A model generated the notes under the pieces. It was not told the origin of the DNA, ran no database searches, and was given only the letters and a program-made list of their open reading frames with translations. Of a stretch of DNA of 42,049 nucleotides, positions 1 through 42,049 are shown piece by piece (the first letter of the stretch is position 1; each line of letters begins with the position of its first letter). The stretch covers positions 1 through 42,049 of the forward strand of contig JBDRYB010000016.1 in NCBI GenBank assembly GCA_039803205.1, given 5' to 3'. The position numbers and the translations under genes were made by a program. This stretch comes from a candidate division WOR-3 bacterium (lineage in GTDB: Bacteria > Hydrothermota > Hydrothermia > JBDRYB01).

Positions 1-1438
1 CCCACCTCGTCCTGATATACATCCTCACCTCAGAGCCTATCTGGGTGCTGTCCCAGGCTATCCAGGAGAGCCTGGCCTCGGACTGGAGGAGGGGTTCTGA
101 GAATATGCCGGATTCATACCACTCTGTCGGGGAGCGGTCGTAGACATTGCCGGGCTCGCGGAAGGCCGCGTGATGATCGCGATCGGTAGGAAGCATGGTC
201 AATTTTTGGATGCTATCCTGGGTCCCCGTTATTTGAGCTCCCCAAAAAACGAAGGATGTGTCAGCATCAGCATATATTTCAGGCTTGCCGTCGTAATTCA
301 GATCCCCCACAAAGCCTCCAGCGTAGGTTTGAGGAATTCCGATCCTTGCGGTATCCTGAGGGTTGAAGTATGGCCATACTCCTGAATTGCGCCAGATTAA
401 AAGAGGAAGATTGGTACCATACCCTCTAAAAAAGACCAGGTCCAACCATCCGTCATCGTCAATATCATAAGCCGCACTTCCCCCAAAAGAGGTAGAAGTT
501 GCAAGCTTCACGGAATTGGCCGGATCAAACAGACCTCCGTTTGAGAAGTAGATAATTGATATCGCGCTTATAATCGCCCACCGGGAAACCACTATATCTA
601 GCCATCCGTCGTTGTTTAGATCGGCCAAGGTTATACCGTGCCAGTCAACACCTTGATTCAGAAAGATCTGAGAGGGATTATCCGTTAGATTCCTGGGCGT
701 ATTATCTCCCCATAGGATCAAAACTCCTCCGCTGTCCTTGCTTACTCCAGCTTTGGATATTGGGGTGACTATATCCAGGTATCCGTCCTTGTTTAGATCA
801 GCGACCTCAGGGTTGTGAGATATCCAGCCTCTTACTCCCCAACTGGAGAAATTGCTCGGAGAATATCCAGTTGAGCTACCCCAGAATATCTTTATACTAG
901 TTGTCGTAGTCTCGCATACAAAGATGAGGTCAAGGTAAGTATCCTTATCTATATCGTGGATGTAGAGGGCTTCACACTTAAGGGTTGGCAAATTGGTAAA
1001 GGTGTTAGGGTCTGGTCCCCCGGCAGCCTGGGAACCCCAGAAGACTCTAGAATTAGTTTCCGAAATAATAGCCCACCCGGAGCTTACCACAAACTCTGGC
1101 CATCCATCGAGATTCAGGTCAGCCATATCGCATCCACCAGCATACTGGTTTGGCAGCTGATAATCCCTATATAGGTTTTGTGAGTATCCGTCTGCGCTAC
1201 CAAACCATATTCGCGCCTTATAGCCTAAATAAGAGCTCGAGAACAGATCACAATACCCATCCCTGTTCGCGTCAAAGCGAGGAACGAACTCAACCGCGCC
1301 CGAGTCAGAGGGATTTGCTCCCTCAACCATCAATCTCCTTGAGACATAGAGGAGATCGCTATACCATCCATCCATAAAGTCCTGGGGCCTTGTCTCTGTC
1401 CAGGACCCCGCTACGAGAGCTACGCAAAGTTCAAGCAT
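1..1438 (-). CDS. FG-GAP/VCBS-repeat secreted beta-propeller protein (3' end runs off the window)
   Basis: Absent from the ORF track because it has no stop in the window. My translation from ATG 1438 (SD GGAGGTG upstream) begins MLELCVALVAGSWTET and stays open to position 1. It carries repeated Ca-binding motifs DANRDGYCD, DLNLDGWPE, DLNKDGYLD, DLNNDGWLD, DIDDDGWLD and DLNYDGKPE. Confidence 0.88.
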   Translation of the reverse strand, partial: MLELCVALVAGSWTETRPQDFMDGWYSDLLYVSRRLMVEGANPSDSGAVEFVPRFDANRDGYCDLFSSSYLGYKARIWFGSADGYSQNLYRDYQLPNQYAGGCDMADLNLDGWPEFVVSSGWAIISETNSRVFWGSQAAGGPDPNTFTNLPTLKCEALYIHDIDKDTYLDLIFVCETTTTSIKIFWGSSTGYSPSNFSSWGVRGWISHNPEVADLNKDGYLDIVTPISKAGVSKDSGGVLILWGDNTPRNLTDNPSQIFLNQGVDWHGITLADLNNDGWLDIVVSRWAIISAISIIYFSNGGLFDPANSVKLATSTSFGGSAAYDIDDDGWLDLVFFRGYGTNLPLLIWRNSGVWPYFNPQDTARIGIPQTYAGGFVGDLNYDGKPEIYADADTSFVFWGAQITGTQDSIQKLTMLPTDRDHHAAFREPGNVYDRSPTEWYESGIFSEPLLQSEARLSWIAWDSTQIGSEVRMYIRTRW

Positions 1439-1471
1439 GCTACACCTCCAAAAGGTTTCAGCTAGGGCTAT

Positions 1472-1505
1472 ATTATACGGAACGGACTGAAAGAAAACTG
1501 AAAGA
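1472..1505 (-). promoter_or_regulatory. -10 box with upstream 9-bp direct repeats (candidate activator site) for the FG-GAP gene
   Basis: The minus strand reads TCTTTCAGT-TT-TCTTTCAGT-N8-TATAAT. Repeats are at 1486-1494 and 1497-1505; the -10 is at 1472-1477. Confidence 0.65.
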
Positions 1506-1530
1506 GAATACGGATTTTTCTTTGTCCAGA

Positions 1531-1560
1531 TTGAATTAGGCCATACTTTTGCCTTAGAAT
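1531..1560 (+). promoter_or_regulatory. sigma70-like promoter of the TPR regulator (likely leaderless transcript)
   Basis: TTGAAT (1531-1536), 18-nt spacer, TAGAAT (1555-1560). GTG start follows 6 nt later with no SD. Confidence 0.55.
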
Positions 1561-1566
1561 ATCAGG

Positions 1567-3144
1567 GTGAAAACCGGAGAGAGGGTAGATTATGGCCTGA
1601 CGCTCATAAAAGAAGAGCGTTGGGATGAGGTTTCCGATTATATCCGGGCAACGAAACAGGATGATCCTTTGGCCTCGGAGCTCATTGAGGTCGCATTGTC
1701 CGTTTACAGGTATGCCTCACCGGATGCCATAAGAAAGGGCCGCAGGCTGCTTTCTAGGGTTTCCGATGCGCCTGAACTCGCAACCAGGCTCTTTAACTGG
1801 CTCGGCACAGCGCACAGGATGATGGGCGAGCTGGAAACAGCCGAGAACTACTTCCTGAGAGCCCTTGAGATAGACGAGGGCCTAGGCGAGATCAGGTTTA
1901 TTTCTGCAACGAAGCTAAATCTCCTTCTAAACAGGTTTTTCGCCGCGGACTACGCCTCTCTCCGCCAGGAACTCCCCGGATTCATCCGTTCCGCAACCCC
2001 CGCGAACGCGTATTGGGGCAGGTGCCTCCAGGTGATGCTGGATGTTTTCTCTGGAGACCTTTTAGCCGCGAGGAGAAACCTGAACGCCATCCTGAGAAAA
2101 TCCTCTGGCCTCTACCGTTACGGCGCTCGGGAGCTGGACGCGGCTCTCCTCAGGCTTGAGGGAAGGCTTGAGGATTCGGCGAATCTCTATCTGGAGCTTA
2201 CCGAGAATTTCCTGCGCTTTGAATCCCCATACGCTGGGATAACCTGCGCGAAGGCGCTTGAGATAATCAGACTTAAGGGATTTGGCCTCCCCTCATCGGG
2301 CCTCATCAAGAAGTGTCTGAGAACGGCTAAGAAAGGTTCTTGGGGAGAACAAGCCGCGGCTCGGGAAATAGAGGCCCTCTTGGAACCCGATGATGCGTCC
2401 GCGGCGGCCGGAGCCCTTGAATCCGCTGAGGGCTACAAAAGGGCATCTTTGCCCTGGGAAAGCTTCGTGGCCGGTCTCACATCCGCTTATCTTGCCTGGA
2501 CCTCTGACGCCCCGATATTTCCTAAGGCTCTCAGGTTCCTGGGTCCTCTGGCCCCTCTCTACCCTGGGATGAAACAAGACCCCATCTTCGGCGATTTCCT
2601 GAGGAAGGCTGAACCTCTCTTAGGAGCCTATGCCTCAGACCGAGGTGTTGCCAGGATAAAGGCTTGGCTGATTGAGGGGCCCAGGATATTAGTTGACCAA
2701 AAGGAGATACTGCTTGAGAAGTGGTATAACAAAAAGGCCGCGAGGGCTTTTCTTTATCTCCTCCTGTCGCCCAGACACAGAATACAAGCGGACCATCTCT
2801 TTTATCTCCTATGGCCCAGAAGGAAATTCAGCGCGAGGAACAAGGAGCTCCTCTATGTGGCCATTTACAACATACGCAAGGCAATTGGTGACCCTGGTCT
2901 TTTGACTAAACGGATGGACTATTACCAGTTGGAGGATGTTTGGACAGACCTTGATGAGATGGAGGAGCTCACGAGGCTTTCGGATGTGAATGGCGATGAA
3001 TCCAAGAGGGCTGAAATGATAGCGAGAGCCAGAGAGATTGCCAGGGGCGAGCTCCTTCCGGATATAATAGATGATAGGTATATTGAGGAATACAGGCTAC
3101 ATTTTGCACGGTTGAAAAAGAGGTTATCAGAGCTAAGACTTTAA
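1567..3144 (+). CDS. TPR-containing transcriptional regulator with C-terminal winged-helix/BTAD-like (SARP/AfsR-type) module
   Basis: TPR helix pair LFNWLGTAHRMMGELETAENYFLRALEI. The C-terminal W..KKAARAFLYLLL...DHLFYLLWP...LYVAIYNIRKAIG...VWTDLDE...ARGELLPDI matches the SARP wHTH plus start-of-BTAD pattern. Confidence 0.75.
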   Translation: MKTGERVDYGLTLIKEERWDEVSDYIRATKQDDPLASELIEVALSVYRYASPDAIRKGRRLLSRVSDAPELATRLFNWLGTAHRMMGELETAENYFLRALEIDEGLGEIRFISATKLNLLLNRFFAADYASLRQELPGFIRSATPANAYWGRCLQVMLDVFSGDLLAARRNLNAILRKSSGLYRYGARELDAALLRLEGRLEDSANLYLELTENFLRFESPYAGITCAKALEIIRLKGFGLPSSGLIKKCLRTAKKGSWGEQAAAREIEALLEPDDASAAAGALESAEGYKRASLPWESFVAGLTSAYLAWTSDAPIFPKALRFLGPLAPLYPGMKQDPIFGDFLRKAEPLLGAYASDRGVARIKAWLIEGPRILVDQKEILLEKWYNKKAARAFLYLLLSPRHRIQADHLFYLLWPRRKFSARNKELLYVAIYNIRKAIGDPGLLTKRMDYYQLEDVWTDLDEMEELTRLSDVNGDESKRAEMIARAREIARGELLPDIIDDRYIEEYRLHFARLKKRLSELRL

Positions 3145-3250
3145 TAACATGGCTCGCTCGCATTTAATAGCGAAAAAGATGTTGTTGCAAAACCTCAATC
3201 ACATAGCTTAAGCTTTGCACCTTGACTTTATCCTTTGTAAAGGAGGAACC

Positions 3251-4600
3251 ATGAAAAAAGCACTAGCAGTTGTAGGTCTGGCTCTGGGCCTGGCCTACGC
3301 GACGGAGACGAGGGTGATGACCATGGGAAACGAGCCCCAGTTCCTTCAGGACGAGTTCCTGGTGCTCTACTACCCCTCGGTCATAACCCAGGTGTCAAGC
3401 ATGTATCTCTTTGAGCTGGGCGATGTGACCCTGGCTCCGAGATACGCGGGAGTTTTCTGGACCGGAGGCGAGAAGGAGACCGGAAGGCAGGGACTCGGGC
3501 TTTATCTCAGGAGGAACACCCTCCTTGAAGGGGTTCCGCCCACTTATCCCCAACCAAAGATGGGTTTTGGCCTCATAGGGGGCAAGTCCTTTGGTTCCAT
3601 GTCATTCGGCGCAGGGGTCTATTACTCCCAGGAGGCTGACAAGGAAGAGCTTGATACCACATTCGCGACCGGCTTTGTTGATGACACGGCTAATGTGAAA
3701 ATCGCCGATGACTTCAAGACCTCAAACATGACCTTCATGCTCGGCGGGACCCTGAACTACGGAACAGGGAGCTTTGCTGATCTGTCTGTGGGCTACGCTA
3801 TGCACGGATACAACAGCACACACACCGAGGATGGGAAGCTGATATACATAGACCCGGACGACTCAACCCAGAGGTTAGACAAGTATTACTACAAGTCCTG
3901 GGAGGAATCAGACGGCGCCAGCTCCATGCTCTTCAGCCTGAGGGCCTTCCACTTCCTGAACGAGAAGTTCGCTCTCGTGCCCGCTTTTGGCTACAGAATG
4001 GACAACTACTCAACCGTTACTCCGGATGACACTTCATATGAGCACTGGGTCTTCCCCGACTCCTCGTGGAGCGACCCCTCTGACTCCAGGTTTAACCTTG
4101 AGAACAAGGGCACTATCATGGGTTTCGGTCTCGGCTTCAATATATATCCCACAGAGGGGATGACCATCATGGCCGGCATAGGCGGGAGCATGCTCAACTG
4201 GGATCATAACCTCAAGTATAAGCACGATACAGCCGCAACCGACAGCACATACACAGATACCCTTGAGAACACATCAGTCAAGAAGATAGCATTCGTGACC
4301 GGCGCCGAGGTCCCTGTTTTCACCTGGCTCTCCGTGAGGGGAGCGATGAAGAAGACCCTCGCTGGGAACATCGTCAAGACAACGACCCTTGATTATCACG
4401 ATGCGCGCCCGTCGGACAAGAGGACCGAGACAACCACCATTCCCGATGATTTCCAGTTCTGGGTTGGGCTAGGAATTCGTGTTGGCAGTTTCAGGCTTGA
4501 CGGAAACCTGGATCCCATGTTCCTCTACTACGGCTTTTACGGCCTTGGCGGAAACGCGAGCACGGGCTTCCTGAATGTCTCGGCCGCTTATCAGTTCTAG
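3251..4600 (+). CDS. outer-membrane beta-barrel protein (porin-like), function unknown
   Basis: Start moved to ATG 3251 after SD AGGAGG. Sec signal MKKALAVVGLALGLAYA, alternating amphipathic Gly/aromatic strands, C-terminal ...VSAAYQF (BAM-type terminal Phe), followed by a terminator. Confidence 0.75.
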   Translation: MKKALAVVGLALGLAYATETRVMTMGNEPQFLQDEFLVLYYPSVITQVSSMYLFELGDVTLAPRYAGVFWTGGEKETGRQGLGLYLRRNTLLEGVPPTYPQPKMGFGLIGGKSFGSMSFGAGVYYSQEADKEELDTTFATGFVDDTANVKIADDFKTSNMTFMLGGTLNYGTGSFADLSVGYAMHGYNSTHTEDGKLIYIDPDDSTQRLDKYYYKSWEESDGASSMLFSLRAFHFLNEKFALVPAFGYRMDNYSTVTPDDTSYEHWVFPDSSWSDPSDSRFNLENKGTIMGFGLGFNIYPTEGMTIMAGIGGSMLNWDHNLKYKHDTAATDSTYTDTLENTSVKKIAFVTGAEVPVFTWLSVRGAMKKTLAGNIVKTTTLDYHDARPSDKRTETTTIPDDFQFWVGLGIRVGSFRLDGNLDPMFLYYGFYGLGGNASTGFLNVSAAYQF

Positions 4601-4614
4601 CTGAATCCCTGAGA

Positions 4615-4650
4615 AAACAAGGCCCCCGGATAATCCGGGGGCCTTTTATT
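4615..4650. terminator. bidirectional intrinsic terminator
   Basis: Inverted repeat AAGGCCCCCGGAT-A-ATCCGGGGGCCTT (4619-4645) with an A-tract before and a T-tract after, lying between convergent genes. Confidence 0.85.
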
Positions 4651-4668
4651 CACTTCGGGGTTAACTCC

Positions 4669-7383
4669 TTATGCTTCGGTCTCCTGCCCCTCCGTGATAG
4701 CGGCCCTGGCAGCTGCTAGCCTCGCAACAGGCACCCTAAATGGGGAACACGAGACATAGTCCAGGCCTACACTGTGGCAGAAGGTAATGGAGTCGGGGTC
4801 TCCACCGTGCTCTCCGCATATCCCTATCTTTAGGTCAGGCCTAGTCTTTCTTCCTCTTTCAACCCCTATGCGCACCAGCTCCCCGATCCCAGGCTCTATG
4901 GATATGAAGGGATCAAACTTGAATATACCCTTGGCGATGTAGTCCTGAATGAACTTTCCGTAGTCATCCCTGGATATGCCGAATCCGGTCTGGGTTAGGT
5001 CGTTTGTGCCGAAGGAGAAGAATTCCGCGCCTTGTGCTATCTCGTCTGCCATCACCGCGGCCCGCGGGAGCTCAATCATGGTGCCGACCGAGTAATCAAC
5101 CCTAACCCCCTCTCTCTCAAAAACCTCTTCCGCAACCCTCCGGACTATGGCCTCTTGGTTCCTGAACTCGTTCAGGTTGCCCACTAGCGGGATCATGACC
5201 TCGGGCTTCACATCAATCCCCTCTTTCTTTACCGCGCACGCGGCCTCAAATATGGCCCTGGCCTGCATCTCCGTTATCTCAGGGTGGGTTATTCCTAACC
5301 TACAGCCCCTGTGCCCGAGCATGGGGTTTGCCTCGTGGAGCTCTTCAACCCTTGCTTTCACCCTCTCGTATTCCAGGCCGAGCTTCTCAGCTAGCTCGCG
5401 CTGGCCTCCCTCTGTGTTGGGCAGGAACTCGTGCAAGGGCGGGTCAAGCGTCCTTATGGTCACTGGCCTGCCCTTCATTACCCTGAATATGCCCTTGAAG
5501 TCCTCTCTCTGGAGGGGAAGAAGCTTGTCAAGCGCCCGTATTCTTTCGTCCTCTGTTTCCGCGAGGATCATCTCGCGCATGTGGTCTATGCGTTCCCCCT
5601 CAAAGAACATGTGCTCTGTCCTGCAAAGCCCTATCCCCTCAGCGCCGAAGGTTATGGCTGTCTCCGCCTCAGATGGCCTATCCGCGTTTGCCCTCACCCC
5701 AAGGCGCCTGAACCTATCAGCCAGTTCCATTATCCTCTTGAAACGCTTGTAGACAGGAGCCTCATCAGGGGGCCTGGTCTTGTGGATGAGGACCTCTATG
5801 ACCTCTGACGGCCTCGTGTCTATCTCTCCGAGGAAAACCTCACCTGTGGAGCCATCTATTGAGATCTGATCCCCTTCCTTTATTATCGTGTCCCCAACCC
5901 GAATCTGCCTATTTTTGTAATCTATCTCAAGCGCTGAGCACCCGACTATACAAGTCTTTCCTCTTTGTCTGGCAACGAGCGCGGCGTGGGAGGTCATTCC
6001 CCCTCTGGATGTGAGAATGCCCTCTGAGAGCTCCATTCCCTTTATGTCCTCAGGGGATGTCTCGGTCCTGACCAGGATGATCCTTCCCCAAAGGTTTCTC
6101 TTTTCCTCAACCTCATCAGAGAAGAAGCACACCCTCCCCGATGCCGCGCCTGGGCCTGCTGGGAGGCCGGTCGCGATGAGCCTCTTCTCCTCTTTGGCCT
6201 TCTTTTTTGCCCCTTCATCAAACACCGGCCTCAGGAGGGTTGTTATCTGGTCCGGCTCAATCCTCGTTATGGCTGTCCGTTCGTCAATTATCCCCTCCTC
6301 AAGCATGTCCAGAGCGATGTTCATGGCCGCGAGGCCTGTCCTCTTTCCGGCCCTCGTCTGCAGGATGTAGAGCTTCCCTCTCTCTATTGTGAATTCCAGG
6401 TCTTGCATGTCCTTGTAGTGGCGCTCAAGGATGTTCCTTATCCCTTCAAGCTGAGCGTATATGTCCGGCATGAGCTTGCGAAGCTCCTCTATCGGGACCG
6501 GCGTCCTCATCCCAGCAACCACATCCTCTCCCTGCGCGTTCATCAGAAACTCACCGTAAAGCTCGTTTTCGCCTGTTGCTGGGTTTCTGGTGAAGGCCAC
6601 GCCAGTGCCGGAGTCCGGGCCCATGTTGCCGAAGACCATGGTCTGCACATTCACCGCTGTGCCCCAATCGTCAGGAAGCTTGTATATCCGTCTGTATTCA
6701 ATAGCCCTCTCGTTCATCCAGGAGCGAAATACCGCGTTTATCGCCATCTCCAACTGCTCTTTCGGATCGGATGGAACATCTAGTCCAAGGGCCTTCTTTA
6801 TGGCGTAACGAGAACGAGCCGCTACCTCCATCAGCTCCTCAGCGGTGAGGTCAGTGTCCAGTTCCCTGCCATGCTCGTGCTTTACCTCCTCCATTATGGC
6901 GTCAAACGGGTCTGTCTCCCCCTTTTTGGGTTTGAGACCGAGAACCACATCCCCAAACATGGCAATGAACCGCCTGTAGCTGTCAGCCGCGAACCTCGGA
7001 TCCTGGAATATCTCGCCCATAGCCCTCGCTATCTCCTCATTTATGCCGAGATTGAGAACCGTGTCCATCATGCCCGGCATGGATGCCCTCGCGCCTGACC
7101 TCACGGAGACCAATAGAGGGTTATTCGGGTCACCGAAGCGTTTGCCCGTAACCTCCTCAAGCCTGGCCATCGCCTCATAGACCTGTTCCCGGAGCCCCTC
7201 TGGCCACTTGTTCCCGTGCTGGAAATAGTAAACGCAGGCCTCTGTGGTTATCGTGAAACCAGGGGGGACCGGCAGACCTATTCGACACATCTCGTGAAGC
7301 CCTGCCCCTTTTCCTCCGAGGAGCTCCCGCATCTCAGCGCTTCCTTCAGCCTGACCTTTGGCAAAGAAATAGACCCACTTCAT
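4669..7383 (-). CDS. ppdK: pyruvate, phosphate dikinase
   Basis: LLGGKGAGL, PLLVSVRSGA, catalytic GGMTSHAA, GIGLCRTEHMF, FFSFGTNDLTQ, CGEHGGDP. Start is ATG 7383 or TTG 7389. Confidence 0.97.
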   Translation of the reverse strand: MKWVYFFAKGQAEGSAEMRELLGGKGAGLHEMCRIGLPVPPGFTITTEACVYYFQHGNKWPEGLREQVYEAMARLEEVTGKRFGDPNNPLLVSVRSGARASMPGMMDTVLNLGINEEIARAMGEIFQDPRFAADSYRRFIAMFGDVVLGLKPKKGETDPFDAIMEEVKHEHGRELDTDLTAEELMEVAARSRYAIKKALGLDVPSDPKEQLEMAINAVFRSWMNERAIEYRRIYKLPDDWGTAVNVQTMVFGNMGPDSGTGVAFTRNPATGENELYGEFLMNAQGEDVVAGMRTPVPIEELRKLMPDIYAQLEGIRNILERHYKDMQDLEFTIERGKLYILQTRAGKRTGLAAMNIALDMLEEGIIDERTAITRIEPDQITTLLRPVFDEGAKKKAKEEKRLIATGLPAGPGAASGRVCFFSDEVEEKRNLWGRIILVRTETSPEDIKGMELSEGILTSRGGMTSHAALVARQRGKTCIVGCSALEIDYKNRQIRVGDTIIKEGDQISIDGSTGEVFLGEIDTRPSEVIEVLIHKTRPPDEAPVYKRFKRIMELADRFRRLGVRANADRPSEAETAITFGAEGIGLCRTEHMFFEGERIDHMREMILAETEDERIRALDKLLPLQREDFKGIFRVMKGRPVTIRTLDPPLHEFLPNTEGGQRELAEKLGLEYERVKARVEELHEANPMLGHRGCRLGITHPEITEMQARAIFEAACAVKKEGIDVKPEVMIPLVGNLNEFRNQEAIVRRVAEEVFEREGVRVDYSVGTMIELPRAAVMADEIAQGAEFFSFGTNDLTQTGFGISRDDYGKFIQDYIAKGIFKFDPFISIEPGIGELVRIGVERGRKTRPDLKIGICGEHGGDPDSITFCHSVGLDYVSCSPFRVPVARLAAARAAITEGQETEA

Positions 7384-7418
7384 AACCAAAACGAGATTTT
7401 TAGAAAATCCCTATATCC

Positions 7419-8135
7419 CTACCTTTGTTCACGCGCATAATCTAAAGCTTGCGGTAAATCTCGTTCAAGTTCGCGCTTGCTCGCTATAACCAAAAACTGG
7501 TTGGCGATTAGGGGATGCGCGTGAGGCTCAAGCATCTCGCACAACCACCGCGCTAGGTTCTTGCAAAGCCTCTCGGCCGGCCTCGGCAGAGGGTTCATGT
7601 CAAAGAAGATGACCCTCCGGACATCAAAACCGGTTCCCGCGAGAAGCTCCCTAACCTCCGGAGCGGTCGGGTGCCAGCGAACCGGCCTTCCGGGCCCCTT
7701 CGCGAGGGCCGCCTTGATGCACGAGGAGACCGGCAGATAAACCTCTTTGTCCCAGACCCTCCTGACGGATAGACGGTTCGGAAAGCTCCCAAACAACAGC
7801 CCCTCTTTCTTCAAGACCCGGTGGGCCTCGTGCAGTGCCTCGGGCAAAAGACTGTATTCAAGCGTCCCGGCCGCTATCACCACATCAAAGGCCTCATCTT
7901 TGAACGGCAGGCTCTCATTCAGGCCGCACACCCTCGGGTATGTTCCTTGGCTGAGGACCGACCTGTTCGCGTCAAGAGCGATTACCCTTCCTCTAAGCTC
8001 CGGGAACACTCCGGGGCCAGAACCAAGCTCAAGGACAAGCCCTTGGCTCGGAATGTTCTTTAGGATGAGGGCCTTTCTTATCGGATAGAACCTGTATAGA
8101 ATGGATTTTCTCTCATATCTCTCAACCCAGTTCAT
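7419..8135 (-). CDS. class I SAM-dependent methyltransferase (Methyltransf_11-like)
   Basis: VLELGSGPG motif I, ESLPFKDEAFDVV, RVLKKEG. Confidence 0.88.
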   Translation of the reverse strand: MNWVERYERKSILYRFYPIRKALILKNIPSQGLVLELGSGPGVFPELRGRVIALDANRSVLSQGTYPRVCGLNESLPFKDEAFDVVIAAGTLEYSLLPEALHEAHRVLKKEGLLFGSFPNRLSVRRVWDKEVYLPVSSCIKAALAKGPGRPVRWHPTAPEVRELLAGTGFDVRRVIFFDMNPLPRPAERLCKNLARWLCEMLEPHAHPLIANQFLVIASKRELERDLPQALDYAREQR

Positions 8136-9165
8136 GGTATATCATCTCATATGCCCGGGCCACACGGGTTATATCGTAATCCATGGCGCGCCTTCTTAGG
8201 CTCTCCCCCATATACCGGGCCTCATCGGGCTCTCGCATGTAATAGAGAACCCTCTCGCGCATTTCGGTCACATCAGAGACGATCAGTTCCGGGTAGCCCT
8301 CAAGGAGCTCACAAACCCCTCCACCATCAGAAAAGCAAAGCACGGGGACCCCCAGGGCCATGGCCTCAAGAGCGGAAAGGCCGAAGGGTTCCCCTTGCCC
8401 TGGCATGATCATGAGATCGGCTGCGGCAAGGTAATCAAACGGGTTCTCAACGAGGCCAAGGTGGATCGCCCACGAGGGTAGAGGTAGCCTCTGAGAGCCA
8501 TCACCTATTACCAGGAGCCTCGTTCCAGTGTTCTCAAGGGATTGGATCATCCTGTCAAGTCTTTTCATGCGAGCGAGTCTCCCCAGATAGGCGACGACGA
8601 AATCCCCATGAGACAACCCCAGGCATTCCCTGACCTCCTCCCGTGGCCTTTTCGGTTTTATCTCGGATATGAACTCGCCAACCGGGATCACCATGGCCTC
8701 AGCGCCGTATATCTCCTCGATCTTCCCGGCCGTGAACCTTGAATTCGCCACAACAACAACCCTGTTGTCCGAGAGGAACCTTTTCTTTGACCTGACCTTC
8801 AATATCCTCTTCAGCCGCGTTCTTTCCTGGTCAAACATCCCGTGCTCCGTGAAGACGATCCTGGACTTGGTTTTCAAGGCTATCCTTGCAAGCTCTGGGT
8901 GGAAGTAGTGAAAGTGAAGGACATCAAAGCCCCCGAAGATCCTCTCAGCCATTTTCAGTCTGAGGGGGTTGGTTGGCCATCCCCTCTTTATCCTCAGGTC
9001 ATAAGCGAGCCAGGCCTGGGCCTGTGCTCTTTCCCAAAGAGGCCCCTCAGCTCGCCCAAATGCGAGGGCGGGGTCAAGGGTCTCTTTCTGCGCGATGAAT
9101 AGTTGTTCGGTGAATCTCGCTATGCCACCCGTGTGTCCGGAGTATAGGATGTGAAGCACCCTCAT
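8122..9165 (-). CDS. glycosyltransferase family 4 (GT-B)
   Basis: Start moved to ATG 9165 (SD GGAGGTG, ATGA overlap with the upstream stop). MRVLHI..GG, YLGRL..K, EPFGLSALEAMALGVP (EX7E motif). Confidence 0.92.
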   Translation of the reverse strand: MRVLHILYSGHTGGIARFTEQLFIAQKETLDPALAFGRAEGPLWERAQAQAWLAYDLRIKRGWPTNPLRLKMAERIFGGFDVLHFHYFHPELARIALKTKSRIVFTEHGMFDQERTRLKRILKVRSKKRFLSDNRVVVVANSRFTAGKIEEIYGAEAMVIPVGEFISEIKPKRPREEVRECLGLSHGDFVVAYLGRLARMKRLDRMIQSLENTGTRLLVIGDGSQRLPLPSWAIHLGLVENPFDYLAAADLMIMPGQGEPFGLSALEAMALGVPVLCFSDGGGVCELLEGYPELIVSDVTEMRERVLYYMREPDEARYMGESLRRRAMDYDITRVARAYEMIYHELG

Positions 9166-10142
9166 GGGACCCACCTCCTCCAGCCGCGGAGGGAACGGAA
9201 GGATGCTGGGGGCGAGAATCCTGGGAGCTGGCACATTATCCTTTCAGAGAGCGCTATGACCTCCAAGTGTTTTTCCCAGTCATTTTTTCCATCAGCTGGC
9301 GCGAGCGTCCCTGAGAGAAGCCCAGAGAGACCAGGAGCTATCCCGAGCTCAAACCATGTTGAGTAGTATGCTATTTCTCCGAGGCGGCCCTTCCTCGGGA
9401 GCCAAGATAGCATTCCCCTTCTCTCTCTGGAGCCATCCCCGCCGTAGAATCGCCAGTTCTCAATGAAAAGCTCGTCTGGCCCAGACTCAATTGCAGAGGG
9501 AACAGGCGCATTCTTGAGAAATTTAACGCAAGCGTCTTGGGCCTCAGCTAGTAGATTTTCCAGCCGGGCGTATCTTTCCTGGCCCAGGCTGAGCCAGGAC
9601 CTTCTGAGCTCAGCGGCCTCCTCAAATACGGAAGGGACAGGCATATCCATGAGGGTGAAATTATGGCGTATGCCGTGAACCCTGCACAAAAAGGAGCGGA
9701 CCCTGGCATACCCCATGAATTGAGTTCTCATCAGACCCAGGAGCTTTGCTGTGACAAACCTGGCGGAAACCATGAGATTGACGATAGCCTTGTTTTCGGG
9801 TTCAACGAAAGATAATTGTTTACCCTCAAGCCTCCGGTATCCCCTGATATCGTTAACATACCCGAGCCATGGCAGGAGGGATTGGGATATCGCTACGGGA
9901 GAGTGGAGGAGGATGCGAATGGTCTCAGGAGAAAGGCTCTTCTTCATCCGATTCCAGGAAACCCGGGCCCCGTCTCTGACCACTATAAGGAAATCCAAGT
10001 CCGATATTCCTGGGACTGAGACAGAACCCGTCTGCCAGACCCCCGTGATGCCATTTGTTCCCCTTGCAACTCGGAGGAGATCCTCGGTCGCCCTATCGTA
10101 GTCCTCGTGGCTCATGGGGATTACATCGTCAATCCAGAGCAT
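9162..10142 (-). CDS. hypothetical protein with Pol-beta-type nucleotidyltransferase motif
   Basis: N-terminal VWQTGSVSVPGISDLDFLIVV fits hG[GS]-x-DhDhhh, followed by a helical domain. Confidence 0.65.
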   Translation of the reverse strand: MLWIDDVIPMSHEDYDRATEDLLRVARGTNGITGVWQTGSVSVPGISDLDFLIVVRDGARVSWNRMKKSLSPETIRILLHSPVAISQSLLPWLGYVNDIRGYRRLEGKQLSFVEPENKAIVNLMVSARFVTAKLLGLMRTQFMGYARVRSFLCRVHGIRHNFTLMDMPVPSVFEEAAELRRSWLSLGQERYARLENLLAEAQDACVKFLKNAPVPSAIESGPDELFIENWRFYGGDGSRERRGMLSWLPRKGRLGEIAYYSTWFELGIAPGLSGLLSGTLAPADGKNDWEKHLEVIALSERIMCQLPGFSPPASFRSLRGWRRWVP

Positions 10143-11097
10143 CCCTCATCCTCCGGGCCATCTGGCCTACGCCCTGATAGAACTCCTCGTCCAAAGCATC
10201 TAAGAGTCTTCTGGTTGGCCTGAAAAACCTCCTTAAAGCAAAAGCGAAGTCCCAAGGGGAACGGGAGAGAGCGAGCCCCATCTTGAACGCTCGGCTATCC
10301 GGCCTCTTCCAGCTTGCCCTTATTTCTGTCGCCAGATCCAGGGGCGCGCGCGCCTCAGGGAGCATCTCCTTCACCAGAGCGAAGGATTCCGATTTCGGGA
10401 CATCCTTTGATTTAGCTGATAAAAAAAGGCTAGGCAACAGCATCAATTGAGAGAGGAGGAGCTTTATCCCGTAAAGGTTCCTGGGCCTTTGCGCTGGGTT
10501 ATGAGCCAAAGCTACGCACTTGTTCACTATCGGTTCCAGGTTTGCCTTATAGGAGCCCTCCCAGCCCCCTATTGCCACCTCATTTTTCCCTTGTAGGACT
10601 ACAGCCCCGTGGAAAGCTGATGGTGGAAGCGGCGAGCGTGCCACAGCCATTCCCTCAGGGATCACGAAAACCCCATGGTGCTGAAGATGGTCAAACGAGA
10701 GAATGATCCTGGCAACTTCTCTGATGGCACGGCGGATTTTGGGTGCCGAAGTCGCAAATTCCTCGTCCTGCAAAATATAGGCCAGATCAACATCTGAGTA
10801 GCCGGTTGATGTGTTGTCGGCAAGGGAGCCCATTAGTATAAGGGTTCCGGATAGCCCGGAGAATTGCCTTTTCAGGCCTTCTATCAACTCGCCATGCCTC
10901 GAGTTGGAAGCCTTATCCTTCCCCCAGACTGGAAGGCGGATACTTTTGGGCTCCGGGCACGGGATCCCCCTCAAGGTGGCCCGGTAAAGCCTCAGGGCCT
11001 CTTCTGGTTCTACCCCGGTTTTTTTCCATATGAGACGGTATGTGGGTATGCCGTTAAGGTAAAGGTTCGCGTATTCCCAGAGATCCAGAGATTCCAT
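10129..11097 (-). CDS. nucleotidyltransferase-domain protein (Pol-beta superfamily)
   Basis: ILMGSLADNTSTGYSDVDLAYIL motif, then DHLQHHG. Start placed at ATG 11097, just downstream of a TATAAT; the ORF track uses TTG 11142. Confidence 0.7.
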   Translation of the reverse strand: MESLDLWEYANLYLNGIPTYRLIWKKTGVEPEEALRLYRATLRGIPCPEPKSIRLPVWGKDKASNSRHGELIEGLKRQFSGLSGTLILMGSLADNTSTGYSDVDLAYILQDEEFATSAPKIRRAIREVARIILSFDHLQHHGVFVIPEGMAVARSPLPPSAFHGAVVLQGKNEVAIGGWEGSYKANLEPIVNKCVALAHNPAQRPRNLYGIKLLLSQLMLLPSLFLSAKSKDVPKSESFALVKEMLPEARAPLDLATEIRASWKRPDSRAFKMGLALSRSPWDFAFALRRFFRPTRRLLDALDEEFYQGVGQMARRMRDALD

Positions 11098-11200
11098 GTT
11101 AAGGCTTGAATTATAAAGCCTTTGGATCCTGGAAACCCACAAGAGATAGCCGTTTCCGGCATGGGTTCTCTGATCCGCGAAGTAAAAGGTGAACTGACGC

Positions 11201-11229
11201 TTGACAGTTCTGGGTTTGGGTGTTAATAT
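11201..11229 (+). promoter_or_regulatory. near-consensus sigma70 promoter for tonB
   Basis: TTGACA (11201-11206), 17-nt spacer, TAATAT (11224-11229), with an extended TGn before the -10. Confidence 0.7.
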
Positions 11230-11238
11230 ATATCCGCT

Positions 11239-11877
11239 ATGAAACAGACGGAAAGAAAACCCGAGGTCAACATGGAGCAGGATTATCCCAGGAACCTGCA
11301 GGTTGCCCTTTCTATCTCCCTCATATCAATCATTCTCCTCTTCAGCTTACTCAAGGGCATGCAGATAACCCCTTATTCCAGGCCCCAGGCCGAGAACATC
11401 ACCATGCTGGAGGAGATGGCGGCCCTTGAAGACATAACCGTGCCTCCACCGCCAGTTCAGCGCCCTCAGGTCCAGGTTGAGGTCGCGGAGCCCGGCGAGA
11501 CCCCTGATGAGGTTGATGTTAATGCTGACATAGACAACTGGGATTTCGGGAACCTTGATGTTGCCCCTCCGCAGGTGGATTCCGTTTTTGAGCCCTACGC
11601 GGTAGAAATACCGCCTGAGATAACTGCATTTGTGACCCCTGAGTATCCTGAAGTAGCGAGGCAGGCTGGGATTGAGGGCAGGGTTGTCGTTCAGGTCGTG
11701 GTTGATGAGAACGGGAGGGTAATCCCTGGAACGGAGCGGATCCTCACCTCCACGAATGAGGTGTTCAATGAGCCAGCCCTCGTCGCGGCGATGGCATGCA
11801 CCTTCAAACCTGGCCAGATGGGAGACAGGAAGGTAAAGGTTAGGGTCAACATACCCTTTGCTTTCAGGCTGAGGTAG
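11239..11877 (+). CDS. tonB: energy transducer TonB family protein
   Basis: N-terminal TM helix, Pro-rich acidic linker, TonB_C domain PEYPEVARQAGIEGRVVVQVVVDENG...FKPG...IPFAFRL. Confidence 0.88.
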   Translation: MKQTERKPEVNMEQDYPRNLQVALSISLISIILLFSLLKGMQITPYSRPQAENITMLEEMAALEDITVPPPPVQRPQVQVEVAEPGETPDEVDVNADIDNWDFGNLDVAPPQVDSVFEPYAVEIPPEITAFVTPEYPEVARQAGIEGRVVVQVVVDENGRVIPGTERILTSTNEVFNEPALVAAMACTFKPGQMGDRKVKVRVNIPFAFRLR

Positions 11878-11933
11878 TGGGGCCTGCCCATCAGGGGTTG
11901 TTTTAGACTATTTATATACATTATAATATTCGC

Positions 11934-12269
11934 ATGAAAGATCAAAATCTGGAGAGCCTCGTTGCTTTCCATAAAGCGCTTTCGGACGAGACGAGGGTTA
12001 GGATAGTTAACCTCCTAATGGAGGGGCCCTGTTGCGTTAAGGACATGGTTGAGGCCCTTGGCATAGCACAATCAAGGGTTTCCCAGCACCTTAATGTGCT
12101 CCGGCACGCTGGTATGGTCAGCGTTTCAAGGGTAGGGACCTCCAGGCGCTATAGCCTGGAGAAAGGCGCTTTTCCGCCGGAGCTCTTTGACTGCATCAGG
12201 AGGGCCAGGGATGGTTCTTTGACCCTTCTGAGAGACCTGGAGAGGGTGAGGGCCTTGATCCGGGATTAA
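11934..12269 (+). CDS. ArsR/SmtB family transcriptional regulator
   Basis: KALSDETRVRIVNLL, CCVKDMVEALGIAQSRVSQHLNVLRHAGMV. Confidence 0.93.
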   Translation: MKDQNLESLVAFHKALSDETRVRIVNLLMEGPCCVKDMVEALGIAQSRVSQHLNVLRHAGMVSVSRVGTSRRYSLEKGAFPPELFDCIRRARDGSLTLLRDLERVRALIRD

Positions 12270-12302
12270 TCTTTCCATTATAATATTAGCACTAACTAAT
12301 AT
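12255..12302 (+). promoter_or_regulatory. promoter plus palindromic operator upstream of the oxidoreductase
   Basis: TTGATC-N18-TATAAT (12255-12284) overlapped by the perfect inverted repeat ATATTAG-N6-CTAATAT (12283-12302). Confidence 0.65.
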
Positions 12303-12311
12303 AGGAGAGCC

Positions 12312-15300
12312 ATGAAGGCGTTGAACAAAGAACAGAAAGCCTGGCTTGAAGAGCGTTTTGGCCCTCGCGTTAGCTTCTCACGCCGCGAGCGCTCCATGTA
12401 TAGCCACGACATAGGTTCAATCCCGGGCCTGGTCCGGCCCTTTATTGGTAAGACCATTCCGCACGCGGTAGTCCAGCCGCAGTCCGAGGACGAGATAGCC
12501 GATATAGTCCGTTGGGCGAGAAACGAGGGAATCCATTTGATCCCAAGGGGTAAATCAACATCCGGCTACGGCGGGGTCATCCCCGTGAAGGGGGGAATAG
12601 TTCTCGATCTCATAAGGCTCCAGAGGATCATTTCCATTGATGGCGATCTGGTAACCGTTGAGCCTGGAATATCCTGGAAGAAGCTTGACGAGGCCATTTC
12701 TGATAGGGGCCTTACCCTGAGGCTTTATCCGTCATCTTACCCCTCCTCAACCGTTGGGGGTTGGCTCGCGCAGGGGGGCGCTGGTTTCGGTTCCTGGAGA
12801 TTCGGTTGGTTCTCGGAAAATGTCGTATCCGCGAGGGTTGTGCTTCCAGATGGCTCTGTCCGGGAGTTTTCCGGCAGAGAGCTCGGCGTCATCTCAGATG
12901 CCGAGGGCACAACAGGCATAATAACCGGGGTGTCCCTCAGGGTCATGCCCAAAAAGGATCTCAGGGTAACCGCGCTGGCCTTTGATTCCCCAACTGATGC
13001 GGCCGCCTTTGTCTCATCCATAGGAACAGACGGGATATGGTCTCTTAGCTTGGTAAACCCTGAGATGGTGAGGCTGTGGAACATCGCGCCGCTCAGGACC
13101 CACCACGGACACCCGGCTGAGGAGAGGGTTATCCTTCCAGAGAAATACATGGTCATCCTCGCGCACGAGAAGAACGATGCTGATTTCTTTGAGCCAGTGA
13201 AGAAGAGCCGCGGGCAATTTCTTTCCCCTGAGATAGCCAAGCACGAGTGGGATGAGCGGTTTCACCTCATGAAGATAAAGCGCCTGGGCCCATCCTTCGT
13301 CCCGGCTGAGGTTGTTGTTCCCATTCAGAGCATAGGGGATGTCCTGGCGGAGCTTGAAAAACGCTTGCCATTCCTCGCGATTGACGGGATGGGCGTCTCA
13401 GGCAAGGAGATGGTTCTCCTGGGCTTCATAACCCACGATGAGAGGAGCTTCTGGTTCAACACCGCGTATTTGAGTGCTCTGACCACCGTCAAGATCGCCG
13501 AGAGGCACGGCGGGAGGCCATACTCAACGGGGATCTACTTTACCCGGTGGGCAAGGGATGTCCTCGGAAGGGACAGGCTAGAGGAGTTGTCTGCCTTCAA
13601 GAACAAGCACGATCCGCATGGAATCATGAATCCGGGTAAGGTCACGGGTTCAAGGCTTTCCTGGTTCATGGGCTTGGCAAAGACATTTGAGCCAATAGCG
13701 AGGCCACTTGCCGGGATCGGTAGGCCGTCCCCGGCCGAGAGGATAGGCCTCAAGCCAAAGAAGGGCATTCCGCCCGATGTTGCTTGGTTCGCTTATTCGT
13801 GCTCTCAGTGCGGATTTTGCGTTGACACCTGCGACCAATTCTACGGAAGGCTCTGGGAGAGCCAATCCCCGAGGGGCAAGTGGTTCTTCCTGCGTCAACT
13901 GCTCGAGGGAAAGGAGAAGTTTGATCAGGAAGCGGTCAATACCTTCATGGTTTGCACGACCTGCGAGTATTGCAATGTGATGTGCTCAGAGGGCCTGCCA
14001 ATAGAACCCAGTTGGCTTAAGCTGAGGGGAGTTGCGATTGAGGACGGGGGTATGATGACCATACCGCCCTTTGAGATCATGGCCGCTTCGCTGGCGCGCA
14101 ACCTGAACATATGGGCCCACCTGAGAGAGAAGCGTGATGAATGGGTTCCGGAGGATGTAAGGCCCCACATAAAGGACAGCTCTCCTGTGATGTATTTTGC
14201 TGGATGCACCGCATCTTTTGTTGAGAAGGACATGGCCCAGGCCGCGGTTAGACTGCTTCGGGACGCTGGGGTAGAGTTCACGATGCTCGGGAAGGACGAG
14301 TCCTGTTGCGGACTGCCTATGCTCGTTGCTGGGAAGTGGAAGGAGTTCGCTGATGTGGTCAAGCACAACATTTCAGAGGCTCGTAAGCGTGGGGTCAAGA
14401 CCGTGATAACAAGCTGTCCAGCTTGCTGGTTATCCTGGCACACATATTACAAGGAGTGGGCAAAGAAGCTAGGCATTGAGCATGATTTTGAGGTAAAACA
14501 TTACTCGGAGGTTCTGGCGCCGAGGGCTCGCGAGCTCGGTTTCAGGGAAGTCAAGGAGCGGGTAACCTTCCATGACTCCTGCCACATAGGGAGGGCTGGA
14601 GGGGTCTATGAGGAACCCAGGGAGCTCATAAAGGCCGTTCCCGGACTTGATTACCAGGAGATGCGCCATAACCGGGAATATGGGCTTTGTTGCGGTTCTG
14701 TTCTCACTCTCATATCAGAGCCATCTGTGGCGGCTGAGGTCGGAAAAGAGCGCCTTGACGAGGCGAATGAGATAAAAGCGGATAGGGTTTTGACCCTCTG
14801 CCCGTGTTGCCGTTTTCAGCTCACCGTCACGAAGGAGAAGAAAGGCATCCCGGTTGAGATCACGGACCTCGCAACATTCCTCGCGAGGGCAAAGGGCTAT
14901 GATGTGAAAGAGGACAGGGATTACCTGCTCTCTTCCTGGGCGACATTTGAGGCCATGATAATGCTGATGAAGCCCCACAACATGGCCGCTCTCATGACTG
15001 AGATGTTCCCTCAGATGGTTGATGCTATGCCATTTGGCATGGGAAGGATGATGCGGTTTATTGGCAAGCTTGGCCCCGTGGGGCGCGGCTTGCTCAAAGC
15101 GATGAAGCCCCTGTTCCCCGTCCTATTCCCCATACTCCTGCCCATGATGATGCCGAAACTCACCCCAACCATGATTGAGCTGATGGCTAAACGGGTCCCC
15201 ATGCCTGAGTTCATGGCAGAGCAGATGCCGGATCTCGTGCCCAAGGCCATGGGCAACCTCATGCCCCATCTCTTGCCTGATGTGGTCCCTTTGGTTTCAC

Positions 15301-15353
15301 AACCCTTGATAGATTACTTAACGGGCCGGAGCCTCCCATCCTCAAGCCTATAG
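12312..15353 (+). CDS. FAD-binding / 4Fe-4S / CCG-domain oxidoreductase (GlcD-GlcF or D-lactate dehydrogenase-like fusion)
   Basis: FAD_binding_4 region (PRGKSTSGYGG, DPHGIMNPGK), two ferredoxin motifs CSQCGFCVDTC and CTTCEYCNVMC, two CCG domains (YFAGC...CCG...SCPAC and FHDSC...CCG...CPCC), and a Met/Pro-rich tail. Confidence 0.9.
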   Translation: MKALNKEQKAWLEERFGPRVSFSRRERSMYSHDIGSIPGLVRPFIGKTIPHAVVQPQSEDEIADIVRWARNEGIHLIPRGKSTSGYGGVIPVKGGIVLDLIRLQRIISIDGDLVTVEPGISWKKLDEAISDRGLTLRLYPSSYPSSTVGGWLAQGGAGFGSWRFGWFSENVVSARVVLPDGSVREFSGRELGVISDAEGTTGIITGVSLRVMPKKDLRVTALAFDSPTDAAAFVSSIGTDGIWSLSLVNPEMVRLWNIAPLRTHHGHPAEERVILPEKYMVILAHEKNDADFFEPVKKSRGQFLSPEIAKHEWDERFHLMKIKRLGPSFVPAEVVVPIQSIGDVLAELEKRLPFLAIDGMGVSGKEMVLLGFITHDERSFWFNTAYLSALTTVKIAERHGGRPYSTGIYFTRWARDVLGRDRLEELSAFKNKHDPHGIMNPGKVTGSRLSWFMGLAKTFEPIARPLAGIGRPSPAERIGLKPKKGIPPDVAWFAYSCSQCGFCVDTCDQFYGRLWESQSPRGKWFFLRQLLEGKEKFDQEAVNTFMVCTTCEYCNVMCSEGLPIEPSWLKLRGVAIEDGGMMTIPPFEIMAASLARNLNIWAHLREKRDEWVPEDVRPHIKDSSPVMYFAGCTASFVEKDMAQAAVRLLRDAGVEFTMLGKDESCCGLPMLVAGKWKEFADVVKHNISEARKRGVKTVITSCPACWLSWHTYYKEWAKKLGIEHDFEVKHYSEVLAPRARELGFREVKERVTFHDSCHIGRAGGVYEEPRELIKAVPGLDYQEMRHNREYGLCCGSVLTLISEPSVAAEVGKERLDEANEIKADRVLTLCPCCRFQLTVTKEKKGIPVEITDLATFLARAKGYDVKEDRDYLLSSWATFEAMIMLMKPHNMAALMTEMFPQMVDAMPFGMGRMMRFIGKLGPVGRGLLKAMKPLFPVLFPILLPMMMPKLTPTMIELMAKRVPMPEFMAEQMPDLVPKAMGNLMPHLLPDVVPLVSQPLIDYLTGRSLPSSSL

Positions 15354-15994
15354 GAATTGGTGAAGAACGGGATGAAGGCCTCGTTATGGGTGACCATTAT
15401 TATCGTGAGGGACTGGATGCGGTTCAGCGATGAAAGTAGCTCCATGAGCTTCAGGCCGGAAGCCTTGTCAAGGTTGCCGGTCGGCTCATCCGCGAGCACC
15501 AGAGACGGGTTGTTCACGAGCGCCCTTGCTATCGCGACTCGCTGACTCTCGCCCCCCGATAGCTCCTTTGGGATGTGGTGCGCCCTTTCGGCTATGCCAA
15601 CAGCCTCAAGGAGAGCGGTTGCCCTTTCCGCTATCTCCTTTTTGGGCCTCTTGGTTAGGAGCCCCGGAAGCATGACATTCTCGAGAGCGGTGAGGTCAGG
15701 GAGGAGATGGTGAAATTGGAATATGAAACCTATCTCGTTGGCCCTGAAATCCGAGAGCTCTTGGTCGGACATGGATGAATATGCTTTTTGGCCGAGCCTA
15801 ACCTCTCCTGATGTGGGCACATCAAGGGTTCCGAGTATGTTGAGGAGGGTTGTCTTGCCGGATCCAGAAGGCCCCGTTATCCCGACGAATTCTCCGAAGT
15901 TCACCGTGAGATCGAGCCCATTGAGAACCGTTAGCTCCTCGTGCGGCCCCTTGTAGACCTTTGTTATACCTTTTGCTATCAAAAGTTCGCTCAT
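15314..15994 (-). CDS. lolD: lipoprotein-releasing ABC transporter ATP-binding subunit
   Basis: GPSGSGKTT, GFIFQFHHLL (LolD motif), LSGGE, LADEPTGNLD; follows a lolC/E gene. Confidence 0.9.
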   Translation of the reverse strand: MSELLIAKGITKVYKGPHEELTVLNGLDLTVNFGEFVGITGPSGSGKTTLLNILGTLDVPTSGEVRLGQKAYSSMSDQELSDFRANEIGFIFQFHHLLPDLTALENVMLPGLLTKRPKKEIAERATALLEAVGIAERAHHIPKELSGGESQRVAIARALVNNPSLVLADEPTGNLDKASGLKLMELLSSLNRIQSLTIIMVTHNEAFIPFFTNSYRLEDGRLRPVK

Positions 15995-17196
15995 CTTCCC
16001 TTTGTTATTGCTTGGGCTGGCTGGAGCCTCGCGGTCCTCATCGCTGGGATGAGCGCCGCGCCGAACGCTATTGCCAGAGCGGCTATTATTATATAGGCCA
16101 CATCCGAGACCTGAACGAGGACGGGCAGCCTGTCTATGAAATAGACATCCGGCGGGAGCTTTATTATCTGGAACCGCTCAATGACCCAGGCTATTCCGAG
16201 ACCAACCCCTGTGCCGAGGCCGGTGCCCAAAACCCCAAGTAGAAGCCCTAGGATTATGAATATCCTAGAAACAGACCTCCTGGTCATCCCTATTGACCTG
16301 AGAACGCCTATTTCCCAGGTTTTTTCCACAGCCAGGGTTGTCAAGGTGGTTATTATGTTGAACGCCGCGACCAGGACTATGAGAACAAGGATGATATACA
16401 TGGCCAGCTTCTCCAGCTTAAGAGCGGAAAAAAGAGAGTAGTTCATCTGTATCCAGGAGAGGACCCTGAACTCGCCTCCGAGGGCCTCGTTTATCCTTTT
16501 AGCGTATGCCTGCGCGTTATACGGGTCATCAACCAGGACCTCAACCCCTGTGGTTCCCTTCATGTTGGCGAGCTGCATGAGCTCGCGGGCGTTCATGAAG
16601 GCGAGGTTCTCGTTATAATCAAAAAGCCCGGCATCAAAGACCCCCGATACCACGAATGCCCTCGTCCTGAAAGCAGGGCCTATTGGGGTTGCTTCGGTTC
16701 CGCCGTAGAATATGACCGTGTCTCCCACGAAAGCCCCTAGGCGCTGGGCGAGCCCTATTCCGAGGACCACCTGCCTCCCCTCAAGGTCAAAGCTCCCGAA
16801 CTTTATGTGCTTTGAGATGTCCTCAAGGCCAACGCTAGAACCAGGTATCACCCCCTTGACCACGATGCCATCGGCAACGCTCTTTCGCTTCACTATGAGC
16901 TTTGTGAATATGTAAGGGCTAGCGCCCTTGATCCCCTTTACCCCTGTTATCCTTTTGGCGACCGAATCAGCGTTCGGCATGTCCCCGAGGTATGGTATGA
17001 CGACGAGGTGAGGGTTGAACCCAAGTATGCGCTTCTTGAGCTCCTCCTGAAACCCTGACATTACTCCTATTACAACTATGAGCGATGCGACTCCGAGGCC
17101 TATTCCCAGAACAGCGAACGACGAGAAGAAGGATAGAACCCCTCTCCTGGTTGCCTTCAGGTATTTCCAAACAATGAGGAGCTCAGCGCGGTTCAT
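15991..17196 (-). CDS. lolE: lipoprotein-releasing ABC transporter permease LolC/E
   Basis: GIGLGVASLIVVIGVMSGF, LFSALKLEK, VAAFNI, EIGVLRSIG, YFIDRLPV. Confidence 0.88.
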   Translation of the reverse strand: MNRAELLIVWKYLKATRRGVLSFFSSFAVLGIGLGVASLIVVIGVMSGFQEELKKRILGFNPHLVVIPYLGDMPNADSVAKRITGVKGIKGASPYIFTKLIVKRKSVADGIVVKGVIPGSSVGLEDISKHIKFGSFDLEGRQVVLGIGLAQRLGAFVGDTVIFYGGTEATPIGPAFRTRAFVVSGVFDAGLFDYNENLAFMNARELMQLANMKGTTGVEVLVDDPYNAQAYAKRINEALGGEFRVLSWIQMNYSLFSALKLEKLAMYIILVLIVLVAAFNIITTLTTLAVEKTWEIGVLRSIGMTRRSVSRIFIILGLLLGVLGTGLGTGVGLGIAWVIERFQIIKLPPDVYFIDRLPVLVQVSDVAYIIIAALAIAFGAALIPAMRTARLQPAQAITKGR

Positions 17197-18653
17197 TTCG
17201 GCCTCAGCTGAGGGAAGGCTATCACATCCCTTATGGATGGCTTATCGGTGAATATCATAGTCAGCCTATCCATTCCTATACCTATTCCTCCTGTTGGCGG
17301 CATTCCCCTTTCCAGGGCTGTCAGAAACTCCTCGTCAACCTCCGATGGGAGTTCCTCATCCCTGAGAGCCGCGTCTCGTTCCATGTTCTCGCGCTGGATC
17401 AAGGGATCATTTAGCTCAGTGAACGAGTTCGCTATTTCGGTTCCCATGACGAAGAGCTCAAATCGCTCAACGAGGCCATCCCTCGCCCTGTGGGGTTTTG
17501 CCAAAGGGCTCATTATCCGGGGGTGATCAAGGACAAATGTTGGATCAGTTATGCGCTCGCCAACTGCGATGTCAAAAAGCTTGTCTATGAGCTTTGCCCT
17601 GTGAAGAGTTTTGGGATTCTCAACCCCGTATCTCTCTGCTACCTCCATTATCTCCGCATCAGACGCGCTCATAACATCTATTCCCAGGATCTCAGAGAGC
17701 GCGGTCGTGTAATCAAGCCTCTTGAAGGGCCTTCTGAACGAGAGAATTTTGCCCTGGTATTGCACGGTTTCCGAACCAGTTAGCTCCAGAGCCAGGCGGT
17801 TCAGGAGCTCCTCGGCCAGCTCCATCATGTCGTTGTAATCCCAGAAGGAGGCGTAGGCTTCAAGCATGGTGAACTCAGGGTAATGGGTTCTGTCTATTCC
17901 CTCGTTCCTGAAATCCTTGCAGATCTCAAAAACCCGCTCGTATCCAGCGACGAGAAGCCGCTTGAGGTATAGCTCGTCCGCTATCCGCAGGAACAGCTCA
18001 GCGTCCAGGGCCCAGCTCCGGGTCCTAAAGGGCCTTGCGGCCGCGCCGCCGTAAAGGGGTTGGAGCGCTGGGGTTTCAAACTCAACAAAGCCCTTCTCGT
18101 GAAAGAAATCCCTGACTATTTGAATTATCTTTGCCCTTCTGAGAAAAACGGCCTTCTCATCGGGGTTGGCTATTAGGAACAGAGGCCTGTCCCTGTAGGC
18201 GAGCTCGGGGTCCCTGACCCCGTGCCACTTCTCAGGGAGAGGGAGGAGGGACTTGGCCAGCATTTCGTATCTTTTTACCTTAATCGTTTTTTCTCCCGTC
18301 TTGGTCTTAAAAGGGGTTCCCGTTATTCCAACGAAGTCCCCAGGGTCAAAGAATCTGTCAAAGAACCTAACCGGGTTCTCTCCCCGGATCAGGGGCTCTG
18401 TTTCAGCGTCAAGGTATATCTGAACCTCGCCGGACTCGTCCCTGATGTGCGCGAACAGTATCTTGCCGAACCTGCGCTTAACCAAAAGCCTGCCGGCGAG
18501 CCTCGTCTCTTTCCCCGCAAGCTCCTCGTAGCGCTCGTGGACCTCCCTCGCCAGGTGAGTCCTGCTGAAGGAGTGGGGATACGGGTTTATTCCCATATCA
18601 CGGAGCTCCCGCAGCTTTTCTAGACGAACCTGATATTCCTGGGGTTTTTCCAT
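17193..18653 (-). CDS. lysS: lysine--tRNA ligase (class II)
   Basis: LPEKWHG, GGAAARPF, ELYLKRLLVAG, FRNEGID..H.PEFTMLE, GMPPTGGIGIGMDRL. Start moved to ATG 18653. Confidence 0.97.
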   Translation of the reverse strand: MEKPQEYQVRLEKLRELRDMGINPYPHSFSRTHLAREVHERYEELAGKETRLAGRLLVKRRFGKILFAHIRDESGEVQIYLDAETEPLIRGENPVRFFDRFFDPGDFVGITGTPFKTKTGEKTIKVKRYEMLAKSLLPLPEKWHGVRDPELAYRDRPLFLIANPDEKAVFLRRAKIIQIVRDFFHEKGFVEFETPALQPLYGGAAARPFRTRSWALDAELFLRIADELYLKRLLVAGYERVFEICKDFRNEGIDRTHYPEFTMLEAYASFWDYNDMMELAEELLNRLALELTGSETVQYQGKILSFRRPFKRLDYTTALSEILGIDVMSASDAEIMEVAERYGVENPKTLHRAKLIDKLFDIAVGERITDPTFVLDHPRIMSPLAKPHRARDGLVERFELFVMGTEIANSFTELNDPLIQRENMERDAALRDEELPSEVDEEFLTALERGMPPTGGIGIGMDRLTMIFTDKPSIRDVIAFPQLRPK

Positions 18654-18691
18654 CAGGGAGAAATTATAGGGCAGGGGGGAGCGCTCGTGCC

Positions 18692-20320
18692 TCACCTGAA
18701 CTCAACCTTGTTCTGCAATCTTGACCCGAACAATGGCGCGAAAAGCCCGAACTTGTCCTCAGCCAAGATGGTTGTTCCCCGGCCGTCCAACTCGGCCCAT
18801 CTGACGGATTCCGGAAACTGGTAAGAGTAATATGACATGAGGCTAACTCGTTTTCCTGTGAGGTAATCTTTCAGAGCCTTGGGGAACACCCTGTGCTCGC
18901 CTAGCTGAAGAGCGCCCAGTGATTGAAAGAGGACGGAAAGGATGATTACCGATGAGACCATCCATGGCCTCCCAGCCAAGCGCCATGCCCTCGCGAGGGC
19001 GAGAAACCCGATTGCAAGGAGGGGCATAATGAGCCTGAGCTCTCCGGGATGGATGTAGCCGGGTATTGTAGCGAAAAGGCAGAGGAACAGAGGCGCCTGT
19101 GCCCAAACGAAGACAGAGGGCCAATCCATTTTCACCGCGTCCTTTAGCATGAACAGAAGGGCCAGGGGCAGTCCAACGAGCCAGAATAGGGGTCCTGATC
19201 CGCCCTCGTATGTCCCGAGGCCAATATCCCTGAAGGGAAAAACGATTACCTGATTGATCGTCGCGAGATACTGGTAACCGTATGCATATGGCGAAACTTT
19301 GCCTTGGAAGATGACCCAAGGCCCTAGCTTGATGCACATGTCAAAGGCTGGGTTTCCCAAAACAATCCAGTTCCTGATATACCATGGGAGCCACAGGCAC
19401 AACGAAAGCCCGATCGTTGTAATTAGCGCCAGAGCATTGCGTTTCTTAAAACCAAGGATGATCAGGATGAGGGTGAATATAATGTAGAACACGAGACCAG
19501 TATACTTAACGCCCGCGAGGGCTGATAGCGCGATTAATGCCAAAATTAGCCTCGCCCGCCCCCCATGCTTCCAGTAGCCCCAGAGGAAACCGGTTGCCCC
19601 GAGATACCAGAAGCAGAACCCCCAGTCTATGTAGTTCGTTATGGCCTGAGCCAGGCCAAGCGGGCTCAGAAACATGAGAAAGAAGGCGATTGACCCATCA
19701 TCCCGGGATAGGAGTTTCAATGCGGGGAAACAAAGCATGGTGTATATAAGGGGCGAGAATCCCAAGAACCTCTGCGCGCCGGTTATCCCCAATTGGAGGA
19801 GGTAGAGGGTTTCCCCGTTTGCGGGATAAGCGAACCCTGCGTTTTCCTTTAGTATAGAGTAGGGGAGTAGGGCTATTTTCCCTTCCTGGAGCCAATAAAG
19901 GGGATTGGTTAAGTGATAGCTGAGGCTATCCCAACCCCTGGGTGGCATAACCCAGGCCTCCACTGCCAGAAAGGCAAACCATGCCCCAGCGATCACCCAG
20001 AGGAATACATTGAGTCCGCTTTTCGTTCCTGGTTTTAGCCGGGATTTGGGCGCCAGGGAGCAGGGGCCGATCCCTCGTGTTCTCAGAGCGAACAAGGTGT
20101 GCCCCACGATGAAGCCCATTAGGGTGGTCGCGAGGGCCCACGGTTTCAAAAACCCCAGGAAACCCAGGATCACGACCGAGAGTATGTTCTCGGAGAGGAA
20201 AAGGATTGCTCCGGCCAGGAGTTTTTCAGCCCCCCTGAGCCATCTTGAGGTAGCCAGCGCGCCGGAGAGGATTCCAGCCGTCATCAGCAGGATGAAAAGG
20301 GATTCGCGGAGGGGGATCAT
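18692..20320 (-). CDS. polytopic membrane protein, GT-C-like glycosyltransferase (ArnT/PMT-like)
   Basis: Many TM segments; WDSLSYHL in the first loop, YP.NGE, K.TGL, PWYIRNWIVLGNPAF. Confidence 0.7.
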   Translation of the reverse strand: MIPLRESLFILLMTAGILSGALATSRWLRGAEKLLAGAILFLSENILSVVILGFLGFLKPWALATTLMGFIVGHTLFALRTRGIGPCSLAPKSRLKPGTKSGLNVFLWVIAGAWFAFLAVEAWVMPPRGWDSLSYHLTNPLYWLQEGKIALLPYSILKENAGFAYPANGETLYLLQLGITGAQRFLGFSPLIYTMLCFPALKLLSRDDGSIAFFLMFLSPLGLAQAITNYIDWGFCFWYLGATGFLWGYWKHGGRARLILALIALSALAGVKYTGLVFYIIFTLILIILGFKKRNALALITTIGLSLCLWLPWYIRNWIVLGNPAFDMCIKLGPWVIFQGKVSPYAYGYQYLATINQVIVFPFRDIGLGTYEGGSGPLFWLVGLPLALLFMLKDAVKMDWPSVFVWAQAPLFLCLFATIPGYIHPGELRLIMPLLAIGFLALARAWRLAGRPWMVSSVIILSVLFQSLGALQLGEHRVFPKALKDYLTGKRVSLMSYYSYQFPESVRWAELDGRGTTILAEDKFGLFAPLFGSRLQNKVEFR

Positions 20321-20329
20321 CCTTGTCGC

Positions 20330-21043
20330 TCATGCTTTCTTCTCGTCAAACCACCTCCTCTTTATCCAGAGGCCAACTGCCCAGAATAGGGCTATGCCTA
20401 TTATGGATGCTATTCCCCCCCAGATCAGTGTCTTTGCATCAAAGAACCTGAAACCGCCGCCCCAGAGGATGACGAAGAGGTCGCCTGGGATCCTTATTCC
20501 GAGGAGTATGAGGAGGTAATGCTTGAATGGGACCTTTAGTATTCCACAGGCGTAGCACATGGCGTCCTTTGGGAGGCCTGGAAGGGCAAAGGCTATGAAA
20601 ACCAGGAGGATCCTCTTGCCGGATATGTATCTTTCGGCCTTATCCAGGTTATCCGGGCCAACGAGCTTTGCTACAACGGGCCTCCCCAGCTTAAGGCCAA
20701 TGAGATACACCGCCAGGGCCCCCACAACTAGACCCACAGCGTCATAGACCGCCCCCCAGAAAAACCCGTATAGATAGCCTGATGTTAGGGGGATAACATG
20801 GCCGGGGACAGGCGCGAAGACTATCTGCGCGATGTGAAAAAAGATTATGAAAAGAGGACCCCACGGCCCCAGGTTCTTCACGAAACCCGAAACATCACCA
20901 GCGAAGAAGAGAACCCAGATGAAAAAGGCGGCGAGTAACAGGAAGAATATTATCCCGACTATCCAGCCTACTGCCCTTTGAACTCTGCCTTCCTTTTCTC
21001 CAAGAACGCGGTCAATCCCTCTTTTGAGTCTGCTGTCTCGCAT
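20330..21043 (-). CDS. TVP38/TMEM64 (DedA/VTT) family membrane protein
   Basis: QIVFAPVPG..SGYLYG, LGRPVVAKLV, LPGLPKDAMCY. The start is uncertain because it overlaps the upstream gene. Confidence 0.85.
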   Translation of the reverse strand: MRDSRLKRGIDRVLGEKEGRVQRAVGWIVGIIFFLLLAAFFIWVLFFAGDVSGFVKNLGPWGPLFIIFFHIAQIVFAPVPGHVIPLTSGYLYGFFWGAVYDAVGLVVGALAVYLIGLKLGRPVVAKLVGPDNLDKAERYISGKRILLVFIAFALPGLPKDAMCYACGILKVPFKHYLLILLGIRIPGDLFVILWGGGFRFFDAKTLIWGGIASIIGIALFWAVGLWIKRRWFDEKKA

Positions 21044-21741
21044 AATTCGCCGAATAGGCGAGCCTCCTCTTCGAGTCCCTCGTTCATGGGCATGTTCACG
21101 GCGTTGTATACCGAACGCTTTGCCGAGGCCAGGGCAAGGGGCCCCTTGCTCGCTATCTCGCCAGCAAGCTCCTCCGCCTTCGCCATCAGCTCTTCGGCCG
21201 GATACGCTCCCTGGACGAGGCCCATAGACATGGCCTCTGAGGCCGTTATCATCCTTCCAGAGAGGATCATGTATTTGGCCCAGCCAAGCCCAACGGAACG
21301 CACGAGCCTCTGTGTGCCTCCGTAGCCAGGGATTATCCCAAGATTGACCTCTGGTTGACCCATTTTCGCCGTCTCGGAAGCAAGGCGTATGTCACAGGAT
21401 AGAGCGAGCTCAAGGCCTCCGCCAAGAGCGAACCCGTTTATCGCGGCTATCCAGACCTTCGGGGATCGTTCTATCTTGTCAAAAAGAGACTGGCCCCGGC
21501 GCATCTTCTCGTAACCGGTCCTTCCGTTCAGGGTCGCGAGCTCCGAGATGTCAGCCCCGGCAACAAAGGCTTTCCCCTCTCCGGTGATTATTACAGCGAT
21601 TACCTCTGGGTCGCGGTTTATCTCGTCAACCAGCTCCTCTAGCTCGTCCAGAACACCAGCGTCCATGGCGTTCAACTTCTCTGGCCTGGACATTCTCAGT
21701 ATGGCTATCTTGCCCTTCTTTTCAAGCTTTATGGCGTTCAT
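20968..21741 (-). CDS. enoyl-CoA hydratase/crotonase
   Basis: RPEKLNA, AFVAGADI, INGFALGGGLELALSCD, PEVNLGIIPGYGGTQRL. Confidence 0.95.
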   Translation of the reverse strand: MNAIKLEKKGKIAILRMSRPEKLNAMDAGVLDELEELVDEINRDPEVIAVIITGEGKAFVAGADISELATLNGRTGYEKMRRGQSLFDKIERSPKVWIAAINGFALGGGLELALSCDIRLASETAKMGQPEVNLGIIPGYGGTQRLVRSVGLGWAKYMILSGRMITASEAMSMGLVQGAYPAEELMAKAEELAGEIASKGPLALASAKRSVYNAVNMPMNEGLEEEARLFGELCETADSKEGLTAFLEKRKAEFKGQ

Positions 21742-22436
21742 CTCTTCAAAGCCTCCTTTTGCATCCTCGTTATTTCAATAGCGGCCGGCGTTGCTATCTC
21801 AATCATCTTTCCCACGATCCCGGGCTCCATGAGCCCCTCCTCTGAGCTCATTTGCAATTCCGCTATGTTCCCTTTCTCAGATATGACGATATTTGCATCA
21901 ACGGCCGCCTTCATATCCTCGTTGTAATCGGGATCCAGAAACAATTGTTTGCCAACCAGGGCAACCGAAACCCCAGCGAGGAATTCCCTAACCGGAAGCC
22001 TCTCAAGTATTCCGGTTTTTCTCATGTGCTCAAGGGCCCTCACCAGAGCGACGAACCCCCCTGTCACCGCGGCAGACCTGGTCCCTCCGTCTGCCTGGAT
22101 GACATCGCAGTCTACTGTGATCGTGAAGCCATCAAGTGCCTTGAGATCAACCCCTGCCCTCAGAGACCTCCCTATCATTCGGGCTATTTCCTTTTCCCTC
22201 CCACCGAGCCTGCGCTCCTTTCTCTCAGGGACAGACCTTGGCAACAGCGCGTATTCAGCGGTTATCCACCCCTGGCCCCCTCCAGAAAGCCACTGGGGCA
22301 CCCCCATAGAGAGCGTCGCTGTGCATAGAACCCAGGTATTTCCGTATTTTACAAGGCAACTGCCCTCCGGGTCCTTCAGGTAATCCGACTGTATGCTTAT
22401 TGGTCTGAGCTCGTTCCAGCCCCTATCCTTCCGCAT
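21738..22436 (-). CDS. rph: ribonuclease PH
   Basis: GWITAEYALLPR, EIARMIGRSLR, DCDVIQADGGTR. Start placed at ATG 22436. Confidence 0.93.
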   Translation of the reverse strand: MRKDRGWNELRPISIQSDYLKDPEGSCLVKYGNTWVLCTATLSMGVPQWLSGGGQGWITAEYALLPRSVPERKERRLGGREKEIARMIGRSLRAGVDLKALDGFTITVDCDVIQADGGTRSAAVTGGFVALVRALEHMRKTGILERLPVREFLAGVSVALVGKQLFLDPDYNEDMKAAVDANIVISEKGNIAELQMSSEEGLMEPGIVGKMIEIATPAAIEITRMQKEALKR

Positions 22437-22514
22437 GAGCAAATTATATTAGTTGCGAGTTCCGGGTTTCCAGTTGAGGCAGGGGCCTTTCTCTGATTTC
22501 CGGAGAACAAGGGC

Positions 22515-23945
22515 TCAGAACACCTTCACGAGTCTGAGGGTTCTCCTCCCAGCCGTGGCCAGGTATACCCCCGGCACCAGACCGGCGAGGTCCAGTCGGC
22601 CTCTCTCGGATAGGTTCTCCTTTATCAGGGCGCGGCCAGCGGGGTCGTATATTGAGAGGCTGAACTCCTTACCGGGCCATGAAACCTCCAGGAATCTCCT
22701 CCCGTCCCAGAAGAACGAGGGATAGTCCGCGGCAAAAAGCTCCCTCACATCGTCGCAAAGATATGTGGAGCCAGCGTAGACATCGTAGACCAAGGTTCCT
22801 GTTCGCCTGTTGTCGCTCCACGCGACTAGGGGCCAGCCATCGAGTCCAGCAACGGTTGGCGCGACCTTGCTGTCACCGGAACCCCAATCAACCCTTATGT
22901 CCTCCGCGAACGCGAGCCCCCCGAAGCAATCAAAATCATAGTATATGTGATATGTTCCTTCACGCTCGTCGTGCCAGGTGACATGGGTTACCCAGTCCTT
23001 TGCCCACACAGAGGGCTTTGTTGCGCCGCCTATCGGTTCGCTCGTTAGGTCATCAACCTTTACATTCTGGGCCCAGCTCGCACCGTAATCTGTGCTCCTG
23101 GTTATGTAGACATGCCAGGGCGTCATGCTTCTCCCGTCAACCCAAGCGACGAATACCTCTGTCGGGCCGTAAAGCTCTCGCACATCAAGGGAAGGTTGAA
23201 TCTGCCATTCGCTCGTCCCATCGTCGTTCAGGCGCTGATTAGTTTCCCAGCTGGCCCCGAAATCAGAGCTCCTTGAGAAATATATGTCCCACTCGGTCGT
23301 CCCTGAGTTTCTGAAATCAGACCACGCGACGAAGACCCAGTTCTCGTGAACGCCGAGCGTCGGTTCCCTCTGCAATCCTGTCGCAACATCGTTGACCCGG
23401 ACAGGGCTTGACCAGCTCGCGCCTCCGTCCGAGCTCAGAGAAAATAGTATATCAAAGTCCCCGAATCTGTCATCCTGCCAAGCCAGGAACACCGTGTCCC
23501 TTCTCGCCCAGACCGATGGCAAGTTGTGGTTTGAGACGACCGCGTCAACAGGATGAACCTGCCAGTTGGCTCCGTTATCAGTGCTCCTTGCGACCTTAAC
23601 CGATGCGTAACCAGTTCCCCAATCCCTGTATGCGACATATATTGTGCCGTCCTCCTGGACATATATTGATGGATACTGCTGATCCGATGTGTCTGTAGGG
23701 CCAGCGTCATCAACCCGAGTTGGCGTTGACCAGGTGTTCCCCCCATTCGTGCTCATGGAGAACATGATATCCGAGTCCTCTCCGGACATCTCCTCCATCC
23801 AGACCAGATAATAGGCTCCTCCAAAAGCAAAGGATGTGCGCCCGCCGGAGCCAAAGGTTGGGCCGGTCCCGAGCGTTCCGTAGTAGCCTGGGCCCTGGTT
23901 GACCTTTATGTTTGGGAACTGGGATAGGATTATGAGTAAAAGCAT
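22515..23945 (-). CDS. secreted BNR/Asp-box repeat (sialidase-like) protein with Por/T9SS-like C-terminal domain
   Basis: Asp boxes STNGGNTW, STDNGANW, SSDGGASW, SSDFGASW, STDYGASW. CTD-like end IYDPAGR...PGVYLA...RLVKVF. SD GGAGG. Confidence 0.82.
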   Translation of the reverse strand: MLLLIILSQFPNIKVNQGPGYYGTLGTGPTFGSGGRTSFAFGGAYYLVWMEEMSGEDSDIMFSMSTNGGNTWSTPTRVDDAGPTDTSDQQYPSIYVQEDGTIYVAYRDWGTGYASVKVARSTDNGANWQVHPVDAVVSNHNLPSVWARRDTVFLAWQDDRFGDFDILFSLSSDGGASWSSPVRVNDVATGLQREPTLGVHENWVFVAWSDFRNSGTTEWDIYFSRSSDFGASWETNQRLNDDGTSEWQIQPSLDVRELYGPTEVFVAWVDGRSMTPWHVYITRSTDYGASWAQNVKVDDLTSEPIGGATKPSVWAKDWVTHVTWHDEREGTYHIYYDFDCFGGLAFAEDIRVDWGSGDSKVAPTVAGLDGWPLVAWSDNRRTGTLVYDVYAGSTYLCDDVRELFAADYPSFFWDGRRFLEVSWPGKEFSLSIYDPAGRALIKENLSERGRLDLAGLVPGVYLATAGRRTLRLVKVF

Positions 23946-24030
23946 AAAAAACCTCCTCTCGCAAATTTTAATCCAAGATCGCTTTAGCGCGCAATTTGAT
24001 CCGGGACCTAATCAGATTTTATAATTTAGT

Positions 24031-24897
24031 GTGGTTAAAGACAAGGATAAGCTGATAAGGCAATTGGAGGACATGGGCCTGAACGAATACGAGTCCAAGG
24101 TCTATCTCGCGCTGATTGAGGGAGGGGTAATGTCAGCGCCCGGCGCGTCAAAGCTCGCAAGGATACCCATTCAAAGGGTATATGACATACTTGAGAGGCT
24201 CGTTGAGAAGGGTTTGGTCTACATAGTTCCTGGCAAGACCAAGAGGTTTGGTCCAGCCGCTCCCCAGACCGGGCTTGAGAGCTTCTTGCAAAAGGAGAGA
24301 AACAGGATGGAGAACCTCCTCAGGGAGCGCGAGAAGGTAGCGGAGGAGCTGTCCCGCGAGCTCTCATACCTCTATAACCCAGCTACTCAGGATGAGGATT
24401 TCCTTGATTACATAAAGATAGCGAAAGACCCCTCTTATGTTGGGCTCATATTCGCTGAGGCGCAGAATAAGGCCAAAGAAAGGGTTTGGGCCTTCATGAG
24501 GCCTCCATACTCGGTTCCTCCGGACGAGAATGTTGAGACCCAGCTAGCGGCTTCCAAGCGCGGGGTCCAATACAGGGGAATCTACGAGATTTCCACGGTT
24601 GACGAGACATTCGCCTTCTTCATTAAGCTCGGGATGGCGGCTGGCGAGGAGGTGCGTTTTACTGACCGCGTTCCCATAAAGGCCGCGATATTTGATACCA
24701 AGCTGGTTTTCTTTGCCCTGCAAGACCCCCTGCGTTCCTCATATACCTATTTCTTTATAGATCACGAGGACATCGCTATTGCTCTCTCCGATACATTCAA
24801 CTATGTCTGGGAGCGATCGAGAACCCCTGAGGAGATCCTTGGCCCAGGGGTTTGGGACGAGGTCAAGAAGTTAAGGGAAGGGATTGAGGGGAAATGA
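24031..24897 (+). CDS. TrmB family transcriptional regulator
   Basis: MGLNEYESKVYLAL...IP..RVYDILERLVEKGLV, plus a C-terminal PLD-like effector domain (IKAAIFD...FNYVWE). Confidence 0.9.
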   Translation: MVKDKDKLIRQLEDMGLNEYESKVYLALIEGGVMSAPGASKLARIPIQRVYDILERLVEKGLVYIVPGKTKRFGPAAPQTGLESFLQKERNRMENLLREREKVAEELSRELSYLYNPATQDEDFLDYIKIAKDPSYVGLIFAEAQNKAKERVWAFMRPPYSVPPDENVETQLAASKRGVQYRGIYEISTVDETFAFFIKLGMAAGEEVRFTDRVPIKAAIFDTKLVFFALQDPLRSSYTYFFIDHEDIAIALSDTFNYVWERSRTPEEILGPGVWDEVKKLREGIEGK

Positions 24898-26249
24898 AGA
24901 ACAAAAGGCGGTTTTATGGGGAGCATCTAACCCCAGATCGGATTTGTGAGGAGTATATCCTGCCATACATAGCAAATTTCCTTTGGGATCGCTTGTGGGT
25001 GGATTTATTTTGTGGTGAGGGCAGTTTGATATATCCCTTAGTCAAAGCTGTAGAGCCTTCAAAGAGAAACGCGTTCTTCGCTGATCATGTGCTTATGTTT
25101 GATGTTCAGGCAGAGCAGGTAGAAAAGGCCATTAATAAGGCTGTAGAGTTGGGAATCTCCAGAAGTATAGCCCAAAAAAGAATAATGGTTAGAGATACTC
25201 TATTTGATTACCCCACGGAAATGTTTGGCAAGCTGTCTGTGGTTCACATAACTAATCCTCCATATCTTTATCTGGGATACATCGCCAAGAAAGCCAAAGA
25301 GCACCTCAGATATTTCCAGGGCAATAACGACGGCTATCAGGATCTCTATCAGATAGCTCTTGCTAATGATATGCGCGCTGGTTTAGAGGAATTTATATAC
25401 ATAATTCCCACTAACTTTCTTTATGGTGACGCGGTGGCCAACAAAATAAGAGAAGATCTTTTGCTCTTTTATCAGATTGAGAAGGCTTTCCTGTTTGAAA
25501 CCCGAATATTTCACCACACCGGAACTAATGTAGGCATTTTCTTTTTCAAGAAGAAAAAGGCTCCTTCCAAAGAAATTCAGGAATTTACAGCGCTTAAAAT
25601 AGGCCCTTGCGGCAATCAGGAGAGACGATACAAATTAAATCCACGGTTTAGATACCGAGCTGGCACTGAATTTGATGAATTTGTAGAAAAGAATAGAAAT
25701 CCTCGCGCCCCAAAGGTAAAGTTTTACTTAATGATGGATGAAGTTACCAGACATCCAGGGCCCAATAGGCTCAGGCTTGTTGACGCCAATACCTATGAGG
25801 CAGGCAAATATAGAATACTTGAATTTTCTGTTGATGATGCTCTTTTCCGTAAGGTTAAAACGAACATTCTTTTCGTGCGCACAGTTGATACTGGAAGCCA
25901 GGAGAGGGCTGGCCTTTATGAAATAAAGAAGGTTTTTGATGCAGACGGAATTGTGGTTACACGCTTTACTTTTAGAACTCATCCAATCCAGCTTTTCTTT
26001 GAACCGGAGCTCTCTGAGGAGGAACAACTTGAATTAGCAGAATATTTTAATTCATCACTTGAGGCTTTGAGGACTGAGACTGATAGCGAGTTTATGACTA
26101 CCTTTAAGTATTCGGACGCTACATACACCAGGAAATACTTAGGCCTAAAACAAGTAAAGGCTCTTATATCTACCTACAAATCCAAAGGAGACGAGCATGC
26201 CTCTAAGGAAAAACCTTCATTATTGGCGGATCTCTTTAGAAAACCCTGA
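24894..26249 (+). CDS. amino-DNA methyltransferase (m6A-type, gamma-class motif order)
   Basis: Motif I DLFCGEG precedes motif IV ITNPPY; also DLYQ, YIIPTNFL, F..T.TNV. Visibly AT-richer than its flanks. Confidence 0.85.
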   Translation: MKNKRRFYGEHLTPDRICEEYILPYIANFLWDRLWVDLFCGEGSLIYPLVKAVEPSKRNAFFADHVLMFDVQAEQVEKAINKAVELGISRSIAQKRIMVRDTLFDYPTEMFGKLSVVHITNPPYLYLGYIAKKAKEHLRYFQGNNDGYQDLYQIALANDMRAGLEEFIYIIPTNFLYGDAVANKIREDLLLFYQIEKAFLFETRIFHHTGTNVGIFFFKKKKAPSKEIQEFTALKIGPCGNQERRYKLNPRFRYRAGTEFDEFVEKNRNPRAPKVKFYLMMDEVTRHPGPNRLRLVDANTYEAGKYRILEFSVDDALFRKVKTNILFVRTVDTGSQERAGLYEIKKVFDADGIVVTRFTFRTHPIQLFFEPELSEEEQLELAEYFNSSLEALRTETDSEFMTTFKYSDATYTRKYLGLKQVKALISTYKSKGDEHASKEKPSLLADLFRKP

Positions 26250-27099
26250 GCCTCTTTTGGATCCCCATTACTTTCACCACCCAGAAAAATTGATTTTTGA
26301 TGATGAGGTAACAATAGAGAGGATTCACAAGATAAGGGACTTAGTAGTTACCTACTCGGCCCTTCGCTCCCGTAAATTGGATGTCCCAAGGCAGATATTA
26401 AATGAGCTTAAGGAGATGGTTTTTGGTAAAGGGGGTAATTTGTCCGAATTTTCCGCCTTCTTCAAGGTTTTGGATTTTTCAATGACAGCAGCACGAGATT
26501 TACCCGAGAACGAACTCATTGAGTTCATGAAACAGGCTTTGAACTACTACTTGAATTTCAGAGAGGAAGCTTACAAAAGAAGAAGGCTGGAGTATTCTGA
26601 CATAACCGCTCAGGTCCTGCGGGATTACGGGGCCATCAGGGCTACAGGTGGACTGGCCAATGCCAAAATCATTGCCATACTCAAGGAAGCCGGCATCAGA
26701 GAGATAAAAAAGGAGCCGAGTGTAGAGGATATTAGGGAATACACCGGTGCAAGATATCAATTTGCTGAAAGACACCAGGGTAAGAATCCTGATGTTCTTT
26801 TTAGGCATGGCACGAGTTGGTTTGTAATTGAAGCCAAACATCTAAAAGAATCCGGTGGCGCACAGAATAAATCAGCCAGCGAGCTTGTAGATTTTATAGA
26901 CCAAGAGGACAAAGGTGTTCATTACATATCATTCGTGGATGGCATATTTTTCAATCGCTTGATACAATCGGGTTCAAACAGGAGGACAAAATATAGCAAG
27001 ATTAGGAATGATATAGAAAGAAAACTTTCGAACCACCCAAGAAGCTTTTTCGTTAACACACGAGGTTTTCAGGAACTAATATCAGACATAATGAGATGA
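26197..27099 (+). CDS. putative type II restriction endonuclease (PD-(D/E)xK fold)
   Basis: KNPDVLF...VIEAKH motif followed by GGAQN. Overlaps the MTase gene, has SD AAGGAG, and is AT-rich. Confidence 0.72.
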   Translation: MPLRKNLHYWRISLENPEPLLDPHYFHHPEKLIFDDEVTIERIHKIRDLVVTYSALRSRKLDVPRQILNELKEMVFGKGGNLSEFSAFFKVLDFSMTAARDLPENELIEFMKQALNYYLNFREEAYKRRRLEYSDITAQVLRDYGAIRATGGLANAKIIAILKEAGIREIKKEPSVEDIREYTGARYQFAERHQGKNPDVLFRHGTSWFVIEAKHLKESGGAQNKSASELVDFIDQEDKGVHYISFVDGIFFNRLIQSGSNRRTKYSKIRNDIERKLSNHPRSFFVNTRGFQELISDIMR

Positions 27100-27698
27100 A
27101 TCCCCCCACCCTTGAAATCCTCATTCCCCACAAGGAATTTCTCGCGAGGTTGACAAGGGAGGGTTGGATACCCTGGGAATGGGAACCTGGCCAGGACCTT
27201 CCGGCCGGGGCCGGCCTCATCCTCATCCCGAACACCGTTCTGGTTTTGGCCGGAAAAAAGATAATCATTGATCCCGGGCCCTTCTATGTGGGAAGGCTAC
27301 CCGCAGTAGCTCTGTCGTTTCGGGGGCTTTCCCCTCGTGATATTGATGTGGTCATAAACACCCACCTCCACACGGATCACGCTGGCGCGAACCTCATTTT
27401 CAGGGGCAAAAGACTGCTATTCCACGAGGCCGAGCTTTCGTGCCACCCGCGGACATGGATTGATTATGTTTCTGATGGTATGACTGTAAAGCTGATGAAG
27501 GGTGAGGCCCTTGATCTTGCTGATGGCATAAGGTTGTTTCATACCCCTGGCCACACCCATGGTTCAATCTCTGTCCTTGTTGAGACCGAAAAAGGCAGGG
27601 TTCTGATAACCGGGGACGCTGGGGAGCGAGAGACCGAGGCCCTCATATCTGAGTATTCTCCGAGCCTAATCATCCCTGGCCACAAGGACCCATATTGA
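27096..27698 (+). CDS. MBL-fold metallo-hydrolase
   Basis: IDPG, THLHTDHAG, TPGHTHGS, TGDA, PGH. Confidence 0.9.
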   Translation: MNPPTLEILIPHKEFLARLTREGWIPWEWEPGQDLPAGAGLILIPNTVLVLAGKKIIIDPGPFYVGRLPAVALSFRGLSPRDIDVVINTHLHTDHAGANLIFRGKRLLFHEAELSCHPRTWIDYVSDGMTVKLMKGEALDLADGIRLFHTPGHTHGSISVLVETEKGRVLITGDAGERETEALISEYSPSLIIPGHKDPY

Positions 27699-27725
27699 GG
27701 CTTTATCAACCCATTTGAGAGCCAA

Positions 27726-28631
27726 CTATCCGGAGGCCTTTGCCCTTTTGGCCCTCCTTGACCTTATTATGCCCCAGATGATGAGCCAGATTATCAAGGC
27801 CAGTATAACGAGGGGCAGGAGCCCTCCGGCTATAACGACCATAGCCGCTGTAACATATGTGAACAGGGTTGCGGCAACCTCAAAGCTCTTTTTCATTATC
27901 TTCAGGGGGCCGCCCTCTTGGCCAAGGGGGGTTGGATAAGGCTCGTGTAGGGTTATCTGGATCTGCGAATACGAGGTTATGCTCTGCAGGAACCTCATGC
28001 GCCCCTCCATGCGTTCTATCTCCTCAGTTATGCGGGCTATCTCGTTCTCAACCTCCATGGCCTCACGGACCGAATTGGCTTTAAGAAGGAGAGAGCGCAT
28101 CCTTTCAAGGAGGCGGCGCTTGTTCTCAAGCCTTATCGAGAGATCCAGGTATTCTTCAGTAATATCCTGACTCGTCTTGTTGTATGTGATGACCTCTGCT
28201 TCCTTGATTCCCTTTATCTCTTCCTCGGCCTCCTTGAGCCTATCGGAAGGGACCTTCATTATTATATCCGCTGTCCAGGCAGAATTCTCTGTTTTGTATA
28301 TGTTTGATGAGACTATGTAGCCCCCGTATTTCTCCGGAACGCTGACTATCCTGTCAGCGACATCATTGAACTTCTCTGTTTCCATCTCCCAAATGACCGT
28401 GTATGCGACCATGCGCTCAGGGAGCTTTATTTCACCTGAGCTCGTTGTGAGAGTTGGATTCTGGGCACCGGCTCCGATTTGGCCGGGCTTTGTTTCTTCA
28501 AGCGCGGTGTATCCCTCGGTCTCAGAAACCCCCTTGGTGCTCGTGGGCGCAGGGGAGGTCCCAGACTGACCCTTCTTGCCGCAGGCTGTCAACATCACCA
28601 ATCCCGTTAGAATAAAAAGGATTCTTCTCAT
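27726..28631 (-). CDS. DUF4349-like lipoprotein
   Basis: Start ATG 28631 gives lipobox LTAC. GGYIVSS, DITEEYLDL..RLEN, coiled coil, C-terminal TM helix. Confidence 0.82.
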   Translation of the reverse strand: MRRILFILTGLVMLTACGKKGQSGTSPAPTSTKGVSETEGYTALEETKPGQIGAGAQNPTLTTSSGEIKLPERMVAYTVIWEMETEKFNDVADRIVSVPEKYGGYIVSSNIYKTENSAWTADIIMKVPSDRLKEAEEEIKGIKEAEVITYNKTSQDITEEYLDLSIRLENKRRLLERMRSLLLKANSVREAMEVENEIARITEEIERMEGRMRFLQSITSYSQIQITLHEPYPTPLGQEGGPLKIMKKSFEVAATLFTYVTAAMVVIAGGLLPLVILALIIWLIIWGIIRSRRAKRAKASG

Positions 28632-28746
28632 AAGATCAAAATTATAACCCAGATCCCCCACAAATTGCCACCTGAGAGACTGAACCACTGACCTTGATCA
28701 CCTTCGGCAGATTCCTTTATCATATCACCATAAAGGAGTGGTGAAC

Positions 28747-30207
28747 ATGATTTGGAATCTCTGTCTCCTGCTTTTTGCTGAGGATACAGTCGTCGTATAT
28801 CCCAGGGTAAAGATCTACGACCACCCCACAAACGAGGCTCTCCTGAACGGCGAGAGGGGGATAATAGCAATAGACAAAGGGCCAACCGGACAAGAGCTGT
28901 ATGTGGGTTTTGAATCCAGGAACGACGGGGACCTCGCGAAATTGCTATATTCAACTGACCGCGGCGCGACATGGACGGACATGGCCGGAATAGGCTGGAC
29001 AAGCCAGACCAAGAGGCATTGCTCGCTTTCAAAGGGCGGCGGCCTCGGATACATGACTTGGAACCTCTTTTCAACAACATTCGCTTCGGTCATATATGTG
29101 ACGAGGCGACGCGACGCGACATCAGTGGAGCTGGCAGATAGAACATCGGATTTCTACCAAGAATATGATGGCAACACGGTCAACCGCTGGTATCCTACTG
29201 TCGCTGTATCCAACGGGGGGGATACAGTCTACTCGGCTTGGCTCAGCCAAGACCCCAATACCCTTAACTGGATCTATGTGGATTATTCATACAGGGAATG
29301 CGGCCAGTGGAACTGCTTTAATACCATGGGATACTATGATTTTGATGTGATAGCCGCAGATTGCAGGAGGCCAGTCATGCGCATGGACAGCCTCGGATAC
29401 ATATATCTCCAATACACGAACTCATCAAACGCACGAATCTACTTGGCGAGGCCCCAGGTCCCATTCCCGACAGAGGCCACGAGTTGGATAACTGGGCTGA
29501 GAGCCGTAACCCCTCTGGGATACACAACGGAGATAGCCTCAGCGACATCCGGTTCACACACATCCATGGAGATCCTCGGTGCCCAGCCAAACACTTGGAC
29601 ATATCACGCTTGGGCCTCAACTGATTCGGTCATTTATTTCAGAAAGTCAACCGACGGCGGAAACTCTTTCCTCTCTGACCCCATAAGGGTCTCCGATGAT
29701 GGTCACAAGGGGATATGGCCAGAACTGGACATATCCGCGAACGGAAACCTGGTGATGATCGCGTGGAGAGAGCTATCCGGCCCTGATTCGGACATATACA
29801 TGGACTACTCCCTTGATGGTGGTCAGACCTGGCACACGGATGTTGCCTTGGACGCGACTGCTGGTGAGGCCGCAGCCTTCCCCCACATCACCATAATAGA
29901 GAACTGCGGATATGTTGTTTATAACGATAATTCCTGGCTCGGTGATGTCTATATGGTTAAGGCGTGCGTTGAGACATCTGTTGGAGATGACGAAACAGCA
30001 AGCCAAGGCTCTTTCAGTGTCCTCGGCCTTCGTGGCCTCTTGATCATAAAGGGGGACACGGGTTATTCGGAGATAAGGGTCTATGACGCGAAGGGGTGTC
30101 TGGTTGCTTATGAGAAAGCCCTACAGGGCGAGAAGGCACTGAGATTGAGGCCAGGAGTTTATTTCGTCAGGGGCATTAACCAAACCAGGAGGGTAGTGGT
30201 CTATTGA
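28747..30207 (+). CDS. secreted BNR/Asp-box repeat protein with Por/T9SS-like C-terminal domain
   Basis: STDRGATW, STDGGNSF, SLDGGQTW. CTD-like end VYDAKG...PGVYFV...RRVVVY. Start is ATG 28747 or GTG 28738/28741. Confidence 0.8.
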   Translation: MIWNLCLLLFAEDTVVVYPRVKIYDHPTNEALLNGERGIIAIDKGPTGQELYVGFESRNDGDLAKLLYSTDRGATWTDMAGIGWTSQTKRHCSLSKGGGLGYMTWNLFSTTFASVIYVTRRRDATSVELADRTSDFYQEYDGNTVNRWYPTVAVSNGGDTVYSAWLSQDPNTLNWIYVDYSYRECGQWNCFNTMGYYDFDVIAADCRRPVMRMDSLGYIYLQYTNSSNARIYLARPQVPFPTEATSWITGLRAVTPLGYTTEIASATSGSHTSMEILGAQPNTWTYHAWASTDSVIYFRKSTDGGNSFLSDPIRVSDDGHKGIWPELDISANGNLVMIAWRELSGPDSDIYMDYSLDGGQTWHTDVALDATAGEAAAFPHITIIENCGYVVYNDNSWLGDVYMVKACVETSVGDDETASQGSFSVLGLRGLLIIKGDTGYSEIRVYDAKGCLVAYEKALQGEKALRLRPGVYFVRGINQTRRVVVY

Positions 30208-30302
30208 AGACCTCAAAATCCTCACTGCTTTAACAGAACGCTAATCATTTGCGTTTTTTCGCTCCAGGCTGTTTAGAACCGTCCCCTCTTCCGGCTACCC
30301 AA

Positions 30303-30989
30303 TCACCAGGTCTCTCGGGAGAGTTCCCAAAGCAATAATAGAACAAACCCTATTGCGGCTGTTACCAACATGCATCCGAGGCCGGCGAAAAGAAGCGAGG
30401 AGGTAGTAGCCGTAGTAAATTGCCCTTCATCCGGGATGATCTTTCCGCCATACCAAATAGTTGGGTCTACACCGAGGCCCACATATGGCTTCACTTCAAG
30501 ATTCCGGTCCACTGAGACGAGGGCATCCGCACACAAGGGCCAGAGAAAGGGAGAATGAATTCCGCCTATTAGCCTCATGCCGTAGTCTTTTTTCGGCGTC
30601 GGATCGTAGAAATAAAAGGGGCTCGCCCGAAGAAACAAGCTTGACCTCCGCCAATAGGATGGGAGACTCACGGGCTCCCTCCCGAAAGGCATCCAGAAGA
30701 CCGTTACGGGAAGCTTTGTCCCGTAATCTACTAAATCCTTATTAACAGGGGAAGTGTTCATGGGCAATCTGGATATCCCGGTAACTGAAACCCCGAAACC
30801 GCTCTTTCTATGAAGAAGCGAAATATCAACTAAATCAAGTTGTGGAGCAGAGATCAAACCAGCGTTGTTGTGATCAACGATGCCGACGCCCAGTCGCCCG
30901 AAACCAATTCCCGTTTCAAAACCGCTCTTTGATTTGGTAGAAGCACATCCAGCCAGAACTACGAAAATCAAAGAACATATCCTTTTCAT
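30303..30989 (-). CDS. hypothetical lipoprotein with C-terminal TM helix
   Basis: MKRICSLIFVVLAGC lipobox and a hydrophobic C-terminus; no family recognised. Confidence 0.65.
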   Translation of the reverse strand: MKRICSLIFVVLAGCASTKSKSGFETGIGFGRLGVGIVDHNNAGLISAPQLDLVDISLLHRKSGFGVSVTGISRLPMNTSPVNKDLVDYGTKLPVTVFWMPFGREPVSLPSYWRRSSLFLRASPFYFYDPTPKKDYGMRLIGGIHSPFLWPLCADALVSVDRNLEVKPYVGLGVDPTIWYGGKIIPDEGQFTTATTSSLLFAGLGCMLVTAAIGFVLLLLWELSRETW

Positions 30990-31142
30990 AGGGGGAACAT
31001 TTTAAGGGTTCGCCATACCCTCTTTCAACCACCAATTTGCTCTGGCCATAGAGAACTCATGGATAAGCGCCGATGGCCCAATGGGTTAGCAAGGCCGCAT
31101 TGCGGATTCCTCTATTTTTGAGTTCAGTGCCATGCATGCCTT

Positions 31143-32555
31143 TCACCTAAACACCAGGGGCAAGACCCAGACCGAAAGAGCGGTTGTCAGGAGGACAGCG
31201 ATGAGGTTTACGACAAAGCCAACCCTGACCATCTGGCCTATCGTGAACCTCCCTGTCCCATACACGATGGCGTTCGGCGGCGTGCCGACGGGGAGCATGA
31301 ACGCGCAGGATGAGGCGAGCGCCGCAGGGACGGTCAAGGTATACGGTGAAAGCCCAGCACCCTGCGAAACCCCGGCGAGAAGCGGGATTACCAGCGCGGC
31401 TACGGCTGTGTTTGATGTCAGCTCCGTCAGAAGCGATATGGCGCCCGCAACAATAAAGACCATTAGCCAAGCTGGAAGGCCTCTCAGGCTGACAACTCCG
31501 CGGGCGATCCACTCAGAGAGCCCTGAGCTCCCGAAAGAGCTCGCGAGGGAAAGCCCGCCCCCAAAGAGGATGAGGATTCCCCAGGGTAGCTCTGATCCCT
31601 TTTCCCACGAGAGGACAGGCGCCATCCTCTTCCAGGAGCCTGGTATACCAAGCAGGGCGAGAGCCCCGATGATTGCCACGCTCGCATCCCCAAGGTAGCC
31701 CTTGAGGCCGAGGAGGTTCTCCCAGCCCGGAACCCCAAAGAACCCCTCCCTGGTGAGCCAGCCGAAAGCCACCAGAACGAAGACCAAAATCACATATATC
31801 TGGGAACGGGTTAGCGGACCTTTTGGCTCACTTGGAATCGCAAGCTCCTCTGATCTGATCCTGAAGACCTTGAAGTAAAGAGAAAGGTAAAGCCACGCTA
31901 AACCAAGAAGCACAAGAGAGAATGGCAAAGCAAAGCCCATCCACCTCGCAAAGCCTATCTCAGCCCCAGGGAAAAGCCTCGGCAGTTGCCCGGCCAAGAC
32001 GAGGTTGGGTGGTGTTCCGACCAGGGTCGCCGTTCCGCCTATGGAAGCAGAATAAGCGAGTCCGAGCATGAGCGCTATGCCGAAGCGCTTGTTGTGGATC
32101 CGTGAAAGAGCGGCCAGCGCTATCGGGAGCAGGATCATCACGGTCGCGGTGTTTGACATCCACATGGAAACAAACGCTGTTGCGAGCATGAAGCCAAAAA
32201 GAACCAGCCAGGGCCTCTTTCTGCCCATGGCGAGAAAAGGCATCGCCATGCGCTCGTGCAATCCGTAGACCTCAAGACCCCTCGCTATTATGAAGCCCCC
32301 GAGAAACAGGAAGACCACGGGATCAGCATAGGCAAGAGCCGCTTCCGTCAGCTTCACTACACCCATTAGGGGGAGGAGGGCCAAAGGCAGAAGCGAGGTC
32401 GCGGGTATCGGCACGGCCTCAGTCATCCACCATACAGCCATCCAGGAAGCCAGAGCCAGAACCTTTCTGCCATGAGGGGGAAGGCCTGGAATTGGCAAAG
32501 AGAGAACAACTGCAAAGAGCAAAGGGCCGGCCACGAATCCGATCCTCTTGGCCAC
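31143..32555 (-). CDS. DASS/SLC13 family Na+-coupled dicarboxylate/sulfate symporter
   Basis: WWMTEAVP, MWMSNTAT, GTPPN, TELTSNTA, FMLPVGTPPNAI. Confidence 0.93.
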   Translation of the reverse strand: MAKRIGFVAGPLLFAVVLSLPIPGLPPHGRKVLALASWMAVWWMTEAVPIPATSLLPLALLPLMGVVKLTEAALAYADPVVFLFLGGFIIARGLEVYGLHERMAMPFLAMGRKRPWLVLFGFMLATAFVSMWMSNTATVMILLPIALAALSRIHNKRFGIALMLGLAYSASIGGTATLVGTPPNLVLAGQLPRLFPGAEIGFARWMGFALPFSLVLLGLAWLYLSLYFKVFRIRSEELAIPSEPKGPLTRSQIYVILVFVLVAFGWLTREGFFGVPGWENLLGLKGYLGDASVAIIGALALLGIPGSWKRMAPVLSWEKGSELPWGILILFGGGLSLASSFGSSGLSEWIARGVVSLRGLPAWLMVFIVAGAISLLTELTSNTAVAALVIPLLAGVSQGAGLSPYTLTVPAALASSCAFMLPVGTPPNAIVYGTGRFTIGQMVRVGFVVNLIAVLLTTALSVWVLPLVFR

Positions 32556-32602
32556 GGAGAAATTATATGGAAATGGAACACCCCCTCGCTATTTATGTAA
32601 TT

Positions 32603-32631
32603 GAAAGCCCCTGGCGCAAGGACCAGGGGCT
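32603..32631 (-). terminator. intrinsic terminator after the thiolase gene
   Basis: Hairpin AGCCCCTGG-N8-CCAGGGGCT (32606-32631) followed by a short U-tract on the minus strand. Confidence 0.6.
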
Positions 32632-32649
32632 ACCCGTGGGATTTCTAGA

Positions 32650-33840
32650 TTACGGCCTTTCCACGACCATCGCGACCGCTCCGCCTGTTCCGAGGCAAAG
32701 CGAGGCAAGGCCTATCCGCTTGTTGTAGCGCTTGAGCGCGTAAAGAAGGGTTGTCAGTATGCGGGCTCCAGAGGCCCCTATCGGGTGGCCGAGGGCGATC
32801 GCACCGCCGTGCACATTGTAGCGCTCCCAGTCCCACTGCAGTTCCTTGTGATCCGCTAGAACCTGGGCCGCGAAAGCCTCGTTGACCTCTATGAGGTCAA
32901 AGTAATCCGGCCCCTTCGCGCCGACCTTCTCCATCACCTTTCTGACAGCGCCTATTGGCGCGTAGAAGAGATCCTTTGGCTCAACGAAATGCGAGGCGTA
33001 TGCCCTTATGTATGCCATTATGGGTAGGCCCAGCTCCTTTGCCTTTTCCTCCGATGTCACCAAAACCGCGGATGCACCATCATTAAGGCCGGGAGCGTTT
33101 CCTGGGGTTATCGTCCCGTCCTTCTTGAAGGCAGGCTTGAGCTTTGCTAGCGCCTCAACGGTTGTGTCAGCCCTCGGGCCCTCGTCCCTTTCAACCACTA
33201 TGGGATCGCCCTTCTTCTGCGGTATCTCAACCTTGACAACCTCATCGGAGAAATAGCCCTTGTTCCAAGCCTCAACAGCCTTGCGGTGGCTCTCTGCCGC
33301 AAGCCAGTCCTGCTGTTCGCGGGTTATCCCGCTCTTCTCGGCCGTGTATTCACCAAGCTCGCCCATGTGGACCATGCCAACGGGGCAAGTGAGTCCATCA
33401 AAGATCATGAGATCTTTGAGAACTATGTCCCCGTATTTCGCGCCCCAGCGAAGGTTTGCCGCATGAGGGCACTGGCTCATGGACTCCATTCCTCCAGCCA
33501 CGACAAAATCAGCATCCCCGAGCTTCACTGCTTGCGCGGCGAGCATCACGGCCTTCAGGCCGGAGCCACAGACCTTGTTTATGGTGAAGGCGTTCACTGA
33601 GGGGGGCAATCCAGCAAGCAGAGCGGCTTGTCTTCCAGGGGATTGGCCCATGCCGGCCTGAACCACCTGGCCCATTATGACCTCGTCTATGAGCTTTGGA
33701 TCAACGCCTGAACGAGCAACGCACTCCTTTATGGCGATGGCGCCGAGGTCCTGAGGCCTAAGGCTACTGAGCGCGCCCATGAGCTTGCCTATAGGCGTCC
33801 TCACCGCAGAAACGATAACTGCTTCTCTTATGCAAGACAT
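32650..33840 (-). CDS. acetyl-CoA C-acetyltransferase (thiolase)
   Basis: INKVCGSG, GGMESMS, NEAFAAQ, GHPIGASG, CLGTGG. ATG 33840 follows SD GGAGG. Confidence 0.95.
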   Translation of the reverse strand: MSCIREAVIVSAVRTPIGKLMGALSSLRPQDLGAIAIKECVARSGVDPKLIDEVIMGQVVQAGMGQSPGRQAALLAGLPPSVNAFTINKVCGSGLKAVMLAAQAVKLGDADFVVAGGMESMSQCPHAANLRWGAKYGDIVLKDLMIFDGLTCPVGMVHMGELGEYTAEKSGITREQQDWLAAESHRKAVEAWNKGYFSDEVVKVEIPQKKGDPIVVERDEGPRADTTVEALAKLKPAFKKDGTITPGNAPGLNDGASAVLVTSEEKAKELGLPIMAYIRAYASHFVEPKDLFYAPIGAVRKVMEKVGAKGPDYFDLIEVNEAFAAQVLADHKELQWDWERYNVHGGAIALGHPIGASGARILTTLLYALKRYNKRIGLASLCLGTGGAVAMVVERP

Positions 33841-33889
33841 GTTCATCCTCCGGTAGGGGGAAATTATAAAGCAAAAGCAAGAGATGAAC

Positions 33890-35029
33890 CTATGGTGCGA
33901 CCCTAAGTAGTTTCCTTAACCTCTCCGCGACGGTCCTAACGCTCTCTTTTCCCATATGCGGATACAGGGGGAGGCTGAGCTCGCGACGAGAAAGCTCCTC
34001 AGCAACCGGTAATCTTATGTCCGGAAACAGCCTCCTATAATATGTGAATGTGTGGACGGCTTGATAGTGAACCGATGTCTGGATCCCCGCCTCAGCGAGC
34101 CCTTCCATAACCGAGAGCCTCTCGGCTTCCTCAGGGAGCACAACCGGAAATATGTAGTTTGCTGAATTCTCGTAATCATCGAAGGGGATTATGAGGCCAG
34201 GCACATCCGAAAGGAGCTTTCTGTATAAACCCACCAGCTCAACCCGCTTCTGGTTTGCCTCCGGCAATTTCCTGAGCTGCACCCGAGCGAGGGCGGCCTG
34301 CATATCGGTTGCCTTGTAGTTGTAGCCCATTTCGGTTATGTCGTATGTCCTGAGCCTCGAATCCCTGAACCTATCCCAGGCCGCGGCAGTCCTTCCGTGG
34401 GAGCTCATGCGCCTCACCCTCTCGGCCAGCTCCCTGTCAAATGTTACGAGCGCCCCGCCTTCCCCGGATGTCATGTTCTTATTGGCGAAAAAGGAGAAAC
34501 ACCCTATGTTTCCAAATGTGCCTGGTTTTTTTCCGCCCGAGACCGAGCCATGGGTGTGGGCCGCGTCCTCCACGAGAAAAAGCCCTCTTTTTCTGCAAAA
34601 TTCAGCGATCTCGGATATACCATCGGAAAAGCCAGCATAGTGAAGGAAGATAACTGCCTTGGTTCTCTCGTTCACGAGGCCTTCAATGGTTTCGGGAGAG
34701 ATGTTCGGGTTTTTTAGGGATGAGGAGTCAGCGAGTCGCAATGTCCCCCCTAGCCAGAGAACCGGAGAGCATGTCGCTATGTATGTGAAGCCAGGGGCTA
34801 TCACCTCATCCCCTGGGCCTATGTTCAAAGCCGCTAAAGCGAGGTGAATGGAGGCGGTTCCGGACGAGAGAAAAACGACCTCTGGGCCTCCGAGGAATTC
34901 CGAGAATTCTCGCTCAAATTCTTTGGTCTCAGGCCCGGCAGATACCCACCCCCTTCTTATGACACTAATGAGGGCCTCTTCCTCTTCAGGGCCGAAATTC
35001 GCATCAAAAAGGGGGATTTTCCAAGTCAA
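33890..35029 (-). CDS. DegT/DnrJ/EryC1/StrS PLP-dependent sugar aminotransferase
   Basis: SSGTASIHLAL, EDAAH, SFFANKNMTSGEGG, GYNY, SLPLYP. Confidence 0.93.
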   Translation of the reverse strand: MTWKIPLFDANFGPEEEEALISVIRRGWVSAGPETKEFEREFSEFLGGPEVVFLSSGTASIHLALAALNIGPGDEVIAPGFTYIATCSPVLWLGGTLRLADSSSLKNPNISPETIEGLVNERTKAVIFLHYAGFSDGISEIAEFCRKRGLFLVEDAAHTHGSVSGGKKPGTFGNIGCFSFFANKNMTSGEGGALVTFDRELAERVRRMSSHGRTAAAWDRFRDSRLRTYDITEMGYNYKATDMQAALARVQLRKLPEANQKRVELVGLYRKLLSDVPGLIIPFDDYENSANYIFPVVLPEEAERLSVMEGLAEAGIQTSVHYQAVHTFTYYRRLFPDIRLPVAEELSRRELSLPLYPHMGKESVRTVAERLRKLLRVAP

Positions 35030-35030
35030 T

Positions 35031-37160
35031 TTACCCCCTCGGCCTCCTCGGACTCTCCGAGCGTCTCTTGAAGTCTTTGGGCTTCGGAAGCAGGGCCTTT
35101 CTTGAGACCTTTATCTTGCCAGCTGGGTCTATCTCCGTGACCTTTACCTCAACCACATCCCCAACCTTGAGCACATCCTCAACCGACGGTATCCTCTCCC
35201 AGGTTATATCAGAGATGTGCAGGAGCGCCTCCTTCTTTGGTGCTATCTCAACGAAAGCGCCGAAGGGGGTTATTTTCACCACTTTTGCCCGATAAACCTC
35301 GCCTATTTCAGGCTCCCGAATTATGGATTCCACTATGCGTTTCGCCTCGTGGACCTTCTCCATGTCATCCCCGGCTATCATCACCCTGCTCTCGGTATCG
35401 TTTATCTCTATCTTGGTCCCGGTTGCATCCTGGATGCTCCTTATCGTTCTGCCTCCGGAGCCTATTATGTCCCCTATCTTGTCGTAGGGCACTGGGAAGG
35501 AGACAACCTTTGGAGCGTAGCGCGAGAGCTCTGGGCGCGGCCTCGGGATGGCTGAGGACATTATATCCAGGATGGTCATGCGAGTTTCCCTTGCCCTTTC
35601 AAGAGCGGCCCTGAGAACCTCTGGCTCAAGGCCTGGGAGCTTAAGATCGAGCTGTATAGCGTTCACCCCCTTTTCTGTTCCCGCGACCTTGAAGTCCATG
35701 TCCCCAAAGTGATCCTCAAGGCCGATGATGTCAGTCAAAAGCAGGTTTTGCCCACCTTCTTTTATCAGGCCGACGGATATTCCCGCAACATGTCTATCTA
35801 TTGGAACCCCAGCGTCCATGAGCGAAAGGGAGCCCCCGCAAACGGTCGCCATGGATGTTGAGCCGTTTGATTCGGTTATATCAGAGACTATCCTTATGAT
35901 ATATGGAAACCTGTCTGTATCTGGGATCATGACCGAAAGGGCTTTTTCGGCCAATGCGCCATGGCCTATCTCCCGTCTCGCGGGGCCGCGCATTGCCCTG
36001 ACCTCGCCCGTTGAGAAGGGCGGGAAGTTGTAGTGGAGCATGAATCGCTTTTCCTCGTAGTATTCAAGCTCAGTGAGGCGCTGGACATCCTCTTCTGTTC
36101 CGAGGGTGGTTACAACGAGGGCTTGGGTTTCACCCCTGCTGAAGAGCGCTGATCCGTGGGTTCTGGGCAAAAGCCCCAGCTGGCAGGTTATCGGCCGAAG
36201 CTCATCAAGCCCCCTACCATCAACCCTCTTCTTCTCACGGATCACATAGTCGCGCATCAGCCTCTCAGCGAGCTGGTTTATGGTGCTGGTTATCTCAACG
36301 GATTGATCCGGAAATTCCTCAGCAAGGGCCTCGCAAGCCTCTTTTGCGAGGTTCTCCAAAGCCCTGTATCTCTCATTCCTGCCCCTGGAGAGGAGGGCCT
36401 CCATGATCCTTTCACGGTATAGCTCTTCGATCCTCTTTGATAGCTCCTCAGGCACCAGAAGCACGGTGGGTTCCTTCTTTTCTATGCTGATGGAAGAGAG
36501 AAACTCTTTCTGAAAACGATATGTTTGTTCGACAGCCTCCATGCCAAACTCAATCGCTGACCAGAGCTCTGGCTCAGGGATCTCCTTGCCTCCAAACTCT
36601 ATCATGGAAACCGAACCAGGCCTGCCAACGAGCAATAGTTCAAAATCGCTCTTCTCAAGCTGGGAATTGGTTGGGTTGAGAACGAATTTGCCGTCTATCC
36701 TGCCAACCGTTGCCGCTCCGAGGGGATCGTGAAACGGAAGGGTTGAGGCGCAGAGCGCGGCCGAGGCGCCTATTATGCCCGGCAAAAGGCCAGGGTTCTC
36801 CATGTCGTAGGAGAGAAGGAGGACAATTATCTCAACCTCGTCCATCATTCCCTTCGGGAACTGGGGCCTTATGCCTCGGTCTATTGCCCTGCTGTAGAGT
36901 ATTTCCCTGTCACGGGGCTTCCCCTCCCTCTTGAAGAAGCCTCCGGGTATCTTTCCGGCCGCGTATGTCTGCTCCCTGTATTCCACAAGAAGGGGCAAGA
37001 AATCAACTTTTTCCTCCGGCGGTTTTGTTGTTACGGCCACGAGCGCAACCGTGTCCCCATAGCTGACCAGGACCGATGCGTCGGCGCTCCTGGCCATTGT
37101 TCCCGTTTCCAAACTGAGAATTCTTTCCCCTATAGGGATGGAGTGCTTTACGGGATCCAT
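35031..37160 (-). CDS. pnp: polyribonucleotide nucleotidyltransferase (PNPase)
   Basis: AAGKIPGGFFKREG, RREIGHG, SNGSTSMA, GDMDFKVAG, KH and S1 domains. Confidence 0.97.
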   Translation of the reverse strand: MDPVKHSIPIGERILSLETGTMARSADASVLVSYGDTVALVAVTTKPPEEKVDFLPLLVEYREQTYAAGKIPGGFFKREGKPRDREILYSRAIDRGIRPQFPKGMMDEVEIIVLLLSYDMENPGLLPGIIGASAALCASTLPFHDPLGAATVGRIDGKFVLNPTNSQLEKSDFELLLVGRPGSVSMIEFGGKEIPEPELWSAIEFGMEAVEQTYRFQKEFLSSISIEKKEPTVLLVPEELSKRIEELYRERIMEALLSRGRNERYRALENLAKEACEALAEEFPDQSVEITSTINQLAERLMRDYVIREKKRVDGRGLDELRPITCQLGLLPRTHGSALFSRGETQALVVTTLGTEEDVQRLTELEYYEEKRFMLHYNFPPFSTGEVRAMRGPARREIGHGALAEKALSVMIPDTDRFPYIIRIVSDITESNGSTSMATVCGGSLSLMDAGVPIDRHVAGISVGLIKEGGQNLLLTDIIGLEDHFGDMDFKVAGTEKGVNAIQLDLKLPGLEPEVLRAALERARETRMTILDIMSSAIPRPRPELSRYAPKVVSFPVPYDKIGDIIGSGGRTIRSIQDATGTKIEINDTESRVMIAGDDMEKVHEAKRIVESIIREPEIGEVYRAKVVKITPFGAFVEIAPKKEALLHISDITWERIPSVEDVLKVGDVVEVKVTEIDPAGKIKVSRKALLPKPKDFKRRSESPRRPRG

Positions 37161-37164
37161 TCAT

Positions 37165-37428
37165 CTACCCCCTGAGTCCCAGAGAGTGCACCACTTCCCT
37201 GTATTTTGCGAAATCATTCTCCTTCAAATATTTGAGGAGCTTTCTCCTCCGCGCGGCCATTTTGATTAGGCTGTAACGGGAGTGCACATCCTTTCTGTGG
37301 CGTTTCAAGTGCTCTGTCATGGCCTTTATTCTGACCGTAAGGGCCGCTATTTGCACCTCTGGCGAACCCGTATCTCGTTCGTGCCTGGACAAATTAACCC
37401 TCTTTTCCTCTTTCTTCCTTCTTGGCAT
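37165..37428 (-). CDS. rpsO: 30S ribosomal protein S15
   Basis: [17 protein letters not shown]...HLKRH.KD.HSR...LGLR; sits upstream of pnp. Confidence 0.96.
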
Positions 37429-37460
37429 ACCTTCCTCTTTCTTTTCTCCGTTCTGGCGAA

Positions 37461-37490
37461 ATTATAAAGGCCAGGGCCGCTGCCGGGCAA
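37461..37490 (-). promoter_or_regulatory. sigma70-like promoter of rpsO-pnp
   Basis: The minus strand reads TTGCCC-N18-TATAAT. Confidence 0.55.
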
Positions 37491-37607
37491 CCACTCGGTT
37501 GCGGCCTCAGCTCACATACGATTTTACTCGGTTTTCCAGGGATAAGACCCAGAAAATCAGGGTTTTGGTGTCAAAGTTGAGTTTAACTCTCCACTCCTGC
37601 TAAACAA

Positions 37608-39152
37608 CTATTTTACGACTGCCTTGCCTTTATAAACGGGAGAATTTCCTTCAATCGTTCCCACAATCCATATGTAGGCTCCTGCCCCAAGAGGTATCCG
37701 GTTCTGGCCCTTTTTTATCTCCCCTGAATAAAGTATTTGGCCATTAGGCGAGTATATCTTTATCCGCATGGCATCAGGAGAATTAACTAGCATTGCTCCG
37801 GGGACAAAAGAACAAGTTATTCCTTGATTTGGGCTCTTGGGGTTCAACTCTTTTACATCTTGAGAAGCGCAGGCATCTTTTACTGTTAAGGCGGATGCAG
37901 TGATGGCGATTGCAGGGTCCAAGCTTAAAGGGGATGCATCGTTAACTATGATAGGGGACGAAATCGCGTTCAGAGGGGGACTCATCACCGTTAGGGAAGA
38001 TTCCTGGACGCATCCCGGATAATTCCCATTGCGGTCAAGCCTCAAAACAAAAAAATCCTCCATTCCAGCGCTAAAACTCCATGTGTATCCAGCGACAGCA
38101 TAGCCTCCGTCCGCAGTCTGTATCACGGAGCTGGCAAGGTCACTGCTTGTTCCCCCGAATGTCCTTGTCCACGAGGGGTTTCCGGAGGGATCTAGCTTGA
38201 GAACCAAAAAATCACCACCTGTGCCAAGGCTTTCTGTGTAGCCGGCAACAGCATATCCCCCATCCACTGTCTGGATTATGGAGTATGCCCCATCCCAACG
38301 CGTCCCTCCGAATGTTTTCGCCAAGGAGAGGTTCCCTGAGGGATCAAGTTTAACGAACAAGAGATCATTATCCCCAGCTCCAAAACTGTATGTCCTTCCA
38401 ACCACTGCATATCCTTGATCCGTGGTCTGGATTATGGACCAGGCTTCCTCGTAGTCCGTTCCACCAAATTTCTTTGCCCAGGATAGGTTTCCTGATGCAT
38501 CAAGTTTAATAACTAGAAAATCCCATCCCGCGCCAAAGCTGTAGGTGAACCCTGCCACAGCATAACCCCCATCCTGGGTCTGGACTATTGAATAGGCCTT
38601 CTCTTCGTCCATTGTCCCGGGCCCTCCGAATGTCTTTGCCCACAAAAGGTTTCCTGACGCATCCAATCTTATAACAAGGAAATCGCATTCGCCCGCGCCA
38701 AAGCTGTAGGTGAACCCTGCCACAGCATAACCGCCATCCTGGGTCTGGACTATTGAATAGGCCCGTTCCTCGTCAGTTCCTCCAAATGTTTTCGCCCAAG
38801 ACAGGTTACCTGAGGGGTCAAGCTTGAAGACGAGAAAGTCATAAAGACCTGCGCCAAAACTCCATGTTCTTCCCGCAACAGCATAACCTCCATCCATTGT
38901 TTTGATCACGGACACAGCACCATCATTACTCTGTCCTCCAAAGGTTTTTGCCCAGTCTATGGTGCCATCCGAGTCAATCTTTAAGACGAGGCAATCATAG
39001 GCTCCCGCGCCAAAACCGGAGGTAGAGCCCGCTATTATATAGCCTCCATCCTGGTTCTGAGCTATTGAACCCACATAGTCGTAATCAGCACCTCCATATG
39101 CCCTTGCGAATAGAACCTGTCCGATCAGCAAGCTTATCAAAGATGCTGTCAT
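37608..39152 (-). CDS. secreted beta-propeller repeat protein with CTD-like tail
   Basis: About 7 repeats of ~55 aa (WAKTFGG..D..AYSI.QT.DGGYAVAG.T.SFGAG..DFLV.KLD.SGNL). Tail IYSPNGQ...GAYIW...KAVVK. Confidence 0.85.
   Translation of the reverse strand: MTASLISLLIGQVLFARAYGGADYDYVGSIAQNQDGGYIIAGSTSGFGAGAYDCLVLKIDSDGTIDWAKTFGGQSNDGAVSVIKTMDGGYAVAGRTWSFGAGLYDFLVFKLDPSGNLSWAKTFGGTDEERAYSIVQTQDGGYAVAGFTYSFGAGECDFLVIRLDASGNLLWAKTFGGPGTMDEEKAYSIVQTQDGGYAVAGFTYSFGAGWDFLVIKLDASGNLSWAKKFGGTDYEEAWSIIQTTDQGYAVVGRTYSFGAGDNDLLFVKLDPSGNLSLAKTFGGTRWDGAYSIIQTVDGGYAVAGYTESLGTGGDFLVLKLDPSGNPSWTRTFGGTSSDLASSVIQTADGGYAVAGYTWSFSAGMEDFFVLRLDRNGNYPGCVQESSLTVMSPPLNAISSPIIVNDASPLSLDPAIAITASALTVKDACASQDVKELNPKSPNQGITCSFVPGAMLVNSPDAMRIKIYSPNGQILYSGEIKKGQNRIPLGAGAYIWIVGTIEGNSPVYKGKAVVK
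38527..38763. repeat. intragenic 72-bp direct repeat (71/72 identical)
   Basis: 38527-38598 versus 38692-38763, with a single synonymous C/G difference. Confidence 0.85.
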
Positions 39153-39249
39153 GTCAAAACCTCCGTTTTATTCTCGTTTCCAAAAAACGCGGGCTGGCCA
39201 GGCCCTCCCAGGAGGCGTTCTAACCCTCTGGCCAGCCCGCTGTTTGGTC
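39153..39249 (-). promoter_or_regulatory. intergenic hairpin element, copy A (anti-SD-like loop with downstream SD)
   Basis: Stem GCGGGCTGGCCAG/CTGGCCAGCCCGC at 39189-39240, loop containing GCCTCC, then GTTTTTTGGAAAC...GGAGGTTTTGAC-ATG. Confidence 0.7.
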
Positions 39250-40791
39250 TCATCTCACCACCGCCTTGCCTTTGTAATTCTCAACACTCCAGATATATAC
39301 CCCCTGATCAAGGGGTATCCGGTTCTGGCCCTTTTCAAGCTTTCCGAAGTAGGCCAGCCTTCCATCTGCCGAATAGAGCCTTATGTCCATGACATCGGGA
39401 GAAATGAGAAGCAGACCTCCGGCCAGGGACAAGCAGGTTATTCCGGCATGAGAGCCAGAGCCGACCTCACCAACATCCTCGTAAACAGGCTCACACGCCT
39501 CTATCACTGTTGGGTTTATTGCCAGTATCTGCATGGTCGGGATGTTGACTGCCGGAGAGCAATCCGCGCCCACGATAGGTGAGGATATTTCAAGGGCGGG
39601 AACGGTCGTTAATGGAGAACATTCCAGAACGCAGTCGGCATAGTTACCCTCAGAATCCAGCCTGAGAACGAGGATATCAGGGCCTACAGCGCCGAAGTTG
39701 GCCGTATATCCAGCTACAACACAGCCTCCATCCGTGGTCCGGGTTACTGAGTGAGCTTCATCGTTAGCCGCTCCTCCAAATGTTCTGGCCCACTGGAACG
39801 CGCCATCTTTGGCCATCTTGACCAGGAGGCAATCATACTGACCTATGCCAAAACTCAATGTAGAACCCGCAATAACATAACCTTCGTCCGCGGTCTGGGT
39901 TACCGAGTAGGCATAGTCCCAGTTCTCTCCCCCGAACGCCTTCGTCCATTCCAGGCCGCCATCCGAGTCCAGCTTGACCACGAGAAAATCCGGAACCCCA
40001 ACGCCAAAGCTCCCCGTGAATCCACCGACAAAATAACCTCCATCCGCGGTCTGGGTTATGGAGTAGGCAAAATCACCACCTGCGCCGCCAAAGGTTTTTG
40101 CCCAGTCCAGGCCGCCATCCGAATCCAGCTTCAGGACGAGGAAATCCTGGCTCCCGGCACCGAAGCTTCCCGTATATCCTGCAACAACAAGACCTCCATC
40201 CGTGGCCTGGATTACGCACCAGGCGGCATCATCCCCCGTTCCACCGAAGGTTTTTGCCCAGACCAGGCCGCCATCCGAGTCCAGTTTAAGGACAAGGAAA
40301 TCGTACCCACCTGCGCCAAAACTCAGCGTAGAACCCGCAACCGCATAGCCGTCCGTGGTCTGGACAACTGAGTAGCCATAATCAGTGCCCGGCCCGCCAA
40401 AGGTTTTTGCCCATACGATGTTGGAGCCGTCCGAGTTTATCTTCAGGACGAGAAAATCATCCAGACCAGCGCCATAGCTCTGTGTCCGTCCCACGATAAC
40501 ATAACCTCCATCCGTGGTTTGGATTACGGAATAGGCGCGTTCGTTTTTCAAAGTAGCTCCGCCGAACCCCTTGGCCCATTGGAGCGCACCGTTCGGGTCA
40601 AGCTTCAGGACGAAGAAATTGCCATCACTTTGGCCAAAACTCCTCGTGTATCCAGCAATAGCAAACCCCCCGTCCGTGGTCTGGACTATGGCGTTGGGAT
40701 AATCCGCGTAATCGGTGCTAGTTCCACCATAGGCCCTGGCGAAAAGGGTCAAAGACATCAGGATGTTCGTGGTTAAGAAAAAGATTGGCAC
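39250..40791 (-). CDS. secreted beta-propeller repeat protein with CTD-like tail (paralog of 37608-39152)
   Basis: Same repeat type as its neighbour. Start moved to GTG 40791 after SD AGGAGG. Tail LYSADGRL...GVYIW...KAVVR. Confidence 0.85.
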   Translation of the reverse strand: MPIFFLTTNILMSLTLFARAYGGTSTDYADYPNAIVQTTDGGFAIAGYTRSFGQSDGNFFVLKLDPNGALQWAKGFGGATLKNERAYSVIQTTDGGYVIVGRTQSYGAGLDDFLVLKINSDGSNIVWAKTFGGPGTDYGYSVVQTTDGYAVAGSTLSFGAGGYDFLVLKLDSDGGLVWAKTFGGTGDDAAWCVIQATDGGLVVAGYTGSFGAGSQDFLVLKLDSDGGLDWAKTFGGAGGDFAYSITQTADGGYFVGGFTGSFGVGVPDFLVVKLDSDGGLEWTKAFGGENWDYAYSVTQTADEGYVIAGSTLSFGIGQYDCLLVKMAKDGAFQWARTFGGAANDEAHSVTRTTDGGCVVAGYTANFGAVGPDILVLRLDSEGNYADCVLECSPLTTVPALEISSPIVGADCSPAVNIPTMQILAINPTVIEACEPVYEDVGEVGSGSHAGITCLSLAGGLLLISPDVMDIRLYSADGRLAYFGKLEKGQNRIPLDQGVYIWSVENYKGKAVVR

Positions 40792-40892
40792 GATGAAACC
40801 TCCTTGAGGGTTTTTGTTTCCAAGAACAAGATGGGCCGGCCGGGTTTTAGGGAGGTGCGATGCAATGTTGCCGGCCGGCCCATGGTATTTGT
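40792..40892 (-). promoter_or_regulatory. intergenic hairpin element, copy B
   Basis: Stem ATGGGCCGGCCGG/CCGGCCGGCCCAT at 40831-40883, loop containing CACCTCCC, then CTTGTTCTTGGAAACAAAAACC...AGGAGGTTTCATC-GTG. Confidence 0.7.
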
Positions 40893-41744
40893 TCACCTTA
40901 TCATCAGCCTGCCTGAACAGGCCTGATCGCCAGCAGAGAGCAGATAGAAGTATACACCGGGATCAAGGATCACGTTCTTAGTCATGTAGAAGTCTGTTTC
41001 AAGCACTGTCCTTCCAGAAGCGTCGTAGATGGAGAGTATGCCCTTCTCAGCGCCTGATATCGTGAAGGACACAAGGCCATCAGAGGGATTAGGATACACC
41101 CTGAAGGATACAGGTTTTGACGCCTCACCTTCGGCCACATCCGTTGTCTGAAGCACGGCCCTTATCATGAGGTCGCCCCGGAAAGCGCCTTCCCACCATC
41201 CATCAGGGCCATAGAAGTATATGTGGCCGTCTTGGTGAGCATCATACCCCGTAGAATAGAGCAAGTCGAAATTCGTGTTGCTCCACCCCACATATACATA
41301 GCCCGGATTGATGCTGATTCCGTAAGCGCTGACATCTATGGGATTCCAGGCGTAATAGGTCAAATCCGTTTTGCGTCCGGATGCCAGAACCGTGCCAGGT
41401 GAACCCCCTGTTCCATCATCATTCCAGACATACCAGTCCAATGGAGCATAGGCCTGATTGGCATTCCCAGGATAATAGAGCAGGGTGGTTATCTGTCCAG
41501 CTTTGCTTACTGGGAGCTGCATTGCTACCATTATTTCATAACCCCCAGCAATAATATCCTCGCCGGCCATCACGCCATCATCAACCTTGAGGGTCTCAGC
41601 CCCGGGCAGATAGAAGGGCCTGTAGTCGCCAGATACCCTGGTAGGCGTGAGCACCACGGGGTTGCTCACGAGATTCTCAGCCCTCACCGCTGAGCCACAG
41701 ACCCACAGGTTGAACATGCACATAGTCAAGATACATCCTGTCAT
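40893..41744 (-). CDS. secreted protein with T9SS type A-like sorting domain
   Basis: Tail VYPNPS...IYDASGR...PGVYFY...RLMIR. SD GGGAGG. Confidence 0.82.
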   Translation of the reverse strand: MTGCILTMCMFNLWVCGSAVRAENLVSNPVVLTPTRVSGDYRPFYLPGAETLKVDDGVMAGEDIIAGGYEIMVAMQLPVSKAGQITTLLYYPGNANQAYAPLDWYVWNDDGTGGSPGTVLASGRKTDLTYYAWNPIDVSAYGISINPGYVYVGWSNTNFDLLYSTGYDAHQDGHIYFYGPDGWWEGAFRGDLMIRAVLQTTDVAEGEASKPVSFRVYPNPSDGLVSFTISGAEKGILSIYDASGRTVLETDFYMTKNVILDPGVYFYLLSAGDQACSGRLMIR

Positions 41745-41847
41745 GACAAAACCTCCCTATGGTTTTGTTTTTTGCGATGCACAAAGGGCTGGCCAGAGTA
41801 GGGAAATGGGAGGTGAGGTAGAGATATTCTCCGGCCGGCCCGAAAGA
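41745..41847 (-). promoter_or_regulatory. intergenic hairpin element, copy C
   Basis: Stem GGGCCGGCCGGAG/CTCTGGCCAGCCC at 41786-41841, loop containing CCTCACCTCCC, then TTTGTG...AAAAAACAAAACC...GGGAGGTTTTGTC-ATG. Confidence 0.7.
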
Positions 41848-42049
41848 TCATCTTATTACCTTAAGGGTTTTCGTCTGGCCTTCAAACCTGAGAACGGCCA
41901 GGTAGACGCCTTTGGTTTCCGTGTTTAAGCTGAAGGCGTGATCCCCTGCTGAAAGGACACCATCGTAAAGGTTCTCTGTCAGGCGACCCGAGCCGTCATA
42001 AACAGAAAGGGAGACGCGGGCCTCTTTCGGAAGACAAAGGTAAAGATCA
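41848..42049 (-). CDS. 3' end of another protein with T9SS-like C-terminal domain (partial)
   Basis: My translation: ...LPKEARVSLSVYDGSGRLTENLYDGVLSAGDHAFSLNTETKGVYLAVLRFEGQTKTLKVIR*, stop at 41848-41850. Confidence 0.8.
   Translation of the reverse strand, partial: DLYLCLPKEARVSLSVYDGSGRLTENLYDGVLSAGDHAFSLNTETKGVYLAVLRFEGQTKTLKVIR

Follow-up and report, generated by a model that had tools for sequence, protein, structure and literature searches.

A genus-restricted family of 3'-end hairpins with an anti-Shine-Dalgarno loop behind T9SS-type cargo genes of a candidate division WOR-3 bacterium

The hairpins that recur between secreted-protein genes in a tandem array of a candidate division WOR-3 bacterium belong to a genus-restricted family of 3'-end elements of T9SS-type cargo genes. 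Their position, the covariation of the stem, the conservation of the loop and the existence of two forms are established by our analysis. As to function, we favour tentatively, with slightly less than even confidence, a ribosome-sensitive intrinsic terminator whose exposed anti-Shine-Dalgarno (anti-SD) loop would pair with strong GGAGGUG-type RBSs, not necessarily that of the next gene.

In the window (the whole 42,049-nt stretch analysed), the array lies on the minus strand, as do all its features given here. It opens with the 3' end of a gene truncated by the contig end (41848..42049), with a T9SS-type C-terminal tail (in-house tail HMM, E 1e-17) and an ATGA overlap at its stop. Behind it lies the copy C hairpin (41786..41841; arms 41829-41841 and 41786-41798, loop of 30 nt with CACCUCCC at 41808-41815), which is crossed by a putatively translated mini-ORF of 36 codons (41741..41851), termed the relay, with ATGA overlaps at both the upstream stop and the next start. 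An SD (41751..41757) then precedes the gene for a 283-aa protein (40893..41744) with a T9SS type A sorting domain (TIGR04183, 35.9 bits at a cut-off of 23; PF18962 below cut-off). In the following gap, a GTG overlapping the upstream stop (40896) shares its frame with the next gene, and the copy B hairpin (40831..40883; arms 40871-40883 and 40831-40843, loop of 27 nt with GCACCUCCC at 40850-40858) is followed by an SD (40798..40803) and the GTG start (40794) of the first propeller gene (39250..40794), which encodes a 514-aa delta-60-repeat beta-propeller with a T9SS-like tail (TIGR02608 above cut-off; PF17164; weak TIGR04183, E 0.006). Copy A (39189..39240; arms 39228-39240 and 39189-39201, loop of 26 nt) has the most degenerate loop, GCCUCC at 39211-39216, the CCUC of which pairs inside the loop in the MFE fold. 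It is crossed by a relay ORF of 34 codons (39149..39253), likewise putatively translated, with ATGA overlaps at both ends, and is followed by an SD (39159..39164) and the final gene of the array (37608..39152), a second 514-aa beta-propeller with a T9SS-like tail, 3' of whose stop no hairpin element was found. The folding z-scores of copies A, B and C were -3.6, -3.0 and -2.9 (200 shuffles). The shared layout of hairpin, loop, spacer and SD that the original prediction had claimed for the three gaps was indeed present in all of them, with the claimed spacers of 24, 27 and 29 nt and compensatory U-A/C-G swaps between copies A and B. The claimed 13-bp stem is perfect in these two copies, whereas copy C has one C-A mismatch and one G-U pair.

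The family counts 35 copies in this genome, and occurs also in both congeners and in metagenomes (21 of 64 metagenome parts covered). We collected 68 copies, comprising 27 internal copies and 41 without a close downstream gene, defined as no co-oriented gene start within ~70 nt of the stem. The stem has an 11-pair consensus with 95% of the cells paired (<=58% in slid controls) and a predicted MFE of about -27 to -30 kcal/mol; 10 of the 11 pairs show changes on both sides, and the stem thus covaries. The loop has a median length of 23 nt (range 12-32) and the consensus motif GCACCUCCCGU, and its core, CACCUCC, equals the 16S anti-SD. In both forms, conservation reached 90-100% per position in the core, as compared with 31-68% at most positions 5' of it (clustered to 44). 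The core is predicted to be unpaired in 62 of the 68 copies, and the base preceding it is mostly G, else A or U. The exact core was retained in 37/41 copies without a close downstream gene and in 23/27 internal copies; loss of the loop CCTCC in further homologues would have counted against the original prediction.

The element goes with its upstream gene, not with the downstream gene. All of the first 23 copies lay behind a gene with a T9SS-like tail, and in the collected set the HMM detected a tail gene directly upstream in 60 of 68 copies, four of the other eight being second hairpins of tandem pairs. Moreover, among strong hairpins with a large loop, CACCTCC (<=1 mismatch) was found in 30 of the 37 that lie behind T9SS-tail genes vs 2 of the 61 that follow other genes. 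T9SS-type tail proteins account for about 243 of the roughly 2,070 genes in this genome; the upstream genes span several tail subtypes, and two paralogue families account for 29 of the 32 genes that bear the element. We assigned the element to the upstream gene because the stem begins a median of 8 nt past the stop (50/60 within 12 nt), as opposed to 22 nt in ordinary terminators, of which 8 of 58 start within 12 nt (p=2e-10); p-values in this work are overstated, the copies being related by duplication.

Two forms of the element can be told apart. Terminal copies combine a stronger U-tract with, in most cases, a preceding TAA stop, and lack a close downstream gene, whereas internal copies have a weaker U-tract, an ATGA overlap before them and a mini-ORF across them. 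The U-tract averaged 4.7/8 in internal and 5.7/8 in terminal copies (range 0-7; p=0.003, before two copies were reclassified), with only 0-3 U in some internal copies. The ATGA overlap preceded 23 of 26 internal vs 5 of 34 terminal copies, and was seen in 6 of 22 element-free tail genes with another close behind. In 19 of the 25 internal copies, with one more fused, the relay frame stopped within -6 to +7 nt of the start that follows, as compared with 6 and 3 in the other frames and 4.8+-1.9 (maximum 12) in 2000 shuffles; at the cluster level, coupling was found in 9.4/14 vs 2.4 and 1.6. Five of the 25 had no coupled relay frame. The relay peptides showed no conservation, and the relay ORF spans a gap of 82-104 nt that holds the terminator-like hairpin.

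Efficient terminators normally have loops of ~3-8 nt, and one of 22 nt is unusual; the element has the GC-rich stem of >=7 bp expected of a terminator, but not its short loop. In E. coli, terminators this near the stop codon are repressed by ribosomes, according to the tR2 tests outlined in PMC4824070. A ribosome positioned on the stop codon would cover the start of the stem, so that termination would probably depend on that ribosome. The leaky terminator that the original prediction offered as an alternative is closer to the evidence than its pseudoknot leader. In internal copies, re-initiation at the overlapping AUG would take the ribosome through the hairpin and deliver it at the next start, so that expression of the next cargo gene would depend on translation of the previous one. 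Once the hairpin has folded on the finished or processed transcript, its open loop could pair, in cis or in trans, with SD regions of cargo and envelope mRNAs at their 5' ends and would thereby damp their translation. The one RNA run from the same study gave a single 36-nt piece, which speaks neither way on expression.

Several candidate partners were compared with the loop. A C or T, compatible with the G of the loop, followed the GGAGGTG SD in 32/45 tail genes as compared with 8/44 others (11 vs 5 at the cluster level). The leader of a TonB receptor contains, in 3/3 species, a separate loop-complementary GGAGGTGC box between the -10 hexamer and the real SD, and a second exported gene has such a separate box in 2/3 species, these second-box cases being 2 among 11 tandem-SD leaders. 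Against the RBS of its own gene, the loop gave -10.9 kcal/mol for cognate vs -10.5 for permuted pairs (p=0.047 for n=38, in a series of several tests), and p=0.18 and 0.06 within classes. RBS fit did not differ between tail genes with and without the element (p=0.97), the loop selected tail genes among all strong-SD genes no better than the 16S tail did (p=0.44), and C/T-type SDs were equally common in 38 relatives in which no element was found. In one element-free genome, 3/20 C/T-type vs 1/20 A-type sites head tail genes (20/21 and 20/27 sites fetched), and these tail genes end in small-loop hairpins or none. Roughly assigned operon heads carried a C/T-type SD in only 7 of 23 cases. Furthermore, GGAGGTG is absent from 16S and 23S rRNA, the coding sequences of the copies' own genes showed no clear excess of partners over codon shuffles (9 vs 4.5 and 3 vs 2.0 for GGAGGTG), and the last 38 nt of these coding sequences contained none. 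A more far-reaching form of the pairing, which we consider unlikely, is that cargo mRNA 3' ends make up a distributed anti-SD RNA pool that would cross-repress the RBSs of cargo and outer-membrane genes, including the TonB receptor with its dedicated landing box, and thereby render the secretion load self-limiting, while the relay-crossed hairpin would let ribosome traffic determine the extent to which each cargo array is transcribed.

The near-invariant loop, which covaries with none of the tested RNA partners, would also suit a protein-binding site, for example one for KH- or S1-type, 16S-tail-like recognition, that serves to protect, localise or process the 3' ends of cargo mRNAs, with the SD match as a by-product. 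Era, indeed, binds the 16S 3' end. The fixed orientation of the loop, 25-35 nt from the stop in 22/25 internal copies, and the rarity of G-U-compatible changes in its core point the same way. However, the core is exactly the anti-SD, its preceding base fits the GGAGGUG-C/U sites enriched on tail genes, the TonB-receptor leader has a conserved complementary box, and no candidate protein was identified; we regard a protein site as rather unlikely. Hfq was not found.

It is improbable, in our estimation, that the element is an ordinary terminator that duplication and gene conversion spread together with the cargo tail, with a loop that is neutral or acts at the DNA level in array rearrangement. 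Such copying would fit its occurrence in a single genus among those searched and, for the most part, in two paralogue families, as well as the similar GGCC-rich stems of ordinary terminators here, and tandem hairpins and tail remnants show frequent deletion and recombination in the arrays: one congener has four tandem pairs, one with a gene-end remnant between the hairpins, while this genome has single hairpins. Nevertheless, conservation is confined to the 7-11 nt core, with divergence in the flanking loop bases and both stem types; the element has persisted across three species that share 72-84% protein identity and stands behind tails of several subtypes, and the sole Y1 transposase of the genome has its own unrelated repeats. 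If the loop were neutral, a genus-specific terminator family of modest interest would remain.

The original prediction had placed the element in a downstream leader, its loop forming an H-type pseudoknot with the SD of the next gene, and we find it quite improbable that this pairing conserves the loop. Pairing of 6-8 bp is possible in 16/27 internal copies, among them copies A, B and C (6-7 bp), and may for this reason arise as a by-product; an unusually good fit to its own next RBS was seen for one variant loop, C5:48634, and one congener copy matches an RBS ~70 nt downstream over 11 nt, yet a -10 hexamer lies between. However, homologues without a downstream SD or gene, which the original prediction had named as evidence against itself, are common: the 41/68 copies without a close co-oriented gene are conserved at least as well as the internal ones, 37 of them with the exact core, and GGAGG occurs within 60 nt of the element in 19/68 copies overall and in 3/41 of these. 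Where the next RBS of an internal copy lacks GGAGG, the core is also kept in 10 of 11 cases, and cognate loop-RBS duplexes averaged -9.3 vs -9.9 kcal/mol for permuted ones (p=0.985, n=27), which leaves the pseudoknot without a cognate advantage and, as a general explanation, largely refuted. Finally, a REP/RAYT origin was rejected, as the sole Y1 gene is flanked by a different repeat and the element is confined to tail genes, and so was SECIS-like recoding, because TAA and TAG stops also precede the element.

The requested searches delimited the family. Across 151 genomes from the phylum, a covariance model run with stricter filters and on 35 candidates per genome found strong copies in the genus only. 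Of its six weak matches, five were hairpins lacking the motif, and the sixth had the motif, a weak stem and no upstream tail gene. All 10 matches that a GTDB pattern scan gave in other phyla scored <=29 bits and lacked a tail gene upstream; we read them as chance, and in other families of the class the pattern was at or below the control level. Rfam returned no match at gathering score in the window, and the best hit on 7 further loci (E 0.63) was far below gathering and at chance level by E-value. The literature searched, with subscription journals and supplements outside its scope, does not describe it. The notion of a so far undescribed structured RNA that is conserved, carries an anti-SD loop and accompanies secreted-cargo genes is supported.

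In stem-loops of the cip-cel type, endonuclease cleavage beside the stem sets stoichiometry. Genes for RNase III and the PorV family are present in this genome. The element resembles close-to-stop intrinsic terminators (as outlined in PMC4824070) in its GC stem at gene ends, followed by a U-tract of varying richness, and its short stop-to-stem distance, and ribosome termination structures (as summarised in PMC7518266) in its stable structure directly after the stop codon; unlike intrinsic terminators, it has a median 23-nt loop with a conserved core, is tied to one gene class and has an internal form crossed by a mini-ORF of conserved frame. As in the 3'-UTR/5'-UTR pairing of icaR in Staphylococcus aureus, an unpaired 3'-UTR anti-SD motif could block an SD, but icaR, in the account of PMC3868564, is one gene with a long 3'-UTR and ~40 nt of complementarity, whereas here the motif is multicopy, sits in a hairpin loop and pairs with its own RBS barely above permuted pairs. 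The LhrC sRNAs of Listeria monocytogenes are likewise multicopy with a CU-rich terminator-loop motif, through which the SD of an mRNA for an envelope protein is bound independently of the chaperone Hfq; as PMC4132741 presents them, they are stress-induced sRNAs with three CU-rich sites, as opposed to one site per copy on mRNA 3' ends. Cuckoo/CcsR (RSs0680) of Alphaproteobacteria shares a repeated, anti-SD-like loop motif co-transcribed behind a gene, but by the description in PMC4615179 it has CCUCCUCCC loops, 2-4 adjacent hairpins and variable stems; our element, with GCACCUCCCG, mostly single hairpins and conserved stems, was not assigned to it. Translational coupling by termination-reinitiation at ATGA overlaps is known (PMC10666635; see also PMC6728339) and requires overlaps or very short gaps (PMC10666635, in outline), such as were found at both junctions here (23/26 relay starts, 19/25 relay stops), with -4 overlaps at both relay-frame ends in window copies A and C. 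Unlike known cases, the middle ORF has no conserved peptide and would only bridge the gap that holds the hairpin. The combination of three devices each known on its own, a close terminator, re-initiation coupling and a C-rich SD-blocking loop, would form one portable 100-nt module, usable, if the favoured reading is true, as a synthetic-biology part.

The window is the entire contig C16 of a 2.3-Mb genome (G000), and its right end carries four co-oriented genes on the minus strand. These comprise a gene end cut by the contig boundary, a 283-aa protein whose T9SS type A sorting domain passes the TIGR04183 cut-off, and, from domain searches, two 514-aa β-propellers with a tail similar to that of the 283-aa protein. 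The layout of hairpin, loop motif, spacer and SD proposed for this array was indeed present in all three gaps. The stem has one mismatch and one G-U pair in copy C; of the three loops, that of copy A is the most degenerate. The loop core, CACCUCC, is identical to that of the 16S rRNA 3′ end in G000, and Rfam gave no match for the element. At the left contig end, window 2-1477 (minus strand) is a paralogue of the cargo genes of contig C38; it has a -10 hexamer and an SD of the GGAGGTG-T type.

Further copies were gathered by pattern and profile searches, and a covariance model was built from 52 copies. The suggested search of the own genome yielded 43 matches with E-values no higher than 1, consisting of 35 distinct copies, opposite-strand duplicates and plain terminators, and the two congeners yielded 17 and 9 matches, including a small number of opposite-strand duplicates. 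Across 151 genomes of the phylum, strong matches were confined to the own genus. A metagenome pattern scan, covering 21 of 64 parts, returned 121 loci (model run on the first 80, tail HMM on all), with true copies at 11 of them. The stem covaries as anticipated, with 95% of cells paired, two-sided change in 10 of 11 pairs and at most 58% pairing in slid registers; the shuffle control is inflated by the kinship of the copies. The working set (n = 68) is a filtered set of 68 minus one false hit plus one hand-added copy; two copies were reassigned by hand from the internal to the terminal class, a single start was also corrected manually, and the filter missed some known congener and metagenome copies. 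The element is a real, undescribed, genus-restricted RNA element of putative function, and the literature searched, which excluded subscription journals and supplements, contained no description of it.

Two loci in the congener G001 (L221, L225) carry an inserted ~45-nt hairpin, possibly a small mobile remnant, directly after the loop motif. Tandem copies occur at L017, L019, L020 and L021 (G001) and at L091, some of them separated by the final codons of a cargo tail or by half of one, suggesting that whole cargo genes were deleted from arrays. A Y1 (IS200/RAYT-like) transposase gene (G000:C13:5051-6150) lies between tandem palindromic repeats of ~60 nt (four upstream, three downstream) that share no sequence relation with the element.

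An in-house HMM assigned T9SS-like tails to about 243 of the roughly 2,070 genes called in G000. The genome also has two families of propellers, each with about 60 members, and four matches to the PorV family that exceed the cut-off. A tail gene lies directly upstream in 60 of the 68 copies. When the best hairpin behind each gene was chosen without using the loop motif, CACCTCC (at most one mismatch) appeared in 30 of 37 large-loop strong hairpins behind tail genes, versus 2 of 61 behind other genes; five more hairpins behind non-tail genes contained its reverse complement, because the terminator is shared with a tail gene from the opposite side. The median stop-to-stem distance is 8 nt; for 58 ordinary terminators of the same genome it is 22 nt. 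The element belongs to the upstream gene. In Escherichia coli, ribosomes repress terminators at such short distances (PMC4824070). At L199 (G000:C1:419700-419711, minus strand), a tail-gene stop directly abuts a reverse-complement copy of the loop motif, behind which lies a plain tetraloop terminator.

The element has two forms. Of 26 internal copies, which have a co-oriented gene close downstream, 23 show an upstream ATGA overlap, versus 5 of 34 terminal copies; among element-free tail genes lying close to another tail gene, this overlap occurs in 6 of 22. The frame opened by the overlap crosses the hairpin over gaps of 82-104 nt, and in 19 of 25 copies its stop falls between -6 and +7 nt from the next start (other frames, 6 and 3; shuffle null, 4.8 ± 1.9); in window copy B, beyond these 19, it is fused in frame with the next gene. 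Five of the 25 are uncoupled. The excess persists after clustering (9.4 of 14 clusters versus 2.4 and 1.6), and the relay peptides are not conserved. The U-tracts of internal copies are weaker. The SD-like sites ahead of their relay AUG are somewhat better (-6.9 versus -4.5 kcal/mol), a difference partly imposed by the codons of the tail. Re-initiation requires overlaps or very short gaps (PMC10666635), so a relay ORF would be reasonable for coupling genes over a 95-nt gap.

Structure, position, the two forms, loop conservation and relay-frame retention are established. We propose, tentatively, that termination at the element would be sensitive to ribosomes, that the ribosome may be relayed to the next gene, and that the loop may pair, in cis or in trans, with SD regions; the combination is a serious possibility, and its terminator-plus-relay part alone is more likely than its loop-target part.

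As to loop partners, GGAGGTG is absent from 16S and 23S rRNA and is not clearly in excess within the coding sequence of the element's own gene. The 16S rRNA gene (L001) lacks the 8-mer of the usual EUB338 probe site. The loop fits its own gene's RBS slightly better than permuted ones (p = 0.047), without difference between genes with and without the element. A GGAGGTG-type SD is followed by C or T in 32 of 45 tail genes versus 8 of 44 others (11 versus 5 clusters), which fits the loop's G rather better than it fits the 16S U. Tail-gene SDs in G000 are also longer than average (GGAGG then T: 102 of 133 against 134 of 355). The leader of a TonB-dependent receptor gene (L198:3177-3214; G000:C7:18176-18214; orthologues L232 and L233) has two SD-like boxes, the first, GGAGGTGC, lying immediately after the -10 hexamer and separate from the real SD; it is kept in three of three species and in G000 complements the loop consensus perfectly over 11 nt. 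In two of three species, this layout recurs at a second exported gene (L277, 326 aa). The C/T-type SDs and conserved leader boxes make the 5′ ends of envelope mRNAs candidate partners. However, C/T-type SDs are equally common in relatives without the element, no more than 7 of 23 rough operon heads have one, the loop's cargo selectivity over all strong SDs does not exceed that of the 16S tail (p = 0.44), and the leader boxes are 2 of 11 tandem-SD leaders. A loop serving as a protein-binding site is an unlikely but appreciable alternative. A neutral or DNA-level origin of the element is improbable.

Pairing of the loop with the next gene's SD, the adjacent pseudoknot of the original prediction, fails as a general explanation and is very doubtful. 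In the window copies 6-7 bp can still form, but this pairing does not account for loop conservation. A close co-oriented downstream gene is lacking in 41 of 68 copies, of which 3 have GGAGG within 60 nt and 37 keep the exact core, versus 23 of 27 internal copies; the core is also kept in 10 of the 11 internal copies that have no GGAGG in the next RBS, and the loop pairs with its own next RBS no better than in permuted pairs (p = 0.985). Two internal-type copies (G000:C1:239480-239550, minus strand, and L047) have an intact SD downstream and no gene, with a TTGAC hexamer instead.

The element would work in the manner of a close intrinsic terminator. The icaR (PMC3868564), LhrC (PMC4132741) and cuckoo RNAs (PMC4615179) each have some features in common with it. 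It is a member of none of them, since the cuckoo motif and multi-hairpin layout are absent and Rfam has no match.
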